From the NCBI GenBank assembly GCA_036517295.1, contig DATDWZ010000014.1, forward strand, positions 1 through 52,235: a stretch of 52,235 nt of DNA, written 5' to 3'. A model generated the notes under the pieces. The model was given only the letters and a program-made list of their open reading frames with translations, did not search any database and had not been told where the DNA came from. The stretch comes from Minisyncoccota bacterium. Its GTDB lineage: Bacteria; Patescibacteriota; Minisyncoccia; Phycocordibacterales; DATDWN01. The position numbers were made by a program, and so were the translations under genes. Of the stretch, positions 1-52,235 are shown in pieces. Each line of letters begins with the position of its first letter. Within the stretch, counting starts at the first letter, position 1.

Positions 1-1730
1 TGGCAAAAAAAGAGTGGCATCTACCACAGACCCAAAAGATAGCAAGGGTTATCAAGTCTTTTTCTATAACCGAGAAAACTGTTTTCTACTTTTTCGTCGG
101 AATATTTTTCATAACCGGACTGACTCTTCTGTGGCAGGTCAATAAACTCTTTACGGTAACCGTCCCGGACTATGGCGGAAGTCTAACCGAAGGAGTTGTG
201 GGTTCACCGAGGTTCATAAATCCGTTACTGGCCTCAAGCGACATAGACAAAGACCTGACTTCGCTCATATATTCGGGGTTACTCAAGGTGAATTCAAAAG
301 GAGAACTGGTTCCGGACCTTGCCGAAAGTTACACCATATCACCAAACTCTCTTGTTTATGCATTTAAACTAAAAGATAACCTCTACTTTCATGATGGGAC
401 AAAAGTAACAGCCGACGATGTAGTTTTCACAGTAGAAAAAGCTCAAGACTCATCTTTGAAAAGCCCGAGGGAGACAAACTGGAACGGTGTGAAAGTGGAA
501 AAAATAGACGACAGGACGATATCTTTTACACTGAAACAGTCTTACTCACCTTTCATACAAAATACCACACTAGGAATCCTACCCAAACATATCTGGAAAT
601 CGGCCTCGGTAGAAGAATTCCCTTTCAGCCAGTTCAATACCAATCCCATAGGCACGGGACCGTACAAAGTGGATTCTATTTCCTACACCAGTAGTGGTCT
701 GCCATCGGAATATCAGCTGGTCTCTTTTAATAAATATGCCCTCGGAAAAGCTTTCATAACTAGCGTAACAATAAAATCATACTCCGACGAGAAAGCAATA
801 ATCGAAGCCTATAACAACGGTAATATTGAAAGTCTACACGGCATAACACCGAAACAGTTGCCGACTCTCCTAGTGGAGAACGATAAGGTTAATCTATCCC
901 CTCTGCCTCGCATCTTTGGAATATTTTTCAATCAGAATGTCGCACCAGTGCTGGTTTACAAAGAAGTCAGGCGGGCTTTGGACACCGCGACGGACAAACA
1001 AGCCATCGTCGATGCTGTCCTCGGAGGATACGGGCAAGTTATAAATAGTCCGGTACCGGTAAAAGACATAGATGAAGTCGGGGCCGTCATGACACCGGAA
1101 GAAAGGGTAGAAAAAGCCAAGGCGATTTTGACAAAAGCCGGATGGAAGCAGGACGCTGACGGTATATTTGAAAAAAAGGAGGGAAAGAATACGGTCAAGT
1201 TGGCATTTTCAATATCTACCGGAGATGCACCCGAGCTGAAAGAAGCGGCTATCTTGATTCAAAAACAGTGGACGGCTATCGGAGCAAATATTGCCGTAAG
1301 AATATTTGAGATTGGAGATTTGAATCAAAACATCATAAGACCGCGCAAATATGATTCGCTTTTGTTTGGAGAGATTATAGGCAGAGACTACGACCTGTAT
1401 CCCTTTTGGCATTCGTCACAGAGAGTGACCCCGGGATTGAATATCGCTCTCTATACAAATGTAAAAGCAGACAAGGCTCTGGAGAATATACGAAAGGCGA
1501 CCGACAAAACAGTCCAGGAAACATATCTGGCCGGTTTCAATAAAGAAATCCGGAATGATATCCCGGCCGTTTTCACATACTCGCCGTATTTTATTTATAT
1601 AGTCCCGAAGAAAGTTAACAATGTGAATCTCGGAATGTTGACGGTGCCGGCAGAACGATTTAGCGATATAAACGAGTGGTATATAGAAACAAACAATGTT
1701 TGGGGAATATTCGTAAAAGATAAGGAGTAA
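1..1730 (+). CDS. ABC transporter substrate-binding protein, family 5 (peptide/nickel type); 5' end runs off the window
   Basis: The frame is open from nt 3 and encodes a hydrophobic anchor (FYFFVGIFFITGLTLLW) upstream of the ORF-track GTG at 198. Length and overall pattern fit SBP_bac_5 (GTGPYK, LAESY). Confidence 0.75.
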   Translation, partial: AKKEWHLPQTQKIARVIKSFSITEKTVFYFFVGIFFITGLTLLWQVNKLFTVTVPDYGGSLTEGVVGSPRFINPLLASSDIDKDLTSLIYSGLLKVNSKGELVPDLAESYTISPNSLVYAFKLKDNLYFHDGTKVTADDVVFTVEKAQDSSLKSPRETNWNGVKVEKIDDRTISFTLKQSYSPFIQNTTLGILPKHIWKSASVEEFPFSQFNTNPIGTGPYKVDSISYTSSGLPSEYQLVSFNKYALGKAFITSVTIKSYSDEKAIIEAYNNGNIESLHGITPKQLPTLLVENDKVNLSPLPRIFGIFFNQNVAPVLVYKEVRRALDTATDKQAIVDAVLGGYGQVINSPVPVKDIDEVGAVMTPEERVEKAKAILTKAGWKQDADGIFEKKEGKNTVKLAFSISTGDAPELKEAAILIQKQWTAIGANIAVRIFEIGDLNQNIIRPRKYDSLLFGEIIGRDYDLYPFWHSSQRVTPGLNIALYTNVKADKALENIRKATDKTVQETYLAGFNKEIRNDIPAVFTYSPYFIYIVPKKVNNVNLGMLTVPAERFSDINEWYIETNNVWGIFVKDKE

Positions 1731-1743
1731 TTTTTAATTTTTG

Positions 1744-1825
1744 AATTTTTAATTTTATAAAGAAAGATTAAATGTTTAAAAATTAAATCATTAGAAATTA
1801 TTTAAAAATTACAAAATTAATAATT
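1744..1825. repeat. AT-rich intergenic repeat family R1, copy a
   Basis: About 80 nt nearly identical to 49514-49600 (aatttttaattttataaa ... atgtttaaaaattaa.tcattagaa.ttatttaaaaattacaaaattaa). Confidence 0.8.
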
Positions 1826-1840
1826 ATAAAATTTAATTAC

Positions 1841-3676
1841 ATGGACAATACAATAGACACAAAGATAGCGGAGGCAGGAAGAGGGCATGTCGGAAGTCAC
1901 AGAGGTGGACCGGGCGGAAGACAATCACGAAGGCCTTTCTCGCATAGACCAACCCCAATGCACATGGAAGGAAAAAATCATGACGTCATACCGCCGATCG
2001 GAGACAACATCCGCATAATTCCTCTTGGTGGAGTGGAAGAAATCGGCAAGAACATGAGCCTTATCGAATACAAAAACGACATCATCGTCGTGGACATGGG
2101 CTTTCAGTTCAACGACGATGATACTCCGGGAGTAGATTATATTCTCCCGAACACGAAATATCTGGAGGACAGAAAGGACAAAATCCGCGGGGTACTTATT
2201 ACCCACGGACACTTGGACCATATCGGAGGTATCCCCTACATAATGGAACGAATAGGTAATCCCCCACTTTATACCCGTGCCCTGACTTCGATAATGATAC
2301 GAAAAAGACAGGAGGAATTCCCTCACCTACCGGAACTGGATATTAAAGTTGTGGAGAAAGAAGACACTATCACTATGGGAGATTTGAAAGTGAAATTTTT
2401 CGCAGTAACCCATACTATACCCGACTCGATGGGAGTTATTATCAAAACTCCATATGGAAGTATCGTTACTCCGGGGGACATCAAACTCGATCATGTGGAT
2501 GGAGTGCCGACAGAAGCCGAAGAAAAAGAGTTCGGGCGATTCAAGGATGAGAAAGTGCTGTTGCTTATGATGGATTCCACCAATGTGGACAACCCGGGAT
2601 TCTCCACACCGGAGAGACTGGTCTGCCAAAACCTGGACGAAATCATAAAAAACATAAAAGGGCGATTGATTATCGGGACCTTCGCTTCACAGCTCGAGCG
2701 AGTCATGAGCATAGTCCTCTCTGCCGAGAAATACGGCAAGAAAGTGGTGGTTGAAGGACGAAGCATGAAAAACAACATAGAAGTTGCTCTGAAAATGGGA
2801 CTACTCAAAGTAAAACCAGAAACTATTATAACTACGGCCGAGATGGAGAGTTATCCACCGGACAGGATTATCGTTTTGGCCACCGGAGCACAAGGTGACG
2901 AGTTCGCAGCGTTGATGCGAATGTCGAACAAGAGTCATAAATATTTCAAAGTTACTCCACGCGACACGGTACTGCTCTCCTCATCGATTATTCCGGGAAA
3001 CGAAAAATCCGTACAAAAACTGAAGGATAATCTGACGAGGCAGGGGGCGAAAATAATTCACTACAGAACTTCCGATGTTTATATTCACTCAACGGGTCAC
3101 GGAAACCGTGGAGAGTTGGAGTGGCTACACAAGAAAATCGGTGAGAAATTCTTTATGCCCATACACGGAAACCACTACATGCTACGCATGCACGAGGAAC
3201 TGGCCCAGAACCTGGGGATGCCGAAAGAAAACATCATCGTTCCGGATAACGGCTCAATCATAGAAATCCAGAACGAAGGACAGGCCTTTGTCCGGCTGAA
3301 GGAGGAAGCACCTAGCGGAATCATGATGGTGGATGGTTTCTCCGTCGGTGATGTGCAGGAAATGGTTATCCGGGACAGGAAAATGCTCTCCCAGGACGGT
3401 ATATTCGTTATCGTGGTCAGTATAAACACAAAGACCGGTAAACTGAAGAAATCACCGGATATTATCGCCCGAGGATTCGTATATGTGCGAGAGTCGCAGG
3501 ACCTCCTCACGAGCGCCCGCATGATAATCAAAAAAACCGTTGAGGATACCACCCACGGCATGAACCCTATCAACTTCGACTTCGTCAAATCGAACCTGGC
3601 CGATAATGTCGGACGGTTCCTGTTCCAAAAAACGGCAAAAAAACCGATGGTAATACCGGTTATCCTCGGCGTCTAG
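1841..3676 (+). CDS. rnj: Ribonuclease J (metallo-beta-lactamase/beta-CASP)
   Basis: HGHLDHIGG motif, beta-CASP layout and about 560-aa core. It carries an extra Arg/Gly/Pro-rich N-terminal extension. Confidence 0.9.
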   Translation: MDNTIDTKIAEAGRGHVGSHRGGPGGRQSRRPFSHRPTPMHMEGKNHDVIPPIGDNIRIIPLGGVEEIGKNMSLIEYKNDIIVVDMGFQFNDDDTPGVDYILPNTKYLEDRKDKIRGVLITHGHLDHIGGIPYIMERIGNPPLYTRALTSIMIRKRQEEFPHLPELDIKVVEKEDTITMGDLKVKFFAVTHTIPDSMGVIIKTPYGSIVTPGDIKLDHVDGVPTEAEEKEFGRFKDEKVLLLMMDSTNVDNPGFSTPERLVCQNLDEIIKNIKGRLIIGTFASQLERVMSIVLSAEKYGKKVVVEGRSMKNNIEVALKMGLLKVKPETIITTAEMESYPPDRIIVLATGAQGDEFAALMRMSNKSHKYFKVTPRDTVLLSSSIIPGNEKSVQKLKDNLTRQGAKIIHYRTSDVYIHSTGHGNRGELEWLHKKIGEKFFMPIHGNHYMLRMHEELAQNLGMPKENIIVPDNGSIIEIQNEGQAFVRLKEEAPSGIMMVDGFSVGDVQEMVIRDRKMLSQDGIFVIVVSINTKTGKLKKSPDIIARGFVYVRESQDLLTSARMIIKKTVEDTTHGMNPINFDFVKSNLADNVGRFLFQKTAKKPMVIPVILGV

Positions 3677-3679
3677 AAC

Positions 3680-3769
3680 AATTTTCAATTCCTAATTTTC
3701 AATTTTCATTGAATTTCCAATGAACTGATTTACAATGTTTGAAAATTGAAAAATTGTAAATTGAAAATT
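3680..3769. repeat. AT-rich palindromic intergenic repeat family R2, copy a
   Basis: The left arm aattttcaattcctaattttcaattttca and right arm tgaaaattgaaaaattgtaaattgaaaatt are imperfect inverted repeats. The same arms recur at 23831-23859 and 24801-24921. Confidence 0.8.
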
Positions 3770-3791
3770 ATATTATGTTATAATATTCCCT

Positions 3792-4967
3792 ATGGACAAA
3801 CTTCTATTGCCCTTTAGACAGAGTAAACTACTCAATACCCTGTTTATTTCCAACGTATTTATTTCTCTGCACTATGCGATGATTATATACGTTAATTCAT
3901 CCTATCTCTCTAACTTTTTTTCGGAGACACAGGTTTCGGCGCTGTACATCATAGGTTCTATAATAAATACCATCCTCCTCCTTAATGCTTCCAGAATATT
4001 GGAAAAGGTGGGTATATATAAATTCACCATGGCCACCGTGATTCTGGAGTTACTGGCAACTCTCGGCATGGCCCTGTCCAGTACGCCATTTTTCGTCGGA
4101 CTGTATTTCCTAATACACCTCAACATAATAGCTCTCCTCCTATTTAATATGGATATCTACGTGGAAAATATATCGAAAAATAATGCTCTGACCGGAAGCG
4201 TAAGGGCGACATATCTCACTATGACCAACGTAACCATAATCGTTGCCCCGAGCATCGTAGCTCTCCTACTTTTGGGTAACAAATACCTATACGTCTACGC
4301 CATATCATGTCTTTGCATCATTCCGGCTTATTATTACACCAAAAAATTCAAAGCGGTTGTGACTAGGAAAGTACATCATATAAATATAAAAAACACGATA
4401 GCCGAGTATGTAAAAAATAGAGATTTGTATAACATCTTCACCGCTGGATTTCTCTTGCAGCTTTTTTATGCATACATGGTTGTGTACACACCAATATATC
4501 TCAATAAATATATTGGCTTCAGTTGGCCCGAGATAGGAGTGATGTTTACCATAATGCTCGTGCCGTTCGTTTTGTTCGAAATGCCAGTTGGAGAATTAGA
4601 AGATTATAAATACGGAGAAAAGGAATTTTTGACTATCGGATTTGTTATAATGGGACTAGCCACTATTTTCATGAGTTTCATTACACTGAAAGTTTTCTGG
4701 ATATGGGCCGTCGTTCTGTTTATCACCCGTATAGGGGCCAGCCTGGTCGAGGTCAGCACCGAAAGTTACTTTTGGAAACTAGTGCACCCGGACAAAACCG
4801 ACGTAATAGGATTCTTTCGTATTAACCGTCCAATCTCTTTCATGGTGGCTCCACTACTGGCCACTCTGACCTTTCAGTTTATTCCATTTCAATATATTTT
4901 TATCGTCGTGGGCTCTATCATGATATTGGGAACCAAATATTCTCTTAGTCTCAACGATACCAAGTAA
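3792..4967 (+). CDS. Polytopic membrane transporter, MFS-like
   Basis: 391 aa with about 12 hydrophobic segments in two halves. Confidence 0.55.
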   Translation: MDKLLLPFRQSKLLNTLFISNVFISLHYAMIIYVNSSYLSNFFSETQVSALYIIGSIINTILLLNASRILEKVGIYKFTMATVILELLATLGMALSSTPFFVGLYFLIHLNIIALLLFNMDIYVENISKNNALTGSVRATYLTMTNVTIIVAPSIVALLLLGNKYLYVYAISCLCIIPAYYYTKKFKAVVTRKVHHINIKNTIAEYVKNRDLYNIFTAGFLLQLFYAYMVVYTPIYLNKYIGFSWPEIGVMFTIMLVPFVLFEMPVGELEDYKYGEKEFLTIGFVIMGLATIFMSFITLKVFWIWAVVLFITRIGASLVEVSTESYFWKLVHPDKTDVIGFFRINRPISFMVAPLLATLTFQFIPFQYIFIVVGSIMILGTKYSLSLNDTK

Positions 4968-4990
4968 ATAAACTATGTTATAATGCCGAT

Positions 4991-5383
4991 ATGACAGGAA
5001 ATAAAATAGCAAAATTTTTCGATAGACTAGAAGATAAGGTTAGAAGTTTCCTGAGTCGTCGACCTATTTTTTATGCTTTCTTGGGAGGAGTCGGGGTTGT
5101 CCTGTTCTGGAGGGGTGTATGGCATATGGCTGACGATGCCAATATGGCTCCGATTATATCTCTCATAATAGGAAGTCTTATATTGCTTATCATAGGAGCA
5201 TTCGTGACTACATTCATAGGAACAAAGCTTATAATAAGCGGACTCTATGGAGAGAAGAAATTAACCGAGAAAACTGAAAGTGAAATAAAAGCGGAGGGAG
5301 ACAAAATAGAGAAACTGCAAAAATCAATAAATAAAGTTGAGGAAGAAATATATAAAATAGAATCGAAAATAAACCACAAATAA
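4991..5383 (+). CDS. Small membrane protein with C-terminal coiled coil
   Basis: Two TM segments followed by a Lys/Glu-rich heptad-like tail. Confidence 0.5.
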   Translation: MTGNKIAKFFDRLEDKVRSFLSRRPIFYAFLGGVGVVLFWRGVWHMADDANMAPIISLIIGSLILLIIGAFVTTFIGTKLIISGLYGEKKLTEKTESEIKAEGDKIEKLQKSINKVEEEIYKIESKINHK

Positions 5384-5384
5384 A

Positions 5385-7289
5385 TTAAGCGGTAAGCACA
5401 TCGAGTAGTTTCTGGAGTGGCATAGACGCGACACTAATGACCGAATCCGCTCCGCCATAATACATATATATTATTCCCTTTCTAACAACAGCCCCGCAAG
5501 GAAACACGACGTAGTTCACCTGACCCATGACTTCATAAGCTTCTTTTGGTTCAAAAATACAATCGGTTGTGCGAGAAAGAACTTTTGTTGGATCTTTGAG
5601 GTCTAGGAGCACAGCGCCGATTCTATATCGTGACCTATCAGAGATTCCGTGGTACAAAAGTAACCAACCCTTTTTTGTCTTTATTGGCGGGGTTGATATG
5701 CCGACCTTTTTTGCATCCCACATGCCATGTCTAGGCAAAAGGATAGGGATATTTTTGAAATCATTACGCTCCTTGAACTCATGAGTCAGACCGAAATCAC
5801 CTGCAATATAGTTGTCTACACGATGAAAGAGAAAGTATTTACCGTTTACTTTTTCTGGATGAAGACAGGCGTCCTTGTCGTCGACACCGTCTTTGGTGAC
5901 CAGGACGGGCTTGCTCCATTTCCAGATTCGTCTTTTAAAATTGGCGACGGATATATGGGATTCGGCTACGGCAGGCGGATTTATACCGTTGTATGCCGTA
6001 TAATACATGTGAATCGTATTGCCTATTCTGGTCAATCTCGGATCTTCACAGCCAGAATTACCGTTGGGAACTCCTTTTCTCTCGAAAGACTCTTTTGGAG
6101 TATAGATTGGCTTTTCGGAGAGATAGCTCACATCAACAGCATTCTTACTTTCGGCATACCCTATAACGGATGTATTGTCCCGCCCCTGTGCACGATAAAG
6201 AATACGAACTGTGCCATCCAGATCTATGGCAGCAGGATTGAAAATAGCCTTGGCTTCCCACGATTTGTCTTTTCTCGGTATCATCATCGCTCCGGCACCA
6301 ATACGCATGAATCCGACTTCCTTGTATGGAAACTCCATCGCTTCCAAAAGTGAGTCGAGTTCCACCTCGGCCGTGGCGACAGTCGTATCGGTGGCGCCGT
6401 AATATATTTGAAGTCTGTTATTTATGACGATCGCCCCGCTCGGAAATATGGTGTTCACTATTATCCCTTCTTTCTCATATTTCTCTTCAGGTACGAGTAA
6501 CGGTCCGCGAGTTTTACCTATAATTTTTTTAGGGTTTTTCAAGTCCAAAAGTATGGCTTCTATGGTGAAAGTGCGGTCCGAAGAAGAATGGTTGACGACT
6601 CTACATGTAACCAAGAGCCAACCCTTTTTTGTTTTTATGGGAGAGGAACCGATTTCAATACGGTCTTTGTCGTCTCCGGGTATGAAAATGTGCTTATCCA
6701 GGTTTTTGTACCAATTTTTCCAATATTTCTCCGACCACATCTCACCCGGCCTTTTAAATTCAGCCATGGCGATATGAGTCGGCAGGACATCAGGGTTCAC
6801 GGTGAGCAGAGCGACAAATTTGCCGTTTATTTTTTCTGGAAAAAGGGTCATGGCCTTCGCATTGAACGGAGTGATGAGATGTTTTTCGGAAACCGTCTTC
6901 ATATCGGGGCTTATGGCCAGACCCACCCTTATGCCTCCGGGGATATTCAACGGATATGCAAACAAAGCGGTATAGAAAATAAAATACTTGCCGGCGATTT
7001 TCGTCACTCTCGGGTCTTCCAGACCGTACCTCTCCCAAGTGTGCTCCGGGGAGAGAAAAACTTCCCTATTCATAAAATTAATACCGTCCCTACTCACAGC
7101 TTTTGCTATAACAGACATGGAAAAGGCGTTATCGCCGAATTTCTCCGGCATAGATTGGGCACGATACAGAAGATTGATATTGTTCCCTACCTGTATGGGA
7201 TTACCATTGAAAGCAGCAAAGTTCTCAAAATGTCTTTCGGAAGACGGAGCAATTATTGGATTATTTTTTGAGCGTTTTACAACAAACAT
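5385..7289 (-). CDS. Tandem GH130-family glycoside phosphorylase/glycosidase (two DUF377-like beta-propeller modules)
   Basis: Two copies of the GH130-type pattern: FNG/FNPAA ... EDPR(V/L)T ... YYGA(T)D / YYGGAD. Confidence 0.75.
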   Translation of the reverse strand: MFVVKRSKNNPIIAPSSERHFENFAAFNGNPIQVGNNINLLYRAQSMPEKFGDNAFSMSVIAKAVSRDGINFMNREVFLSPEHTWERYGLEDPRVTKIAGKYFIFYTALFAYPLNIPGGIRVGLAISPDMKTVSEKHLITPFNAKAMTLFPEKINGKFVALLTVNPDVLPTHIAMAEFKRPGEMWSEKYWKNWYKNLDKHIFIPGDDKDRIEIGSSPIKTKKGWLLVTCRVVNHSSSDRTFTIEAILLDLKNPKKIIGKTRGPLLVPEEKYEKEGIIVNTIFPSGAIVINNRLQIYYGATDTTVATAEVELDSLLEAMEFPYKEVGFMRIGAGAMMIPRKDKSWEAKAIFNPAAIDLDGTVRILYRAQGRDNTSVIGYAESKNAVDVSYLSEKPIYTPKESFERKGVPNGNSGCEDPRLTRIGNTIHMYYTAYNGINPPAVAESHISVANFKRRIWKWSKPVLVTKDGVDDKDACLHPEKVNGKYFLFHRVDNYIAGDFGLTHEFKERNDFKNIPILLPRHGMWDAKKVGISTPPIKTKKGWLLLYHGISDRSRYRIGAVLLDLKDPTKVLSRTTDCIFEPKEAYEVMGQVNYVVFPCGAVVRKGIIYMYYGGADSVISVASMPLQKLLDVLTA

Positions 7290-7296
7290 GTTTTTA

Positions 7297-9189
7297 TCAG
7301 AATACCCGTTTCAACTCATACCGGTCGGGTTTCTCTGTGACTAAATAGTCCAGAAATTTTTTGACCGGAGTTTCTGCCACACAGACGACCTTATCCCCAC
7401 CTCCGTAATAAACCCGAAGATCGTCACCTTTTATAACCGCACCGGAAGCATAAATTATGCCTGGTTTCCAATTGTTCTCGTAATGCATGTCCGGAGAAAG
7501 TATGGAGTGTGCCGACCTGTGTAATATTTTCGTCGGGTTGTCCTTGTCCAAAATCATAGCGCCAAGCTTATATTTGTGAGGTTCTTTTCTGTCATGAGCA
7601 TGATATAGGAGTAACCAACCCAGATCGGTCTTTATCGGCGGAGGTCCCGCCCCGCGCATTTTGTTGTCCCAAAAATCTTGACGTCCCCCAGATGGCGGAG
7701 AACTTTTTATACAAAACCCCTTCTCGAAATCAGTCGGGCTGTCAAAGTAGTCAATCAGTATGTTCGGCGATACGCCGTGCAGAACGGCAAATTTGCCGTT
7801 TATTTTTTCCGGAAAGAGAACCCAGTTTTTGTGAACCTCATTCACGGGAGAAATCAAAACCGGTTTCTTCCATTTCCAGTTCTCTTTCTTAAAATCGTCC
7901 ACGTTGATAGAGGTAAGCCCTATCCTGACGGAATTCCAACCCTCAAACGCAACGTAGGTCATGTATACCCTACTGCCTATTCTAACCACGCGTGGATCTT
8001 CGGAACCTCCCCACCCGCCACCGGAGGTATAGTAGAGCGGATTAAAACCGACCGGTTCTTTCGTCTTACCAGTGTCCGGCATGCCAAGACCCGGTGTCGG
8101 CTCAAAAACAGGATAGTTCAAACGTCGAGTAAAAGATAAACCGTCTTTGCTTTGGGCGTAGCCTATCCTGGATATACCGTCACTACCCAAAGCTCTATAG
8201 AACATATGCAGTCCGTCTTTATCCTGAAAAACAGCTGGATTGAATGTTCCGACTACTTCCCATTCCAAAGGTCGTGGTTCCAAGATGGGATTTTTTTCCG
8301 AACGATTGAGTATTTCGTATTGGTATAAATCGGATTTATTGAACAAGGCTGGGAATGTAGAAATAATCATGTCTTTACCGCCAACTAGCCAGTAGACGAT
8401 AAAAACTTCTTTGAAATAGACGAAGCCTACGGGAGTAACGGAGCTTTTCTCATTCTTTGTTTCCACTACCCCCTGCCACAGAGGGACTTCCGAACGCCAT
8501 AAAAACCGATTTGGATTTTTTGCGTCAAACAAAACTCCTCCGATCTGTAGTAATGTTCTCGCGCCGTTTTTAATCGAAGCATTATATATAACCAACAAGC
8601 CGTCTTTTGTCTCGGTGGAGCCTATTACCTCAATATCGTCACAATCAAACATACCGTATCGTCCGGTTAGGAGAAGAGATGGTTTGTCTTTCCACAGAAC
8701 CAGACTATGAGCTGTCTGACTTTTGATGAACAGCCCGTCTCGATACATAACAAAAGAACGTAGGGGGTGATTATAAACAACCGTGGCGTGCTTTGAGTCC
8801 AGAGTGACCATTTCGGACTTTATATGCCATTCTCTCAGGTTAGATGATTTCGCCACAACAACCCTGTCGTCAGTCCCTTTTTTGCCAGCTCTGACGTACG
8901 CCATGACAAAACCTGTAGGAGTGGCCGATATCGAAAAATTACGACAATTTTTTATATTCTCCTTTTTACCTGTATGATTTTTTATCAAAACTTTTTTATC
9001 GTTGCCCGTAAAAATCACACCATCAGTACTAGAGGAAAGTTGCAAAGAACTTGTAACCTTACTCTCCAACCTCTCAATCATATAGACGCGGTCCGGAACC
9101 GACACAACAGCAAGCGGAATACCGCTTATTTTCATGCTTTTCTTCGATTTTAGGGTTTGTTTCTTCATTATATTTCCTAAAACTTTCAA
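7297..9189 (-). CDS. GH130-like protein with a divergent N-terminal propeller-like half
   Basis: The C-terminal half has FNPAVF, SEDPRVVRIG and VYYGGGDK, like the neighbouring gene. Confidence 0.65.
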   Translation of the reverse strand: MKVLGNIMKKQTLKSKKSMKISGIPLAVVSVPDRVYMIERLESKVTSSLQLSSSTDGVIFTGNDKKVLIKNHTGKKENIKNCRNFSISATPTGFVMAYVRAGKKGTDDRVVVAKSSNLREWHIKSEMVTLDSKHATVVYNHPLRSFVMYRDGLFIKSQTAHSLVLWKDKPSLLLTGRYGMFDCDDIEVIGSTETKDGLLVIYNASIKNGARTLLQIGGVLFDAKNPNRFLWRSEVPLWQGVVETKNEKSSVTPVGFVYFKEVFIVYWLVGGKDMIISTFPALFNKSDLYQYEILNRSEKNPILEPRPLEWEVVGTFNPAVFQDKDGLHMFYRALGSDGISRIGYAQSKDGLSFTRRLNYPVFEPTPGLGMPDTGKTKEPVGFNPLYYTSGGGWGGSEDPRVVRIGSRVYMTYVAFEGWNSVRIGLTSINVDDFKKENWKWKKPVLISPVNEVHKNWVLFPEKINGKFAVLHGVSPNILIDYFDSPTDFEKGFCIKSSPPSGGRQDFWDNKMRGAGPPPIKTDLGWLLLYHAHDRKEPHKYKLGAMILDKDNPTKILHRSAHSILSPDMHYENNWKPGIIYASGAVIKGDDLRVYYGGGDKVVCVAETPVKKFLDYLVTEKPDRYELKRVF

Positions 9190-9219
9190 ATTTGGCCAAG
9201 GTCGCTTGATTTGGAAGCC

Positions 9220-9558
9220 TTATCTGTTGTACTTGTCTTCTATTCGAACTATATCATCCTCATCAAACTCCCCTTTTGATATTTCCAGAACAACCACATC
9301 ATCCACCGGCGCCGAGATTCTGTGGTTTGTATGTGGAGCTATGATAAATTCCTCTCCCTCTTTCGGATTATGTATTTTATCGCCAATGATAATTTCCGGG
9401 CTACCTTTTATGATTTTCCAGAACTCTTCCCTGTGTGTGTGGTATTGTAAACTGAATTTTTCTCCCCTATTTACATATAAAAGTTTGACCGTTGATAGCT
9501 CATTATTTGTGAAACGGGTAAACGACCCCCATGGCCTTTTGGTGGTAACGGGATTCAT
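9220..9558 (-). CDS. Cupin, type II mannose-6-phosphate isomerase-like
   Basis: KRPWGSF ... VKLLYVNRGEKFSLQYHTHREEFW matches the PMI cupin core. Confidence 0.75.
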   Translation of the reverse strand: MNPVTTKRPWGSFTRFTNNELSTVKLLYVNRGEKFSLQYHTHREEFWKIIKGSPEIIIGDKIHNPKEGEEFIIAPHTNHRISAPVDDVVVLEISKGEFDEDDIVRIEDKYNR

Positions 9559-9610
9559 GCTTGAATTATATCATAGCCGTGATAATCCGAACAAAATAAC
9601 CTGTGGGTTT

Positions 9611-10357
9611 CTAAATATACTGGCGCAAAAACTCCTCTGTTTCCTCCGGCCCAGATTCCTGGATAAAGTCCACGCCCGTTTTCTTTACAGACTCGTCATT
9701 CCCTCCTTCGTATAAAGCATCTCCGACAAAAACGACATCGTCGTCCGTCACGGAAAGTAGTTTTTTTATCTTTTCTACGGCGTAAGCTTTGTCTATACCC
9801 TTGTGGGTAATATCTATGGATGTCGCTCCACCTATACGAATCTCAAACTCTGGTATCTTTCGTCTGAGGAGAGAAACCATTTTCCGTCTTTTGGCCTGAT
9901 TGGGGTCCCAAGCAATCTTTATGGATAACGGAGCGGATTGTCCGAGACCGGAAAAAGTTATCTGACTACCCCTGTCTTCCACCACATCGCCATATGTGTT
10001 CGTCAAATCCAGGCCGATTTCCGAAATCACTTCACTGAAAGCCCGGATGATTCTGTCCCGTTCGCTTTTGGCCATAGGCTCAGCGTAAAGTTCCTTCCAC
10101 CCACCTTCACCGTCATATCTATAACAAGAAGCTCCGTTTGTCGGAAATAGAAATAAATTTTGTAAAACATTCTCATCACAAGATAGTCGTGACAAGAATT
10201 GTTTTTGGAACTGAGTATAAGACCCTCCAGAAATCACTACCAGAAAGTGACGAGAAAGCACACGGCACAAAACTTCGGCCATACTCGACGATAACGGCGA
10301 CTTACTGGCAGTCAGGGTTCCATCCAAATCACAAACGATTACTTTTTTGTTTATCAT
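9611..10357 (-). CDS. HAD-IIB hydrolase, phosphomannomutase-like
   Basis: DLDGTLT nucleophile motif and a C-terminal GDALYEGGND motif. Confidence 0.65.
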   Translation of the reverse strand: MINKKVIVCDLDGTLTASKSPLSSSMAEVLCRVLSRHFLVVISGGSYTQFQKQFLSRLSCDENVLQNLFLFPTNGASCYRYDGEGGWKELYAEPMAKSERDRIIRAFSEVISEIGLDLTNTYGDVVEDRGSQITFSGLGQSAPLSIKIAWDPNQAKRRKMVSLLRRKIPEFEIRIGGATSIDITHKGIDKAYAVEKIKKLLSVTDDDVVFVGDALYEGGNDESVKKTGVDFIQESGPEETEEFLRQYI

Positions 10358-10363
10358 GCCTCG

Positions 10364-10801
10364 TTATTTGCTTTCCAGTCTTTCCAATATCTCGTTTTGA
10401 TTTTCCAAGTGGGTCAGGATCGTTTCTATTTCCTTCTCAGCCTTTGTATTGACCTCAAAATCGGCTTCCGCTCGAGCCTGAGCGTGCTTACCTTGTAAGT
10501 TCTGACCTATCAAAAGAAGTGGCATAAGAAATATCTGAATCGTGTTGGATATAAAGAGCCATAAGACAAAAGCTGGGTATGGGTCAAAGTGAAATTCTGA
10601 CGGGCCCAACGTGTTCCACCCTATCCATGTAATTGTCCAAAAGAGAATTATAAAGAAAAAGCCCATAGTACCAACCTTTTCGGTTATCCACACAGCAAAC
10701 AACTCAAGGGACGATAGGTGTTCCTTATGTTCGACGTTCACGTTACGTAAAGGTTTACGTGAACTTTTTATTTCATCCAGAGATAATAAGGTCTTTTTCA
10801 T
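10364..10801 (-). CDS. DUF1003-family membrane protein
   Basis: Two TM segments plus a DPYPF-like motif (FDPYPAFVLWLFISN) and a coiled-coil tail. I take ATG 10801 as the start because the upstream 13 codons lie in the repeat element. Confidence 0.7.
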   Translation of the reverse strand: MKKTLLSLDEIKSSRKPLRNVNVEHKEHLSSLELFAVWITEKVGTMGFFFIILFWTITWIGWNTLGPSEFHFDPYPAFVLWLFISNTIQIFLMPLLLIGQNLQGKHAQARAEADFEVNTKAEKEIETILTHLENQNEILERLESK

Positions 10802-10930
10802 CCCGTTAAAGATAGGAAATCCCTCGAGAATACGAGGCATTTCCGTAGTTAATGTTTATATAATAATTAATGTAAACTGAATCTTTATACTACCCAAGAG
10901 AGATTAATCAACCAAGTAATCTCTAACGGG
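10802..10930 (-). mobile_element. Start-codon-abutting TIR element (MITE-like), copy A
   Basis: The termini cccgttaaagat / atctctaacggg are inverted repeats. Flanking direct repeat is ttcat / ttcat. It shares an internal hairpin with copy B. Confidence 0.7.
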
Positions 10931-10959
10931 ATTCATATCCCATTATAACAAATTAAGTT

Positions 10960-11532
10960 TTAAATGGCCCGAGCCAGGCTCCCAATCACCAGTATTCCGA
11001 GGAAGTTAAAAACAAAGGAAATCAACACAAACAGCTTCATTTTCATTTTAGAAAAACCTAAAAGGCCCGCACCCAACTCGTCCGGTAGGGGCGAAGCGAT
11101 TACGATCCCGCCCATAAGAAATGTCAGCCATCTGAAATATCGAAGTTTGAACAGGGCTCGCATACGTTTACCCATAGTGTCGTGTGACAACAGAATCACT
11201 AGGTGCTCGGACAGCCTGTCTTTTACAAACTTGAATATGAGAATATCGCCGAAAACCGCTCCGATAGAGCCGAAGAACGCGGTCATGAGGGTAGACGAGT
11301 TCTGTGCAATCTCCCCCAACGCGACAATGGCCGGAGCGGTGGTAAAGATGGAAGTGAAAAAGAAACCGGCCACAAAACTGCCGATTATCTCCGAACCCAC
11401 TGCCACACCGAGGATCTCCGAAAGAACACGAGTTTTTAGCAAAATAATGGCAACCAAAACACTAATCACTATAATGGAGATATCCTGCAGTAAAAAACTG
11501 TCTTTTTTGTGTGATTTCATGGGTCTACCCAA
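10960..11532 (-). CDS. Integral membrane protein, function unknown
   Basis: 190 aa with 5-6 TM segments. Confidence 0.5.
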   Translation of the reverse strand: MGRPMKSHKKDSFLLQDISIIVISVLVAIILLKTRVLSEILGVAVGSEIIGSFVAGFFFTSIFTTAPAIVALGEIAQNSSTLMTAFFGSIGAVFGDILIFKFVKDRLSEHLVILLSHDTMGKRMRALFKLRYFRWLTFLMGGIVIASPLPDELGAGLLGFSKMKMKLFVLISFVFNFLGILVIGSLARAI

Positions 11533-11641
11533 GCGGAAAAATTGATTACCTTACTTTCTTTGGTTTCTTCTTCTCTTTTTTATATGTTTCTCCTTTAGCC
11601 ATATGTTTCAAGTTAATTGATATAAATATATTATATCACAG

Positions 11642-11669
11642 CAAAACCCGCCGAATAGGCGGGTTTTGC
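11642..11669 (-). terminator. Rho-independent terminator after the SWIB gene
   Basis: aaaacccgcc-gaat-aggcgggtttt hairpin with flanking T/A runs. Confidence 0.7.
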
Positions 11670-11690
11670 ATAAATCGACTTTGAACCGGA

Positions 11691-11948
11691 TTATGAGAGG
11701 TGCTTTGAAACGAGCTTTGTCATTTCAAACATATTCACAACTCCTTTTCCACCGAATACTTTTTTCAAAGCGGCGTCGGCATTTATGTTTCGCTTGTTCT
11801 TTGGGTCCTGAAGGTTATTACCTTTTATGTACACCCAAAGCTTCTTGACTACTTCCGATCGAGGCATAGGACCCTTTCCTACTACAGCCGCAAGGTCGGC
11901 AGAAATCGTCATAGGCTTCATAAACGCTGAATTACTTTTTGCTGGCAT
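11691..11948 (-). CDS. SWIB/MDM2 domain protein
   Basis: ISADLAAVVG ... MPRSEVVKKLWVYIKGNNLQDP ... is the canonical SWIB pattern. Confidence 0.85.
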   Translation of the reverse strand: MPAKSNSAFMKPMTISADLAAVVGKGPMPRSEVVKKLWVYIKGNNLQDPKNKRNINADAALKKVFGGKGVVNMFEMTKLVSKHLS

Positions 11949-12044
11949 GATTTTATTATTTAAAATACTAATGGAACCATTGTACCACCCCTATAGGAAA
12001 AAGCCAGGAGACTGTAGGGGGACGGGGTTGATCGTCCGGTATTG

Positions 12045-12635
12045 TTATTTCTTGACCATACCGTCAAAAGCCATCCTTTTGTAATCATTTTCATCAATAC
12101 CATAGAGTTTATAGACCTGTTGGGTGGAGAAAATCTTTTTGTCTTCGGGGTTCAGTCCCAACATCCAGATTGCCTTGTCGATATCTTCCCAACTTTTAGC
12201 TTCTATTTCCATATATGGCTTGATTTCCGGTTGAGAATCTATATCGAACTCAATACCATCCTTTTCCCAGCGTATCCGGCGGTTTTCCTGATAGAACTTC
12301 TCTATAAAACCTAGAGCCAAAATCAATTCAGCCGTTTTATCAAAGTCACTGACTACCACTTCTATCTCTCTCATACTGGTATCGTTTACGGTACCATCGT
12401 GAGAAGTAGCTCCAAGACGCTGTTTGAATGTTAAGGTAACCCTTTCTCCTTCATCACGCAGTCTGAGCCAGGCATGAGCGTTGTTTAGGCGATAATCTGG
12501 ATAGTCAAAGACGCGCCTGCGATAAAAATACTGGCCGATTTTGGTAGCGCCAAGGTCTTTCAGTTTTCTCTGGATTCCGTCCACATCTATTTCCAGGAAT
12601 TTGACTTCTATTTCTTCTTGTGGGCCAACCGTCAT
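12045..12635 (-). CDS. CYTH-domain protein (class IV adenylate cyclase / triphosphatase family)
   Basis: EIEVKFLEID N-terminal ExExK motif. Start moved to ATG 12635 to avoid overlapping the upstream gene. Confidence 0.7.
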   Translation of the reverse strand: MTVGPQEEIEVKFLEIDVDGIQRKLKDLGATKIGQYFYRRRVFDYPDYRLNNAHAWLRLRDEGERVTLTFKQRLGATSHDGTVNDTSMREIEVVVSDFDKTAELILALGFIEKFYQENRRIRWEKDGIEFDIDSQPEIKPYMEIEAKSWEDIDKAIWMLGLNPEDKKIFSTQQVYKLYGIDENDYKRMAFDGMVKK

Positions 12636-12645
12636 GTTATTGGAA

Positions 12646-13509
12646 TTAAAGACTTGTATTTCGCACCAGAGTGGCATCTATGATTGGATCATCCACTTCG
12701 CGTACAGCGCCATAAACTCGGACTGTATCGCCAACTATAAAGCGACTCAAAAGAACGGAGCCTCTGTTTTTGTTCATTATTAAGGCCGTCGGTGATATAT
12801 TGACGACATAAACTATATTGCCGACTTTCAGCTTAATCGATGCCGGTGATATAGAACTGGTTATTTCCTGTAAAACTCCTTCAAAGTTTTTCGCGGTATA
12901 GGTGGTCGGGTTGATGTAGGTCGTTACCGACTGGGCTATCAGTACTTTGGTACTCAAGTCATAGTCTCCTGAAGTTTTCAGCACTATATCGCCAACTTTT
13001 ACATGAGCCAGATCAAGAGTCCGGTTTCCTTTTATGAACCGCGTGGTAGCGCTGGTTTCTACCGTCACCGATCCGTGGGTTTTTGTCTCGAGGACGAAAC
13101 TGCCGGAACCGGATCGGACCTCTGTCACCGTACCGGAAAATATATATTGAGCTTTTTGGACCGAGGAATTCTTAATACTCGAGGTGATGAGCGTTAATGT
13201 ATCACTGCCTGATTCAAGTTCCCCAGATACATCAACTATATTACCTTCAGAAATCTCCGATATGGTCGTGACCTCTCCCGTACCACGATAAAATTTGGTT
13301 TTACTGTTGGTTTTTACGGTTATACGAACGTAAGCATTGCCCCAATAAAGTCGGGCATAAAAAGTGCCACCGGCAATCTGCATAATTTTGACTTCAGTAA
13401 AAGAAGCCTTGCCGTCTTTTGTAATATGAACCTCAGAACCTGAAAAGGCCTGAACAGATAGGGGAAGCGTTAGGATTAGAGCCAAAAATATGGCAAATTT
13501 ATTTTTCAT
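12646..13509 (-). CDS. Secreted protein with repeated small beta-domains
   Basis: Signal peptide MKNKFAIFLALILTLPLSVQA and three internally similar about 80-aa segments (…GD.V.V.G…). Confidence 0.55.
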   Translation of the reverse strand: MKNKFAIFLALILTLPLSVQAFSGSEVHITKDGKASFTEVKIMQIAGGTFYARLYWGNAYVRITVKTNSKTKFYRGTGEVTTISEISEGNIVDVSGELESGSDTLTLITSSIKNSSVQKAQYIFSGTVTEVRSGSGSFVLETKTHGSVTVETSATTRFIKGNRTLDLAHVKVGDIVLKTSGDYDLSTKVLIAQSVTTYINPTTYTAKNFEGVLQEITSSISPASIKLKVGNIVYVVNISPTALIMNKNRGSVLLSRFIVGDTVRVYGAVREVDDPIIDATLVRNTSL

Positions 13510-13651
13510 GAATCCAGTATAACAAATAATCTACTCTTTGGAACTTGGATTATCTTTGAGTCACATGAGAGTGTCGTAACCGTTCATAACCCTATCGGTC
13601 GCTTTTACTTCTACCTCTTTCTGTATATATCGATACTATATCAAATAATTC

Positions 13652-14647
13652 TTAATAATTACCGTCACCCAAAAGTTCCAGAAATTTCATCGGGTCTATA
13701 GAGATATCCCATATCCTTACGGTCACGTGTAAATGAGGTCCCAAAACATAACCAGTATCTCCACTCAGGGCTATCTGTTCTCCCTTCTCCACTATTTGGC
13801 CATTGACTACATTTATTTCAGATAGATGCATGTAGACGGTTTGTAGTCCTACCCCGTGGTCTATAACCACAACTTTGCCGTAATTGCGAAGATTACCGAC
13901 GAAGCCCACCACCCCACGATTCATAACATAGACAGGAGTACCTATAGACGCTTGAAAGTCCGTACCTTTGTGTGGCATGGTCGTGGACTTGCCGAGAAGC
14001 CTAGTGTACCCGTATGGATCGGAAACAACGAGAGGGCCTTTCAGGGGTAACCCAAACTTATCGGTCCAGAATCTCTGGTTACTTGTAAAAATAGCATTAA
14101 TAATCTTACCCTCTTGCGCTAAACTGGTGATAAGTGCCTTCTCGCTTACGGGTGTATTACCGCCGAGTTTATCCGGAATATCAAATGGCTTTTGGACTAC
14201 CACACGTTCGCTAATAATAAAATTCTCTTTTATTTGCTGGCCATCACGTAAAGTTAAGACAAGAGGAAATGTTCCCGGAATAGCTCGAAGGTCTACACCA
14301 AGAAGCGCGGATACTTGACCCTCATACAAAAATATAATGAGCGGACGATTATCAAACGTAAACGACTTGACGCTTGTTGTTGAAGTCAAACCCTCTACGG
14401 TTATGAGAGCAGGTTCACCCGGCCGTGTTTCAAGCGGAGTAATAGATATGAATGGATGATCTCGAGGTACAGGCTTACGAACTACAGGGGTACTGACAGC
14501 AACAACACTTGCCCCGTCCACTTTCGACACAGACGGCTCATTAAAATATTGGAAAGCGAACACTCCAAGTAATACAAAAAACGCCACTAGGAATAGAGCC
14601 TTCCTTCCCTTATGCCTTTTTGGATGATTGTGTTTTATCATATGCAT
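13652..14647 (-). CDS. M23 family peptidoglycan metalloendopeptidase
   Basis: HKGTDF ... IDHG ... YMHLS ... GDTGYVLGPHLH motifs, with an N-terminal anchor. Confidence 0.9.
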   Translation of the reverse strand: MHMIKHNHPKRHKGRKALFLVAFFVLLGVFAFQYFNEPSVSKVDGASVVAVSTPVVRKPVPRDHPFISITPLETRPGEPALITVEGLTSTTSVKSFTFDNRPLIIFLYEGQVSALLGVDLRAIPGTFPLVLTLRDGQQIKENFIISERVVVQKPFDIPDKLGGNTPVSEKALITSLAQEGKIINAIFTSNQRFWTDKFGLPLKGPLVVSDPYGYTRLLGKSTTMPHKGTDFQASIGTPVYVMNRGVVGFVGNLRNYGKVVVIDHGVGLQTVYMHLSEINVVNGQIVEKGEQIALSGDTGYVLGPHLHVTVRIWDISIDPMKFLELLGDGNY

Positions 14648-14683
14648 ATTGTACCGTATTAGACTCTTCTTCTCACTATATTC

Positions 14684-15868
14684 TTACATTACCTTATCGA
14701 TTACAGGAACAGGCATTGTGTCTTTTTTCTTTGACTTAATTCTTTGTACGAACGGATGTTCAATAAACCTATACGAAATGGACGATATGGCGACAACAAG
14801 AAGTCCCGCGAAAAGAATTACCGTCCAGTACTCCAAAGGACTCAAAGAAGTTATGGGGTAGAAGGCGTTCATAGCGCGCAAAACAAAATACAATACTATG
14901 CCATGGAGCAAATAGATACTGTAACTGAGGGTACTCAAAAACTTCGCTACCGGCATCTTTAATAGTCCAAAGAGATCGTTACCGTAAACAAAACAGAGAA
15001 AGACTATGAGACTGACGGCGTACTGTGAATACGAATAGGGTTTATATTGAATAAGATAGACAGCCACTAAACCTAGTATCGGAACAACTCCCAACCAAGA
15101 ATATTTTTTAAACCACGGAATAGCAGGATGATAGTGAACTATGTAAGCGGCCATGATGCCGAACAAAAATATCGCCCAGTATCCCCTGTCAGGCAAAAGC
15201 AATACTCCTATCAAAACCAGAATCGAGGCAATTTTCCCATATTTATTTCTATGCAAAAGTGCTATGAGTGGCAATATGAGATAGAATACCCACTCATAGT
15301 GCAGAGTCCAATGTATTCCGGCATTTATAGGAGCGACTTCGAACCCATTAAAACTTTTAATAGTCTCCAAACCGAGTGTAAACCAATAAAAGATATCCCT
15401 CAAAAGACCACCGGCCGAGAGAATCTTAAAACCGGTATTGTAGAGAGCGATAATCCCCACTAAAAACCCGGCAAAAATATATAAAGGCGCCAATCGCAAT
15501 AAACGACTTCTATACAGACGAAACATATCGGCTCCGCCATTATTGGCGATCAATTTTGTCCAATAAAGGAAACTAGTGGTTATAAAAAACAATATAACAG
15601 CCTCACCGCCCAAAAACCTATAGAATCGGTCGTCTGTTATCTGCCAGATACCGGTTTGAAAAAAAGAATGATTCTGTATCGCGTGTTGGAAAAATACCCC
15701 AATAGCCAGAAATCCGCGCAGGCCATCGAGAGACTCGTAGCGTTCGGCGGATTCGGCTTTGGCTATTTTGCGATAAAAAGGAATGATTTTTACCAAAACG
15801 GCCCCTAGTCCGACGATGAAGGCCATGATAACAAAGTATGGGATGATGCTGGTGTAACTCAATTCCAT
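14684..15868 (-). CDS. Acyltransferase family 3 (membrane O-acyltransferase)
   Basis: About 10 TM segments; LDGLRGFLAIGVFFQH motif near the N-terminus. Confidence 0.8.
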   Translation of the reverse strand: MELSYTSIIPYFVIMAFIVGLGAVLVKIIPFYRKIAKAESAERYESLDGLRGFLAIGVFFQHAIQNHSFFQTGIWQITDDRFYRFLGGEAVILFFITTSFLYWTKLIANNGGADMFRLYRSRLLRLAPLYIFAGFLVGIIALYNTGFKILSAGGLLRDIFYWFTLGLETIKSFNGFEVAPINAGIHWTLHYEWVFYLILPLIALLHRNKYGKIASILVLIGVLLLPDRGYWAIFLFGIMAAYIVHYHPAIPWFKKYSWLGVVPILGLVAVYLIQYKPYSYSQYAVSLIVFLCFVYGNDLFGLLKMPVAKFLSTLSYSIYLLHGIVLYFVLRAMNAFYPITSLSPLEYWTVILFAGLLVVAISSISYRFIEHPFVQRIKSKKKDTMPVPVIDKVM

Positions 15869-15985
15869 TTGCCGGGTTTTAGAGTAATGTCATGGCCACG
15901 CTTAATCTGCACATTCATAACTTAATTTTACCACAACTAACCCTGGAATCACGAAGTCTGAAAATGATAAATATTATATTTTCTC

Positions 15986-16231
15986 TTAAAACCCGGATGC
16001 GTTGTCTTGAGCTTTCTTGATAGTGCCGTCACCCAATCCTCCTATCCACAATGGTAAGAGGTCACCACCGGTCAGGTAGTACCCTATTTGACCCACTGCA
16101 TTAATAGGTGGCGGACAATCCTCTTTCGGTATAGCACATGTGTAATGAATTACCGCTCCAAAATATCTGATACCCAAAAAACAGCCGATGACGATGATAA
16201 TCACTCCAAATATTTTTAGATATCGTTCCAT
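15986..16231 (-). CDS. Small membrane protein
   Basis: The internal ATG gives an 81-aa protein with one TM segment. The longer ORF would overlap the HTH gene. Confidence 0.4.
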   Translation of the reverse strand: MERYLKIFGVIIIVIGCFLGIRYFGAVIHYTCAIPKEDCPPPINAVGQIGYYLTGGDLLPLWIGGLGDGTIKKAQDNASGF

Positions 16232-16235
16232 ATAT

Positions 16236-16439
16236 TTATTTTTTGACCTCCAATATATCCCCCGGCTGACACTCCAGCGCTTTGCAGATGGCTTCAAGGG
16301 TCGAGAACCGGACGGCTCTGGCTTTTCCATTTTTCAAAATGGAAATATTGGCCATGGTGATTCCGACCTTCTCCGCGAGTTCGGTGACGCTCATTTTTCT
16401 CTTGGCCAGCATTACGTCGATATTGATTATAATTACCAT
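16236..16439 (-). CDS. XRE/YozG-type helix-turn-helix regulator
   Basis: MSVTELAEKVGITMANISILKNGK HTH. 67 aa, paired with a DUF2975-like membrane gene. Confidence 0.8.
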   Translation of the reverse strand: MVIIINIDVMLAKRKMSVTELAEKVGITMANISILKNGKARAVRFSTLEAICKALECQPGDILEVKK

Positions 16440-16449
16440 ATTATTTTGG

Positions 16450-16911
16450 TCATACCGTTAGGTCATTCTCTGATTTTATATTCATGATATTTTGCAGAAG
16501 TTTCTCCAGGACTGCCGTAAAGACAGCAACCACTAGTGGGGCAAATATAAAGACCAGTCCAATCACTACAGCACCGGGAGCGTCGTCTTTGTCTGCTACA
16601 TAAATTATGTACGGCATTCCCACGGCATAGAGTACGCTAATCGTGAACGCACAATATTTAATATTCTTTACCGCCTTCACCGACATTTCCGAGAACGCTG
16701 TGTTCTTGTCGATGTAATTTAAAAGCTGTAAACCATGATAGAGCCCAATGAAAAACGGTATCGCCGCTACACCCGCAATAAATAGGACGGGAAGAAACAT
16801 CCCCGCATTTCCGGAAATGCTTACCCCTCCGATAATCACGCAAAGCCCAAGCACGGCAAGCCCGATAAGATAAACCACCACCTTCAGAAATAAAGTTGAC
16901 CCTTGTTTCAT
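16450..16911 (-). CDS. DUF2975-like membrane protein
   Basis: Four TM segments, and the typical pairing with a YozG-type HTH. Confidence 0.55.
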   Translation of the reverse strand: MKQGSTLFLKVVVYLIGLAVLGLCVIIGGVSISGNAGMFLPVLFIAGVAAIPFFIGLYHGLQLLNYIDKNTAFSEMSVKAVKNIKYCAFTISVLYAVGMPYIIYVADKDDAPGAVVIGLVFIFAPLVVAVFTAVLEKLLQNIMNIKSENDLTV

Positions 16912-17099
16912 TAATCTAATACTAGTCTATATTTATCGTTTGTCAATATATTATTATCGTTATCTGTGGATAATCACTTAAGAGGCCACCCCGCCGAATA
17001 ACATCAAAATCCATAGAAAATTCCTATGGGTTACAACTTCAATAAATCCAAGCTTATTCGCTTTCTCTATTTTTTTCAACTTCAAGACTTTAATGACGC

Positions 17100-17864
17100 C
17101 TAATTTGCCCAGATGACGAAGGTAAATATCTTGTTGCCATTACCCAAGTTACGTTCATACAATGCTCCGTGACCATCCGATGATGTTCGGATTTGTTTAC
17201 CCCATGTAGATGGGCTGGAGTGATCAACCTCCTGCCTGTTTGATAAAGATGTTTGGCTAACTGTGGTTCCTGAATCGAGATGAGAGTAAATAGTCTCGAG
17301 CATGTCATAGTCATGCTGATTTGGGTGTTGATTTGTCGACGGATTACTTGTGTAGTCCATACACGTACCGAGGTTGGCGTTATTGAAGTCTTCATCTTGA
17401 TGATTAAGACCGAAGGTATGTCCGATTTCTTGGCACATAGCCAAATTTTTCCATGCAGGAGTGTTGTATTTAGTGGTGTTGAAATATGAGTCGTTCAATT
17501 TAACTGTGCCCTGAGTGATGTGTTCTCCACTTGCCCAAATACTTGCAACACCAAGCCAACCATTGTTGCCGTATTTACTGTTGCAGACTTCGACTCGTCC
17601 AGATACGGCCCGACAATTCTTTGGGTTAGTACTACCTGGAACTATTAACGTATCAAGTGCACCTGAAAGACTCCAGTCATTTGATGCCCCAATGAGTTGG
17701 GTATCCCAATTTGGTGATAGGTTATCTCCAAGTTTAAGAGTAAATGGGTTCGCCGTGCGACCCCAGTGATAGTTGCCCCATGAGTGGTTGGCAAGAACGG
17801 GAGTAGCGACAAGCAACAAAAAAAGTGTGATTAAGCCACCGAGAGAAGTCGTGATAATTTTCAT
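17100..17864 (-). CDS. Secreted metzincin-like metalloprotease with atypical QExxHxxGxxH motif
   Basis: Signal peptide MKIITTSLGGLITLFLLLVATPVLA; CQEIGHTFGLNHQD followed by a Met-turn-like CMDY. Confidence 0.6.
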   Translation of the reverse strand: MKIITTSLGGLITLFLLLVATPVLANHSWGNYHWGRTANPFTLKLGDNLSPNWDTQLIGASNDWSLSGALDTLIVPGSTNPKNCRAVSGRVEVCNSKYGNNGWLGVASIWASGEHITQGTVKLNDSYFNTTKYNTPAWKNLAMCQEIGHTFGLNHQDEDFNNANLGTCMDYTSNPSTNQHPNQHDYDMLETIYSHLDSGTTVSQTSLSNRQEVDHSSPSTWGKQIRTSSDGHGALYERNLGNGNKIFTFVIWAN

Positions 17865-18052
17865 CATAACCCTAATGATAGCAGTTTGGACATACATCCA
17901 CAAGACCATTTTCATCTGAGAGAAATTTCTGTCCTCGATACAACTACTAATGGACTCGGTATTCAATTAACCCCATAGGAATTTCCTATGGGGTTAAAAT
18001 AAAATGATACTTAATTAAACATAAATTTGTTATTTTTTTATTATATCAACTT

Positions 18053-20743
18053 CTATACTTTTAACAGTGTTCTTCTGCGATAAACATATTTCCTTATTTC
18101 CTCCACAAAAACTATAGAAGTTGCAACTAGTAAGATTATTAACCATTCTGAAAATTCAAGTGGAACAGTACGAAGAATTTTTTGTAAAAATGGTGTGTAG
18201 ACGGCAGCAATTTGAAGTAGGATTACGATTACAGTTGCTCCAACTAAATATATATTTGAAAACCAATTCATACTAAAAATGGACTTGCTTTCTGAGCGAC
18301 AATTCCACGCATTGAACCATTGGAATACAGCCAAAACAGTGAGAGATATTGTCCATGCTTTAGCAATATCAGTTTCAAAGTATTGACCAAACAAAAATAA
18401 AGTTCCCAACATCATAGGTAATGCCATAACTATCATTCTCTGAACCATGAGTGAGTCAACGATGTATTTTTTAGGACGTTCGAATGTTCCAGATAACAAA
18501 CCATTCTCTTTTGGTTCCATAGCCAAAGCCACATCAAGAAATCCGTCAGTTACAAAGTTAAGCCAGATGATTTGAGCGGCGAGAATTGGTAAAGGATAGC
18601 CTATGAATAGAGCAACAGAAATTGTAAGAACTTCTCCTGTACTTGTTGAAAAGAGATACAAGATTACTTTTTTTATTGTTTTGTATATACTTCTACCTTC
18701 TTCAATTGCAGAGATTATACTTCCAAAATTATCATCCAGTAAAACTATGTCTGATGCCTCCTTTGCCACTTCTGTACCTATTTTACCCATTGACACGCCA
18801 AGATCAGCCGCAACAAGAGATGGTGCGTCATTAACTCCGTCTCCTGTCATAGCAACAATTTCTCCACGACTTTTGTATGCATTAATAATCTGCATCTTGT
18901 GTTCTGGAGTTACTCTGGCAAAAACTGTAGTATTTCCAAGCTTATCTGCAAGCTCAGTGTCGTACATACTCTCAATATCTTCTCCAGTTAAAACAATGTC
19001 TCCCTCTTGATATATACCAGCTTCTTTTGCAATAGCTGTAGCGGTTATTTTGTGATCACCTGTAATCATAACCACCCTAATACCAGCTTCTTTCGCACGA
19101 CTCATGGCGTCCGAGACTTCTGGTCTTAAAGTGTCCTGCATACCAAAAAAACCTACAAAAGAAAGTGAGTGAACTGACTCTGTTTTTAGTTGTCTTGGGG
19201 CATCGTTGCGAACTGCAACAGCAATAACACGAAGTCCTTGTTCTGACATATGAACAAACATTGCTTCTACCTCCTCTTTTTCTTTTGCTCTGAATGGGTG
19301 ATTTTCTCCATCACGTTTAATATGAGTACATAGAGATAGTAATACTTCTGGAGCGCCTACTACAGTCAAAAGATGGTCATTTTCTATTTGACTTACACTT
19401 GCGTGATATTTCAATTTATAATCAAAAGGAATTTCTGATATAAGTGGTGACTCCCGTAGAAGGTCGTCTTTGTGAAAACCTAGTTTTTCTCCAAATACCA
19501 AAATGGCTGCATCAGTTGGATCACCTGAAATACGCCAATTATTTGTTTCTTCTGCATATAGAAGTCGAGCATTTGCTACAAGTGAAGAAACTCTGCCGAG
19601 GTATAGTAACTCATTATTATTCGTTGGAGTTATAATTTCTTCGCCAAGTTTTATTTCTCCTTTTGGTTCATAGCCAATACCTCCAACTTCAAATATTCTG
19701 TCATTTATCCATGCTTTACGAATGACAAGTTCATTTTTAGTAAGTGTGCCTGTTTTATCAACCGCAATCACTCGTGCTTGTCCCAGAGCTTCTACCGCTT
19801 GAAGTTTTTTAACAAGTGCATTTCGTTTAGACATTCTCCATACACCTGTAGCAAGTACGAGTGTCATGACAATTGGCAGACCTTCTGGAATAATCGAGAC
19901 TGAAAGAGACACAACAGTTGTAAACATCACTTTAATAGAATGGCCAGAGAGAACACCGACAGTAAAAATGACTGAACCGATAAGAGCAACTGCAACAATA
20001 ATCGCTCGTGAGAGATAACGAATGTTTGCTTTGAGAGGAATTTCCGTATCAATTGTTGAGATCTGCTTCGCTATTCCACCTATTACCGTTGAAATACCTG
20101 TAGCTACAACTATTGCTCTACCATTACCTGAAACAATATTAGTTCCCTTAAAAACCATATTTTTCTGTTCTGCTGTTGCCAAATTATCACCACTCACAGC
20201 CTCAGTGATTTTATATATCGGCTCTGATTCTCCAGTAAGGGACGCTTCGTCTATTTTAAGACCTTGAGACGTAACAACTCGTGCATCAGCTGGGATTCTT
20301 TCTCCCTCTTGGAGAAGAATAATATCGCCTGGAATTACTTCACGATCAGGAATTATGTATTCTTTTCCATCTCGAAGAACGGTCGCATTTGTTTCAACAA
20401 ATTTCTTTAGAGCAAGAAGTGTATTCTGGGCTTTACCTTCTTGAATTACTCCAACAACTGCATTAAATAAAAGCACTGCCAGAATAATATAACTATCCAT
20501 TGTTTCTCCCATGAGAAAAATAACTGCACTTGCCACTAGAAGAATGTATATGAGTGGACTTTGGAATTGATTGAAAAATAGTCTCAACTTAGAATGAGGT
20601 TTTTCTTCTGGAAGACTATTTTGACCATATTGTTTGAGGCGGTCTTTCACCACATCAAGAGATAACCCCCGGTCAGAACTTTCAAGTTTATTAAATGTTT
20701 TCTCTAATGAAAAAGAGTGCCATGATTGTGACATAACATACAT
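18053..20743 (-). CDS. P-type cation-transporting ATPase (type IIA, Ca2+/Mg2+-like)
   Basis: DKTGTLT, TGES, MTGDGVNDAP; 10 TM segments. Confidence 0.95.
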   Translation of the reverse strand: MYVMSQSWHSFSLEKTFNKLESSDRGLSLDVVKDRLKQYGQNSLPEEKPHSKLRLFFNQFQSPLIYILLVASAVIFLMGETMDSYIILAVLLFNAVVGVIQEGKAQNTLLALKKFVETNATVLRDGKEYIIPDREVIPGDIILLQEGERIPADARVVTSQGLKIDEASLTGESEPIYKITEAVSGDNLATAEQKNMVFKGTNIVSGNGRAIVVATGISTVIGGIAKQISTIDTEIPLKANIRYLSRAIIVAVALIGSVIFTVGVLSGHSIKVMFTTVVSLSVSIIPEGLPIVMTLVLATGVWRMSKRNALVKKLQAVEALGQARVIAVDKTGTLTKNELVIRKAWINDRIFEVGGIGYEPKGEIKLGEEIITPTNNNELLYLGRVSSLVANARLLYAEETNNWRISGDPTDAAILVFGEKLGFHKDDLLRESPLISEIPFDYKLKYHASVSQIENDHLLTVVGAPEVLLSLCTHIKRDGENHPFRAKEKEEVEAMFVHMSEQGLRVIAVAVRNDAPRQLKTESVHSLSFVGFFGMQDTLRPEVSDAMSRAKEAGIRVVMITGDHKITATAIAKEAGIYQEGDIVLTGEDIESMYDTELADKLGNTTVFARVTPEHKMQIINAYKSRGEIVAMTGDGVNDAPSLVAADLGVSMGKIGTEVAKEASDIVLLDDNFGSIISAIEEGRSIYKTIKKVILYLFSTSTGEVLTISVALFIGYPLPILAAQIIWLNFVTDGFLDVALAMEPKENGLLSGTFERPKKYIVDSLMVQRMIVMALPMMLGTLFLFGQYFETDIAKAWTISLTVLAVFQWFNAWNCRSESKSIFSMNWFSNIYLVGATVIVILLQIAAVYTPFLQKILRTVPLEFSEWLIILLVATSIVFVEEIRKYVYRRRTLLKV

Positions 20744-20780
20744 TATATAGAAAATTGTCTATCTTTTCGACTATTGTTTC

Positions 20781-21314
20781 TTATTTAAATTTAAATGATT
20801 CATCCACGCCCCACTTCATATCACCCTCAAATCGAAATATGGTTACATTATCAAATGGAATTACAAAATTTGGCCTTTCAACTGTCGCCACATAATCCCA
20901 TATCATTTTAATTTCTTCTTCAGATACTCGGTTCATCAGTGTCGCGTGCGGATGCCAAAACGGAAAATTCTCCTGGGTCATTCCTGGAATCTCTTTTATT
21001 TTTCTTATCAATTCTTCCGCTGTAGTCCTTACTGAACTATCGGGTTCCGTCCTAGCAAATACGACCTTATCGTCAAAACGGTCAAAATCCGATATGGTAA
21101 AATTCCCGGAAACTTTTTTATCCGATATCCAGTTTTTTAAAAAACTTCTAGTGGGTTCAACATCTTCAATATCGGACAGATAAAATATTGTGATATGTGG
21201 TGGAAGTTTTTCGTAGATTTTCCATGTGTTAAACTTCTCAGAAATACTTTTAGCAAGGCTACTGTGCCACTTTGCTGCTTCTCCTTGAATTAAGTATCCA
21301 ATGAAATATTTCAT
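20781..21314 (-). CDS. 2H phosphoesterase (LigT / 2'-5' RNA ligase-like)
   Basis: Two HxT motifs (PPHITI, HPHATL). Confidence 0.65.
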   Translation of the reverse strand: MKYFIGYLIQGEAAKWHSSLAKSISEKFNTWKIYEKLPPHITIFYLSDIEDVEPTRSFLKNWISDKKVSGNFTISDFDRFDDKVVFARTEPDSSVRTTAEELIRKIKEIPGMTQENFPFWHPHATLMNRVSEEEIKMIWDYVATVERPNFVIPFDNVTIFRFEGDMKWGVDESFKFK

Positions 21315-21315
21315 T

Positions 21316-21389
21316 TGGCTGCGGGACTTGGAATCGAACCAAAATTTTCGCTTTCAGAGAGCGACGTGCTACCTTTACACCATCCCGCA
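21316..21389 (-). tRNA. tRNA-Gln(CUG), CCA encoded
   Basis: Hand-folded cloverleaf: acceptor TGCGGGA/TCCCGCA, anticodon stem TCGCT/AGCGA, loop CTCTGAA, T-loop TTCGATT. Confidence 0.85.
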
Positions 21390-21406
21390 ATGAATCTCAG
21401 AATAAC

Positions 21407-21446
21407 TCAAAAACCTCAATTTTACAAGAAAATTGAGGTTTTTGAG
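21407..21446 (-). terminator. Long perfect hairpin terminator
   Basis: ctcaaaaacctcaatttt-acaag-aaaattgaggtttttgag. Confidence 0.75.
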
Positions 21447-21465
21447 TCACACCTAAAATCTATAT

Positions 21466-22026
21466 TTATTGAAACTTAACGTATGTAGGCACAGCGAGCA
21501 TCTTTGGGTCTTTTATCCAATCACGACAATCCCAACCAACACTGTTTAGTCCTGAGCCTATGACGGCACCACTGGTTAAATCTTTAGGAATAACCGACGG
21601 AAGGTCTGCGATGGTTCTGATAGGAGTTACTTTGCCGGTTGATTTCCCCTCCTCCCATGTATACAAGTTGTTTGGGTTATATATCATCATAGTGAGAGTG
21701 GTATCGTTTGTAGAGGAAGTGCGGAATTCGCCTCTCATCTTGCCGTCCGCTATGTAAACAACATCTGTACTTCTGGTCGTCGGACTGACCGTTTCGTATT
21801 TACAGACGTGACTACCGGACTGAGTGAAAATTGCCGGAAACGTGTTAGTTTTATTGACGGAAGTCTGGGTAGAAGGCGACGTTGTCGTATCGCCGACATT
21901 ATCTACATTTTGCGTCGCTGTGGCCGAAGAGTCGGTCGGAGCGGGGTCTGTTGATGCGTAATAAATTGCCCAAGCGAGCACCAAAGCGCCTACTATCGCA
22001 ACAATAATCCAAGTTTGTTTACCCAT
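21466..22026 (-). CDS. Membrane-anchored/secreted protein, unknown function
   Basis: N-terminal TM segment, a Thr/Ser-rich linker and a globular C-terminal domain. Confidence 0.5.
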   Translation of the reverse strand: MGKQTWIIVAIVGALVLAWAIYYASTDPAPTDSSATATQNVDNVGDTTTSPSTQTSVNKTNTFPAIFTQSGSHVCKYETVSPTTRSTDVVYIADGKMRGEFRTSSTNDTTLTMMIYNPNNLYTWEEGKSTGKVTPIRTIADLPSVIPKDLTSGAVIGSGLNSVGWDCRDWIKDPKMLAVPTYVKFQ

Positions 22027-22098
22027 ATAATGATATTATCTAATAACTACCTTATAAGACGTACGAGAAAACGAAACATTTCACCTCTGAATTATAGG

Positions 22099-23748
22099 CT
22101 ATTTCCCTTTATTTTTTAAGCACGCCTCTACAAATGCATTAAACAAAGGATGTGGATGAAGCGGTCTGGCTTTGAACTCAGGATGAAACTGGGTACCGAG
22201 AAAAAACGGATGAACCGGTTTTGGCAGTTCGGCTATTTCCATAAGCCTGCCGTTGGGAGAAGTGCCCGAGAAAACCATCCCTGCTTTTTCTATCTCCCCT
22301 ATATATTCCGGACTTACTTCGTATCGATGACGGTGCCGTTCGGAAATTTTATTTGTTTTGTAAGCATTTTCGGCGATACTCCCCTTTTTCAATTTTGCTG
22401 GATAAGCCCCGAGTCGCATGGTAGCGCCATACCTACCTTCAGCCAACATTTCTTTCTGTTCCGGCATTATATCTATAATGACGTGCGAGGATTTCGGGTT
22501 TATTTCTGCGGTATTTGCATCTTTCCAACCCATGACGTTTCGACAAAACTCTATGACTGAAAGTTGCATACCGTAACAGAGACCGAGATACGGAATCTTA
22601 TTTTCTCTCCCATATTTAATGGCCTTTATAACCCCCTCTATACCGGACTTGCCGAACCCGCCAGGGACGATAATGCCGTCAAAACCTCCCAATTCTTTGA
22701 CTTTTCTCGGGTCAGATTCGTATTTTCTGGAACTTATCCATGTCAGTTTTATATTTGCCCCTTTCCAGTATGACGAAAACTTTATTGCTTCAATCACCGA
22801 CAGGTATGCATCGGACAACATGAAATCCCCTGTATCAAAATACTTTCCGACCACGGCCACTTTTAGATTTTTCTTAGCATTCTTTTTCTTCGACAACATA
22901 TTTCGCCATTCTTTCAAATCTTTTACGCGACTGTTGATTCCGAAATGGGCTAATACGATATCGCCGAGCCTATCTTTCTCGAAATTAACCGGAACATCAT
23001 AAATACTAGTGACATCAGGCGCCGAAATGACATTCTCGATGGGTACGCCAGTAGCAAAAGCGATTTTTTCTTTCCTTTTATGGTCCAAAGGTCGCTCCCC
23101 TCGTGCAATCATCACATCCGCGTTTATTCCGTAAGAGTTCAGTTGTCTTACCGCGTTCTGGGTCGGCTTAGTTTTCATTTCACCGAGATTTTTCGGCACG
23201 GGCAAGTAACTAACCATGACGAACATAACATCCTTCGGATATTTGAGTTTCAACATTCTGGCCGCTTCCAGAAATATAGCGTTCTGATACTCACCAATCG
23301 TTCCGCCGATTTCAAAAACGGTTATATCGGATTTTGTCTTTTGAACCGAAACTCTAATGCGTCTCAAAATTTCTTCGGTTATATGATAAACAGGCTCAAC
23401 GCATTTACCGTCATAACCCAGGGCGCGTTCCTTGTCTATAACATGCTTGAAAACCATTCCGTTTGTCATGTAGCTTTCGGTAAAAAGTGACTTATTGAGA
23501 AACCTCTCATAATTCCCCATATCCTGATCTGTCTCAAGTCCGGAATCCAAAACAAAAACCTCGCCATGCTCGGCGGGGTTCATTGTTCCTGCATCAACAT
23601 TGAGATATGGATCGCCTTTTATGAGGTTAACGACAAATCCCTTTGACTGAAGGATGAGTCCAATAGATGAAGTCGTTACTCCCTTGCCCACTCCAGACAT
23701 CACACCACCAACTACAAATATATATTTGTGACTGTTTTTCTGCTTCAT
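22099..23748 (-). CDS. pyrG: CTP synthase
   Basis: IFVVGGVMSGVGKG N-terminus and the GATase LGLCYGMQ motif. Confidence 0.97.
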   Translation of the reverse strand: MKQKNSHKYIFVVGGVMSGVGKGVTTSSIGLILQSKGFVVNLIKGDPYLNVDAGTMNPAEHGEVFVLDSGLETDQDMGNYERFLNKSLFTESYMTNGMVFKHVIDKERALGYDGKCVEPVYHITEEILRRIRVSVQKTKSDITVFEIGGTIGEYQNAIFLEAARMLKLKYPKDVMFVMVSYLPVPKNLGEMKTKPTQNAVRQLNSYGINADVMIARGERPLDHKRKEKIAFATGVPIENVISAPDVTSIYDVPVNFEKDRLGDIVLAHFGINSRVKDLKEWRNMLSKKKNAKKNLKVAVVGKYFDTGDFMLSDAYLSVIEAIKFSSYWKGANIKLTWISSRKYESDPRKVKELGGFDGIIVPGGFGKSGIEGVIKAIKYGRENKIPYLGLCYGMQLSVIEFCRNVMGWKDANTAEINPKSSHVIIDIMPEQKEMLAEGRYGATMRLGAYPAKLKKGSIAENAYKTNKISERHRHRYEVSPEYIGEIEKAGMVFSGTSPNGRLMEIAELPKPVHPFFLGTQFHPEFKARPLHPHPLFNAFVEACLKNKGK

Positions 23749-23830
23749 TACCTCCCATCATATACAAATATGCAAATGATGTAAATCGTCTAGATTTTTA
23801 ATATTGAAAATTGATTCATTGTAAATTCAA

Positions 23831-23859
23831 TGAAAATTGTAAATTGTAAATTGAAAATT
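23831..23859. repeat. R2 repeat, partial copy b (right arm)
   Basis: tgaaaattgtaaattgtaaattgaaaatt is near-identical to the right arm at 24892-24921 (2 substitutions) and similar to 3740-3769. Confidence 0.75.
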
Positions 23860-24787
23860 AAACCTTCAGATATTTGCGTACGGCCAAAAAGCTAGATATG
23901 GCGCCTATGGCCACTCCCGAGCCGACGATTATTAGGAAGATTTGGCCAAAATTCGCGGTGTAATAACGGAAAATGTTAAGGCCGACAAAAAACTGCTCCG
24001 TAGTAGAACCTAACCATATGGTGATTGGGTAAAAGAGTATTAGGGTCAATATAGCTGATATAAACCCGTATATAGCACCCGCCACGAAAAACGGCCCGCG
24101 GATATAGTTGGCTGAAGCGCCGACAAGACGCATGACGGATATTTCGTCCCGAGACATGTATATAACCAGCCGAAGAGTATTAAATGTAATGAGTATGGAA
24201 ATGATAATAAGAAAAAATGTCATTATAAACCCGAGCCGGTTTGCCGAGTTTATGATGTTTGTTAGGCGGTCAATCGCGTCTTTGTTTTGGTAATAGTTTA
24301 CTTTATCGATTATGCCGGTACCGCCAGTAGTAGCCGTAGTTTTGCTATCCAAAAAACGAGCGATGCTTGCATACTGTGACGGATCTTTGGCTTTTATGTT
24401 GAGTGTTGCTCCAAGAGGGTTTTGGTCCAGTTCGTCCAAGGCCTGCAATGTAAACTCGTCATTTTCGTGTCGTTTCTTGAACTCGGCCAAGGCATCCTCA
24501 CGAGAAACATAAACGACGGGAGGGGCGACTTCGACAAGTCCCTCCAAACTTTTTTTTACATCCATAACATCCGCCTCCTCGGCATTGGTGACGAAATAAA
24601 CATTTATATCAACTTTGTCTTTTATCTGTTGTAGTGTAGAGGTGAGAAGCGCTCCCGATAGTATAGTCGAACCTATGACAAAAAGAGTGACAATCATGAC
24701 CAGGATGGACGAAAGTGAAATAAAACCGTTACGCCAAAAACCGTAGAACCCGGAACGAATCACTCTTTTTACTTTTATCCACATCAT
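23858..24787 (-). CDS. ftsX: Cell division permease FtsX
   Basis: Four-TM FtsX topology with a large first periplasmic loop, downstream of ftsE. Confidence 0.85.
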   Translation of the reverse strand: MMWIKVKRVIRSGFYGFWRNGFISLSSILVMIVTLFVIGSTILSGALLTSTLQQIKDKVDINVYFVTNAEEADVMDVKKSLEGLVEVAPPVVYVSREDALAEFKKRHENDEFTLQALDELDQNPLGATLNIKAKDPSQYASIARFLDSKTTATTGGTGIIDKVNYYQNKDAIDRLTNIINSANRLGFIMTFFLIIISILITFNTLRLVIYMSRDEISVMRLVGASANYIRGPFFVAGAIYGFISAILTLILFYPITIWLGSTTEQFFVGLNIFRYYTANFGQIFLIIVGSGVAIGAISSFLAVRKYLKV

Positions 24788-24800
24788 AATGATTGCATTA

Positions 24801-24921
24801 AATTTTCAATTTCTAATTTTCAATTTTCAAACAAATTACCTAAAAATTCAACACTTCCCCCGTTTGATTCATTGTAACATTGTATCATTGATTGAAAATT
24901 GTAAATTGTAAATTGATAATT
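24801..24921. repeat. R2 repeat, full copy c, inserted between ftsE and ftsX
   Basis: Arms aattttcaatttctaattttcaattttca and ttgaaaattgtaaattgtaaattgataatt. It is followed by an 11-bp perfect hairpin acgttatttga-taacag-tcaaataacgt (24922-24949). Confidence 0.8.
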
Positions 24922-24938
24922 ACGTTATTTGATAACAG

Positions 24939-25619
24939 TCAAATAACGTACTTACCTTCTTTGTCGTCCCTAATTATCTTCCCATTCTCCATAGTGATAA
25001 CCCGACGTTTCAGAGAATCGATTACCCCTTTGTTATGTGTCGTCAATATAACCGTAGTCCCCAAGTCATTTATTTTTTTTAAAATTTGGACTATATCGTA
25101 TGTGTTCAAAGGGTCTAGGTTCCCCGTTGGCTCATCGGCTATGATAACGTCGGGCTGGTTGACGATAGCTCGAGCGATTGATACTCGTTGTTTCTCTCCT
25201 CCCGACAACTCGCCGGGGAAATTCCACATTTTTTTGCTCAAATCCACCAGTTCTAGAACGTGAGGAACATCGGCCTCTATCTCCTCGTCTGTCCGTCCGG
25301 CTGCTTCCATAGCAAAAGCGATGTTTTCGTAAACATTTCTGTCCGGAAGAAGCTTAAAATCCTGAAATACTACGCCGACCTTGCGACGAAACTCGTTAAT
25401 CTGCTTTTTATTCAGTTTATGTATATCTATAGACTCAAAGTAGACCTTGCCTTTGGTAGGACGCTCCTCGGCCAGTATCATTTTTATGAGAGTGGTCTTG
25501 CCTGCTCCGGAGTGGCCGACAATAGATACAAATTCCTTTGGCTCTATGGAAAATGAGACTTCTTCCAGAGCAACCGATTTATCCGTATAAATCTTTGTAA
25601 CCTTATCAAAATGAATCAT
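24939..25619 (-). CDS. ftsE: Cell division ATP-binding protein FtsE
   Basis: Walker [18 protein letters not shown] signature and Walker [12 protein letters not shown] 25619 is preferred over GTG 25631. Confidence 0.9.
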
Positions 25620-25624
25620 GTTTA

Positions 25625-25759
25625 TCCGCACACTAACTTAAGTATCGTTACTTGTGCTTTATTATTAAATATCTCAGCTTATAATCTTACGCCTATTGTA
25701 CCACAAGACAATCATATACGTAGTAACCATGAGCGCAATACTTAAGTTAGTGTGCGGAC
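25625..25759. repeat. Perfect 21-bp inverted repeat with 93-nt spacer
   Basis: tccgcacactaacttaagtat (25625-25645) is the exact reverse complement of atacttaagttagtgtgcgga (25739-25759). Confidence 0.9.
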
Positions 25760-25795
25760 AGGTTATACTGTATTAGACGTACAAGGGCAAAATAA

Positions 25796-26845
25796 TTACT
25801 GTTTATTTTTTATATGATATTCCAGTTTTCTACTGCGACAGTGAGATACCATACCAAGATATGAAATTAGAATACCTTGAAATTTGGTTGGGGAGATAAT
25901 TCCCGATTTGAGTTTTTTGCTGATCAGACTTATATTTTTAAGAACTCGCTTTTTTGTATGAGTCCTCAGCACAATCATATGAGGTAGCATGACATATCCT
26001 AGAAAATCGATTCCTTTCTTGACTGAGCGGACTTCTACTTTGTTAGGATGAAGTTCTAATCTAAGATTTTCATAAAGGAACTCCCTTATCCTTTCAATCA
26101 ATCCGGAAAGAGATTCTGAATCCTCGGAAACAATGATGAAATCGTCACAATACCTGAAATAGTATTTTATTTTCAACGTATGTTTTACAAATTGGTCCAA
26201 CTCGTTGAGGTAAATGTTGGCAAAGAGTTGACTTGTCACGTTGCCGAGAGGCAAACCTTTGCCTTTTTCCTTTTCAAAACTTCGGAAAAGTAGGTCTATA
26301 AGTTGCATCGTTTCATGACATGATACTTTTTTCTCTATGAGACTTCGCAATATAAAATGGTCTATTGAATCAAAAAACTTTCTAACATCACATTTCAAGA
26401 CATGTATTTTTCTTTTCCAATTCCTGCTTACTTTTCTACAGGCCACAAAAGACCGTTCCACACCGAGATGTGTTCCGTGTAAATCTCGCGACGAATACGA
26501 GTCATGTATAAAATGTTTATCAAAAATCGGATAAAGTAGGCGATATATCGCCTGATGTACAATACGGTCATAAACGCTTGCTTTGTGTATATGTCTGCGT
26601 TTTGGATCATAAACATAAAAAGCGGAGTATGGCCTATGATGATAATGTCTCGAGGTCAAATCTTCATACAATTGAAAAATATTATCCTCAAGATTCAGTT
26701 CAAATCTAGCCACATCTGCCTTTTTTCTTTTACCCTTCTTAAATTCTTTCCACGCTCCAAATAAATTTGATAGACTTATAATATTATGAAACAAATTCCC
26801 TTGAACGGTGCCCCCCCCCCGCAGCGATGTTGATATTTCCATCAT
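25796..26845 (-). CDS. Diversity-generating retroelement reverse transcriptase
   Basis: RT domains with the DGR-type motif LPLGNVTSQLFANIYL ([ILV]GxxxSQ) and the catalytic YCDD. It sits beside the Avd, TR and VR. Confidence 0.92.
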   Translation of the reverse strand: MMEISTSLRGGGTVQGNLFHNIISLSNLFGAWKEFKKGKRKKADVARFELNLEDNIFQLYEDLTSRHYHHRPYSAFYVYDPKRRHIHKASVYDRIVHQAIYRLLYPIFDKHFIHDSYSSRDLHGTHLGVERSFVACRKVSRNWKRKIHVLKCDVRKFFDSIDHFILRSLIEKKVSCHETMQLIDLLFRSFEKEKGKGLPLGNVTSQLFANIYLNELDQFVKHTLKIKYYFRYCDDFIIVSEDSESLSGLIERIREFLYENLRLELHPNKVEVRSVKKGIDFLGYVMLPHMIVLRTHTKKRVLKNISLISKKLKSGIISPTKFQGILISYLGMVSHCRSRKLEYHIKNKQ

Positions 26846-27182
26846 TCATAGTATTAAACAAGTATACACGATTATTTATCAGACAGGAAAAAAATTACCA
26901 AAAAGCGATAAATTAGGTATTCATGCTTACATTGAAGGCTTGGCTCGGAATATACTAGAGCTGCTTATTTCAGCAAGTTTTAGTTATAAAAACAAAAAAC
27001 CGGAAGTTTTGGAAAAGGCTAGGATACTTCTTGAGGTATTGAAACACTTTGTTAGGGTAGAGTACGAACTCCATATCATCGACGAAAAAGCCTATATAAG
27101 GATTGAGTCCGGTATTATAGAAACCTCAAAAATGACAAATGGTTGGATAAAATATCTTTCTCAACAAAATACCCCGACGTAG
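26808..27182 (+). CDS. avd: Avd-like accessory variability determinant (four-helix-bundle / 23S rRNA IVS protein family)
   Basis: About 124 aa, helical, with the pattern ...VYTIIYQTGKKLPKSDKLGIHAYIEGLARNILELL... typical of the family. The start is uncertain; GTG 26808 is the only canonical in-frame start. Confidence 0.72.
   Translation: MPPPRSDVDISIIHSIKQVYTIIYQTGKKLPKSDKLGIHAYIEGLARNILELLISASFSYKNKKPEVLEKARILLEVLKHFVRVEYELHIIDEKAYIRIESGIIETSKMTNGWIKYLSQQNTPT
26811..26820. repeat. C10/G10 homopolymer tract
   Basis: Ten consecutive C on the plus strand. It lies in RT codons 9-12 (RGGG) and avd ORF codons 2-5 (PPPR). Confidence 0.95.
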
Positions 27183-27204
27183 TCAGAGTATTTGTTAAAA
27201 CTTC

Positions 27205-27319
27205 TGGCGAAGACCGTTCGTCGGGTTCGCATTGTCGACGGTACACGCGTTCACGTAGACCCTCGAGGTGTTCGGGAGCCAGTACACGTAGGGGACGTTG
27301 CCATCTGTGTAGCGAGAAC
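27205..27319 (-). other. DGR template repeat (TR)
   Basis: 115 nt align to 27612-27726 at a constant offset of 407 with 17 mismatches, all at plus-strand T (= minus-strand A) in this copy. Confidence 0.92.
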
Positions 27320-27532
27320 AGTCTTTCTGTGAATTTTCTTCCGTTTCACCGATTCCCTGTTTCCAAGGTCTCTGGGTTATACCCTCAGGTGCGAGGCACT
27401 GTGTTGCATCATCACATCTAGAAAAATCTATGCATAAACACTCACAGGCAGTTTTATTTTTTGGCAAACTATTATGTTTTTTATAAAAAAATAAAAATAC
27501 ACTAGTTTAACAGCCAAATTTAGTATAAGAAA

Positions 27533-27567
27533 TATCCGGCACCAACGCAAAGCGTTAGTGCCGGATA
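27533..27567 (-). promoter_or_regulatory. 16-bp GC-rich hairpin downstream of the VR/target stop (terminator and/or DGR homing-associated stem-loop)
   Basis: tatccggcaccaacgc-aaa-gcgttagtgccggata. The single non-Watson-Crick position is G.U only in the minus-strand transcript. Confidence 0.7.
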
Positions 27568-27601
27568 CAAGGGTAAAAATTAAAAAGGTTAGAGGGAAAA
27601 A

Positions 27602-28354
27602 CTACGCTGCTTGGCGAAGACCGAACGTCGGGTGCGCATCGTCGACGGGACACGCGAACACGCAGACCCACGAGGGGCGCGGGAGCCAGCACACGCAGGG
27701 GACGCGGCCATCTGCGTAGCGAGAACCTGTGCAGAAGGTCATACCCGTGTTGTCCAGATGCTGTCCGGTCTCCACAAAGTACTTGACCTCAAACACCATC
27801 CTCTCGAGGAGTGTCATGCCGATGCTGCCGGCCATGTCGCTATCTCGCGTAGACTTGCCCAAGAACTCGCCATCTGGCTCGACACCGTCACGAACCCAGA
27901 CGGCGTAACTCATAGTCGATGTCCGGGTGTTGACCGTGACGCTCGCGTCCAAATCCTCCGCGTAGACCCAGACCTGGAACTTACTCCGCATAATTGCCAG
28001 AGTTGCATTCATGGAAAGGCCCATGGGAATGAAGATGAGGCGCCACGAGCCAACTTTCGGCCTCTCGCGCACGACAACTTCCGAGAAGTCCGTGACCATT
28101 TTGAAGTGGTCTTGATAGAACTTCTGCCATTCGGCGCGCACTTCGGCATACGGGTCAGCGGTGATCTCAAACACCTTTTCCAGCGCCTTGCGCAGGACGG
28201 TGTTCTTGTTTCCGAGCAGGTGTTTGACCTCCTCGAACGACAATCTCGCCAGAACACCAGCGATGAAGCCGGCAAGCGAGATGATCATCTCCAGAGTCGG
28301 CAGCCGCTTAGGCGCCTTCTTATCGGTCGAGTTCTGTCCTGGCTTTGTGGCCAT
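27602..28354 (-). CDS. DGR target (variable) protein with a C-terminal CLec-like VR domain
   Basis: 250-aa ORF whose last about 38 codons are the VR. The C-terminus ...WLPRPSWVCVFACPVDDAHPTFGLRQAA resembles the ends of CLec/FGE-type DGR targets. An SD (AAGGAAAGAGGG) lies upstream. Confidence 0.85.
   Translation of the reverse strand: MATKPGQNSTDKKAPKRLPTLEMIISLAGFIAGVLARLSFEEVKHLLGNKNTVLRKALEKVFEITADPYAEVRAEWQKFYQDHFKMVTDFSEVVVRERPKVGSWRLIFIPMGLSMNATLAIMRSKFQVWVYAEDLDASVTVNTRTSTMSYAVWVRDGVEPDGEFLGKSTRDSDMAGSIGMTLLERMVFEVKYFVETGQHLDNTGMTFCTGSRYADGRVPCVCWLPRPSWVCVFACPVDDAHPTFGLRQAA
27612..27726 (-). other. DGR variable repeat (VR)
   Basis: Counterpart of the TR. 13 codons differ from the TR reading frame (for example N>R, Y>C, N>F, T>P). 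Confidence 0.92.
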
Positions 28355-28426
28355 TTTGTCCCTCTTTCCTTTCTTGTGAAAAAACGATTTGGTGACACCA
28401 CGTCACCCTTTCTACTTTCAAACCGT

Positions 28427-28455
28427 ACTATATATTAAATATATGGCTGTGTCAA
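28427..28455 (-). promoter_or_regulatory. Near-consensus sigma70-type promoter for the DGR target gene
   Basis: The minus strand reads TTGACA, a 17-nt spacer, then TATAGT. The palindrome ggtgac-accac-gtcacc (28391-28407) lies in the leader. Confidence 0.6.
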
Positions 28456-28502
28456 TACATTTTCGTAAATACCCTTATTATAAGCCACTTTCGGCTTCAA
28501 AC

Positions 28503-29381
28503 CTAAAGCTTTTGCTCGGCTGAAATAAACTCTTCCAGTTCACCGTTTAATACAGCGTCTATGTTAGAGGTCTCTACGTTCGTTCTGTGGTCCTTGACCA
28601 TCTTGTACGGATGCATAACATAAGAGCGGATTTGGTTCCCCCATTCGATCTGGGTGGTTTTGGATATATACATCCCCTTTTCTTTAGAAATTCGTGCTTC
28701 TTCCATAGCCTTGTAAAGTTTTCCGTGCAAAATCTGCATGGCTTTTTCTTTATTTTGGCCTTGAGACCGTTCGTTGTCACTCTGCGCCGAAAGATTTGTT
28801 GGGATATGGACAACACGAACAGCGGTTTCTCTCTTGTTTACGTTTTGACCACCAGGACCTGAGGAGCGAGAGAGTTCGACACGGATCTCACTCTCTGGAA
28901 TCTCAAAGTCTTTTACTTTTTCGAATTTCGGAATAACCTCAACCATTGAAAATGATGTATGGCGCAGAGATTTGGCATTGAAAGGCGAGATGCGAACGAG
29001 ACGGTGTACGCCAGACTCGTTTTTCAGAGTTCCGTACGCGTTCTTTCCGGATATCTCGATAGTTATATTTCTGTAACCACCGTGATCATTTTCGTTCTGA
29101 TGTAGAACTGTCACACCAAAACCGGTCTTGGAACAAAATTTTAGATACATATTGAGAAGAATAGCAGAAAAATCTTCGGAGTCGTCACCCCCTGCTCCGG
29201 AAAATATGGTCATGACAACATCTCCTGGGTCGTATCTGCCAACTCCGACGATTTCAGCCTTTAACTCTTGTATTCGGCGCAAAGTGGCTTGAGCCTTGTC
29301 TTTGTTAGACCAAAAAGTCGTCAATTGCATCTCGGCTTCAAGCATTTCAAGTTCTTTTTGTAACTTTTCTTTATTATCCAT
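28503..29381 (-). CDS. prfB: Peptide chain release factor 2 (short, single-frame form)
   Basis: SPF tripeptide (ISPFNAK) and GGQ (SGPGGQNVNK). The ORF is uninterrupted and I saw no frameshift site. Confidence 0.9.
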   Translation of the reverse strand: MDNKEKLQKELEMLEAEMQLTTFWSNKDKAQATLRRIQELKAEIVGVGRYDPGDVVMTIFSGAGGDDSEDFSAILLNMYLKFCSKTGFGVTVLHQNENDHGGYRNITIEISGKNAYGTLKNESGVHRLVRISPFNAKSLRHTSFSMVEVIPKFEKVKDFEIPESEIRVELSRSSGPGGQNVNKRETAVRVVHIPTNLSAQSDNERSQGQNKEKAMQILHGKLYKAMEEARISKEKGMYISKTTQIEWGNQIRSYVMHPYKMVKDHRTNVETSNIDAVLNGELEEFISAEQKL

Positions 29382-29507
29382 CCCGTTAGAGATAGGAAAT
29401 CCCTCTACTGAGGCATTTCCGTACCAGCCTATCTGTTTGTAAGGATATTTCGACCATAATCATTGTGGACATATCGTAAGTGAATCAACTGAATGATCTC
29501 TAACGGG
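29382..29507 (-). mobile_element. Start-codon-abutting TIR element (MITE-like), copy B
   Basis: Perfect 12-bp TIR cccgttagagat / atctctaacggg, flanked by the perfect 6-bp direct repeat atccat (29376-29381 and 29508-29513). Confidence 0.75.
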
Positions 29508-29514
29508 ATCCATG

Positions 29515-29585
29515 AGCCAAAAGCGGGAATCGGACCCACGTTCCTACTTTACGAAAGTAGTGTTCTGCCACTGAACTATTTTGGC
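29515..29585 (-). tRNA. tRNA-Thr(CGU), no encoded CCA
   Basis: Acceptor GCCAAAA/TTTTGGC, anticodon stem CTACT/AGTAG, loop TTCGTAA. Confidence 0.85.
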
Positions 29586-29592
29586 ATTATCC

Positions 29593-29853
29593 TCATAAAG
29601 AACGGAGAAACTTTACCACAGAATCATCTCCAGGAAAATCAACGGCAGGAACAACTTTACTACTACCAATAAGTATGTTATACAACCTATAATTATGACA
29701 ATCCGGGTACTTTAATTTTAATTCTTCTTGTTTATTTTCTATGGCCTTAACTGCCGCATAAAAAACATCGCCCGGTCTGCTATATGCCGCCACGATAAAC
29801 TGGCGACCCTCATCTACAATAGCATCTTCTGAACCGTTATTTTCAAAACTCAT
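29593..29853 (-). CDS. Hypothetical 86-aa protein
   Basis: ORF between the two tRNA-Thr genes. I recognise no motif. Confidence 0.4.
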   Translation of the reverse strand: MSFENNGSEDAIVDEGRQFIVAAYSRPGDVFYAAVKAIENKQEELKLKYPDCHNYRLYNILIGSSKVVPAVDFPGDDSVVKFLRSL

Positions 29854-29883
29854 ATGATTATTGTACTAGAAAACTAACAAAAA

Positions 29884-29960
29884 CTGGAGCCGGTGGCCAG
29901 ACTTGCACTGGCGGCCTCGTCATTACCAATGACGTGCTCTAACTGCCCGAGCTACACCGG
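29884..29960 (-). tRNA. tRNA-Thr(GGU), CCA encoded
   Basis: Acceptor GCCGGTG/CACCGGC, anticodon stem CGTCA/TGACG, loop TTGGTAA, T-stem GCCAG/CTGGC. Confidence 0.85.
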
Positions 29961-29989
29961 CGGTTTATAAACATTACTTTTCAATGTTA

Positions 29990-30583
29990 TTACATATCTT
30001 CTATGTTAGCAATTTGTGAACAAATCAAATTTCTCAGTTTCACGTTATTAAAATGGACCAGAACCACGCCATAATTCATCTTATTAGCATATGTTCCATC
30101 TCCCCTTCTCTTAAGTATTGTCGTCTTAGAGAATTGAGCACTTTTTACCGATAAATACTTGGTCCAGAATAAAATAAGTTCATCGACATCAAGATCGTCG
30201 TATGTTTGCAACTGAAATTTTAATTTCCTTTTATCTATTTTGTAAATCTTGGTAAGAAAATATAGAAATCTTTTAATTAAAGCAGGGTCACTGTTACATA
30301 ATCTAACTGCATGGAGATTTCTCTTTGTACCTTCACCCCAAAACAAACCTAACCCTAAGCCGAAAAGAAACATATCACCAAGTTTTTTCGGGGTATTAAA
30401 GGAAAAGGGGTCACCTTTTGGATTGTTCCTTTGATACGTGGCCTCGGATATTGTTCTTTTTTTAATATCAAACTTTTCTAGCCAGTAATTCACTTTATGT
30501 TCTGAACATTTATATATTCGACCAATCTGTTTTGAAGACAACTTCTTACTTAGATATAATTTTTCTAGTTTTGTTTTTTCCAT
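29990..30583 (-). CDS. HTH plus single-motif LAGLIDADG-like endonuclease homolog
   Basis: N-terminal HTH (LSSKQIGRIYKCSEHKVNYWL) and a LFGLGLGLFWGEGTK LAGLIDADG-like motif. The ORF ends 29 nt before tRNA-Thr(GGU). Confidence 0.55.
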   Translation of the reverse strand: MEKTKLEKLYLSKKLSSKQIGRIYKCSEHKVNYWLEKFDIKKRTISEATYQRNNPKGDPFSFNTPKKLGDMFLFGLGLGLFWGEGTKRNLHAVRLCNSDPALIKRFLYFLTKIYKIDKRKLKFQLQTYDDLDVDELILFWTKYLSVKSAQFSKTTILKRRGDGTYANKMNYGVVLVHFNNVKLRNLICSQIANIEDM

Positions 30584-30643
30584 TCTTGGCAGAGTACTTC
30601 ATGATAACACATACATTCTACTAAATAACGCTCGATCAATCAA

Positions 30644-31117
30644 CTACTTTAATTTCTTCAAATCTTCCAGTATTTCCTCGGCATGTGTTTCCGGTTTCAC
30701 ATTTTCATATATCTTTGCGATCTTGCCTTTTGGGTCGATAAGAAATGACTTACGGAACGTTCCCATGTATTCCCTACCCATGAATTTCTTTTTACCCCAA
30801 ACGCCATACTTCGTCACGACCTTTTTATCCAGATCGGCAAGAAGCTTAAACGGCAGGTCGTATTTTTCGACAAACTTTTTGTGACTTTTTGAGTCTTGGA
30901 TGCTTATACCGAAAACCTGCAATTTGAGTTTCTTAAAATCCGGCATCATGTCACGAATAGCACAAGCCTCCTTTGTACATCCCGGAGTATCGTCCTTTGG
31001 GTAGAAGTAGATGAGCACCCACTGTCCCCTGTAGTCGGACAGCTTATGACTTTTCCCGTCCTGATCCGAAAGAGTGAAATCCGGAGCGATGATATTGGTT
31101 TTGAGTTTCATGGTCAC
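30644..31117 (-). CDS. bcp: Thiol peroxidase Bcp (peroxiredoxin)
   Basis: FYPKDDTPGCTKEAC active-site motif. Confidence 0.9.
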   Translation of the reverse strand: MTMKLKTNIIAPDFTLSDQDGKSHKLSDYRGQWVLIYFYPKDDTPGCTKEACAIRDMMPDFKKLKLQVFGISIQDSKSHKKFVEKYDLPFKLLADLDKKVVTKYGVWGKKKFMGREYMGTFRKSFLIDPKGKIAKIYENVKPETHAEEILEDLKKLK

Positions 31118-31158
31118 AGTATAACATCATGCGTGACCCAGTAGATGATGTTATACTT

Positions 31159-31695
31159 CTATTTCTTATAAAAACTTATTTCTGGAGCTGTTATTTGGAT
31201 GAGAGCATTCCTCAGAGCTTCCTCCAAACTGACTTCTCTCAATAGGGTGCCTCCAGAATATGTGCCCCAAGTATCGTTCGGAAGTTTCCCGTATTCTTTT
31301 TCAATAATACTCATGACATCAGAATGTTCCATTTTTAACTCGTCCATCTTTTTGAGAATAAAATCGGGCACTTTCAATCCACTTGAATAGCCATTATATT
31401 CTTTGATTTCGTCGGTTATGACAACAACCCATGCTTCTTCATAAATGTGTCCGTATCTTTCAATAAGACCGCTTTCAAGTCCAATATAATAATTTCCATC
31501 CTTAATATTTGATTTACTATCAACGGCGCGGTTTCTTGCTCCATCAAAAGTCTGCTTGTCCCATGGAGTCTCTGGCATCTGTGATTTTGCTCCGTAGCCT
31601 TCTATTGAAATGTCTTTATTAGCAAAAAACTGTCTTATAACTTTTTCCGCAATTTTTATTTTTCTATCGCTTGCCGAGCCAATTACAAATTTCAT
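31159..31695 (-). CDS. YjjX/DUF84 non-canonical purine NTP phosphatase (ITPase/XTPase)
   Basis: SQMPETPWDKQTFDGARNRA and IGLESGL match the YjjX core. I take ATG 31695 as the start because the upstream codons lie in repeat Y1. Confidence 0.78.
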   Translation of the reverse strand: MKFVIGSASDRKIKIAEKVIRQFFANKDISIEGYGAKSQMPETPWDKQTFDGARNRAVDSKSNIKDGNYYIGLESGLIERYGHIYEEAWVVVITDEIKEYNGYSSGLKVPDFILKKMDELKMEHSDVMSIIEKEYGKLPNDTWGTYSGGTLLREVSLEEALRNALIQITAPEISFYKK

Positions 31696-31783
31696 ACCAA
31701 AATAATACCACAGTCCAAATCCACTACACGCGTGGACGAAGCACCAAAGCAAGCATGATGCTCGGCATGCTTTTTGTGGCTTA
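31696..31783 (-). promoter_or_regulatory. Conserved leader motif Y, copy 1 (abuts the yjjX-like ATG)
   Basis: About 85 nt, roughly 85 percent identical to 32813-32898. It contains conserved hairpins. Confidence 0.7.
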
Positions 31784-31794
31784 TTTATTGAGTA

Positions 31795-32059
31795 AAAACG
31801 ATGCGCGGTCGACCGGAAGGGGTCTTGAGGGTCAAGTTTCTAAACTCGCTACGCTCGTTAAGAACTTCCTCCTTACAGGAGCAGTACCCCTTTCGCATTT
31901 TGTTTACAAAACGCTCAAGGTTTTACGAGGCTCCGCTTCTCACCCCGAGCTCGCCTGTCGCAACGCGACATGGCTCCGCTTGTTCAAGTCCGGACAAAAC
32001 TGAAGCAGTTCAGTTTTTTCGGCCACGCAAAAAGTCCCAACAGGGACTTTTCTTGCGCG
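31795..32059. repeat. GC-rich noncoding module X, copy 1 (with a roughly 70-nt internal insertion)
   Basis: Collinear with 33627-33822. It starts with a 16-nt copy of the tRNA-Asp 3' end (31802-31817) and ends in two hairpins and cttgcgcg. Confidence 0.8.
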
Positions 32060-32140
32060 ACTTACTGGACGACATCAGAACCAGATTTGAGAGAATAAAT
32101 GATACTACAATCTATATCCCAGACTTTTCAATCGAGAGGT

Positions 32141-32812
32141 CTACGATTTTATTATAAGCGGATTGAAGTCTGTATCTGTATCATAATAATCCTCATCTTC
32201 TGATTTTTTGAGTTTAGTTACTACAAAATAAGTTGCTGGAGTAAATACAACCTCAACAAGTGTTTTCAAAAACCAACCCGAAAGGATTGAGCTTATAAGT
32301 AAATTATTTGGTAATACAGAATAAAGTGCAATTGTATAAAATAGAACAGTATTTGCTCCTTCACCAATAATAGTTGAGGTAATTGTTCTGAGCCAAAGGT
32401 GTTTACCTTTTGTCCAAATTTTCATTTTAGCTAAGACATAATCATTAAGTATTCCTCCAATCCACACAGCTATCCATCCACCAAGAAGAATTCGCGGAAC
32501 TGAACCAAGAACACGAGTAAAGGCTTCACTGGCATCAAAACCAATAGCAGGAGGTAACCAAACTACTAATTGGTAAATCAATCCCGCTATAACTGAAGCA
32601 AGCAGGGCTTGCCAAACAACACTTCTAGCCTTCGAGTAACCATAAACCTCTGTAAGAATATCAGAAAAAATATAAGTTATTGGAAAATAGAGAACTGTCG
32701 CAGAAACTGTAAAAACACCTAGTTGAACAATTTTTCCAGCAGTTACATCAGAAATAAGTTGAAATGCAATATAGAGAGTAGTTATAAGACCAAGATATTT
32801 ATAAGTCTTCAT
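32141..32812 (-). CDS. yhhQ: Queuosine-precursor transporter YhhQ (VUT/DUF165 family)
   Basis: ISDVTAGKIV ... YFPITYIFSDILTEVYGY is the characteristic family signature. Confidence 0.85.
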   Translation of the reverse strand: MKTYKYLGLITTLYIAFQLISDVTAGKIVQLGVFTVSATVLYFPITYIFSDILTEVYGYSKARSVVWQALLASVIAGLIYQLVVWLPPAIGFDASEAFTRVLGSVPRILLGGWIAVWIGGILNDYVLAKMKIWTKGKHLWLRTITSTIIGEGANTVLFYTIALYSVLPNNLLISSILSGWFLKTLVEVVFTPATYFVVTKLKKSEDEDYYDTDTDFNPLIIKS

Positions 32813-32898
32813 GACAAAATACTACCACAGTTCAAGTCCGCTACACCGTGAACCAAGCACCAAAGCAAGCATGGTGCTCGGCATGCTTTTCGTGGCTT
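32813..32898 (-). promoter_or_regulatory. Conserved leader motif Y, copy 2 (abuts the yhhQ ATG)
   Basis: See copy 1. The stem GTTCA/TGAAC here corresponds to GTCCA/TGGAC in copy 1. Confidence 0.7.
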
Positions 32899-32913
32899 AA
32901 AATATAGCTGGAT

Positions 32914-32941
32914 TTGTATAGTAACATGTGTTACTATACAA
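32914..32941. promoter_or_regulatory. Perfect 13+13 bp palindrome, probable TA operator
   Basis: ttgtatagtaaca-tg-tgttactatacaa, ending 2 nt before the antitoxin ATG. Confidence 0.65.
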
Positions 32942-32943
32942 AT

Positions 32944-33198
32944 ATGAATAAAAAGATGTATTCCACTCAAGAAGTGGCCAATATACTTAAACTGAGTCGT
33001 GTTGAGATATTTAGAAAAATAAAGAATGGAAAATTAAAAGCCGAGAAAGTTGGTAGAAATTATGTTATTGCTCAGGATGACCTCTTAGAAGCGCTAGGTA
33101 AAATTGTAGGCGCCTCAAAAAAGCTTAGAATTGAAAGTGCTGTTAAGAGAGCAATGAAAGAGTATGGTAAAACTTTTAAAAAACTTTCTGAAGAATGA
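32944..33198 (+). CDS. Excisionase/MerR-type HTH protein, probable antitoxin for Doc
   Basis: YSTQEVANILKLSRVEIFRKIKNGKL HTH; overlaps doc by 4 nt (ATGA). Confidence 0.6.
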   Translation: MNKKMYSTQEVANILKLSRVEIFRKIKNGKLKAEKVGRNYVIAQDDLLEALGKIVGASKKLRIESAVKRAMKEYGKTFKKLSEE

Positions 33199-33626
33199 GA
33201 GCTAAAATTATCACCATAGCTGAAGTAGAACTTACTGCCTTTGCTCTTGCAAAGGAACTTATGACATGGAATGAGCCTATTCCAGACTTTGGAACACGTT
33301 TTCCAAATGTATTAGAGAGTTGTCTTGGTATGCCTTTTGTTAAGTTTTATAGAAAAGATATGTACAGAGGGCTTGTCGGTAAGTCCAGTGTTTTATTTTA
33401 TTTAATGATTAAGAATCATCCATTTCAAAACGGAAATAAGAGAATTGCAGTTATGACTTTACTGGTATTTTTAGCTAATAACAATAAATGGCTAAAAATG
33501 ACACAGAATGACCTTTATAATTTTGCTGTTGGAATAGCGAAAAGCAGACCGACCTCACGAGAAAAAGTACTGCGAAATATCTTTAATACAATCGAAAAAT
33601 ACCTTATAAACTTCAGTCAGACTTGA
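33195..33626 (+). CDS. doc: Doc (death-on-curing) Fic-fold toxin
   Basis: HPFQNGNKRIAV Fic/Doc motif. Confidence 0.85.
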   Translation: MRAKIITIAEVELTAFALAKELMTWNEPIPDFGTRFPNVLESCLGMPFVKFYRKDMYRGLVGKSSVLFYLMIKNHPFQNGNKRIAVMTLLVFLANNNKWLKMTQNDLYNFAVGIAKSRPTSREKVLRNIFNTIEKYLINFSQT

Positions 33627-33822
33627 AAACCGATGCGCGGTCGACCGGAAAGGGGTCTTGAGGGTCAAGTTTCTAAACTCGCTTCGCTCGTTAAGAACTT
33701 CCTCGCCGAGCTCGCCTGTCGCAAAGCGACATGGCTCCGCTTGTTCAAGTCCGGACAAAACTGAAGCAGTTCAGTTTTTTCGGCCACGCAAAAAGTCCCA
33801 ACAGGGACTTTTCTTGCGCGGT
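33627..33822. repeat. GC-rich noncoding module X, copy 2
   Basis: It is bounded by the 16-mer tgcgcggtcgaccgga at 33634-33649 and again at 33815-33830 (the second is the real tRNA-Asp 3' end). It contains hairpins aaaactgaa-gcag-ttcagtttt and aaaagtccc-aaca-gggactttt. Confidence 0.8.
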
Positions 33823-34110
33823 CGACCGGACTTGAACCGGCAACCTCTCCCGTGCACTTATTCATTATTTTCATAATGGCGTGGACTATATCTTCACCAT
33901 AGGATTACCCTTAGGTGCTTCGGTATCTAGTCTCTACGGCGCCCCAGCTCTAATTGTGTAATTAGGGCTGGGTTCCCTCGGTATTCGCATATCCTTCGTA
34001 TGAACTCAGGACTTAGCCTTCACCGATATCCCAAAGAGTTTCAATCTGCCGTTTCGACAGAAAGCTGCATATCTACAGGGGAGTGCTCTAACCAGTTGAG
34101 CTACGACCGC
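33817..34110 (-). tRNA. tRNA-Asp(GUC) interrupted by a group I intron
   Basis: The exons 34110-34075 and 33854-33817 join to a 74-nt cloverleaf with anticodon loop CTGTCAC, discriminator G and a short variable loop. Confidence 0.75.
33855..34074 (-). ncRNA. Group I intron (IC3-like, ORF-less), inserted between anticodon positions 35 and 36
   Basis: The core string GTAGAGACTAGA...CACCTAAGG...CTATGG closely matches the tRNA group I intron core as I remember it from Azoarcus and Anabaena. P1 is exon CTGT paired to GCAG with a U.G at the splice site. The intron ends in G. Confidence 0.72.
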
Positions 34111-34772
34111 ATTTCCTTATATCTCTCAAATACATCTTTCTTCCTTTTTAGGAATAACTTTGATGTACCTAGAGTATTATACATAAAATCGTATAATCTC
34201 AAAGAGTTATTGACACTGTACTGCAGACGGGAATAATTTCTTTTCGACTTATATATGCAGCCGCCCAACATGCCGAAACCAGCAAGTTCTATCTGCAATG
34301 TTCTCAAGAATTTATCAGAACCTGATGTAAACATGGTCATAATAGAAAAAATACTGTGTTTCCTGTCTTTTTTCATATCTCCAATCCACACATTCCCATC
34401 ACCATCAAAATAACCTCTGACAAAATTAGAAAAGTATTTTGTAGGAACATGAGAAATGGCCAGACTTTTTGTCTTTCTTTCATTAAAACCCAGCCTGCGC
34501 AGATCGTTACACATTTCAATACTACCTATCTGCATTCTCCACTGGTCCTTGTTTTTCCCCCTCCCTTTTCTAAAACTAATTTTATGTTCAGATTCTATAG
34601 TCTTTTTTATTTCTTCTACTAATCCCTCGTCAGTTATACTAATACACCAAAACTGCCCGCCACGCCTATTTACTGTGATATAACCATCCGCAGCGAAAAA
34701 TCCTAGTACGTAAGCCATATTAGATGACCATTTTTTGAAAAAACCTTTATTTACTGATTTAAATACTGGCAC
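34101..34772 (-). CDS. Double-motif LAGLIDADG homing endonuclease, free-standing
   Basis: Motifs LGFFAADGYI and VRGYFDGDGNV. The stop codon lies inside the first 10 nt of tRNA-Asp. Confidence 0.8.
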   Translation of the reverse strand: MPVFKSVNKGFFKKWSSNMAYVLGFFAADGYITVNRRGGQFWCISITDEGLVEEIKKTIESEHKISFRKGRGKNKDQWRMQIGSIEMCNDLRRLGFNERKTKSLAISHVPTKYFSNFVRGYFDGDGNVWIGDMKKDRKHSIFSIMTMFTSGSDKFLRTLQIELAGFGMLGGCIYKSKRNYSRLQYSVNNSLRLYDFMYNTLGTSKLFLKRKKDVFERYKEMRS

Positions 34773-34830
34773 CTATATATTATATAACGTGACAGGACAT
34801 TTATCTAGCCAGTTATTAACATTCCAATTG

Positions 34831-34901
34831 TGTCGATGGATGGAATCGAACCATCGTCTAAGGCTTATGAGTCCTCCGTTCTACCATTGAACTACACCGA
34901 C
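34831..34901 (-). tRNA. tRNA with CAU anticodon (Met or Ile2)
   Basis: Acceptor GTCGGTG/CATCGAC, loop CTCATAA, T-arm GATGG-TTCGATT-CCATC. Confidence 0.8.
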
Positions 34902-34982
34902 TAAAACATTTGTTTACAAATGTTCGTCCGTCCGCCAGTGTGACGGAGTAGGACAATATGAGAAATATAGCAGAAAAATACT

Positions 34983-35018
34983 AAAAACAAAAACCGCCAT
35001 ACAGCGGTTTTTGTTTTT
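34983..35018 (-). terminator. Bidirectional rho-independent terminator
   Basis: aaaaccgc-cataca-gcggtttt flanked by A and T runs. Confidence 0.65.
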
Positions 35019-35023
35019 ACATG

Positions 35024-35094
35024 TTGCGGAGCCACGATTTGCACGTGGGTCTGCAGGTTATGAGCCTACCGAGATACTACTTCTCTACTCCGCT
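35024..35094 (-). tRNA. tRNA with CAU anticodon and a mismatched 1:72 pair (possible initiator)
   Basis: The fold with T8/A9 in register gives A1 opposite A72. Anticodon stem GTAGG/CCTGC, loop CTCATAA. Confidence 0.7.
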
Positions 35095-35144
35095 ATTACG
35101 AGTAACGCCAAAAACAATATCACATTATACGAAGCAAATCAAAG

Positions 35145-36071
35145 TTATATTATCTGAAATTCCTGGAAAACACTCTGATATAGGCCTATAACCCTCTTGG
35201 CTTCGTGTTGGTTTAGTATAAACGACACACCTTCGTGGGCTATCTGATTTCTTACCTTGTGAGCTTCCCAGGCATTTTCAACGGTCAGGAAATCGCTTTT
35301 TTCTACAGCCTTCAGTTTGTCCCCTATCGACTCCCCAGGCAAAGCCATTTTCTCCAACATGTCACCAAGCATAATATCCGCTTCAAGTATGGCCAACCTC
35401 CAATCGTTTTCGTTCACCGATTCACTGTGGAATAATATTCTTTCCCATTGTGGATTCTTGTGTTCCGGCGATTTGATTTCTTCCGAAATATACATCAGTT
35501 CCGCTTCCGCCTTTATTAAACGGGATATTTTCCTGTACAGGAAAGCCACCCACCCCGCTAAGACAACAGATAACAGTATTATTCCGTACTTCAGGTATGA
35601 AATCAGACCGGCAAAAAACCGAATCGTCTTAACAAAGAAATTCGGTTCCGGCCCCGGTATGTAATCCAGATTATCTTCGGCAGCCCAACCCTCATCGCCA
35701 TTATCAAACTTTACATGCCAATATCTGACACCTCCGACATTTACCGGACCGCCAAGAATTTTTCCATGGACACCCTTTTTTAGAGTACCTATCTGCTTTC
35801 CCCCGGGAGCATCATACAAAGCTGTTCCGTCTTTCGATGTTATGACCCGGTCACCCACCTTTGGATTGGCTACGGAAGAGAGCGGTACTGTTTTTTCGGA
35901 AATCAAACCGGAAATTCCGCCGGCAAAAATACCGTTTTGACCAAACATACCTATAAACCCGTTCAACAAATACAGCAAAACAAGAATAGACAGTATAAAC
36001 CAAATAATTTCCACAAACGGGTCGGTTGATACTTTTTCCACCGGTTTGTCCGATTTCTTTTCTTCTGCCAT
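35145..36071 (-). CDS. Membrane protein with an SH3b-like domain
   Basis: Two TM regions; VGDRVI...GVRYWHVKFDNGDEGWAAEDNL resembles a bacterial SH3. Confidence 0.5.
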   Translation of the reverse strand: MAEEKKSDKPVEKVSTDPFVEIIWFILSILVLLYLLNGFIGMFGQNGIFAGGISGLISEKTVPLSSVANPKVGDRVITSKDGTALYDAPGGKQIGTLKKGVHGKILGGPVNVGGVRYWHVKFDNGDEGWAAEDNLDYIPGPEPNFFVKTIRFFAGLISYLKYGIILLSVVLAGWVAFLYRKISRLIKAEAELMYISEEIKSPEHKNPQWERILFHSESVNENDWRLAILEADIMLGDMLEKMALPGESIGDKLKAVEKSDFLTVENAWEAHKVRNQIAHEGVSFILNQHEAKRVIGLYQSVFQEFQII

Positions 36072-36234
36072 GGTTGATTTTTAATGAACGAAGTGAATAT
36101 TAAAATCACCACCGAGCACCACTTCGTCGGATAGTCTTATTATACTCAATATAGCTTGTTATTAAAAGTTAAAATGGACGAGGCAATAACAAAAAGTGGT
36201 GCTTCGGTGAGGAAATATATAGTCACTTCGCTCC

Positions 36235-37659
36235 TTATATTTCTCTCAAAAACTTTTTACCAACTTCAAAAAGCAGGTCTTCCTTTCCGTGCGAAGCCAT
36301 GAACTGAACTCCTAAGGGTAGTTTCTTACCGCCAACATCCGTGAACCCAGATGGTATAGAAATCGCAGGTAAACCAACTATATTGGCCGTAACCGTGAAA
36401 ATATCTTCCAGGTACATGGACAGCGGGTCACTTTTCTCCCCTATTTTCCAAGCCGGTGCGGGGGTAGTTGGAGTTAATATAAGAGAAACATCCGAAAATA
36501 TTTTATTAAATTCATTCTTTAAACTCACCCTGGCTTTCTGCGCCTTACCATAATACGCATCGTAGTATCCGGCGGATAATACATATGTCCCAAGAAGAAT
36601 TCTTCTACGCGCCTCTTTACCAAATCCCTGTCCACGAGTCATAGTGTAATCTTCCAAAAGATTTTTCCCATCGGCATGAAAGCCATACTTCACCCCGTCA
36701 AAACGGGCAAGGTTCGATGATACTTCGGCAAAGTTGATTATGTAATACAAAGCCAAACAATTTGGTAATTTTATATCTTTGATTTCATACCCAAGAGATT
36801 CAAGTTTTTTTACGACCTCTTTAAAATTATTTTTAACATCTACATCGATTCCTTCTCCGTTTACGAGACCCCACGGCACACCAATCACTTTATAAACTTT
36901 TGACTTTTGATTTTTGACTTTTTCATATGTCTCATCTGTTATTGTCGTACTATCCATATTATCCGTCCCTTGTATTACCTGAAAAATAATCTCCGCATCT
37001 TCAACGGTCTTACCAATCGGACCTATCTGGTCAAACGATGATGTGGCCGCAATAAGACCATACCGTGAAACACGACCGTATGTGGGTTTCAATCCAACCA
37101 CCCCGCAAAAGGACGATGGTTGACGCACGGAGCCTCCCGTATCAGACCCCAAGGCACCAAGGGCCATCCCACTCGACACAGCACAAGCAGACCCGCCGGA
37201 TGTTCCACCGGATACCCTTTCGACATCGTGAGGATTTCTAGTAACACCAAAGACAGAGTTTTCTGTTGAACTTCCGAGGGCAAATTCATCCATGTTGGTT
37301 CTTCCGAGAAAAACCGCACCCTGTGACTTCAGTTTCTCTATAACCGTCGCATCATAAGGGGAAATATAACCTTCCAAGATTTTCGACCCGGATGTTGATT
37401 GCTTACCCTTAACAACCATATTATCTTTCAAGGCCAAGGGAATTCCGAGAAGAGGCAGGGATTCTCCTTTTGCAATCCTCTCATCAGCCTTTCCGGCCTG
37501 CTCCAACACATCCGAATAAACTTCGAGGTACGCGTTTAACTCTTTATTTTTCTTCTCTATCTGGTCAAGATATGCTTTGGTCAAATCAACAGCGGAAAAC
37601 TCTTTAGCATCAAGCTTTTTACGAGCAACAGCGATCGTGAGTGTTGAGAGATCGATCAT
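36235..37659 (-). CDS. gatA: Glu/Asp-tRNA amidotransferase subunit A
   Basis: Amidase signature GGTSGGSACAV...GSDTGGSVRQP. Confidence 0.95.
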   Translation of the reverse strand: MIDLSTLTIAVARKKLDAKEFSAVDLTKAYLDQIEKKNKELNAYLEVYSDVLEQAGKADERIAKGESLPLLGIPLALKDNMVVKGKQSTSGSKILEGYISPYDATVIEKLKSQGAVFLGRTNMDEFALGSSTENSVFGVTRNPHDVERVSGGTSGGSACAVSSGMALGALGSDTGGSVRQPSSFCGVVGLKPTYGRVSRYGLIAATSSFDQIGPIGKTVEDAEIIFQVIQGTDNMDSTTITDETYEKVKNQKSKVYKVIGVPWGLVNGEGIDVDVKNNFKEVVKKLESLGYEIKDIKLPNCLALYYIINFAEVSSNLARFDGVKYGFHADGKNLLEDYTMTRGQGFGKEARRRILLGTYVLSAGYYDAYYGKAQKARVSLKNEFNKIFSDVSLILTPTTPAPAWKIGEKSDPLSMYLEDIFTVTANIVGLPAISIPSGFTDVGGKKLPLGVQFMASHGKEDLLFEVGKKFLREI

Positions 37660-37766
37660 CCCAGTATTAAAATTTTAAATTGTTTATAATATGTTCTCAT
37701 TTCATTCCTCTTTCTAATTATACTTCATTGAAATAATATTTACTCAAAAATTTAATATGGGACAGG

Positions 37767-38045
37767 TTATAGTATTTTTTTAACTTTGAGGAGATTCTTT
37801 TCTCGGGCCGGAGCATTGGATAAGAGGTCTTCCGTGTACTGACCGGGCTGGTGCGTCACAGAATCTTCCCGCATGACGTTTCGAAGAACCGGTATCTCGC
37901 TTTTATCACTCGTCGGCATAGTCTCGATCTGACTTACATAACCCAAAATAGAGTCGACCTCTTTTGTCAAACTTTCCGCTTCACTATCCTCGATCTCGAG
38001 ACGGGCAAGATCAGCCAAATTTTTTATATCTTCTCTTGTGATCAT
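37767..38045 (-). CDS. gatC: Glu/Asp-tRNA amidotransferase subunit C
   Basis: 92 aa; IKNLADLARLEI...ILGYV pattern; upstream of gatA. Confidence 0.85.
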   Translation of the reverse strand: MITREDIKNLADLARLEIEDSEAESLTKEVDSILGYVSQIETMPTSDKSEIPVLRNVMREDSVTHQPGQYTEDLLSNAPAREKNLLKVKKIL

Positions 38046-38137
38046 AATTTTATACTCATAAATAGTAGCACTTTTTCTGAAACTTATTTGATTGACTTAT
38101 AATATGAAATGTAGTTTAATCCACTTGGGAGAGATTA

Positions 38138-38485
38138 ATGGAAAATAGAGAAGCATTGGTTGACGTTCTGAACAAGGGGCGGCTGGCTATCCGTAAAACC
38201 CAGTCCGATATAGCCAAGGAATTGGGCGTGAAGGTCTCGACGGTGCGACACTGGGAGTACCGAGACAATCCGGCCCTTCCGCCCGAAGGAATGCTCCTTC
38301 TCATCGCCTGGGTCTACAGAGTGGGCCTGGACGAACTCACGGCTGCTTGGGAAATGGCCAGGCGAGCCTTCGCGAGAAGGAAAGAGGCCCGAAGGACCCT
38401 GAGAGAAAGAAGGGGTCCGAATCGCAGTTACGGCATATTCGGAAGACCGGCAAGTCGTCGGGCTGACTGTAGAAGTTTTCATTAA
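38138..38485 (+). CDS. GC-rich XRE-type HTH protein with an Arg-rich tail
   Basis: IRKTQSDIAKELGVKVSTVRHWE HTH; SD GGGAGAG upstream; composition clearly more GC-rich than the flanks. Confidence 0.6.
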   Translation: MENREALVDVLNKGRLAIRKTQSDIAKELGVKVSTVRHWEYRDNPALPPEGMLLLIAWVYRVGLDELTAAWEMARRAFARRKEARRTLRERRGPNRSYGIFGRPASRRADCRSFH

Positions 38486-38488
38486 GCG

Positions 38489-40540
<2,052 letters not shown>

Positions 40541-40542
40541 CA

Positions 40543-41058
40543 TTAATATACCAATGTTACTCCTCTTTCATAACGACGCTGGGCTGATGTGTCACAGGTG
40601 TTATACCCCCTCGAATCTATAGTGGTCACCCCACCGGATTTTGTCACTCTTACTATCGCGCAACCTTTGGTGAAATCTATTTCAAAAATGCTTGGAGTTG
40701 CTCCTCCGATAACGGCCGATTGGGACGGAATAGTATTTACCGTATCCGGATTACCGACGCCTATAGTCTGCCCACTGCAAGTAATAGTACCAGGCGTGGA
40801 AGTGTCAAAGGCTGAGAGGCTGGGATCTTTTAGGTCCCAGTAAACAGCACATTCCGTACCTCCATCAGCGGCATAAAAGGCATATTGGGATTCATGAGCA
40901 GCCGATGCTAACAAAAGCTGCCCTAAAGAGACATTAACCACCACAAAACTGACAATCAAAAGCATTGAGGTTGTGATAATGGATATCAAAAGTGTAAAAC
41001 CGGCGTTTGAAACAAACTTCCTCCCGCTCAATATTTTTTTATTTTCTGCTATTTTCAT
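40543..41058 (-). CDS. PilX-like / pseudopilin-like pilus protein
   Basis: N-terminal GFTLLISIITTSMLL hydrophobic helix without E5. Located in the pilin cluster. Confidence 0.5.
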   Translation of the reverse strand: MKIAENKKILSGRKFVSNAGFTLLISIITTSMLLIVSFVVVNVSLGQLLLASAAHESQYAFYAADGGTECAVYWDLKDPSLSAFDTSTPGTITCSGQTIGVGNPDTVNTIPSQSAVIGGATPSIFEIDFTKGCAIVRVTKSGGVTTIDSRGYNTCDTSAQRRYERGVTLVY

Positions 41059-41065
41059 GATATTC

Positions 41066-41097
41066 AATTTTAAATTTAAAATTTTAAATTTAAAATT
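41066..41097. repeat. R3 AT palindrome, copy b
   Basis: Identical 32-mer to copy a, again just upstream of a start codon. Confidence 0.85.
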
Positions 41098-41104
41098 ATT
41101 TTGA

Positions 41105-41668
41105 TTATTGGTGGTTAAACAGTGTTTCTACTGCCTGAAAATATCTCGATCCCGCCCTACTGGTCCAGCTTACGGAAATAACCACACTGGCTTCATCAGC
41201 AGAAATTTGTTGCAGTTGTATTTCCCTTTTAAAATTGGTGACGGCCCAGCCACTGTTATAACCGTATAATCCGGTAACCGGGTCCTGTCTTATATTCGGG
41301 CATAGGTTTGGGGGTGAACCGGTTATTGAAGCCGAGCCACATGAAGTAACAGTCTTCAGGGGTGAATCTATTTCACAAACCTTACCAAAATAGCATGGGT
41401 CGGAAGCGGAACCGGATATACTTGCAAGCCAGTTCACTGTAGTGCCATCCACTGAATGTAAGCCATTTTCGTCTCGTATATTTTTGATAAACTCTATCGC
41501 CTCCTGGGATAGATTGAAAGCGATAGTCTGATCCTTTGCGATAGTGGAGTTCTGGATACCACTCTGAACCGCCGTAAAAGTGGCGGCTATGGATAGAGAT
41601 AGTATGCTTATGGCAACCAAAGCCTCTACTAGGGTAAAGCCTTTGTTATGCGGAATTGTAAACTTCAT
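41105..41668 (-). CDS. Type IV minor pilin (prepilin-type N-terminal methylation domain)
   Basis: KGFTLVEALVAISILS. Confidence 0.8.
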   Translation of the reverse strand: MKFTIPHNKGFTLVEALVAISILSLSIAATFTAVQSGIQNSTIAKDQTIAFNLSQEAIEFIKNIRDENGLHSVDGTTVNWLASISGSASDPCYFGKVCEIDSPLKTVTSCGSASITGSPPNLCPNIRQDPVTGLYGYNSGWAVTNFKREIQLQQISADEASVVISVSWTSRAGSRYFQAVETLFNHQ

Positions 41669-41820
41669 ATTTACCCTCATTATACTATAAAACACGAATT
41701 GTAGAACTCCCAGATTTGGATGCAGTTTGAGGAAGAAGAAAAAAATAATTTGAGCCTTACAATGGTAAGGTGAAAATTATTTTTTGAATTCTGACAAAAA
41801 ATGCGCCGAATCTGAGAGTT

Positions 41821-42375
41821 CTATTGGGAATCAAACATTCGTTGAGACACCGTAGTCTCCAAGGTAAACGAAGATTGTGTTGTCGCTTTTGTTCCAGAAT
41901 ATCCACTAACCGAAATTATAACTTGCGGTTGATATAAATCTGCGCCGTTATTATATAAAGGCGAACCAAAAACTCTGAAGCCGAGTGAGCTTATGGTGAC
42001 ATCACTCGATGTTAGAAAATAATCAGCTCCTCCGTCTATAGATCGAGCAATACGGCCGTTAGTTAATTTATATATTATCCTTTTTCCATCAGAAGCTTTG
42101 ATCGCTATAGACGACGCTCCGGTGGCACAATCCCTAGGTACGGTTGTATCACCCTGGGTTATATCGCAATGATAACTGTTACCAAAGCGAATACTCCTGG
42201 TCATTACCTCCAGAGTAAAATTAAGGTTGTCCATGACCGTTCTTATAGTCTGTGATTTCTGATTGGCGTCAAAAACGCTGACGATTGAACCCATGCTTAT
42301 AACCATAATCAACGCAAAAAGAGAAACTGAGACTATCAGTTCTACCAGAGTAAACCCGGACACCAACTTTGGCAT
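41821..42375 (-). CDS. Type IV pilin-like protein (the ORF is open a further 51 codons upstream, to 42528)
   Basis: MPKLVSGFTLVELIVSVSLF canonical prepilin start. Confidence 0.75.
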   Translation of the reverse strand: MPKLVSGFTLVELIVSVSLFALIMVISMGSIVSVFDANQKSQTIRTVMDNLNFTLEVMTRSIRFGNSYHCDITQGDTTVPRDCATGASSIAIKASDGKRIIYKLTNGRIARSIDGGADYFLTSSDVTISSLGFRVFGSPLYNNGADLYQPQVIISVSGYSGTKATTQSSFTLETTVSQRMFDSQ

Positions 42376-42552
42376 TGTGTTTTTATTGCGACGAAATAAC
42401 ATCAGTGTATAAAAAATATCTTTCATTCTGACAAAGACTAATTCTATCTTATCGAAAACACTTCGCAATAACGCCAGAGTTGGTGTGCGGGTAAACCCCT
42501 TTTTGTGTTTGGAAATACCACGAATCATCTTTATTTTTATTATACTACAAAA

Positions 42553-43149
42553 CTAGTTAGCCAATATCTGCCCGGTGCTTTCGATAATTATGGTAGCAGT
42601 CTTACCTTTCGAAGAAGTGAGAATAACTTTACCCGTCAAACTGGGGCCGGCTTTGATTTGCCCACCATTGTTCATAAAATAAATACTTGCATCGGGGTTT
42701 GGCCGAAGAAATGTAACATCCATCGTCCTGACACTTGCTTCTGGAGGACAAGAACTTTGGTCACAGATACCTGTAATCTGTATGTTATTTCTTAGAATAA
42801 ATTTCTTAATACACTCCGTGTTTCCGCTACCGCAACCACTGCCGACGGTGTACTTTTTATCCCCGTTAATATCAGCAAATATGTAATAAGCTTCAGGATC
42901 GTTGTTGGGGTCAAAATGAACTCCATAAGCTGAGCCGAATTGACCACCGCCCGGGATAACTTCTCTCACGGTAAGACCGTAGGCCTGAGCCTGACGGATA
43001 GAGATAGTCATTTCTTGTTCGGCGGCATTTAGAGACAAGCTGTCCGTAAAAAAGGAGTAATTAAAAAGTATAACCGCCATGATAAGGCCGGCAATGGTAA
43101 CAGAAACCAACATCTCGATTAGGGTAAACCCGGACACCAAATTTGGCAT
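42553..43149 (-). CDS. Type IV pilin-like protein (the ORF is open a further 48 codons upstream, to 43293)
   Basis: MPNLVSGFTLIEMLVSVTIA canonical prepilin start. Confidence 0.75.
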   Translation of the reverse strand: MPNLVSGFTLIEMLVSVTIAGLIMAVILFNYSFFTDSLSLNAAEQEMTISIRQAQAYGLTVREVIPGGGQFGSAYGVHFDPNNDPEAYYIFADINGDKKYTVGSGCGSGNTECIKKFILRNNIQITGICDQSSCPPEASVRTMDVTFLRPNPDASIYFMNNGGQIKAGPSLTGKVILTSSKGKTATIIIESTGQILAN

Positions 43150-43296
43150 GGTGTTTTTACTGCGACCGGAAATCGCCGATGTATAAATAATATTCCTAAT
43201 TGTTACATATATTGAGATAATTTTATTAAAAACACTTCGCAGTAATGCCAAACTTGGTGTGCGGGTAAAACCACGATTTAATCTTTTAGACATATT

Positions 43297-44160
43297 TTAA
43301 TAAAGAAGGCTTAAGAACTTATCGATGCCAAGAATATCTATTTGGTTTATAAAGACAAAAATCGTGGCTAAAACAAGAAAGGGGGCGAAGGGAACCTCGG
43401 TGCGGAGTCCGACCTTTCCTCCTCGTCTTTTATTCAGTCTAGAATACAAAAGGAGACAAATGCTCCAAAAAGCGCCGACCCAGAAAGCCAGAACCACCGC
43501 CCCAACGCCAAATGTGAACCCTAGAAGCGCGCCTATGCCAAAAACCAGTTTGGCATCTCCCAAACCAATCCATTTACCGTCTGAAAGAAACCACAACAGC
43601 GCAAAGGGTATGAACAAGGCAAACGGAGCGAAGAGGTCAAAGAAATCCATAGTAGTCAAAGGAGAGTGAATCGCGTATCTGCAATATACGAAAAGCAACA
43701 ATTTCAAAAAACCTAATCCTATGAACCAATAAACCAACTTGTTAGGGATTATTTTGTGACGAATGTCGTAAATAGTTATAACTAAAAGCAAACTGAATAT
43801 AAATGCGTAATATATGGAGAAGAGAACGGAATACAACATGCCATACTCAAAAAGACTATAGGTCGGCCACAGACGAACAATACGCAGGACTATCCCCATA
43901 AATATGAGTCCGGTCAAAACCTCCACAGTCACATACTGCCAAGATATTTTGCTTTTACATGTGCGACACTTACCTCGAAGAAAAAAGAAGGAGAGTATCG
44001 GGATGAGTTCGTACCATTTGAGTTTGGTGGCACAAACAAAACACTTGGAGCGACCACGGGAAGAAGACAGGCCGGTATTGTAGCGGAGACTTACGACATT
44101 TATGAAACTACCGACAAAAGCGCCGAAGACAAACACAAAAAATAAATCGAGCCAATCCAT
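43297..44160 (-). CDS. pilD: Prepilin peptidase (A24 family)
   Basis: N-terminal CxxC...CxxC and multi-TM A24 topology with a GLGDAKL motif. Confidence 0.85.
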
Positions 44161-44189
44161 ACACACATTATACAACTAAAAATCCAAAA

Positions 44190-52235: not shown

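Follow-up and report, generated by a model that had tools for sequence, protein, structure and literature searches.

A chromosomal diversity-generating retroelement of the candidate-phyla type with a conserved structured RNA domain next to its template repeat

Introduction

The prototype of diversity-generating retroelements (DGRs) is that of Bordetella phage BPP-1, with the gene order mtd-avd-TR-brt. To our knowledge, the mechanism of DGR priming is understood solely from work on the RNA of the Bordetella phage, whose essential non-coding segment is located 3' of the TR. DGRs of CPR and DPANN organisms are reportedly the subject of Paul et al. 2017, Nat Microbiol 2:17045, a paper that Wu et al. 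2018 cite. In the survey of Wu et al. 2018 (Nucleic Acids Res 46:11, PMC5758913), 90% of CPR DGRs have Architecture B3 (i.e., TR-(avd)-RT). For the Bordetella DGR, the described priming structure is a 7-bp TR-Sp duplex (PMC6182149).

The DNA analyzed here, which we refer to as the window, is a stretch of 52,235 nucleotides. It contains a complete DGR cassette in the order target/VR - TR - (avd, reverse strand) - RT, located between prfB and ftsEX on the Paceibacteria-like chromosome of an ultra-small bacterium known only from uncultured material. We are left with next to no doubt that this locus is a chromosomal DGR of the candidate-phyla type, with Architecture B3, in a Paceibacteria-like genome. 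It resembles the CPR/DPANN DGRs of that architecture in its order and strands, its CPR host, its adenine-specific mutagenesis, and its small uncharacterised target with a C-terminal VR, and it shows no difference at the cassette level from Architecture B3 as set out by Wu et al. 2018. Since its layout matches this published architecture, the cassette belongs to an already known DGR type.

Like BPP-1, the locus has a homologous RT (E 1e-46 to the 8ub7 chain) with SQ and YxDD motifs, an Avd, and a VR at the 3' end of the target in which a GC-rich terminal stretch is followed by a hairpin. The locus departs from BPP-1 in having avd inverted and overlapping the start of the RT gene, in residing on a cellular chromosome rather than in a phage, and in a target with no detectable similarity to Mtd. 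The two systems also differ in the RNA that carries the TR, as detailed below.

Results

The cassette is made up of the following features.

25796..26845, minus strand: DGR reverse transcriptase (RT), 349 aa, with LPLGNVTSQ (motif 4, SQ type) and YCDD
26808..27182, plus strand: avd (accessory variability determinant), 124 aa, GTG start
27205..27319, minus strand: TR, with 25 adenines, rich in AAC/TAC/ACC codons, invariant between samples
27612..27726, minus strand: VR, in which the observed A-to-N changes span 27624-27715
27602..28354, minus strand: target gene, 250 aa, the last 38 residues of which are the VR

As for the RT, the DGR-type motifs LPLGNVTSQ and YCDD named in a preliminary description of this DNA are indeed present in the 349-aa ORF. 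The protein matches Pfam RVT_1 (85 bits), and its best PDB match is 8ub7 (E 1.2e-46, 162.7 bits, residues 16-306), which we take to be Bordetella bRT, the entry being labelled only "Reverse transcriptase." In the same PDB comparison, group II and retron-type RTs reach at most 64 bits, so that the earlier proposal to check whether the RT groups with these enzymes left the DGR assignment standing. The top NCBIfam model is that of the group II RT/maturase (TIGR04416), at 147.9 bits against a cut-off of 300. None of the NCBIfam group II, retron, and DRT models reaches its cut-off, the retron and Drt models scoring far below, and no DGR RT model was among the library's matches to this protein. When the cassette was searched against Rfam, there was no match at the gathering score to a group II intron RNA, a retron msr/msd, or a DRT ncRNA, and matches at E ≤ 10 were noise (e.g., RT-16 with 20 bits against a 50-bit threshold). 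Group II intron RTs/maturases and retron RTs are the nearest non-DGR relatives, with which the protein shares the RVT_1 palm/finger core. However, its similarity to them is far weaker than to bRT, no intron or msr/msd RNA is found here, and, unlike group II RTs/maturases, it is only 349 aa long, without a maturase or endonuclease extension. Judged by these sequence comparisons, the RT belongs to the DGR clade, bRT being closer to it than group II or retron RTs are.

A repeat search of the window found one 115-nt direct repeat (27205-27319 / 27612-27726, offset 407, 85% identity), and no further copy or second VR besides the TR and VR. In an alignment re-derived base by base, the two differ at 17 of 115 positions, each of which is an adenine in the TR (minus strand; T on the plus strand). 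The plus-strand T of the TR becomes C (7), A (5), or G (5) in the VR, while TR and VR agree at the remaining 8 of the 25 TR adenines and at all other bases. These are the values given in the preliminary description, and the re-alignment it had proposed to look for non-adenine mismatches turned up none. The probability that 17 of 17 mismatches fall by chance on 25 adenine positions is 1.2e-14 (hypergeometric). A codon comparison likewise reproduces the earlier statement that the 17 changes affect 13 codons (AAC five times, TAC three times, ACC twice, and ACA, AAT, and AGG in the TR), all within the last 38 codons of the 250-aa ORF 27602-28354(-), in keeping with the placement of TR adenines at first and second codon positions that is typical of DGRs. 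The claim that homology ends abruptly on both sides has to be amended for the 3' side (minus strand), where four extra bases align (TR GAAG / VR GCAG) if a 1-nt insertion in the VR is allowed, a pattern shared by all relatives. At its 3' end (27612-27623, minus strand), the VR has 12 GC-rich nucleotides identical to the TR, CGGTCTTCGCCA, followed by divergence. [quoted passage not shown]

The avd gene runs counter to RT, TR, and target, its 5' end overlapping that of RT by 38 nt. Described earlier as an Avd-like ORF, it can now be called a homologue, with its strand specified as plus, on the basis of its matches to NCBIfam DivGenRetAVD (E 1.5e-12, 47.7 bits with a cut-off of 80, profile positions 2-104/104) and Pfam bAvd (PF22296; E 6.7e-8, 33.4 bits with a cut-off of 40). 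The matches span the full-length profiles, yet both scores are under the curated cut-offs. Relatives keep the position and strand of avd, adjoining RT. The overlap contains a homopolymer.

26811..26820, unstranded: C10/G10 homopolymer inside the 38-nt RT/avd overlap, read as Gly-Gly-Gly in RT and Pro-Pro-Pro in Avd

A run of G8-11 occupies the same site in 13 of 13 related cassettes, and the RT/avd overlap has a run of at least seven G in 38 of 58 RT-related metagenome loci. The frame of this tract relative to the conserved start codon differs between lineages. The RT body of the window is shifted by one G relative to the conserved RT start (MN[DN]..I frame). Consequently, translation of the RT must use an overlapping alternative ATG, and full RT expression is uncertain. 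An in-silico slippage scan (+/-2) of the tract places start codons in several frames. At the consensus level its length does not vary, G10 being found in all eight near-identical assemblies that cover it.

The roughly 200 nt directly 5' of the TR form a strongly covarying structure, connected to the TR 3' end by a long-range helix, P0.

27462..27516, minus strand: P1 stem-loop, predicted 5' end of the TR RNA (TGGC..AAACTA / TAGTTT..GCCA)
27318..27459, minus strand: multi-branched RNA domain (covariance model R1), directly 5' of the TR
27448..27456, minus strand: 5' strand of helix P0, UAAAACUGC, family consensus NRAAACUGC
27196..27204, minus strand: 3' strand of helix P0, GAAGUUUUA, immediately 3' of the TR, IMH*-like

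P1 (RNAalifold helices 1-2) has 10 pairs, five of which show compensatory changes. The R1 domain consists of a closing stem, P2 (27436-27447 / 27327-27338), and three internal hairpins. Across 14 loci, its 34 pairs, 25 of them with compensatory changes, are 95.1% paired, compared with 73% in shuffles, none of 500 shuffles pairing as highly, and 34-50% in slid controls. The R1 model scores 132.7 bits at the window and matches 29 of 80 RT-related metagenome loci, where 27 of 29 pairs show compensatory changes. It has no Rfam family match. P0 is an 8-bp helix between the RNA domain and the TR 3' end; among 31 loci, 95% of cells are paired and three of the eight pairs covary, as measured by directed comparison, an unconstrained partner search being confounded by G-U pairs with terminator T-runs. 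In its 5' strand, AAACTGC is invariant (alignments A3 and A6), and a conserved G faces the first A of the 3' strand (G.A mismatch). The RNA structure itself is firmly supported. Neither the TR-flanking RNA domain, nor P0, nor the G tract is described in Wu et al. 2018 (PMC5758913), the survey text having been checked by terms, and we found no earlier description of the folded domain in the literature compared (Wu 2018 and Handa 2018).

On its outer sides, this region is flanked by two hairpins and a promoter-like box.

27532..27568, minus strand: 17-bp hairpin with a T-rich tail, 43 nt downstream of the VR
27522..27527, minus strand: TATACT, a -10-like box directly after the hairpin T-run
27165..27192, minus strand: hairpin with a T-run, overlapping the avd stop codon

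The first hairpin has a DNA fold of -17.8 kcal/mol (z-score -4.2), is also picked up by a terminator-like scan, and has an equivalent in 13 of 13 related loci examined. It could be the terminator of the target gene, a DGR cruciform element, or both. The TATACT box, of which TATAC is kept in 10 of 14 aligned loci (A3), may from its sequence be the promoter of the TR RNA. The last hairpin (RNA fold -12.8 kcal/mol) recurs at the same site, being folded in 10 of 14 loci and recognizable by eye in L027, L029, and L041. For this part of the RNA, 3' of the TR, we relied on per-sequence folds because RNAalifold gave 0 pairs, the variable-length hairpins having been misaligned by MAFFT. We consider it a putative bidirectional terminator for the TR RNA and the convergent avd. 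On this view, the TR RNA would be transcribed on its own, as an RNA of about 350 nt that extends from the TATACT box to the hairpin/T-run terminator.

Might the region 5' of the TR instead be a linked but independent regulatory RNA (a leader, a riboswitch, or an sRNA), with P0 a mere by-product of coding constraint on the VR tail (..AVS)? The motif at the TR end, GAAGTTT, does correspond to conserved C-terminal residues of the target family, which provides a second reason for its conservation. However, R1 matches all 16 of 16 cassette-bearing related loci, where it occurs nowhere but immediately 5' of the TR, at constant spacing and in the orientation of the RT gene, and it matches none of the target homologues without a cassette. 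Conversely, the domain is also present in loci where no target-family homologue was detected, as well as in four loci without avd. Moreover, P0 flanking positions that were left unconstrained by the motif search covary (GC 22 / AU 7 at one pair; AU 14 / UA 6 / GU 4 at another). An independent regulatory RNA is therefore unlikely, and we treat the domain as part of the TR RNA.

A second alternative is that the locus is a dead remnant, whose TR/VR differences record past activity and whose RT or Avd no longer works. It is suggested by the RT start being one G out of frame at the G10 tract, by eight assemblies carrying exactly the same VR, and by the existence of decayed cassettes in relatives (L026, with a truncated RT). 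On the other hand, neither the RT nor the avd ORF is disrupted, an in-frame ATG is available, and the catalytic YCDD motif is retained. Comparison with public assemblies also speaks against it. Over 2,806 nt, the independent metagenome assembly L001 differs from the window at 10 positions, all of them adenine-templated VR positions (P = 4e-22). L002 and L003 add three more adenine-templated VR sites, bringing the between-sample differences to 13. Another five assemblies match the window at 100% identity, and L001-L003 and L122-L126 all have the same TR. There are thus four VR alleles on near-identical backgrounds (99.6-100% identity), differing only at adenine-templated positions over an invariant TR. 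At the protein level, five 250-aa target variants in public assemblies are identical over residues 1-212 and differ in the tail only. The variation in the VR relative to its flanks, which the preliminary description had singled out for checking, is in these consensus assemblies of the same strain confined to adenine-templated sites, with identical flanks. At the level of consensus assemblies, this shows recent activity of the element, the VR having diversified in natural populations while the TR remained invariant. We consequently regard a dead remnant as improbable, even more so than an independent regulatory RNA.

The whole cassette is conserved in at least 16 related genomes: 16 related CPR loci have the TR-flanking RNA domain, at least 12 of which show the complete gene order and strands, and adenine-biased TR/VR pairs occur in all related loci examined. 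An ordinary partial duplication (i.e., a pseudogene copy of the target 3' end beside an unrelated group II intron or retron RT) might be read into the 90-aa pseudo-ORF that contains the TR and resembles the target tail, and into the 147.9 bits of the group II model, yet it can be dismissed since that score is far under the 300-bit cut-off in a library that yielded no DGR RT model, 8ub7 matches the RT at 163 bits against at most 64 bits for group II/retron-type RTs, neither a group II intron nor a retron RNA is found with Rfam, an Avd homologue accompanies the RT, the VR changes between samples, and the adenine-only divergence (P = 1e-14) recurs in every related locus examined.

The target protein has a basic N terminus, one hydrophobic helix (best 19-residue Kyte-Doolittle window 1.87, residues 18-36), and a conserved C-terminal domain of about 160 aa that ends in the VR. 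It matches no Pfam or NCBIfam family, nor any entry in a profile search against PDB sequences. We found about 180 homologues of 240-275 aa, all annotated as hypothetical, in MAGs of Paceibacterota and other CPR; their alignment (A1) shows a conserved body and a hypervariable tail. A C-type-lectin fold had been anticipated for the C terminus. Two AlphaFold (AF2) models are confident (pLDDT 85 and 81), and they do not bear this out, as neither the full-length model (searched against PDB and BFVD) nor the C-terminal domain (against PDB) gave a Foldseek match at E ≤ 0.001. The weak top matches of the full-length model include C-type lectins, EgtB, and Mtd (E 0.4-6, probability < 0.1, TM ≤ 0.35), none of which is among the PDB matches of the isolated C-terminal domain model. 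The target is probably a membrane-anchored, surface-exposed binding protein. A promoter-like sequence precedes its gene.

28427..28455, minus strand: putative sigma-70-like promoter of the target gene, TTGACA and TATAGT separated by 17 nt (11 of 12 consensus matches, by scan only)

Discussion

The locus combines a DGR-type RT, an Avd homologue, adenine-only TR/VR divergence, a VR at the target 3' end, and a hairpin after the VR. All the defining parts of a DGR are present and positive in the tests, which supports the reading as mutagenic retrohoming offered in the preliminary description. In such a scheme, the TR would be transcribed from the minus strand within a non-coding RNA, and RT and Avd would copy it into cDNA, misincorporating opposite template adenines. 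The cDNA would then replace the VR, so that as many as 25 nucleotide positions encoding the last 38 residues of the 250-aa protein could be rewritten, while the TR would stay constant. The locus is a clean example of a DGR with signs of natural activity, in a class that candidate-phyla bacteria are known to have in abundance.

The organization of the template RNA invites comparison with Bordetella. In both systems, the TR 3' end is duplexed with a non-coding segment of the same RNA, through the 8-bp P0 here and the 7-bp TR-Sp in Bordetella (PMC6182149). In contrast, the structured non-coding RNA that provides the P0 partner is 5' of the TR here, while the Bordetella Sp is 3' of it, and only about 40 nt follow the TR here, ending in a terminator-like hairpin. 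Because avd is inverted, the RNA domain is 5' of the TR, and so little sequence precedes the terminator-like hairpin, the TR RNA appears to be transcribed separately from RT. The conserved 5' domain may serve as a scaffold for binding RT-Avd, and P0, by analogy with the TR-Sp duplex to which it would correspond, may set the start site of cDNA synthesis.

These elements can be joined into one reading for a large clade of CPR DGRs. The TR RNA would be an autonomous non-coding RNA of about 350 nt, permuted relative to that of Bordetella, with a protein-binding structured domain 5' of the TR, whose NRAAACUGC segment folds onto the TR 3' end (P0, with its G.A mismatch) and so defines or primes the start of the cDNA. 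The conserved G8-11 tract in the overlapping RT and avd 5' ends would couple the expression of both proteins, or switch it by slippage. Taken as a whole, we put this forward tentatively, as plausible but short of probable. The upstream domain and P0 offer a concrete, testable model of template organization in the commonest CPR architecture, in which avd is inverted and there is no room for a downstream spacer, and the covariance model R1 can be used as it stands to detect the TRs of this clade.

The target adds one more DGR target family, of about 180 small proteins with an uncharacterised function. Genes of this family are often located between prfB and ftsEX, be it with a cassette (L009), with a decayed cassette (L026), or without one (L007, L010, and L017).

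Identity and Architecture of the DGR

The diversity-generating retroelement (DGR) recognized in the preliminary description is real and was correctly interpreted; it is the ordinary form, in candidate-phyla bacteria (CPR), of a well-known system. Its features are as follows.

25796-26845, minus strand: reverse transcriptase (RT), matching Pfam RVT_1
26808-27182, plus strand: accessory variability determinant (avd), with full-length profile matches to DivGenRetAVD (E 1.5e-12) and bAvd (E 6.7e-8), each scoring below its curated cut-off
27205-27319, minus strand: template repeat (TR)
27612-27726, minus strand: variable repeat (VR)
43 nt downstream of VR: 17-bp hairpin with a T-rich tail
upstream of the target gene: near-consensus sigma-70-like promoter

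TR and VR are the sole long direct repeat found, at an offset of 407 and with 85% identity, and the repeat pattern occurs only twice in the whole window. Repeat search and base-by-base comparison reproduce the divergence originally reported: 17 of 115 positions are mismatched, and at all 17 TR has a plus-strand T (i.e., an adenine of the minus, coding strand); the remaining bases all agree. These positions are C (7), A (5), or G (5) in VR, and eight TR adenines are unchanged. Chance placement of all the mismatches on the 25 adenine positions has a probability of P = 1.2e-14. The changes sit in 13 codons (AAC, TAC, ACC, ACA, AAT, and AGG in TR) and are confined, as described before, to the last 38 codons of the target gene, a 250-aa open reading frame (ORF; 27602-28354, minus strand) with the C terminus ...GLRQAA. 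On the 3' side the homology ends less abruptly than described: when a 1-nt indel is allowed, the repeats align over four more bases (GAAG in TR, GCAG in VR), as they do in all relatives. Adenine-biased TR/VR pairs are present in every related cassette (TR, avd, and RT) examined.

The assignment of the RT to the DGR type is strengthened by its best relative of solved structure, 8ub7 (E 1.2e-46, 162.7 bits, residues 16-306), an entry labeled just "Reverse transcriptase" that we take to be the RT of the Bordetella phage DGR; no group II intron or retron-type RT scores above 64 bits. An NCBIfam search of the RT returned no DGR RT model, with group II, retron, and Drt models far under their cut-offs, and an Rfam search of the cassette gave neither a group II intron nor a retron RNA. 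The Avd-like ORF keeps its identity on the basis of the sub-cut-off profile matches, but its description required correction: it lies on the strand opposite to RT, TR, and target, its start overlapping that of RT by 38 nt. This layout exactly matches architecture B3, "TR-(avd)-RT" (Wu et al. 2018, PMC5758913), so an inverted avd is already known. The window sequence is likewise already in public assemblies. What our analysis adds is clear evidence of activity in natural populations, together with an RNA domain, a long-range helix (P0), and a homopolymer in the RT/avd overlap; for none of these three RNA-level features did we find a description in the two papers compared, Wu et al. 2018 (PMC5758913) and Handa et al. 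2018 (PMC6182149).

Recent Activity in Natural Populations

The 90% cluster of the target protein contains five 250-aa variants from different assemblies, which are identical over residues 1-212 and differ in the tail only. Over 2806 bases aligned with the window, a closely related locus, L001 (JGI 3300025317), shows 10 differences, each at a VR position templated by a TR adenine (P = 4e-22). Two others, L002 and L003, differ at three further adenine-templated VR sites; TR is unchanged in all three loci, and five more assemblies match the window at 100% identity. These comparisons, which were made on consensus assembly sequences and not on read pile-ups, affirm the earlier expectation that VR variation would be adenine-templated and indicate that the DGR has been active recently in nature.

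One public assembly, L004 (ERZ28563641 scaffold_51694, 1098-1850, protein P0001), has VR and TR fused into a hybrid: the 407 nt that separate the repeats are absent, and the target tail is TR sequence (...RQKF), joined straight to avd. The hybrid is probably a collapse of the two repeats during assembly, a real VR-TR recombination deletion being possible. Contig L124 also ends within the VR-TR spacer, at window position 27508. Among near-identical assemblies, four of the few differences outside adenine sites (27620, 27607, 27599, and 27585) lie within 36 nt, at or just beyond the VR 3' end; three are T to G and one is G to T on the minus strand. This cluster may be due to imprecise repair where the cDNA integrates, or to errors of assembly.

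A Structured RNA Domain Precedes TR

The ~290 nt between VR and TR are not spacer. They contain, in order, the VR hairpin, a conserved TATAC(T) box, a stem-loop (P1), an invariant AAACUGC, and a multi-branched domain that stops ~10 nt short of TR. An alignment of 14 loci yields 34 pairs predicted by RNAalifold, and compensatory double changes are seen in 25 of these. In these loci, 95.1% of cells are paired versus 73% in shuffles, with a covariation score of 0.72 versus 0.27, and none of 500 shuffles reached the observed values. When partners were slid by 1-3 columns as a control, pairing was 34-50%.

A covariance model of the 142-nt core of the domain (R1) has a single match in the window (27459-27318, minus strand, 132.7 bits). 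It matches all 16 cassette-bearing relatives, including three outside the model-building set, and none of the target homologues without a cassette. Among 80 metagenome loci retrieved via their RT (45-58% identity), 29 match, including 25 of the 57 with at least 700 nt upstream of RT. All matches are on the RT strand, 425-580 nt upstream of RT, or ~170-200 nt in four loci without an intervening avd, and they include loci with no detected homologue of the window's target family. The four (L070, L079, L102, and L120) look like a TR-RT arrangement with the same RNA domain and no avd detectable between. In the independent set of metagenome loci, compensatory changes occur at 27 of 29 pairs, with the caveat that the alignment was fitted to the R1 model. 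An Rfam 15 search of the region 5' of TR matched no family.

Helix P0 and a Proposed TR RNA

The domain is predicted to pair with the 3' end of TR through P0, formed by two segments.

27456-27448, minus strand: P0 5' strand, UAAAACUGC in the window, an invariant segment
27204-27196, minus strand: P0 3' strand, GAAGUUUUA, directly after TR and complementary to UAAAACUGC

In 31 loci, the eight proposed pairs are 95.2% paired, versus 31-52% when slid. Three pairs covary, one of them (G-C in 22 loci, A-U in 7) at a position outside the motif-search constraint, and the helix carries a conserved G.A mismatch. Some 10-15 nt past the P0 3' strand, nearly every locus has a hairpin and then a T-run over the convergent avd stop codon. 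From P0 and this hairpin/T-run we infer that the TR RNA would be a discrete ~350-nt transcript, made separately from the RT mRNA and composed of the structured 5' domain, TR, the P0 3' strand, and a terminator. Since the GAAG adenines are changed in VRs (GCAG, GTAG, GTGG, and GCGG), cDNA initiation would have to be 3' of them, and we hypothesize that it might occur within the GUUUY/RAAAC part of P0.

The Bordetella DGR has an essential non-coding region, Sp, downstream of TR. Sp is bound by Avd and pairs with the TR 3' end over 7 bp, and from this duplex cDNA synthesis is primed, at A56 of Sp (Handa et al. 2018, PMC6182149). The geometry of P0 is the same, in that the non-TR strand points with its 3' end into TR. 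However, the partner strand in P0 comes from upstream of TR, whereas Sp is downstream.

A Conserved Homopolymer in the RT/avd Overlap

26811-26820, both strands: C10/G10 run where the divergent genes RT and avd overlap at their 5' coding ends

A G8-11 run occupies the equivalent position in 13 of 13 related cassettes, and a run of at least 7 is found in 38 of 58 RT-related metagenome loci. The RT genes are just 25-43% GC. Dual coding of Gly3/Pro3 is possible without a homopolymer; GGAGGAGGA would do equally. Tract length fixes the frame with respect to the peptide conserved at the RT N terminus, MN[DN]x[ND]I..GGG, and the states differ by lineage. The RT start is in frame in L009, L018, L027, L029, L038, and L039; it is out of frame in the window, L006, and L025, where an alternative ATG that overlaps it provides the rescue; and in L005 and L013 neither RT nor avd has an in-frame upstream start. 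These differences resemble the outcome of tract slippage, whether evolutionary or phase-variable, the alternative being assembly error at homopolymers. The tract is G10 in all eight near-identical assemblies covering it. Its possible roles are those of a slippage switch or a coupling element, with assembly noise again as the alternative.

The Target Is a Resident Gene

The target matches no Pfam or NCBIfam family. Its ~180 homologues (240-275 aa) are all unnamed and, where the organism is given, come from Paceibacterota or other CPR. Their alignment shows a conserved body and, over the last ~38 residues, hypervariable positions set in a fixed scaffold, GSR..DG.VP.V....V.V....G[LIV]R.AVS. AlphaFold2 models are confident (pLDDT 85 for the whole protein, 81 for the C-terminal 159 residues). 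Foldseek returned nothing at E <= 0.001 against PDB or BFVD, and a profile search of PDB sequences gave no match. Among the weak top matches of the full-length model are human C-type lectins, EgtB (a protein with an FGE-like domain), and Mtd itself, with probability <0.1 and TM <=0.35; they are absent for the isolated C-terminal domain. The C-type lectin (CLec) fold looked for in the target C terminus is no more than a candidate. A basic N terminus precedes a hydrophobic helix (residues 18-36 form the best 19-residue Kyte-Doolittle window, at 1.87), an arrangement that suggests a membrane anchor and would place the variable domain outside the cell.

At least 12 of 37 related genomic loci carry a complete cassette, in the order target(+), TR(+), avd(-), RT(+), with overlapping avd/RT 5' ends. 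Several relatives keep prfB-target-ftsE-ftsX synteny with a cassette (L009), a decayed one (L026), or none (L007, L010, and L017). Therefore, the element is chromosomal and host-domesticated, the target being a resident gene around which the cassette is gained and lost. L026 still has TR and the RNA domain, along with an RT that is truncated.

GC content is 58% in the target (27602-28354), 41% in the genome, and 34-36% in RT/avd (25796-27182). The order target > background > RT recurs in 11 of 12 related cassettes checked, the exception being L038, whose RT is slightly more GC-rich than background. The interval from the RT stop codon to the ftsE start holds a perfect inverted repeat with arms of 21 nt (25625-25645/25738-25758) on either side of 92 nt, unique in the window. 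It could be a long terminator/attenuator hairpin or the footprint of a small mobile element.

Other Elements in the Window

No Pfam match was found for a 197-aa ORF (29990-30583, minus strand) that lies between tRNA-Thr and a gene for a peroxiredoxin; a neighboring gene call, cut at the L001/L002 edge, weakly matches LAGLIDADG_3. Rfam places a group I catalytic intron at 33862-34162 on the minus strand, with 56.5 bits against a gathering score of 50. Directly before it comes an ORF for a LAGLIDADG homing endonuclease (34101-34772, minus strand), and two tRNA-Met genes are adjacent.

Follow-up and report, generated by a model that had tools for sequence, protein, structure and literature searches.

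In the AT-rich genome of Campylobacter, G/C tracts of at least 7 nt switch at ~1e-3 per division (PMC4965091). In Campylobacter jejuni, poly-G and poly-C contingency loci (known also from Neisseria and Haemophilus) are intragenic, stand in an AT-rich background and have tract lengths of around 8 to 13, and a gain or loss of one nucleotide turns translation ON or OFF. Known contingency loci mostly concern surface structures or restriction-modification genes, with one gene per tract. In Bifidobacterium breve, the pilus genes contain a conserved intragenic G-tract for which the reference is OFF and a minority of cells carries the productive length (PMC9187656). The canonical DGR cassette, that of Bordetella phage BPP-1, is ordered mtd-avd-TR-brt according to the passages retrieved from a large DGR survey (PMC5758913), and the regulation of DGR activity in the wild has been called open and an “exciting frontier” (PMC12875486, 2026).

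The window, by which we mean the whole 52,235-nt stretch of DNA analysed, contains a bona fide complete DGR (Table 1), with a reverse transcriptase (RT), an Avd, adenine mismatches between template repeat (TR) and variable repeat (VR), and diversification of the VR. Like BPP-1, the locus has an RT motif of the [I/L]GxxxSQ type, an Avd, adenine-specific TR/VR mismatches, a 3' VR and a GC-rich hairpin after the VR. TR and VR are 85% identical, and all 22 of their 22 mismatches are at TR adenines as read on the minus strand (A-to-N). The bAvd-like match spans Avd residues 14-116 and profile positions 5-106 of 107 at 33.4 bits, which is under the gathering score of 40 bits; orthologous avd neighbours in related loci are annotated as PF22296. 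Homologues of the RT number in the thousands in Patescibacteria and are of the DGR type. The target gene had no Pfam match, and an Rfam search of positions 25700-28500 at E <= 1 returned no RNA family. Target, TR and RT share the minus strand and avd is inverted, facing the RT, an arrangement that differs from the avd-TR-brt operon of BPP-1 in its head-to-head overlap of avd and RT and in the SSR lying in this overlap. Twelve further assemblies of the strain (L001-L012) are 99.8-100% identical to the window and differ nearly exclusively in the VR at TR-adenine positions (10 such differences between L005 and the window), indicating that the DGR has been diversifying recently in this population.

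Table 1. Position of the homopolymer, start codons and DGR components in the window.
Feature	Position	Strand	Remarks
DGR reverse transcriptase ORF as assembled, 349 aa	25796..26845	-	RVT_1 E = 7e-24; LPLGNVTSQ motif
avd/RT 5' head-to-head overlap, 64 nt	26786..26849	both	ATG-to-ATG; holds the tract
Conserved avd ATG	26786..26788	+	antisense of RT His20 codon CAT; in frame at C9/C12
avd ORF as assembled, 124 aa, GTG start	26808..27182	+	Pfam bAvd-like E = 6.7e-8
GTG, sole in-frame avd start at C10 (124-aa Avd)	26808..26810	+	from the ORF as assembled
C10/G10 homopolymer	26811..26820	both	putative slipped-strand switch; C10 on +, G10 on -
Secondary RT ATG	26843..26845	-	in frame at G10; second ATG next to it at 26842-26840
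Conserved RT ATG	26847..26849	-	antisense of Avd His14 codon CAT; in frame at G9/G12
Template repeat (TR)	27205..27319	-	115-nt repeat paired with VR
GC-rich hairpin, 16-17-bp stem, 3-nt loop	27532..27568	-	just 3' of VR and target stop codon
DGR target gene, 250 aa	27602..28354	-	ends in VR
Variable repeat (VR), 3' end of target gene	27612..27726	-	115-nt repeat paired with TR

The homopolymer in the overlap is the sole G/C run longer than 5 nt in the window (GC 41%), where a first-order Markov model predicts 0.07 runs of at least 10 nt by chance and an independent-base model 0.014. Read in the assembled frames, the run covers RT codons 9-12 (S L R G G G T) on one strand and avd codons 2-5 (V/M P P P R) on the other. 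A previous sequence-only reading had pointed out both the uniqueness of the run and its place in the two ORFs, correctly in each case, and had asked whether the tract might be an assembly artefact. Homopolymers are error-prone and some contigs do end at the tract; however, 11 loci of this strain, assembled independently from several samples by MEGAHIT or other assemblers, all show G10 with identical flanks, which is therefore not a one-off assembly error. Agreement on the same length between independent assemblers, together with the deep conservation described below, rules out a sequencing or assembly artefact.

Pattern matches to this RT clade number at least about 600. We fetched 160 related loci from species-representative genomes and metagenomes and aligned 159 of them by an invariant Trp, that of the AW.EF motif, as anchor. 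A G-run of at least 7 nt was found 54-100 nt upstream of the Trp codon in 88 of the 159 anchored Patescibacterial loci, with lengths of 7 (6 loci), 8 (7), 9 (31), 10 (30), 11 (9), 12 (4) and 13 nt (1 locus; mode 9-10), which answers in the affirmative the earlier question of whether homologous loci possess the tract. The G is on the RT strand in 88 of 88 loci. The 768 kb fetched hold 98 G/C runs of at least 7 nt, at least 82 of which are at the avd/RT junction, corresponding to a density of ~5.5 per kb there versus 0.013 per kb elsewhere (~400-fold enrichment). RTs bearing the run are as divergent as 40% amino-acid identity (median 53%), and the run-bearing elements belong to tiny groundwater bacteria of many CPR candidate phyla. 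The tract was detected in only one of 80 distant viral-contig DGR loci (<=48% identity; Fisher P ~1e-19 versus the related loci). Retention of the tract across RTs of such divergence and its enrichment at one exact position make it very improbable that we are dealing with a functionless feature, be it a neutral mutational hotspot or an artefact, and a neutral run would be interrupted by substitutions.

In six related loci that lack a G-run, its position is taken by a dinucleotide repeat, namely (GT)7, (GT)8, (GT)10, (CT)12, (CT)18 and (GA)11, and in at least four of these loci the frame is off by one repeat unit. One protein cluster has (GA)n-encoded ‘RERERE’ N-termini that differ in length and frame. 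Loci lacking any repeat have back-to-back, non-overlapping starts (CAT..ATG) with a spacer of about 0-20 nt. Outside the strain, identity to the closest RT homologues does not exceed 69%; these homologues originate from Patescibacteria and nearly all have Gly-Gly-Gly in the called N-terminus, upstream of which the RT calls fall in different frames (MNNRNI.., MMEIS.., or a later start).

In run-bearing loci, the median distance from the run to the ATG lying upstream of it is 29 nt on the RT strand and 19 nt on the avd strand, with the run inside an ATG-to-ATG overlap that has a median length of 59 nt across 69 loci. The two ATGs lie antisense to His codons found in the contexts ‘xCHNIF’ (RT) and ‘DIPVVH’ (Avd). 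The sequence-only reading had placed the tract at the overlapped starts of RT and avd, which stands, whereas the start codons that it used give way to the conserved ATGs of Table 1. To assess the coupling of the two genes, tract length was varied in silico by -1, 0 and +1 and an in-frame upstream ATG was scored for each gene at each length. Among loci in which one length class per gene has an in-frame ATG, this class was the same for RT and avd in 42 of 43, in keeping with the earlier claim that one slip frameshifts both proteins, and with a better anchor the length class that puts both ATGs in frame was common to both genes in 69 of 78 loci. We rejected the P-value of this concordance as proof of coupling on its own because the concordance is partly geometric, every ATG lying opposite a codon that the other gene reads in frame. 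Selection on the ATGs was therefore tested through His codon usage. The RT His near the tract is encoded by CAT and CAC in a ratio of 83:2 versus 619:335 in the RT body (65% CAT; P ~1e-13), and the N-terminal Avd His in a ratio of 78:8 versus 71:47 in the Avd body (60% CAT; P ~1e-6). If the protein alone mattered, CAC would be expected at its background rate; the excess of CAT therefore indicates that both ATGs are under selection.

The assembled tract length coincides with the shared in-frame (ON) class in 16 of the 69 loci, and the other 53 are one nucleotide off. Counted from the assembled length, 17 loci have their in-frame class at -1, 11 at 0 and 14 at +1 (chi-square P = 0.53). As assembled, 45 of the 78 loci have neither conserved ATG in frame, though their RT and avd ORFs are otherwise intact. 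For the window, G9 or G12 is predicted to give an Avd of 131/132 aa from the ATG at 26786 and an RT of 350/351 aa from the ATG at 26849, the state that would be fully ON. At the consensus length of G10, the conserved avd ATG leads to a 15-aa peptide and the conserved RT ATG to a 21-aa peptide, and the products would be a 349-aa RT from the secondary ATG and a 124-aa Avd available only from the weak GTG at 26808, upstream of which no Shine-Dalgarno-like motif was found. G8 or G11 is predicted to yield neither protein (OFF). In some loci RT start codons are present in two or three frames, and there the RT would not always be switched.

We considered next to this arrangement the possibility that the tract is a frame-independent cis element in the 5' UTRs of two divergent transcripts, with a function as promoter spacer, as roadblock to transcription or as structural motif of RNA or DNA (such as one in a TR-containing RNA running into the RT gene), with both proteins starting downstream of it. 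The strict orientation of G on the RT-sense strand would fit such an element, as would the TATAAT-like boxes close to both ATGs and a TTG in the window that is preceded by AAGGGA, 16 nt downstream of the tract. The sequence-only reading had offered as its fallback a TTG start past the tract, with the tract setting the spacing of the divergent promoters, a general model that we reject because few relatives have any start codon there: in only 19 of 87 run loci does the stretch from the tract to the conserved RT core contain a canonical start (ATG/GTG/TTG), and 23 of the 87 are devoid of even a near-cognate start. From the tract on, 83 of 87 run loci have an uninterrupted RT frame. For Avd, no in-frame start follows the tract before residue 44, and an Avd starting at that point would lack the first helix of its bAvd match. 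The selected ATGs, the scarcity of starts past the tract and the open RT frame together indicate that both proteins read through the tract; Avd and RT are thus predicted to start at the conserved ATGs and the tract to be translated in both. Since both conserved ATGs lie outside the tract, it is downstream of both starts rather than between promoter elements, in contrast to promoter-spacer phase variation of the Bordetella fim poly-C type. The codon-level selection on the antisense ATGs, the ability of dinucleotide repeats to replace the G-run and the lack of an Rfam match likewise speak against a cis element, which we consider improbable.

Shine-Dalgarno motifs precede only 4 of the 46 long ORFs of the window and are of no help in choosing starts, and many window genes have TATAAT-like boxes immediately upstream of their ATG; this suggests, as a hint only, that mRNAs with short leaders or none may be in use in this genome. 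Conserved TAnAAT-like boxes precede the RT ATG by 12-17 nt and the avd ATG has an A/T-rich box upstream of it, both being confounded by the coding constraints of the opposite-strand gene. A scan for sigma-70 promoters and terminators around the tract returned nothing, including no sigma-70-like promoter spanning the tract.

Tract length varies within natural populations. Within RT clusters formed at 90% identity, some members have N-termini that come from one and the same DNA translated in different frames. In a first sister population, L256, L257 and L258 have G11, G13 and G12, respectively, with identical flanks, and L257 and L258 show 0 mismatches in 2,747 nt, their sole difference being one G in the run. 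A second sister population has G9 in L259, G10 in L263 and G11 in L260-L262, and at least 8 contigs produced by three different assemblers agree on G11. Across 4,023 nt, L260 and L263 again show 0 mismatches and are distinguished by a single G of the run. Apart from the tract, contigs of this second population vary only in the VR. The lengths that place both conserved ATGs in frame are G13/G10 in the first sister population and G9 in the second, and at both loci the commonest tract state differs from the ON length. Differences in length are also seen between moderately related loci whose flanks are collinear, in three pairs (L053 G9 and L065 G7; L133 G11 and L135 G10; L098 G10 and L101 G12). 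Variation of tract length among relatives, which the sequence-only reading had proposed as a test, is thereby borne out even between otherwise identical contigs (G13 versus G12, and G11 versus G10). The agreement of independent assemblers and studies on a length within one population (G11 in L260-L262, G10 in the 11 strain loci) is a further argument against an artefact. One apparent G12/G9 pair with identical RT, L147 and L159, is ambiguous and would be compatible with an artefact: L147 begins just 5 nt ahead of the tract and carries substitutions at that point, and the pair was not counted as a polymorphism.

The strain of the window itself has G10 in 11 loci and G11 in one (L011). L011 and the G10 locus L005 come from one JGI sample; the former starts 10 nt before the tract and the latter stops 116 nt beyond it, so that the assembly graph must have split at the tract. 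The difference between G10 and G11 in this strain is the weaker evidence, the sole G11 being near a contig end. Across the family, 9 contigs start at the tract position versus 3 expected, a threefold excess (P = 0.003). Cluster members of the RT of this strain, called at 348, 349 and 305 aa, include none with a G9-type N-terminus (MNDGNINIAAGGG...).

The G/C run is probably a hypermutable slipped-strand contingency switch in the avd/RT overlap that gates DGR mutagenesis. As in described contingency loci, a G/C repeat of at least 7 nt is present, it is polymorphic in length, and it appears from the predicted starts to be placed between the ATGs and the cores of both proteins. With both ATGs on the far side of the tract in a head-to-head overlap, the tract would be translated as Gly-Gly-Gly in the RT and Pro-Pro-Pro in Avd, and with the two ATGs as codon-aligned antisense partners a single length class (mod 3) would frame both genes, other lengths truncating Avd, RT or both. 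Slipped-strand mispairing at replication would add or remove one nucleotide, and the resulting heritable and reversible subpopulations would have mutagenic retrohoming ON, partly ON or OFF. We infer replication slippage as the origin of the length changes, an on/off effect of these changes on protein expression, and selection for switching as the reason why the tract is retained. The comparative tests support the earlier proposal that slippage turns mutagenesis on and off, with the switching of expression being a prediction from the reading frames.

Two observations fit less readily with a slippage switch. The DGR is active in a population whose consensus G10 leaves the conserved ATGs out of frame, for which either the alternative starts are functional, or a minority of G9/G12 cells is responsible, or slippage at the RNA level rescues the frame. 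The strict orientation of the G on the RT strand would not be required by a pure slippage device and may reflect common descent or an additional role at the RNA level.

RNA-level recoding would keep the tract for a different reason: RNA polymerase stutter or a ribosome shift on GGG_G / CCC_C would produce, from any DNA length, a small and roughly constant amount of in-frame Avd and RT, making the tract a throttle for which the DNA length is nearly neutral. The assembled lengths are indeed spread over all three frame classes as if frame were not selected, and the window DGR is active despite its G10 consensus. The lengths cluster at 9-10, the range at which homopolymer slippage is efficient, as judged by A/T-run slippage in dnaX and IS elements. 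Efficient transcriptional slippage is, however, documented mainly for A/T runs, and the dinucleotide repeats at the junction are typical devices of DNA slippage and not known sites of transcriptional slippage. The locus resembles programmed slippage and frameshift sites (dnaX, IS elements, prfB) in having a homopolymer in a coding region and ORF parts that are often out of frame. In those sites the frame relation between start and downstream ORF and the tract are fixed, whereas here the offset from ATG to body takes all three values and tract lengths range from 7 to 13, even within populations. DNA length polymorphism was moreover seen directly, and this together with the dinucleotide repeats favours a DNA-level component. 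As the primary reason for the tract, we regard recoding as less likely than DNA-level switching, though as a serious alternative. DNA-level switching and RNA-level slippage are not mutually exclusive and may operate jointly, and either would account for the frame-blind lengths and the activity at G10.

As a slipped-strand switch, the tract would be akin to the poly-G/poly-C loci of C. jejuni in its intragenic location, its AT-rich background, its +/-1 polymorphism and its length (7-13, mode 9-10). It differs from the Campylobacter loci in that one tract in the antisense overlap of two divergent genes would gate a mutagenesis machine, and in being conserved beyond a single species, across a phylum-level clade; switching in the DGR is predicted from the sequence. 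Similar to the B. breve pilus tract, most assembled DGR relatives are one nucleotide out of frame (53/69). The B. breve system belongs to another gene class, involves a single gene and a high-GC host, and its heterogeneity was measured by error-corrected sequencing.

A literature search for DGRs in combination with homopolymers, phase variation or slippage found no description of such a tract, in line with the sequence-only reading, which did not recall one; the 2017 survey of CPR/DPANN DGRs may mention it, and the retrieved passages of the large DGR survey (PMC5758913) do not. What is new here is a single slippable tract common to two antisense-overlapping start regions of DGR proteins, an unusual architecture. 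If the proposed switch is correct, one nucleotide of slippage controls both essential DGR proteins, a principle undescribed for any DGR, and the element that hypermutates its target would have its own on/off state hypermutated as well. Useful target variants would be lost if retrohoming went on unchecked, and a slippage switch would offer simple, heritable bet-hedging against this. The evidence leaves evenly balanced the broader proposal that a clade of Patescibacterial (CPR) DGRs has a selected “second-order” contingency locus for the stochastic and heritable gating of targeted hypermutation. Within this proposal, it could equally well be true or not that most cells and populations are OFF or low and keep their target variant while a minority diversifies, and that dinucleotide repeats were independently recruited in some lineages. 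DGRs are unusually common in CPR and cultivation of CPR is rare; the switch can be tested in existing metagenomes by comparing the tract-length spectrum with VR diversity per sample.

On the practical side, in most genomes of this kind avd and RT are given wrong starts or cut short by gene callers, and contigs break at the tract. Identical loci have been called variously with an RT of 305 to 357 aa and an Avd of 80 to 124 aa. Elsewhere in the window, callers use a shorter start for the FtsE gene than the start of its long ORF.

Diversification by the DGR of the window is ongoing, and the direct evidence is the set of differences between samples in the variable repeat (VR). Within this near-clonal strain, almost all sample-to-sample differences between the window and four other assemblies (L004, L005, L008 and L010) fall at VR positions corresponding to adenines of the template repeat (TR), with 10 differences of this type separating L005 from the window. 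VR divergence is greatest in JGI 3300025317, and this sample also shows both G10 and G11 forms of the tract. One further assembly of the strain, L012 (ENA ERZ28563641 scaffold_51694), lacks the 407 nt between VR and TR and its VR contains TR bases, a TR/VR collapse that most likely arose as an artefact when the repeat was assembled. In related loci, ends of contigs also accumulate 800 to 1000 nt upstream of the RT, which is the TR/VR position.

Among loci of the viral-contig collection, a tract at the avd/RT junction was found only in L186 (IMG/VR UViG 3300025669_000701), the RT of which is 46% identical. The contig that carries it may be Patescibacterial despite its viral classification, or it may belong to a phage that infects Patescibacteria. 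Six relatives without the G-run (L074, L131, L161, L063, L095 and L146) have dinucleotide repeats at this junction instead, and in these loci the avd ATG lies on the far side of the repeat. Four or more of these six loci are out of frame by one unit. Two members of a single protein cluster, P0081 and P0143, differ both in the ‘RERERE’ stretch encoded by (GA)n and in the frame upstream of it.

Automatic annotation of the 5' ends of these DGRs is systematically unreliable. Across identical or near-identical loci (L001 to L012 and the RT clusters), the RT is called at 305 to 357 amino acids and Avd at 80 to 124 amino acids, or avd is missed entirely, the outcome varying with tract phase and gene caller. 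Regarding translation initiation, only 4 of the 46 open reading frames of at least 150 amino acids across the window have a Shine-Dalgarno-like motif. Many of the 46 have TATAAT or TGnTAnnnT-like boxes 3 to 12 nt 5' of the ATG, a pattern suggesting that short-leader or leaderless mRNAs are widespread in this organism.

Elsewhere, small in-frame or near-frame indels distinguish assemblies in the RF2 gene of the window's strain and, for a sister population, in a gatC-like gene. A perfect inverted repeat lies in the spacer that separates the RT stop (25796) from the start of ftsE.

Coordinates of sequence features in the window and related loci
Feature	Location	Detail
VR compared between samples	window 27612-27726	
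TR/VR collapse	L012, about 1726-1850	
Junction tract, L186	1441-1451	G11
Junction dinucleotide repeats, six loci	60-135 nt upstream of RT AW.EF Trp codon	(GT)7, (GT)8, (GT)10; (CT)12, (CT)18; (GA)11
RF2 gene indel	window 28896-28904 vs L012	9 nt
gatC-like gene indel	L262 about 2688-2694 vs L260	7 nt
Perfect inverted repeat	window 25625-25645 and 25738-25758	21-nt arms separated by 92 nt

Follow-up and report, generated by a model that had tools for sequence, protein, structure and literature searches.

A small inverted-repeat element at the prfB start codon, probably one member of a mobile family that inserts at bacterial gene starts

A short, non-coding element separates the tRNA-Thr(CGU) gene from the release factor 2 gene prfB in the window, by which we mean the whole 52,235-nt stretch of DNA analyzed here. 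In all probability, this element belongs to a hitherto undescribed family of non-autonomous mobile elements (MITEs) that insert at start codons. The family shows several features expected of MITEs, namely terminal inverted repeats, a flanking duplication of fixed length and variable sequence, a small size with no coding capacity and many copies, and empty sites. Family members measure 105-135 bp, and their ends follow the consensus Y-CCCGTTAGAG(RY)... and ...(RY)CTCTAACGGG-R on either side of a variable, A/T-rich middle. Most copies carry a hairpin of 7-9 bp (P2) beside one arm, in place of which the copies termed type 2 have a longer inverted repeat. A 10-bp arm core is common to more than 220 copies sampled from Patescibacteria, Omnitrophota, Planctomycetota, Elusimicrobiota, and others. 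Thus, the family is not specific to one genome and is spread over several phyla.

On the gene strand, the prfB element (copy 2; Table 1) reads T-CCCGTTAGAGAT...ATCTCTAACGGG-A. A preliminary description of this locus reported perfect 12-bp terminal inverted repeats between tRNA-Thr and prfB, and these were confirmed at 29382-29507 (12-13 bp, perfect). The same description reported a flanking 6-bp direct repeat, atccat. Although these six letters are indeed present at both flanks, the repeat is composite, consisting of a 4-bp duplication (TGGA), the T/A pair that belongs to the element (29508 and 29381), and one flank base per side. A similar revision is needed for the proposal that the start codon was duplicated. 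The codon does occur twice, but the A of the gene-proximal ATG is the last base of the element, and this codon is not a simple duplicate. Other aspects of the description stand as first given. The distal ATG, found 1 nt after the tRNA, opens a frame of 18 codons including its stop, which falls inside the element. The proximal ATG is predicted to reside in the base of a 14-bp stem, and no SD-like motif is present upstream of it. Copy 2 as a whole has a predicted folding energy of -42.4 kcal/mol (z = -2.7).

Table 1. Coordinates of the element copies in the window and of their neighboring features
Feature	Position	Strand	Remarks
Copy 2, complete element with terminal T/A pair	29381..29508	-	128 nt
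Copy 2 arms	29382-29393 and 29496-29507		cccgttagagat / atctctaacggg, perfect 12-bp inverted repeat
Copy 2 flanking atccat	29376-29381 and 29508-29513		Composite 6-bp repeat
Gene-proximal 4-bp target duplication	29377..29380	-	Gene strand TGGA; gives TG of the prfB start codon
Distal 4-bp target duplication	29509..29512	-	TGGA; with A at 29513, the old ATG
Present prfB start codon	29379..29381	-	A (29381) is the element's last base; TG (29380-29379) is duplicated target
Old (distal) ATG	29513-29511	-	1 nt past the tRNA-Thr 3' end
Upstream ORF from old ATG	29460..29513	-	17 codons plus stop, MDPVRDHSVDSLTICPQ; crosses the 5' arm and ends within the element
P2 hairpin	29395..29420	-	Gene strand GGAAATGCCTC / GAGGGATTTCC; one T between P2 and the gene-proximal arm
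RF2 (prfB) ORF	28503..29381	-	292 aa; PCRF and RF-1 domains, SPF motif
tRNA-Thr(CGU)	29515..29585 (start 29514/5)	-	Directly upstream of the old start codon
Copy 1	10801..10931	-	131 nt with terminal pair (10802-10930 without); at ATG of DUF1003 membrane protein gene (10364-10801)
Copy 1 duplications	10797-10800 and 10932-10935		ttca on the + strand
Copy 1 old leaderless-type promoter	-10 box 10942-10947		TGTTATAAT, directly upstream
Copy 3	51126..51243	-	118 nt with terminal pair (51127-51242 without); long-inverted-repeat type 2; at ATG of 201-aa gene (50521-51126)
Copy 3 proximal duplication	51121-51125		Gene strand TGGAG
Copy 3 distal duplication	51244-51248		Decayed to CGGAG
Copy 3 old -10 box	51258-51263		TATAAT

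The terminal base at each end is part of the element and not of the flank. The two terminal bases are complementary to each other in 127 of the 128 copies (TA in 75, CG in 48, and TG in 3), and the base that precedes the left duplication is not G in 17 of the 32 C:G-type copies with a perfect duplication. What remains outside the element is a target duplication of 4 bp, rarely 3 or 5 bp, with the consensus T-N-N-A and with TGAA, TAAA, TGGA, TGAG, and TTTA as its commonest forms. Among 128 copies, 84 have a perfect duplication, compared to a mean of 17 and a maximum of 29 when flanks are randomly re-paired, and 59 of 96 copies of a second set have one as well. Because the true duplication is 4 bp (TNNA), the present start codon is made from the last base of the element and the TG of the duplication. 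Therefore, an element ending in ...GGG-A or ...GGG-G that inserts between the R and the TGNA of a gene start leaves an RTG start codon and an intact reading frame on its P2 side, and the former start codon ends up cut off from its gene, about 125 nt upstream. Since the first base of the start codon belongs to the element, an old ATG can be paired with a new GTG, and the reverse, as observed for the cases ATGAAC...GTGAAA and GTGAAT...ATGAAT.

Covariation, a point raised in the preliminary description, is evident at the terminal pair, at P1 positions 11-12, and at all seven P2 pairs. Arms that appeared to be partnerless are explained by a variant of the 3' arm that carries a 1-nt bulge, CTCTAAACGGG. 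An internal third arm was considered as a general anti-sequestering device, but it is present in 18 of 128 copies and is limited to subfamilies.

The prfB locus provides a direct comparison between occupied and empty sites. The element is absent from all 80 orthologous RF2 loci that were checked, as expected from the earlier suggestion of a MITE-like insertion at the prfB start. Moreover, empty sites were sought in relatives and exact examples were found at several RF2 loci, where the tRNA 3' end is followed by C and then by ATGGAY (GGCTC-ATGGAY). The ancestral arrangement of tRNA-Thr, a C, and the prfB ATG is shown by these loci to have been split by the insertion of copy 2. On the basis of these orthologs, we conclude that the prfB copy is an insertion rather than an ancestral leader. 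The opposite view, that a structured leader of prfB and other genes has been vertically inherited, could draw on the apparent fixation of the element in the population, given that strain-level polymorphism was not found and every contig with the three neighboring proteins also has the element. We assign this view practically no likelihood, because it is at odds with the RF2 orthologs and their empty sites, with the variability of the flanking duplications, and with the presence of the element at unrelated genes in different genomes.

The window carries only three copies within its 52 kb. The two additional copies are located at unrelated genes, as had been described, and are oriented to these genes as copy 2 is to prfB. 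The exact arm 10-mer occurs at the six ends of the three copies and nowhere else in the window, where base composition alone would yield an estimated ~0.2 occurrences. A candidate fourth copy at 9558 proved to be a real gene that happens to start with ATGAATCCCGTT. The three copies fold more stably than shuffled sequence (z of -2.7 to -3.75). At copy 3, the old ATG has become ACG because the distal duplication has decayed to CGGAG. SD motifs are nearly absent from the window, and -10-like boxes are found 5-9 nt ahead of many ATGs, a pattern that is matched by the old promoters at copies 1 and 3. Across Patescibacteria, SD motifs are almost absent and many genes are apparently leaderless.

Evidence for mobility also comes from copy numbers and from the junctions between copies. 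Several copies can reside in a single genome, with at least seven sampled in one. Family copies found in tandem have exactly one junction between them, and two copies at one locus (L059) are identical across the end sequences compared. In a soil metagenome, read depth reaches ~600-690 over both termini versus ~10 over the host gene, a difference of ~60-fold. In phyla that use SD motifs, the element is positioned directly 5' of the SD or a few nucleotides before the ATG, and not on the ATG itself. The spread across phyla points to horizontal exchange in groundwater communities, as well as to an enzyme that acts in trans. Three matches on viral contigs are without the family features and look like chance occurrences. 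No copy matches an Rfam 15 family at the gathering threshold, and E-values up to 10 yield only chance-level matches that overlap tRNA. When the full text of the literature was searched for the terminal 10-mers, and also for reports of MITEs in Patescibacteria/CPR, only chance primer matches and unrelated papers came up.

A search for an autonomous partner covered ~240 loci in 8-kb windows and included arm pairs with a spacing of 136-5000 nt, arms that stood alone, and a further scan with the long type 2 arm. Among the matches listed, neither an autonomous element with the same ends plus a transposase nor an arm pair more than 260 nt apart that encloses an ORF was found. Because no autonomous relative with the same ends turned up among these loci, the companion that defines classical MITEs is missing for this family. 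The mobilizing enzyme would most likely act in trans and make 4-bp staggered cuts. Transposons cut by DDE enzymes do not usually have a covarying hairpin, a feature that would better suit structure-specific enzymes that act on single-stranded DNA.

The family might instead consist of single-strand DNA hairpin elements, either REPIN-like or derived from IS200/IS605, that are moved by a HUH tyrosine (Y1, RAYT-like) transposase. Palindromic elements derived from IS200/IS605 have separate subterminal hairpins at their left and right ends and insert 3' of a fixed tetra- or pentanucleotide, to which their orientation is fixed; in the present family, a single hairpin (P2) is located beside one end only, the two ends pair with each other, and the flanking tetranucleotide varies. 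If so, the 4-nt “duplication” would be composed of a target tetranucleotide and an identical cleavage site borne by the element. This could account for hairpins that are conserved in structure while being variable in sequence, and for the lack of a linked transposase or an autonomous copy in the search described above. Furthermore, Y1_Tnp genes lie 150-1500 nt from the element in 3 of 117 loci, and this gene family is very common in Patescibacteria (>573 matches). However, the adjacency in these three loci, although suggestive of a RAYT association, was not confirmed across 80 Y1_Tnp loci, of which only 5 have a canonical element at a distance of ≤2.5 kb and 0 are flanked by elements. Both ends of the present element are true inverted repeats that form one stem, unlike the left- and right-end hairpins of IS200/IS605. 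In addition, orientation goes with the gene and not with the strand on which the target tetranucleotide lies (both TAAA and TTTA are present), and guide-target covariation was not seen by eye. We consider a Y1-mobilized element unlikely and favor a MITE with 4-bp target duplications.

The position of family copies relative to gene starts is very far from random. An ORF of ≥60 codons is abutted by 69 of 128 copies, compared to 0-4 of ~122 at control offsets, and 79 of 96 copies in an independent set abut an ORF start. Overall, abutment is observed for 54-81% of copies versus ~2% at control offsets. The abutted genes are often essential, including topA, gyrA, dnaG, those for RF1/RF2, and those for ribosomal proteins. 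By eye, the N-termini encoded downstream match the canonical starts of TopA, L9, RuvC, BipA, SMC, S20, DnaG, and PheT. Orientation is also very far from random. A gene-facing polarity is evident in 45 of 48 copies when judged by the motif beside the arm and in 57 of 64 when judged by P2 hairpin energy. Of 65 copies, 60 are oriented with the gene, as are 78 in the independent set, where one is oriented against it (78/79). Even when the gene runs against the local majority direction, the element still follows the gene (15/15), which rules out a tie to replication direction. These family-wide counts extend the proposal, made from the three window copies, that placement and orientation at start codons are non-random; copies placed at random relative to genes are not what was found.

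In >92% of copies it is the P2 side that faces the gene, and the element thus has a functional polarity toward the abutted gene. The preliminary description offered two alternatives, target specificity for the context of start codons or recruitment as a leader or translational switch; the gene-tied orientation argues for some polarity-dependent effect on expression. With regard to placement, gene starts may tolerate insertion because they would be among the few non-destructive sites in compact, nearly SD-free genomes rich in leaderless genes. The clustering is probably increased by a preference for the sequence RTRRA. In the window, 16 ATGRA sites are at starts versus 24 that are intergenic, while ~85-90% of RTG-flanked family copies are at starts. 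The excess at start sites is greater than that predicted from simple random insertion followed by purifying selection, and this counts against our main explanation.

It is conceivable that the element has been domesticated as a portable 5' leader or a translational switch and is retained at starts because it is useful, an arrangement compatible with a mobile origin. In this case, the P1 stem that buries the AUG could refold or be cut (e.g., by RNase III) to create a near-leaderless mRNA, and the element would regulate or enable translation in organisms that lack SD motifs. The locked orientation, the residence at essential genes that need to be expressed, the conserved and covarying hairpin 13 nt ahead of the AUG, and the position immediately 5' of the SD/ATG region in SD-using phyla are all in keeping with such a role. 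So are the internal third arm of some subfamilies, the pairing of the 5' arm with its own cargo slightly above that with shuffled cargo (0.54 vs 0.475, p = 6e-4), and the finding that 12 of 48 upstream ORFs end ≤4 nt from the main AUG. In contrast, the element is sporadic among orthologs (0/80 RF2 loci) and matches no Rfam family. Of 63 copies, 15 no longer have the old start codon, and thus the gene need not be coupled to the upstream ORF. Finally, the sense strand folds more stably by 1.3 kcal/mol over all copies, but no difference exists in the ORF-abutting subset, and so an RNA-specific structure is weakly indicated overall and absent where a gene is abutted. On balance we regard this role as possible but not probable.

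For the MITE that we favor, the P2 side would still have to permit gene expression. In structure prediction, the main AUG is mostly paired (unpaired probability of 0.29). Candidate routes to expression are co-transcriptional folding that leaves the AUG free, ribosomes on the short upstream ORF that unmask the AUG, and RNA processing at the long stem. No outward promoter or fixed -10 box was found within the element, as judged from the lack of a positional TAnnnT peak. A search for RNA runs that correspond to the window or to L037 found none, and RNA contigs at one locus (L069) continue without joints from the gene upstream into the element, at low depth.

A bolder proposal, which we offer only tentatively and consider rather doubtful, is that the element is a mobile “portable translation start.” Here, the transposition machinery, or selection acting on the element, would target the opening nucleotides of genes or transcripts in several bacterial phyla, and the polar P1/P2 arrangement would constitute an RNA module. 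This module might be a processing site that restores a leaderless 5' AUG, or a structural substitute for the missing SD interaction. If this is true, then the element rewires the initiation of essential genes in SD-free bacteria, beyond being tolerated by them.

The start codon and second codon are duplicated on either side of a compact hairpin, which is reminiscent of translational bypass (“hop”) elements of the T4 gene 60 or yeast mitochondrial byp type. Ribosomes would then begin at the old ATG and land on the matching codon past the hairpin. However, the sixth flank position, corresponding to the third base of the second codon, matches in only 34% of copies, and therefore the take-off and landing codons usually differ. 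Also, the take-off codon is not followed by a stop codon, ~24% of copies at genes that need to be expressed no longer have the old start, and the gap is 2-3 times longer than those of known bypasses. Bypass is consequently very improbable. We likewise hold it to be extremely improbable that copies of the element represent integron-type attC recombination sites or what is left of gene-cassette boundaries. The sizes are comparable (about 60-140 nt), the conserved GTTAGAG / CTCTAAC ends resemble the GTTRRRY / RYYYAAC cores, the center is variable and covarying, and ORFs begin directly after the element. Yet the core polarity is reversed (5'-GTTAGAG...CTCTAAC-3', where the 5' arm has GTT and the 3' arm has AAC), the element is flanked by a 4-bp duplication, the copies are dispersed at housekeeping genes instead of being in cassette arrays, and gene clustering of the loci revealed no integrase in any of them.

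By donating the first base of the start codon that it rebuilds, this selfish element reveals a new route to survival. Because of this donation, the element can sit at essential genes in very compact genomes. Its copies also provide dozens of natural “experiments” in which a leaderless gene acquired a structured leader of 125 nt, and these make initiation in Patescibacteria testable. A more practical consequence concerns annotation, since gene callers place a start inside the element for at least one gene, that for the DUF1003 protein (158 aa instead of 145 aa).

Several known systems share some of these characteristics. The closest in form are the Correia elements of Neisseria, which are MITEs that duplicate TA, are confined to one genus, and are often located 5' of genes, where they are co-transcribed and form long hairpins. 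Both are non-coding, ~100-150 bp in length, and bounded by terminal inverted repeats and a short target duplication, with many copies per genome and no transposase of their own. Unlike Correia elements, the present family duplicates 4 bp (TNNA), spans several phyla, is without a known parent insertion sequence, and is placed exactly on start codons, nearly always in a single orientation relative to the gene, giving the codon its first base. REP/REPIN sequences are also short, palindromic, high-copy hairpins that mostly lack a linked transposase and conserve structure over sequence, and RAYT-like genes are abundant in the genomes that carry the present family. However, REPINs make no target duplication, are mostly found 3' of genes, and flank a RAYT (Y1 HUH) gene, whereas here a 4-bp duplication is the rule, copies are at the 5' ends of genes, and Y1_Tnp genes are not flanked.

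The products of DDE transposase dimers offer another parallel, through a duplication of 3-5 bp (mostly 4), repeats that start with (Y)CCC, and a symmetric T..A target. Among such families listed in ISfinder, IS1380 has 4-5 bp duplications and ends starting with CC, and IS5 and IS701 have 4-bp duplications. Assignment to one DDE family is not possible because no transposase gene was found between such ends in ~240 loci. A formal resemblance to attC sites extends to the 7-bp-like conserved end cores, the variable paired center, and the ORF just downstream, and ends at the reversed core polarity, the target duplication, and the lack of arrays and integrase. The palindromic elements of Rickettsia and the byps of yeast mitochondria, which are either translated as part of the reading frame or skipped by the ribosome, are likewise small palindromic mobile insertions that spare the gene product. 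In contrast to both, the element described here remains outside the ORF and recreates the start codon at its own end.

Three copies of a short non-coding element of about 105-135 bp with terminal inverted repeats (arms) are present in the window, and the same end of each abuts the ATG of a minus-strand gene. These genes encode a DUF1003 protein (copy 1), release factor RF2 (prfB; copy 2), and a 201-aa protein of a pilus-like operon (copy 3). Exact matches to the arm 10-mer number six in the window, each of them an end of one of the three elements (10802-10930, 29382-29507, and 51127-51242), and no fourth copy was found by a looser search of the window. The preliminary description of an element between tRNA-Thr(CGU) and the prfB ATG, with two more copies in the same position and orientation, was therefore accurate. 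When folded as single strands, all three form a terminal stem of ~14 bp that takes in the A and U of the start codon, with energies of -42 to -46 kcal/mol and z-scores of -2.7 to -3.75.

It might be supposed that the sequence upstream of prfB is an ancestral leader rather than an insertion. We reject this explanation on the basis of RF2 orthologues at 80 loci from other Patescibacteria genomes (59-83% identity), all 80 of which lack the element. Moreover, the empty sites that an insertion predicts were found in relatives. In seven loci (L123, L135, L141, L154, L161, L185, and L202), ATGGAC, ATGGAT, or ATGAAA comes right after the tRNA 3′ end ...GGCTC, which matches the predicted empty site of copy 2, whereas the window reads GGCTC-A-TGGA-[element]-TGGA-TAATAAA. 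These loci indicate that the ancestral prfB start codon was located 1 nt after tRNA-Thr, an arrangement seen in many Patescibacteria (window 28503-29585 and the same seven loci). Given this spacing, tRNA processing may generate the 5′ end of prfB mRNA. The window RF2 begins where E. coli RF2 resumes past its frameshift site, and thus is made without a programmed frameshift. All three copies are fixed in the population, as they are present on every contig encoding the neighboring proteins in several samples.

The exact boundaries of the element were established using 128 listed copies oriented by internal asymmetry. CCCG is invariably preceded by a pyrimidine and CGGG followed by a purine, and this terminal pair is complementary in 127 of 128 copies (TA 75, CG 48, TG 3). 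Of the flanking positions, 2-5 match between the two sides in 77-80% of copies, position 1 in 64%, and position 6 in only 34%. A perfect 4-bp repeat lies directly outside the terminal pair in 84 of 128 copies, compared to a mean of 17 and a maximum of 29 in 2000 random re-pairings of flanks, and 3- or 5-bp duplications are rare. Furthermore, the base before the left repeat is not G in 17 of 32 C:G-type copies with perfect duplication, and mismatched old (upstream) and new (gene-proximal) starts occur, as in ATGAA-C[...]G-TGAAA (L019, L078), ATGGA-C[...]G-TGGAC (L018), and GTGAA-T[...]A-TGAAT (L048). From these data we conclude that the element is Y-CCCGTTAGAG...CTCTAACGGG-R, with a 4-bp target duplication of consensus T-N-N-A, most commonly TGAA (32), TAAA (12), TGGA (11), TGAG (7), or TTTA (5). 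The repeat atccat reported initially is indeed present on both sides of copy 2, but it comprises the 4-bp duplication, the T/A pair of the element, and one coincident original base per side. Likewise, an old start codon does lie upstream, but the codon in use is not a simple duplicate: it is a chimera of the last base of the element and the TG of the duplicated target. Copy 3 carries a decayed 5-bp form (CGGAG versus TGGAG), its old ATG now being ACG.

Approximately one-fourth of copies have unmatched flanks resembling halves of different duplications, which we read as recombination between copies. Elements also occur as direct tandem arrays, two or more in a row and all oriented alike, in some cases from different subfamilies. 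Exactly one 6-nt junction separates neighbors, which is what insertions that each restore the target should leave.

The preliminary reading of a MITE-like insertion at the start codon is supported, and these elements constitute a large family spanning several phyla. When one genome per species was searched for CCCGTTARAG-N85-115-CTYTAACGGG, at least 117 loci matched. Those listed are mostly from Patescibacteria of many classes, with at least 13 from Omnitrophota and others from Planctomycetota, Elusimicrobiota, WOR-3, Thermodesulfovibrionia, and Desulfobacterota-type MAGs. In a second scan, which used the longer arm of the type-2 (long-inverted-repeat) form, at least 120 loci matched, mostly new; all those listed are Patescibacteria, with up to seven copies listed from a single genome. 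Three viral-contig matches lack the family features and were rejected. In groundwater and soil metagenomes carrying the window organism, contig depth over the termini is ~600-690, versus ~10 for prfB, and many differing interiors and flanks are present. No description of the family was found in Rfam or the searchable literature.

In 102 of 128 copies there is a hairpin, P2, whose stem has 5 bp or more, in most cases 7 bp; one T plus the RY of the arm lies between it and the gene-proximal arm, and it is usually preceded by AC. Covariation was assessed in 51 copies, whose concatenated ends were aligned without gaps. The terminal pair covaries (UA 34, CG 17, none unpaired), as do positions 11-12 of the terminal stem P1, and double changes occur at all seven basal P2 pairs, where pairing, though not pair-type diversity, was a selection criterion. 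Type-2 copies, window copy 3 among them, have the sequence that pairs with the P2 3′ strand immediately after the distal arm, which yields an inverted repeat of ~22-25 bp with A/T-rich cargo in the loop. Variants include copies in which a single A (1 nt) bulges from the 3′ arm, subfamilies with an additional, third arm in the interior (18 of 128 copies), and mini-hairpins of 27-31 nt made up of nothing but two arms and a short loop (L010 5741-5767 and L027 3405-3435).

Placement at gene starts extends well beyond the window. An ORF of at least 60 codons with ATG or GTG immediately after ...CGGG is abutted by 69 of 128 copies in the first set, compared to 0-4 of ~122 at control offsets, and by 79 of 96 in the independent type-2 set. 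The downstream proteins, identified by eye, are diverse and often essential, including TopA, GyrA, DnaG, PriA, SMC, RuvC, RecR, RF1, RF2, RRF, BipA, PheT, and ribosomal L9 (twice), L17, L35, and S20. Because their N-termini coincide with the canonical ones, the chimeric codons are real starts, and the genes must be expressed. In Omnitrophota and other lineages using Shine-Dalgarno (SD) sequences, the duplication is typically GTAAA, and the element either abuts an AAGGAG-like SD on its 5′ side or precedes the ATG by 5-15 nt.

The window contains RTRRA sites at 16 gene starts, 128 intergenic, and 1111 intragenic positions, and ATGRA sites at 16, 24, and 234, respectively. Random insertion at such sites followed by loss of all intragenic hits predicts 11-40% of surviving copies at starts, but ~85-90% of RTG-flanked copies are found there, which indicates something beyond simple purifying selection. 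This factor could be an additional target preference, harm from intergenic insertion in tightly packed promoters, or a benefit at starts.

Orientation is also non-random. Judged by the sequence motif next to the arm, 45 of 48 copies have their P2 side toward the gene, and judged by P2 folding energy, 57 of 64 do; re-analysis gave 60 of 65, and the type-2 set 78 to 1. Since both ends are identical and rebuild a start codon either way, this polarity must have another source. Replication direction does not account for it, given that 15 of 15 copies follow an abutted gene running against the local majority. Nor is it set by the strand of the duplicated tetranucleotide, as both TAAA and TTTA occur among non-start copies.

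An SD-like motif precedes only 6 of 61 crude gene starts in the window, and the host, judged by sequence, hardly uses SD sequences. At many starts a TAnnnT box precedes the codon by 5-9 nt, a signature of leaderless transcripts, which suggests widespread leaderless or SD-independent initiation. Such a box precedes the old start of copy 1 (TGTTATAAT-gggat-ATG), and in copy 3 TATAAT lies 8 nt before the ACG; copy 2 has the tRNA in place of a promoter box. No -10-like box at a fixed distance was found inside the element. Transcription after insertion presumably begins at or near the old start codon, such that the whole element would be carried as a leader. The old start opens an ORF of 6-42 codons, whose stop lies within 4 nt of the main AUG in 12 of 48 copies (the TAA in CTC-TAA-CGGG, or an AUGA overlap). 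However, 15 of 63 copies no longer have an intact old start, and therefore coupling to the upstream ORF cannot be required in general.

Folding predictions were of little help with the mechanism. Overall, the folding advantage of the sense strand over the antisense is only 1.3 kcal/mol (p = 0.003), with no difference in the gene-abutting subset, and predictions leave most of the start region paired whichever way the element is turned. Pairing of the 5′ arm with its own cargo is in slight excess (0.54 versus 0.475 for shuffled cargo, p = 6e-4). The sense strand is A-rich, and flipping the element would bring ~2-fold more TTG triplets near the start.

In a Syntrophaceae MAG (L069 1880-2015), the element lies between the SD of xseB (GGGGAG, overlapping the xseA end) and its ATG, where the terminal stem would be needed to rejoin the two. 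Peat metatranscriptome contigs, at low depth, show the xseA transcript running into the element, with no spliced joints seen.

Several additional features were observed in the window (Table). Public calls start the DUF1003 gene at an ATG inside copy 1 (region 10801-10840; 158 aa), whereas the boundary ATG at 10801 would give 145 aa; the element appears to have caused this misannotation. A cupin-like gene begins with ATGAATCCCGTT (9547-9558, minus strand), which equals the 12 nt of a typical distal junction (old start plus beginning of the arm) but has no element after it, which may be chance or a relic. Arm-like 10-mers CCCTAACGGG and CTCTAACGAG occur without partners at 51570-51579 and 51787-51796, and GC content rises to 0.52-0.57 at the window end (51450-52235). 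A reverse transcriptase gene beside a bAvd-family gene suggests a diversity-generating retroelement close to prfB. The 197-aa ORF has no Pfam match; its N-terminus is helix-turn-helix-like, and its GLGLGLFWGEG motif recalls LAGLIDADG enzymes.

Table. Coordinates of features in the window and in other element-bearing loci
Feature	Coordinates	Strand	Remarks
Element copy 2, core	29382-29507 (126 nt)		Ends cccgttagagat and atctctaacggg; atccat on both flanks (29376-29513); seen in the sequence
Element copy 2 with terminal pair	29381-29508		4-bp duplications at 29377-29380 and 29509-29512
tRNA-Thr(CGU)	29515-29585	minus	
RF2 (prfB) ORF, 292 aa	start 29381	minus	PCRF and RF-1 domains, SPF motif
197-aa ORF	29990-30583	minus	Just upstream of tRNA-Thr(GGU)
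Reverse transcriptase (RVT_1)	25796-26845 and nearby; L004 5200-5574	minus	Beside bAvd-family gene; strand given for the window feature
Group I intron	33862-34162	minus	Rfam match, 56.5 bits; directly downstream of LAGLIDADG ORF
ORF with LAGLIDADG homing-endonuclease domains	34101-34772	minus	
Two tRNA-Met genes	34830-34901; 35023-35094		Adjoin intron/LAGLIDADG locus
Y1 (HUH, RAYT-like) genes near element	L016 232-985; L034 3507-4242; L074 1748-2486		
Tandem arrays	L056 5473-5710; L114 6073-6288 and 7115-7330; L079 529-745; L036 492-750; L071 6682-6998; L015 5899-6278		

No arm pair enclosing a gene was found in ~240 loci. Clustering of all long ORFs around the 117 first-scan loci gave only one recurrent mobile-type family, an IS200-like Y1 protein located within 150-1500 nt of the element in three loci. 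This family, with the N-terminal motif GEYYHIYNRG, is very common in Patescibacteria (>573 hits). Among 80 loci with a Y1 gene (L216-L295), a canonical element lies within 2.5 kb in only five, and in none is the gene flanked by elements. The simplest reading is that an enzyme acting in trans makes a 4-bp staggered cut. The element may resemble DDE families that have CC at their ends and duplicate 4-5 bp.

Follow-up and report, generated by a model that had tools for sequence, protein, structure and literature searches.

A group I intron between the second and third anticodon bases of tRNA-Asp(GUC) in a Minisyncoccota bacterium, and the LAGLIDADG endonuclease gene beside it

Results

The interrupted tRNA-Asp gene

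We analyzed a 52,235-nucleotide stretch of DNA from a Minisyncoccota bacterium (contig DATDWZ010000014.1; hereafter, the window) and conclude with high confidence that positions 34110-33817, read on the minus strand, form a tRNA-Asp(GUC) gene into which a group I ribozyme intron of 220 nt, lacking an ORF, is inserted between anticodon bases U35 and C36. A group I intron of this size within the anticodon of a tRNA-Asp(GUC) had been predicted at this place from the sequence alone, and it was recovered here by an Rfam match, by ARAGORN in its intron mode (-i) and by comparison with intronless orthologues. The coordinates and sequence strings given in the original prediction were also confirmed on the minus strand. 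The gene and its flanks are laid out as follows, with intron position i corresponding to window coordinate 34075-i.

34101-34772, minus strand: LAGLIDADG homing endonuclease gene, 223 aa, free-standing, probably double-motif (Pfam)
34075-34110, minus strand: tRNA-Asp 5' exon (ARAGORN -i), 36 nt, tRNA positions 1-35, ending CTGT; acceptor strand GCGGTCG, D arm, anticodon-stem half CTCCC, and loop bases C32, U33, G34 and U35
33855-34074, minus strand: group I intron, 220 nt, no ORF, beginning AGATATGCAG and ending AAGTG
33817-33854, minus strand: tRNA-Asp 3' exon (ARAGORN -i), beginning CACGGGAG; C36, A37 and C38, stem half GGGAG, 5-nt variable loop (AGGTT), T arm, acceptor strand, and discriminator G at 33817
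33790-33812, minus strand: hairpin AAAAGUCCC-UGUU-GGGACUUUU, overlapping a T run, as read from the sequence

When the window was searched with cmscan, the Rfam model Intron_gpI (RF00028) aligned to 33862-34162 with 56.5 bits (gathering score 50; E ~1e-13), so that the Infernal check suggested with the original prediction came out above the gathering score. The P3-P9 core was aligned well; P1 and P2 were misplaced upstream of the tRNA, and the 5' exon was treated as an insertion. A whole-genome search with the same model did not list the window's own copy of the intron, although cmscan of the window scores it. The strings GTAGAGACTAGA, CACCTAAGG and CTATGG all lie inside the intron. With introns allowed, ARAGORN reported tRNA-Asp(gtc) i(37,220), 75 nt, 'cctgt-Intron-cacgg'; in default mode it missed the 34110-33817 gene. 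CCA is absent from the 3' end of the gene, and CAA follows the 3' exon. The hairpin at 33790-33812 is likely the terminator of the tRNA transcript; a terminator scan did not call it. A promoter scan returned 4 sites versus 3.0 +/- 1.4 in shuffled sequence, i.e., not above chance.

The strongest evidence for the intron boundaries comes from comparing the sequence with that of intronless relatives. In a BLAST search of 61 relatives with the 294-nt gene, query positions 1-36 and 257-294 were directly adjacent in many genomes of the same genus. One of these (G007, contig C10) carries the two halves side by side at 3949-3984 and 3911-3948, each 100% identical to the corresponding exon of the genome under study (G000); its intact gene therefore equals the joined exons letter for letter. 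The intronless orthologue L015 is identical to the joined exons. Splicing at these boundaries would thus yield the intact gene of the relatives, and the predicted product loop, CTGTCAC, is the loop that intronless orthologues carry. The intact gene shares 77% identity over 74 nt with the RefSeq-annotated tRNA-Asp of E. coli, and all four stems of the tRNA-Asp cloverleaf pair in 97-100% of cells among 30 homologues.

Two other identities were considered and rejected. Read without splicing, the gene has the loop CTGTAGA and resembles a tRNA-Tyr. This reading is ruled out by a normal, long-arm tRNA-Tyr(gta) gene on contig C12 and by the intronless orthologues; the short variable arm and the discriminator G, which the original prediction had set against a bacterial tRNA-Tyr, are both present. 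An alternative splice, CU|...AAG|UGCAC, would retain a U(-1) and a terminal G and would create the loop of tRNA-Ala(UGC). It is excluded by the intronless orthologues, and also by the invariant CUGU/GCAG pairing of P1 and by the P9.0 helix adjoining G220. The acceptor stem of the gene has G3-C70; tRNA-Ala identity requires G3.U70.

Fold and covariation of the intron

We mapped 32 intron-bearing tRNA-Asp genes of relatives and aligned 30 of them, the two longest (L041 and L044) being left out. The boundaries CTGT|...G|CACG occur in all 32 mapped homologues, as does the intron-terminal G of the original prediction; the introns measure 204-276 nt. We scored a hand-drawn structure comprising the tRNA stems and P1-P9, with P7 as a pseudoknot (73 pairs, 30 sequences). 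Standard pairs filled 95.3% of 2187 cells, compared to 38-44% when the 3' partners were slid by 1-3 columns, and 35 of the 73 pairs had changed on both sides. The covariation score was 0.322, compared to 0.06-0.10 for the slid alignments, and none of 500 shuffles reached it. The covarying helices are P2, P3, P4, P5, P6a, P8 and P9. RNAalifold, run with no structure supplied, recovered the tRNA stems, P1-P6, P8 and P9, together with a covarying P9.0; the pseudoknotted P7 was not included in its output. The intron elements are as follows.

34065-34068, minus strand: internal guide sequence GCAG, intron 7-10; P1 strand opposite exon C32-U35, U35.G7 lying at the 5' splice site
34046-34060, minus strand: P2 hairpin, intron 15-29, GAAA(N) loop; 4/5 pairs changed on both sides
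33918-34036, minus strand: P3, intron 39-44 with 152-157; 4/6 pairs covary
Enclosed by P3: P4 (intron 49-53/93-97), P5 (58-88), P6/P6a (98-137) and the P7 5' strand
33928-33932, minus strand: P7 5' strand GACUA, intron 143-147, pairing with 33884-33888 as a pseudoknot with P3
33897-33915, minus strand: P8, intron 160-178, CCUAAG...UAUGG; distal pairs covary 3/3
33884-33888, minus strand: P7 3' strand UAGUC, intron 187-191, within the conserved AAGAUAUAGUCC; invariant 30/30
33862-33879, minus strand: P9 hairpin, intron 196-213, invariant GAAA loop; 5/7 pairs covary
33855-33857, minus strand: P9.0-like helix, G218/U219 with C194/A193 (33881-33882), and omega-G220 (33855) at the 3' splice site

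The pairing of exon CTGT with intron GCAG, with a U.G at the splice site, was part of the original prediction. It holds in the alignment: P1 consists of CUGU/GCAG plus one A-U pair, its four CUGU/GCAG pairs are invariant in 30/30 homologues, and RNAalifold predicts it independently. The P7 5' strand is invariant in 30/30 as well; its pairing is possible, and RF00028 aligns it as part of the R-element region. Since P1 and P7 never vary, covariation is silent on both. In P4, U-A occurs in 16 sequences and A-U in 14, and 3/4 of the distal P5 pairs and 4/6 of the P6a pairs covary. The two P9.0-like pairs found by RNAalifold (columns 265/292: AU 29, GC 1; columns 266/291: CG 24, UA 4, UG 2) form the A193-C194/G218-U219 helix, and a 2-bp helix just before G220 is what P9.0 would be expected to look like. 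We looked for a P10 pairing in this structure and found none. The anticodon stem is paired in 100% of cells among the 30 homologues and presumably holds the exons in the modeled precursor.

P5 contains GCUAAG...UAUGC, and we take this motif and the CCUAAG...UAUGG of P8 to be 11-nt GAAA-tetraloop receptors in an Azoarcus-like arrangement. Together with the small size of the intron and the GAAA loops of L2 and L9, these receptor-like motifs presumably reflect a likeness to the IC3 introns.

Proposed splicing and the data from sequencing runs

In the splicing pathway that we propose, exon bases C32-U35 of the precursor would pair with intron G7-G10 to form P1, placing a U.G wobble at the splice site, while the anticodon stem would keep the two exons together. 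The core would fold as P3-P9 with the P3/P7 pseudoknot, probably clamped by two GAAA-loop contacts, L2-P8 and L9-P5. Free guanosine would then attack after U35. G220, positioned by the 2-bp P9.0 helix, would next take the place of the guanosine, and U35 would be joined to C36, restoring the loop CUGUCAC. We infer that the intron catalyzes this reaction and that the reaction occurs in vivo.

Three metatranscriptome runs were compared with this region; one gave no contigs and one gave a single contig. Metatranscriptome X15 contained short exon/intron-end pieces that derive from other organisms, and in it a joined form would be indistinguishable from the transcripts of intronless relatives. At the DNA level, run X1 tiles 33726-34300 free of differences except at ~33821-33873. 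The same DNA run also contains intronless junctions, which come from other members of the community.

Dependence of the genome on the interrupted gene

The genome (740 kb, 46 contigs) is 91.7% complete. ARAGORN in default mode found 37 intron-free tRNA genes in the whole genome, and none of these was for Asp or Asn. When introns were allowed, exactly two more tRNAs appeared: the tRNA-Asp of the window and a tRNA-Asn(gtt) on contig C8, likewise split at 35/36 ('cctgt-Intron-taagc'), by a group I intron of 246 nt that scores 75.6 bits with RF00028. Since Asp and Asn are represented solely by intron-bearing genes, splicing of the tRNA-Asp intron is very probably essential in this bacterium. We found no second tRNA-Asp in the 91.7% of the genome that is assembled; given that degree of completeness, a second, intact copy could sit in unassembled DNA.

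Two other explanations bear on whether the intron is an autonomous, working ribozyme. The gene might be dead, i.e., an inert intron relic in a tRNA-Asp whose working copy lies in the unassembled 8% of the genome. The fragmentation of the assembly into 46 contigs at 91.7% completeness leaves room for such a copy, and the metatranscriptome contigs gave no support for splicing. However, the exons match the intact G007 gene at 100% identity, the intron helices have been maintained by compensatory changes across 30 genomes, and in two relatives listed as 100% complete (G051 and G053) BLAST with the gene finds the intron-bearing copy only; we therefore consider a dead gene highly improbable. Alternatively, the intron may depend in vivo on a protein helper, which would be either a host factor or the neighboring LAGLIDADG protein in the role of a maturase. 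In the PDB, the endonuclease protein has sequence matches to I-HjeMI and I-AniI only, both of them weak (E 0.003-0.004); I-AniI is a bifunctional endonuclease/maturase. In addition, P1 is just 4-5 bp long and P10 was not found. However, intron-bearing genes that have no neighboring endonuclease are conserved with all helices kept (e.g., in G053), and the present intron retains an intact core together with both GAAA loops and the receptor-like motifs. Broadly similar small tRNA introns, such as the Azoarcus and Anabaena tRNA group I introns, self-splice in vitro. A requirement for a helper thus appears unlikely, and we favor an autonomous ribozyme.

Distribution of the intron family

Within the order, 401 genomes were sampled; the intron alone matched in 52 of them, spanning 43 of 223 genera. 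All 30 loci that were fetched are tRNA-Asp genes with the intron at the same site. ARAGORN gave this identity for 21 loci and took one for Tyr, and 8 were assigned by eye (one of these lacks the 5' exon at a contig end). Within the same genus the distribution is patchy, with the intron present in 7 of 37 genomes.

Two invariant core strings were used to scan 185,579 species genomes, which yielded at least 120 stretches. Among the matches listed, nearly all records are MAGs labeled as CPR/Patescibacteria lineages. Hosts were assigned by a rule combining P1, omega-G and anticodon-stem pairing, which gave, among the matches listed, at least 43 Asp, at least 23 Asn, at least 20 Tyr and 2 doubtful His, with 32 of 120 receiving no host call. 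In every host assigned by the rule among these listed matches, the family introns sit after CUGU. ARAGORN's intron mode often names the wrong host in relatives (Thr for Asn, Ser for Tyr), and two of its 'tRNA-His' calls (L110 and L122) proved on inspection to be Asn and Asp. One listed match (L118) is a classical-type tRNA-Leu(UAA) intron, CUU|AAAA, with the same core strings, linking this core to the introns of the classical tRNA classes. As judged by sequence, the intron of the window belongs to a lineage that has spread through the tRNA-Asp, tRNA-Asn and tRNA-Tyr genes of Patescibacteria, all of which, among the matches assigned, have CUGU ahead of the insertion site.

The adjoining endonuclease gene

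The LAGLIDADG gene stands between a tRNA-Met gene and the tRNA-Asp gene, adjoining the latter, and its TAG stop codon (34103-34101) is U8-A9-G10 of the tRNA. In relatives the endonuclease ends either at the same U8-A9-G10 TAG or at a TAG at tRNA positions 21-23. Residues 19-79 match PF14528 (LAGLIDADG_3) with 50.1 bits (cut-off 22.5; E 3.3e-13), residues 120-215 match PF00961 with 21.0 bits, just below the cut-off of 23.1, and the translation contains the motifs GFFAADGY and GYFDGDGN.

Orthologues (at least 47% identity) occur in 12 of the 61 relatives, and full-length orthologues are found at the same place. Seven of the 12 adjoin an intron-bearing tRNA-Asp gene, four adjoin an intronless one (G005, G017, G021 and G055), and one lies at a contig end. 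C-terminal remnants of the endonuclease adjoin tRNA-Asp in three genomes, in two of which the intron is present (G030 and G051) and in one of which it is absent (G014). Paralogues are located upstream of intronless tRNA-Cys genes on contig C12 of the genome under study (35% identity) and in G024 (37%). A frame search at the intron-bearing tRNA-Asn of the same genome found no same-strand frame of at least 100 aa ending at the tRNA 5' end. A tree of the endonucleases gave little resolution: 4 of its 22 branches had good support.

The endonuclease was then tallied at all tRNA-Asp loci with enough upstream DNA. In this tally some genomes were possibly counted twice between two collections, and the four intronless genes beside a full-length endonuclease are a non-random sample, having been fetched through their endonuclease match.

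Intron-bearing tRNA-Asp: full-length endonuclease 35, partial 16, none 10
Intronless tRNA-Asp: full-length endonuclease 4, partial 1, none 21

Within the genus, the CTCCC/GGGAG stem is kept in 6/6 endonuclease-positive intron-bearing genes and in 18/20 genes without an intact endonuclease, and all three endonuclease-positive intronless genes have altered anticodon stems. An intact endonuclease beside a gene of the CTCCC/GGGAG type is found with the intron in 6/6 cases, compared to 0/18 when genes of this type are intronless. Two genomes that lack the endonuclease (G012 and G016) also have variant stems.

Discussion

Homing or independent elements

The alleles found within the genus are as expected if the recognition site of the enzyme extends across the intron position, such that carriers need either the intron or a mutated site. 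On this reading the endonuclease probably mobilizes the locus by cutting tRNA-Asp genes in genomes that lack it, and carrier genomes would be protected by the intron or by anticodon-stem substitutions. The endonuclease and the intron would then be partners in collaborative homing at the tRNA-Asp locus. Given the small sample and the relatedness of the genomes, we regard the arguments for and against such homing, drawn from sequence patterns, as evenly balanced. A more elaborate version, which we consider possible but somewhat less likely than not, is a two-part homing system within a cellular tRNA gene. Here the enzyme would cut the DNA of the intact anticodon stem-loop, carriers would be immune, and repair would copy all three parts (endonuclease gene, tRNA and intron) as a unit. 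The intron would have hopped among tRNA-Asp, tRNA-Asn and tRNA-Tyr because all three offer CUGU to the guide GCAG. Moreover, with the last codons of the ORF lying within the tRNA, RNase P acting on a joint transcript would strip the endonuclease of its stop codon; if this is true, such stripping could throttle a selfish endonuclease gene.

Several observations run counter to homing and would instead be accommodated if the endonuclease and the intron were independent selfish elements sharing a conserved landing zone. The target of the endonuclease could lie in tRNA-Asp DNA at some distance from the intron site, or at the junction of the spacer with the tRNA 5' end, and the intron could spread alone, e.g., by reverse splicing into CUGU-carrying RNAs; their co-occurrence would then reflect linkage, both being dragged along by gene conversion tracts. 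The four orthologous endonuclease genes beside intronless tRNA-Asp genes are as expected from independence, as are the 10 of 61 intron-bearing loci that have no endonuclease trace, counts that are non-independent because the genomes are related. The variant stems of G012 and G016, where the endonuclease is missing, also speak against homing. The same intron lineage also occurs in tRNA-Asn and tRNA-Tyr, including the tRNA-Asn gene that lacks a long upstream frame in our search, and the endonuclease paralogues stand upstream of intronless tRNA-Cys genes. Against independence, however, is the finding that within the genus an intact endonuclease accompanies a CTCCC/GGGAG gene only when the intron is present. 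The changed stems of the three intronless carriers likewise fit a target across the intron site. Weighing these points, we consider independence a possibility of some substance, yet a rather doubtful one.

Relation to known introns and homing systems

[quoted passage not shown] Williams (bioRxiv 2020, doi 10.1101/2020.01.27.920355) recognized the classical classes Leu.3Ug, Arg.5Ug, fMet.2Ug and Ile2.5Ug, raised the number of tRNA intron classes from 4 to 21, and reported high intron frequencies in metagenomic assemblies of unnamed phyla. The four classical hosts named in the original prediction, Leu(UAA), fMet, Ile(CAU) and Arg(CCU), match that list. Like the classes of Williams (2020), the group I intron described here lies in the anticodon loop of a bacterial tRNA and has U(-1) and omega-G as its boundaries, and it was detected by the same approach, Intron_gpI combined with ARAGORN's intron mode. 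In that nomenclature it would be named Asp.4Ug, a term that we did not find in the literature searched, which for the 17 new classes of Williams (2020) comprised the running text. The text of Williams (2020) does not discuss neighboring endonuclease genes, whereas one is present here.

The classical IC3 tRNA introns comprise Leu.3Ug of cyanobacteria and plastids, Ile2.5Ug of Azoarcus and Arg.5Ug of Agrobacterium, plus fMet.2Ug. The present intron resembles them in being a small, ORF-less anticodon-loop ribozyme with a short P1 and with exons held by the anticodon stem. However, the classical insertion sites are 33/34, 34/35 and 36/37, whereas the site here is 35/36, between the second and third anticodon bases. 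The host is tRNA-Asp, interrupted after the fourth loop base, in a Patescibacteria lineage, and it matches none of the four classical classes. An Asp(GUC) host with a 35/36 site was thus rightly called unusual relative to the classical list; the description does not carry over to Patescibacteria, in which this host and site are common. Lui et al. (2021) state that some CPR tRNAs contain group I introns, and a Nakagawa 2025 preprint, as cited in PMC12641178, refers to 'a novel insertion site' in Patescibacteria tRNA genes.

Collaborative homing is known from phages, according to a review (PMC3984707). The locus described here is similar to the phage systems in its patchy presence among close relatives and in its endonuclease remnants. 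It differs from them in that the host is a cellular bacterial tRNA gene rather than a phage protein gene, in that the enzyme is a LAGLIDADG protein whose ORF ends inside the tRNA, and in that cutting at the intron site is deduced from allele patterns only. The linked endonuclease is the part of this system most worth experiment.

Biological significance

The interrupted gene escapes standard tRNA finders. Since ARAGORN in default mode finds no tRNA for Asp or Asn in this genome, small-genome bacteria can be wrongly scored as lacking essential tRNAs. In this bacterium, a ribozyme appears to be required for the translation of all Asp codons. Its family is a source of compact natural group I ribozymes (~185-240 nt; medians 201-215), for which dozens of covarying homologues are available, and the linked endonuclease may allow collaborative homing at a tRNA gene to be tested in a cellular organism.

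Group I intron matches elsewhere in the genome

In the genome that holds the window (G000), tRNA-Asn(GUU) is split by a 246-nt group I intron at 35/36, the same site as in tRNA-Asp, and this copy on contig C8 was the only tRNA-Asn(GUU) gene found in that genome. The guide region GCAGCTT is common to both introns, whereas the core of the Asn intron is more divergent. No frame of at least 100 aa on the same strand ended at the tRNA-Asn 5' end in the C8 locus. Group I intron matches were also obtained on contig C2, and the stronger of these overlaps the 16S rRNA gene at its 3' end (RF00177 model positions 1270-1533).

C8:34901-35219 (locus L001:1469-1787), plus strand: intron-split tRNA-Asn(GUU), RF00028 75.6 bits
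C2:3200-3510 (L002), minus strand: group I intron match, 53.8 bits
C2:2730-2932 (L003), minus strand: group I intron match, 29.7 bits

Other host tRNAs in related genomes

At several related loci, a CAU-anticodon tRNA next to tRNA-Asp, labeled Leu(caa) or Met by ARAGORN, bears an intron of ~225-247 nt. This intron apparently sits between U33 and C34 (CU|...G|CAUAA), the position of the classical fMet.2Ug class. In G055, tRNA-His(GUG) carries a 190-nt insert whose group I-like core differs from that of the tRNA-Asp intron family; the sole boundary restoring the loop UUGUGAA puts G, not U, before the 5' splice site.

L011/L038:~46-402; L025:89-407; L055:135-442; L056:2378-2674: intron-bearing CAU-anticodon tRNA
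L058:78-343 (G055), minus strand: tRNA-His(GUG) with insert

Core-pattern scan matches L102, L123, L124, L133, L136, and L202, left without a host-tRNA call, may be longer introns encoding their own nuclease ORF. Apparently conserved protein-coding sequence lies upstream of the intron core at these loci.

Neighboring genes and a second tRNA-Asp type

Just downstream of the putative tRNA-Asp terminator in the window, on the opposite strand, are two overlapping small genes that look like a toxin-antitoxin-type module. On contig C12 of G000, an intronless tRNA-Cys(gca) gene is preceded, at a distance of ~50 nt, by a paralogue of the window's free-standing endonuclease with 35% identity to it, and the related genome G024 has the same layout of LAGLIDADG paralogue and intronless tRNA-Cys.

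Window 32914-33198, plus strand: HTH_17 DNA-binding protein
Window 33195-33626, plus strand: Fic/DOC-family protein
C12:4007-4660 (L059), minus strand: free-standing LAGLIDADG endonuclease

Relatives also carry a second tRNA-Asp type (L026, L031, L033, L046, L047, L049, L050, L053, L054, and L056), in which the D loop is short (AACGGTA) and the T loop is odd, reading GUCAGCA or GUCGGCA rather than UUCRAGU; ARAGORN did not detect the intron-bearing genes of this type. Since this type occurs together with the endonuclease in G005 and G017, which belong to the same genus as G000, these results hint at exchange of the entire tRNA-Asp gene.
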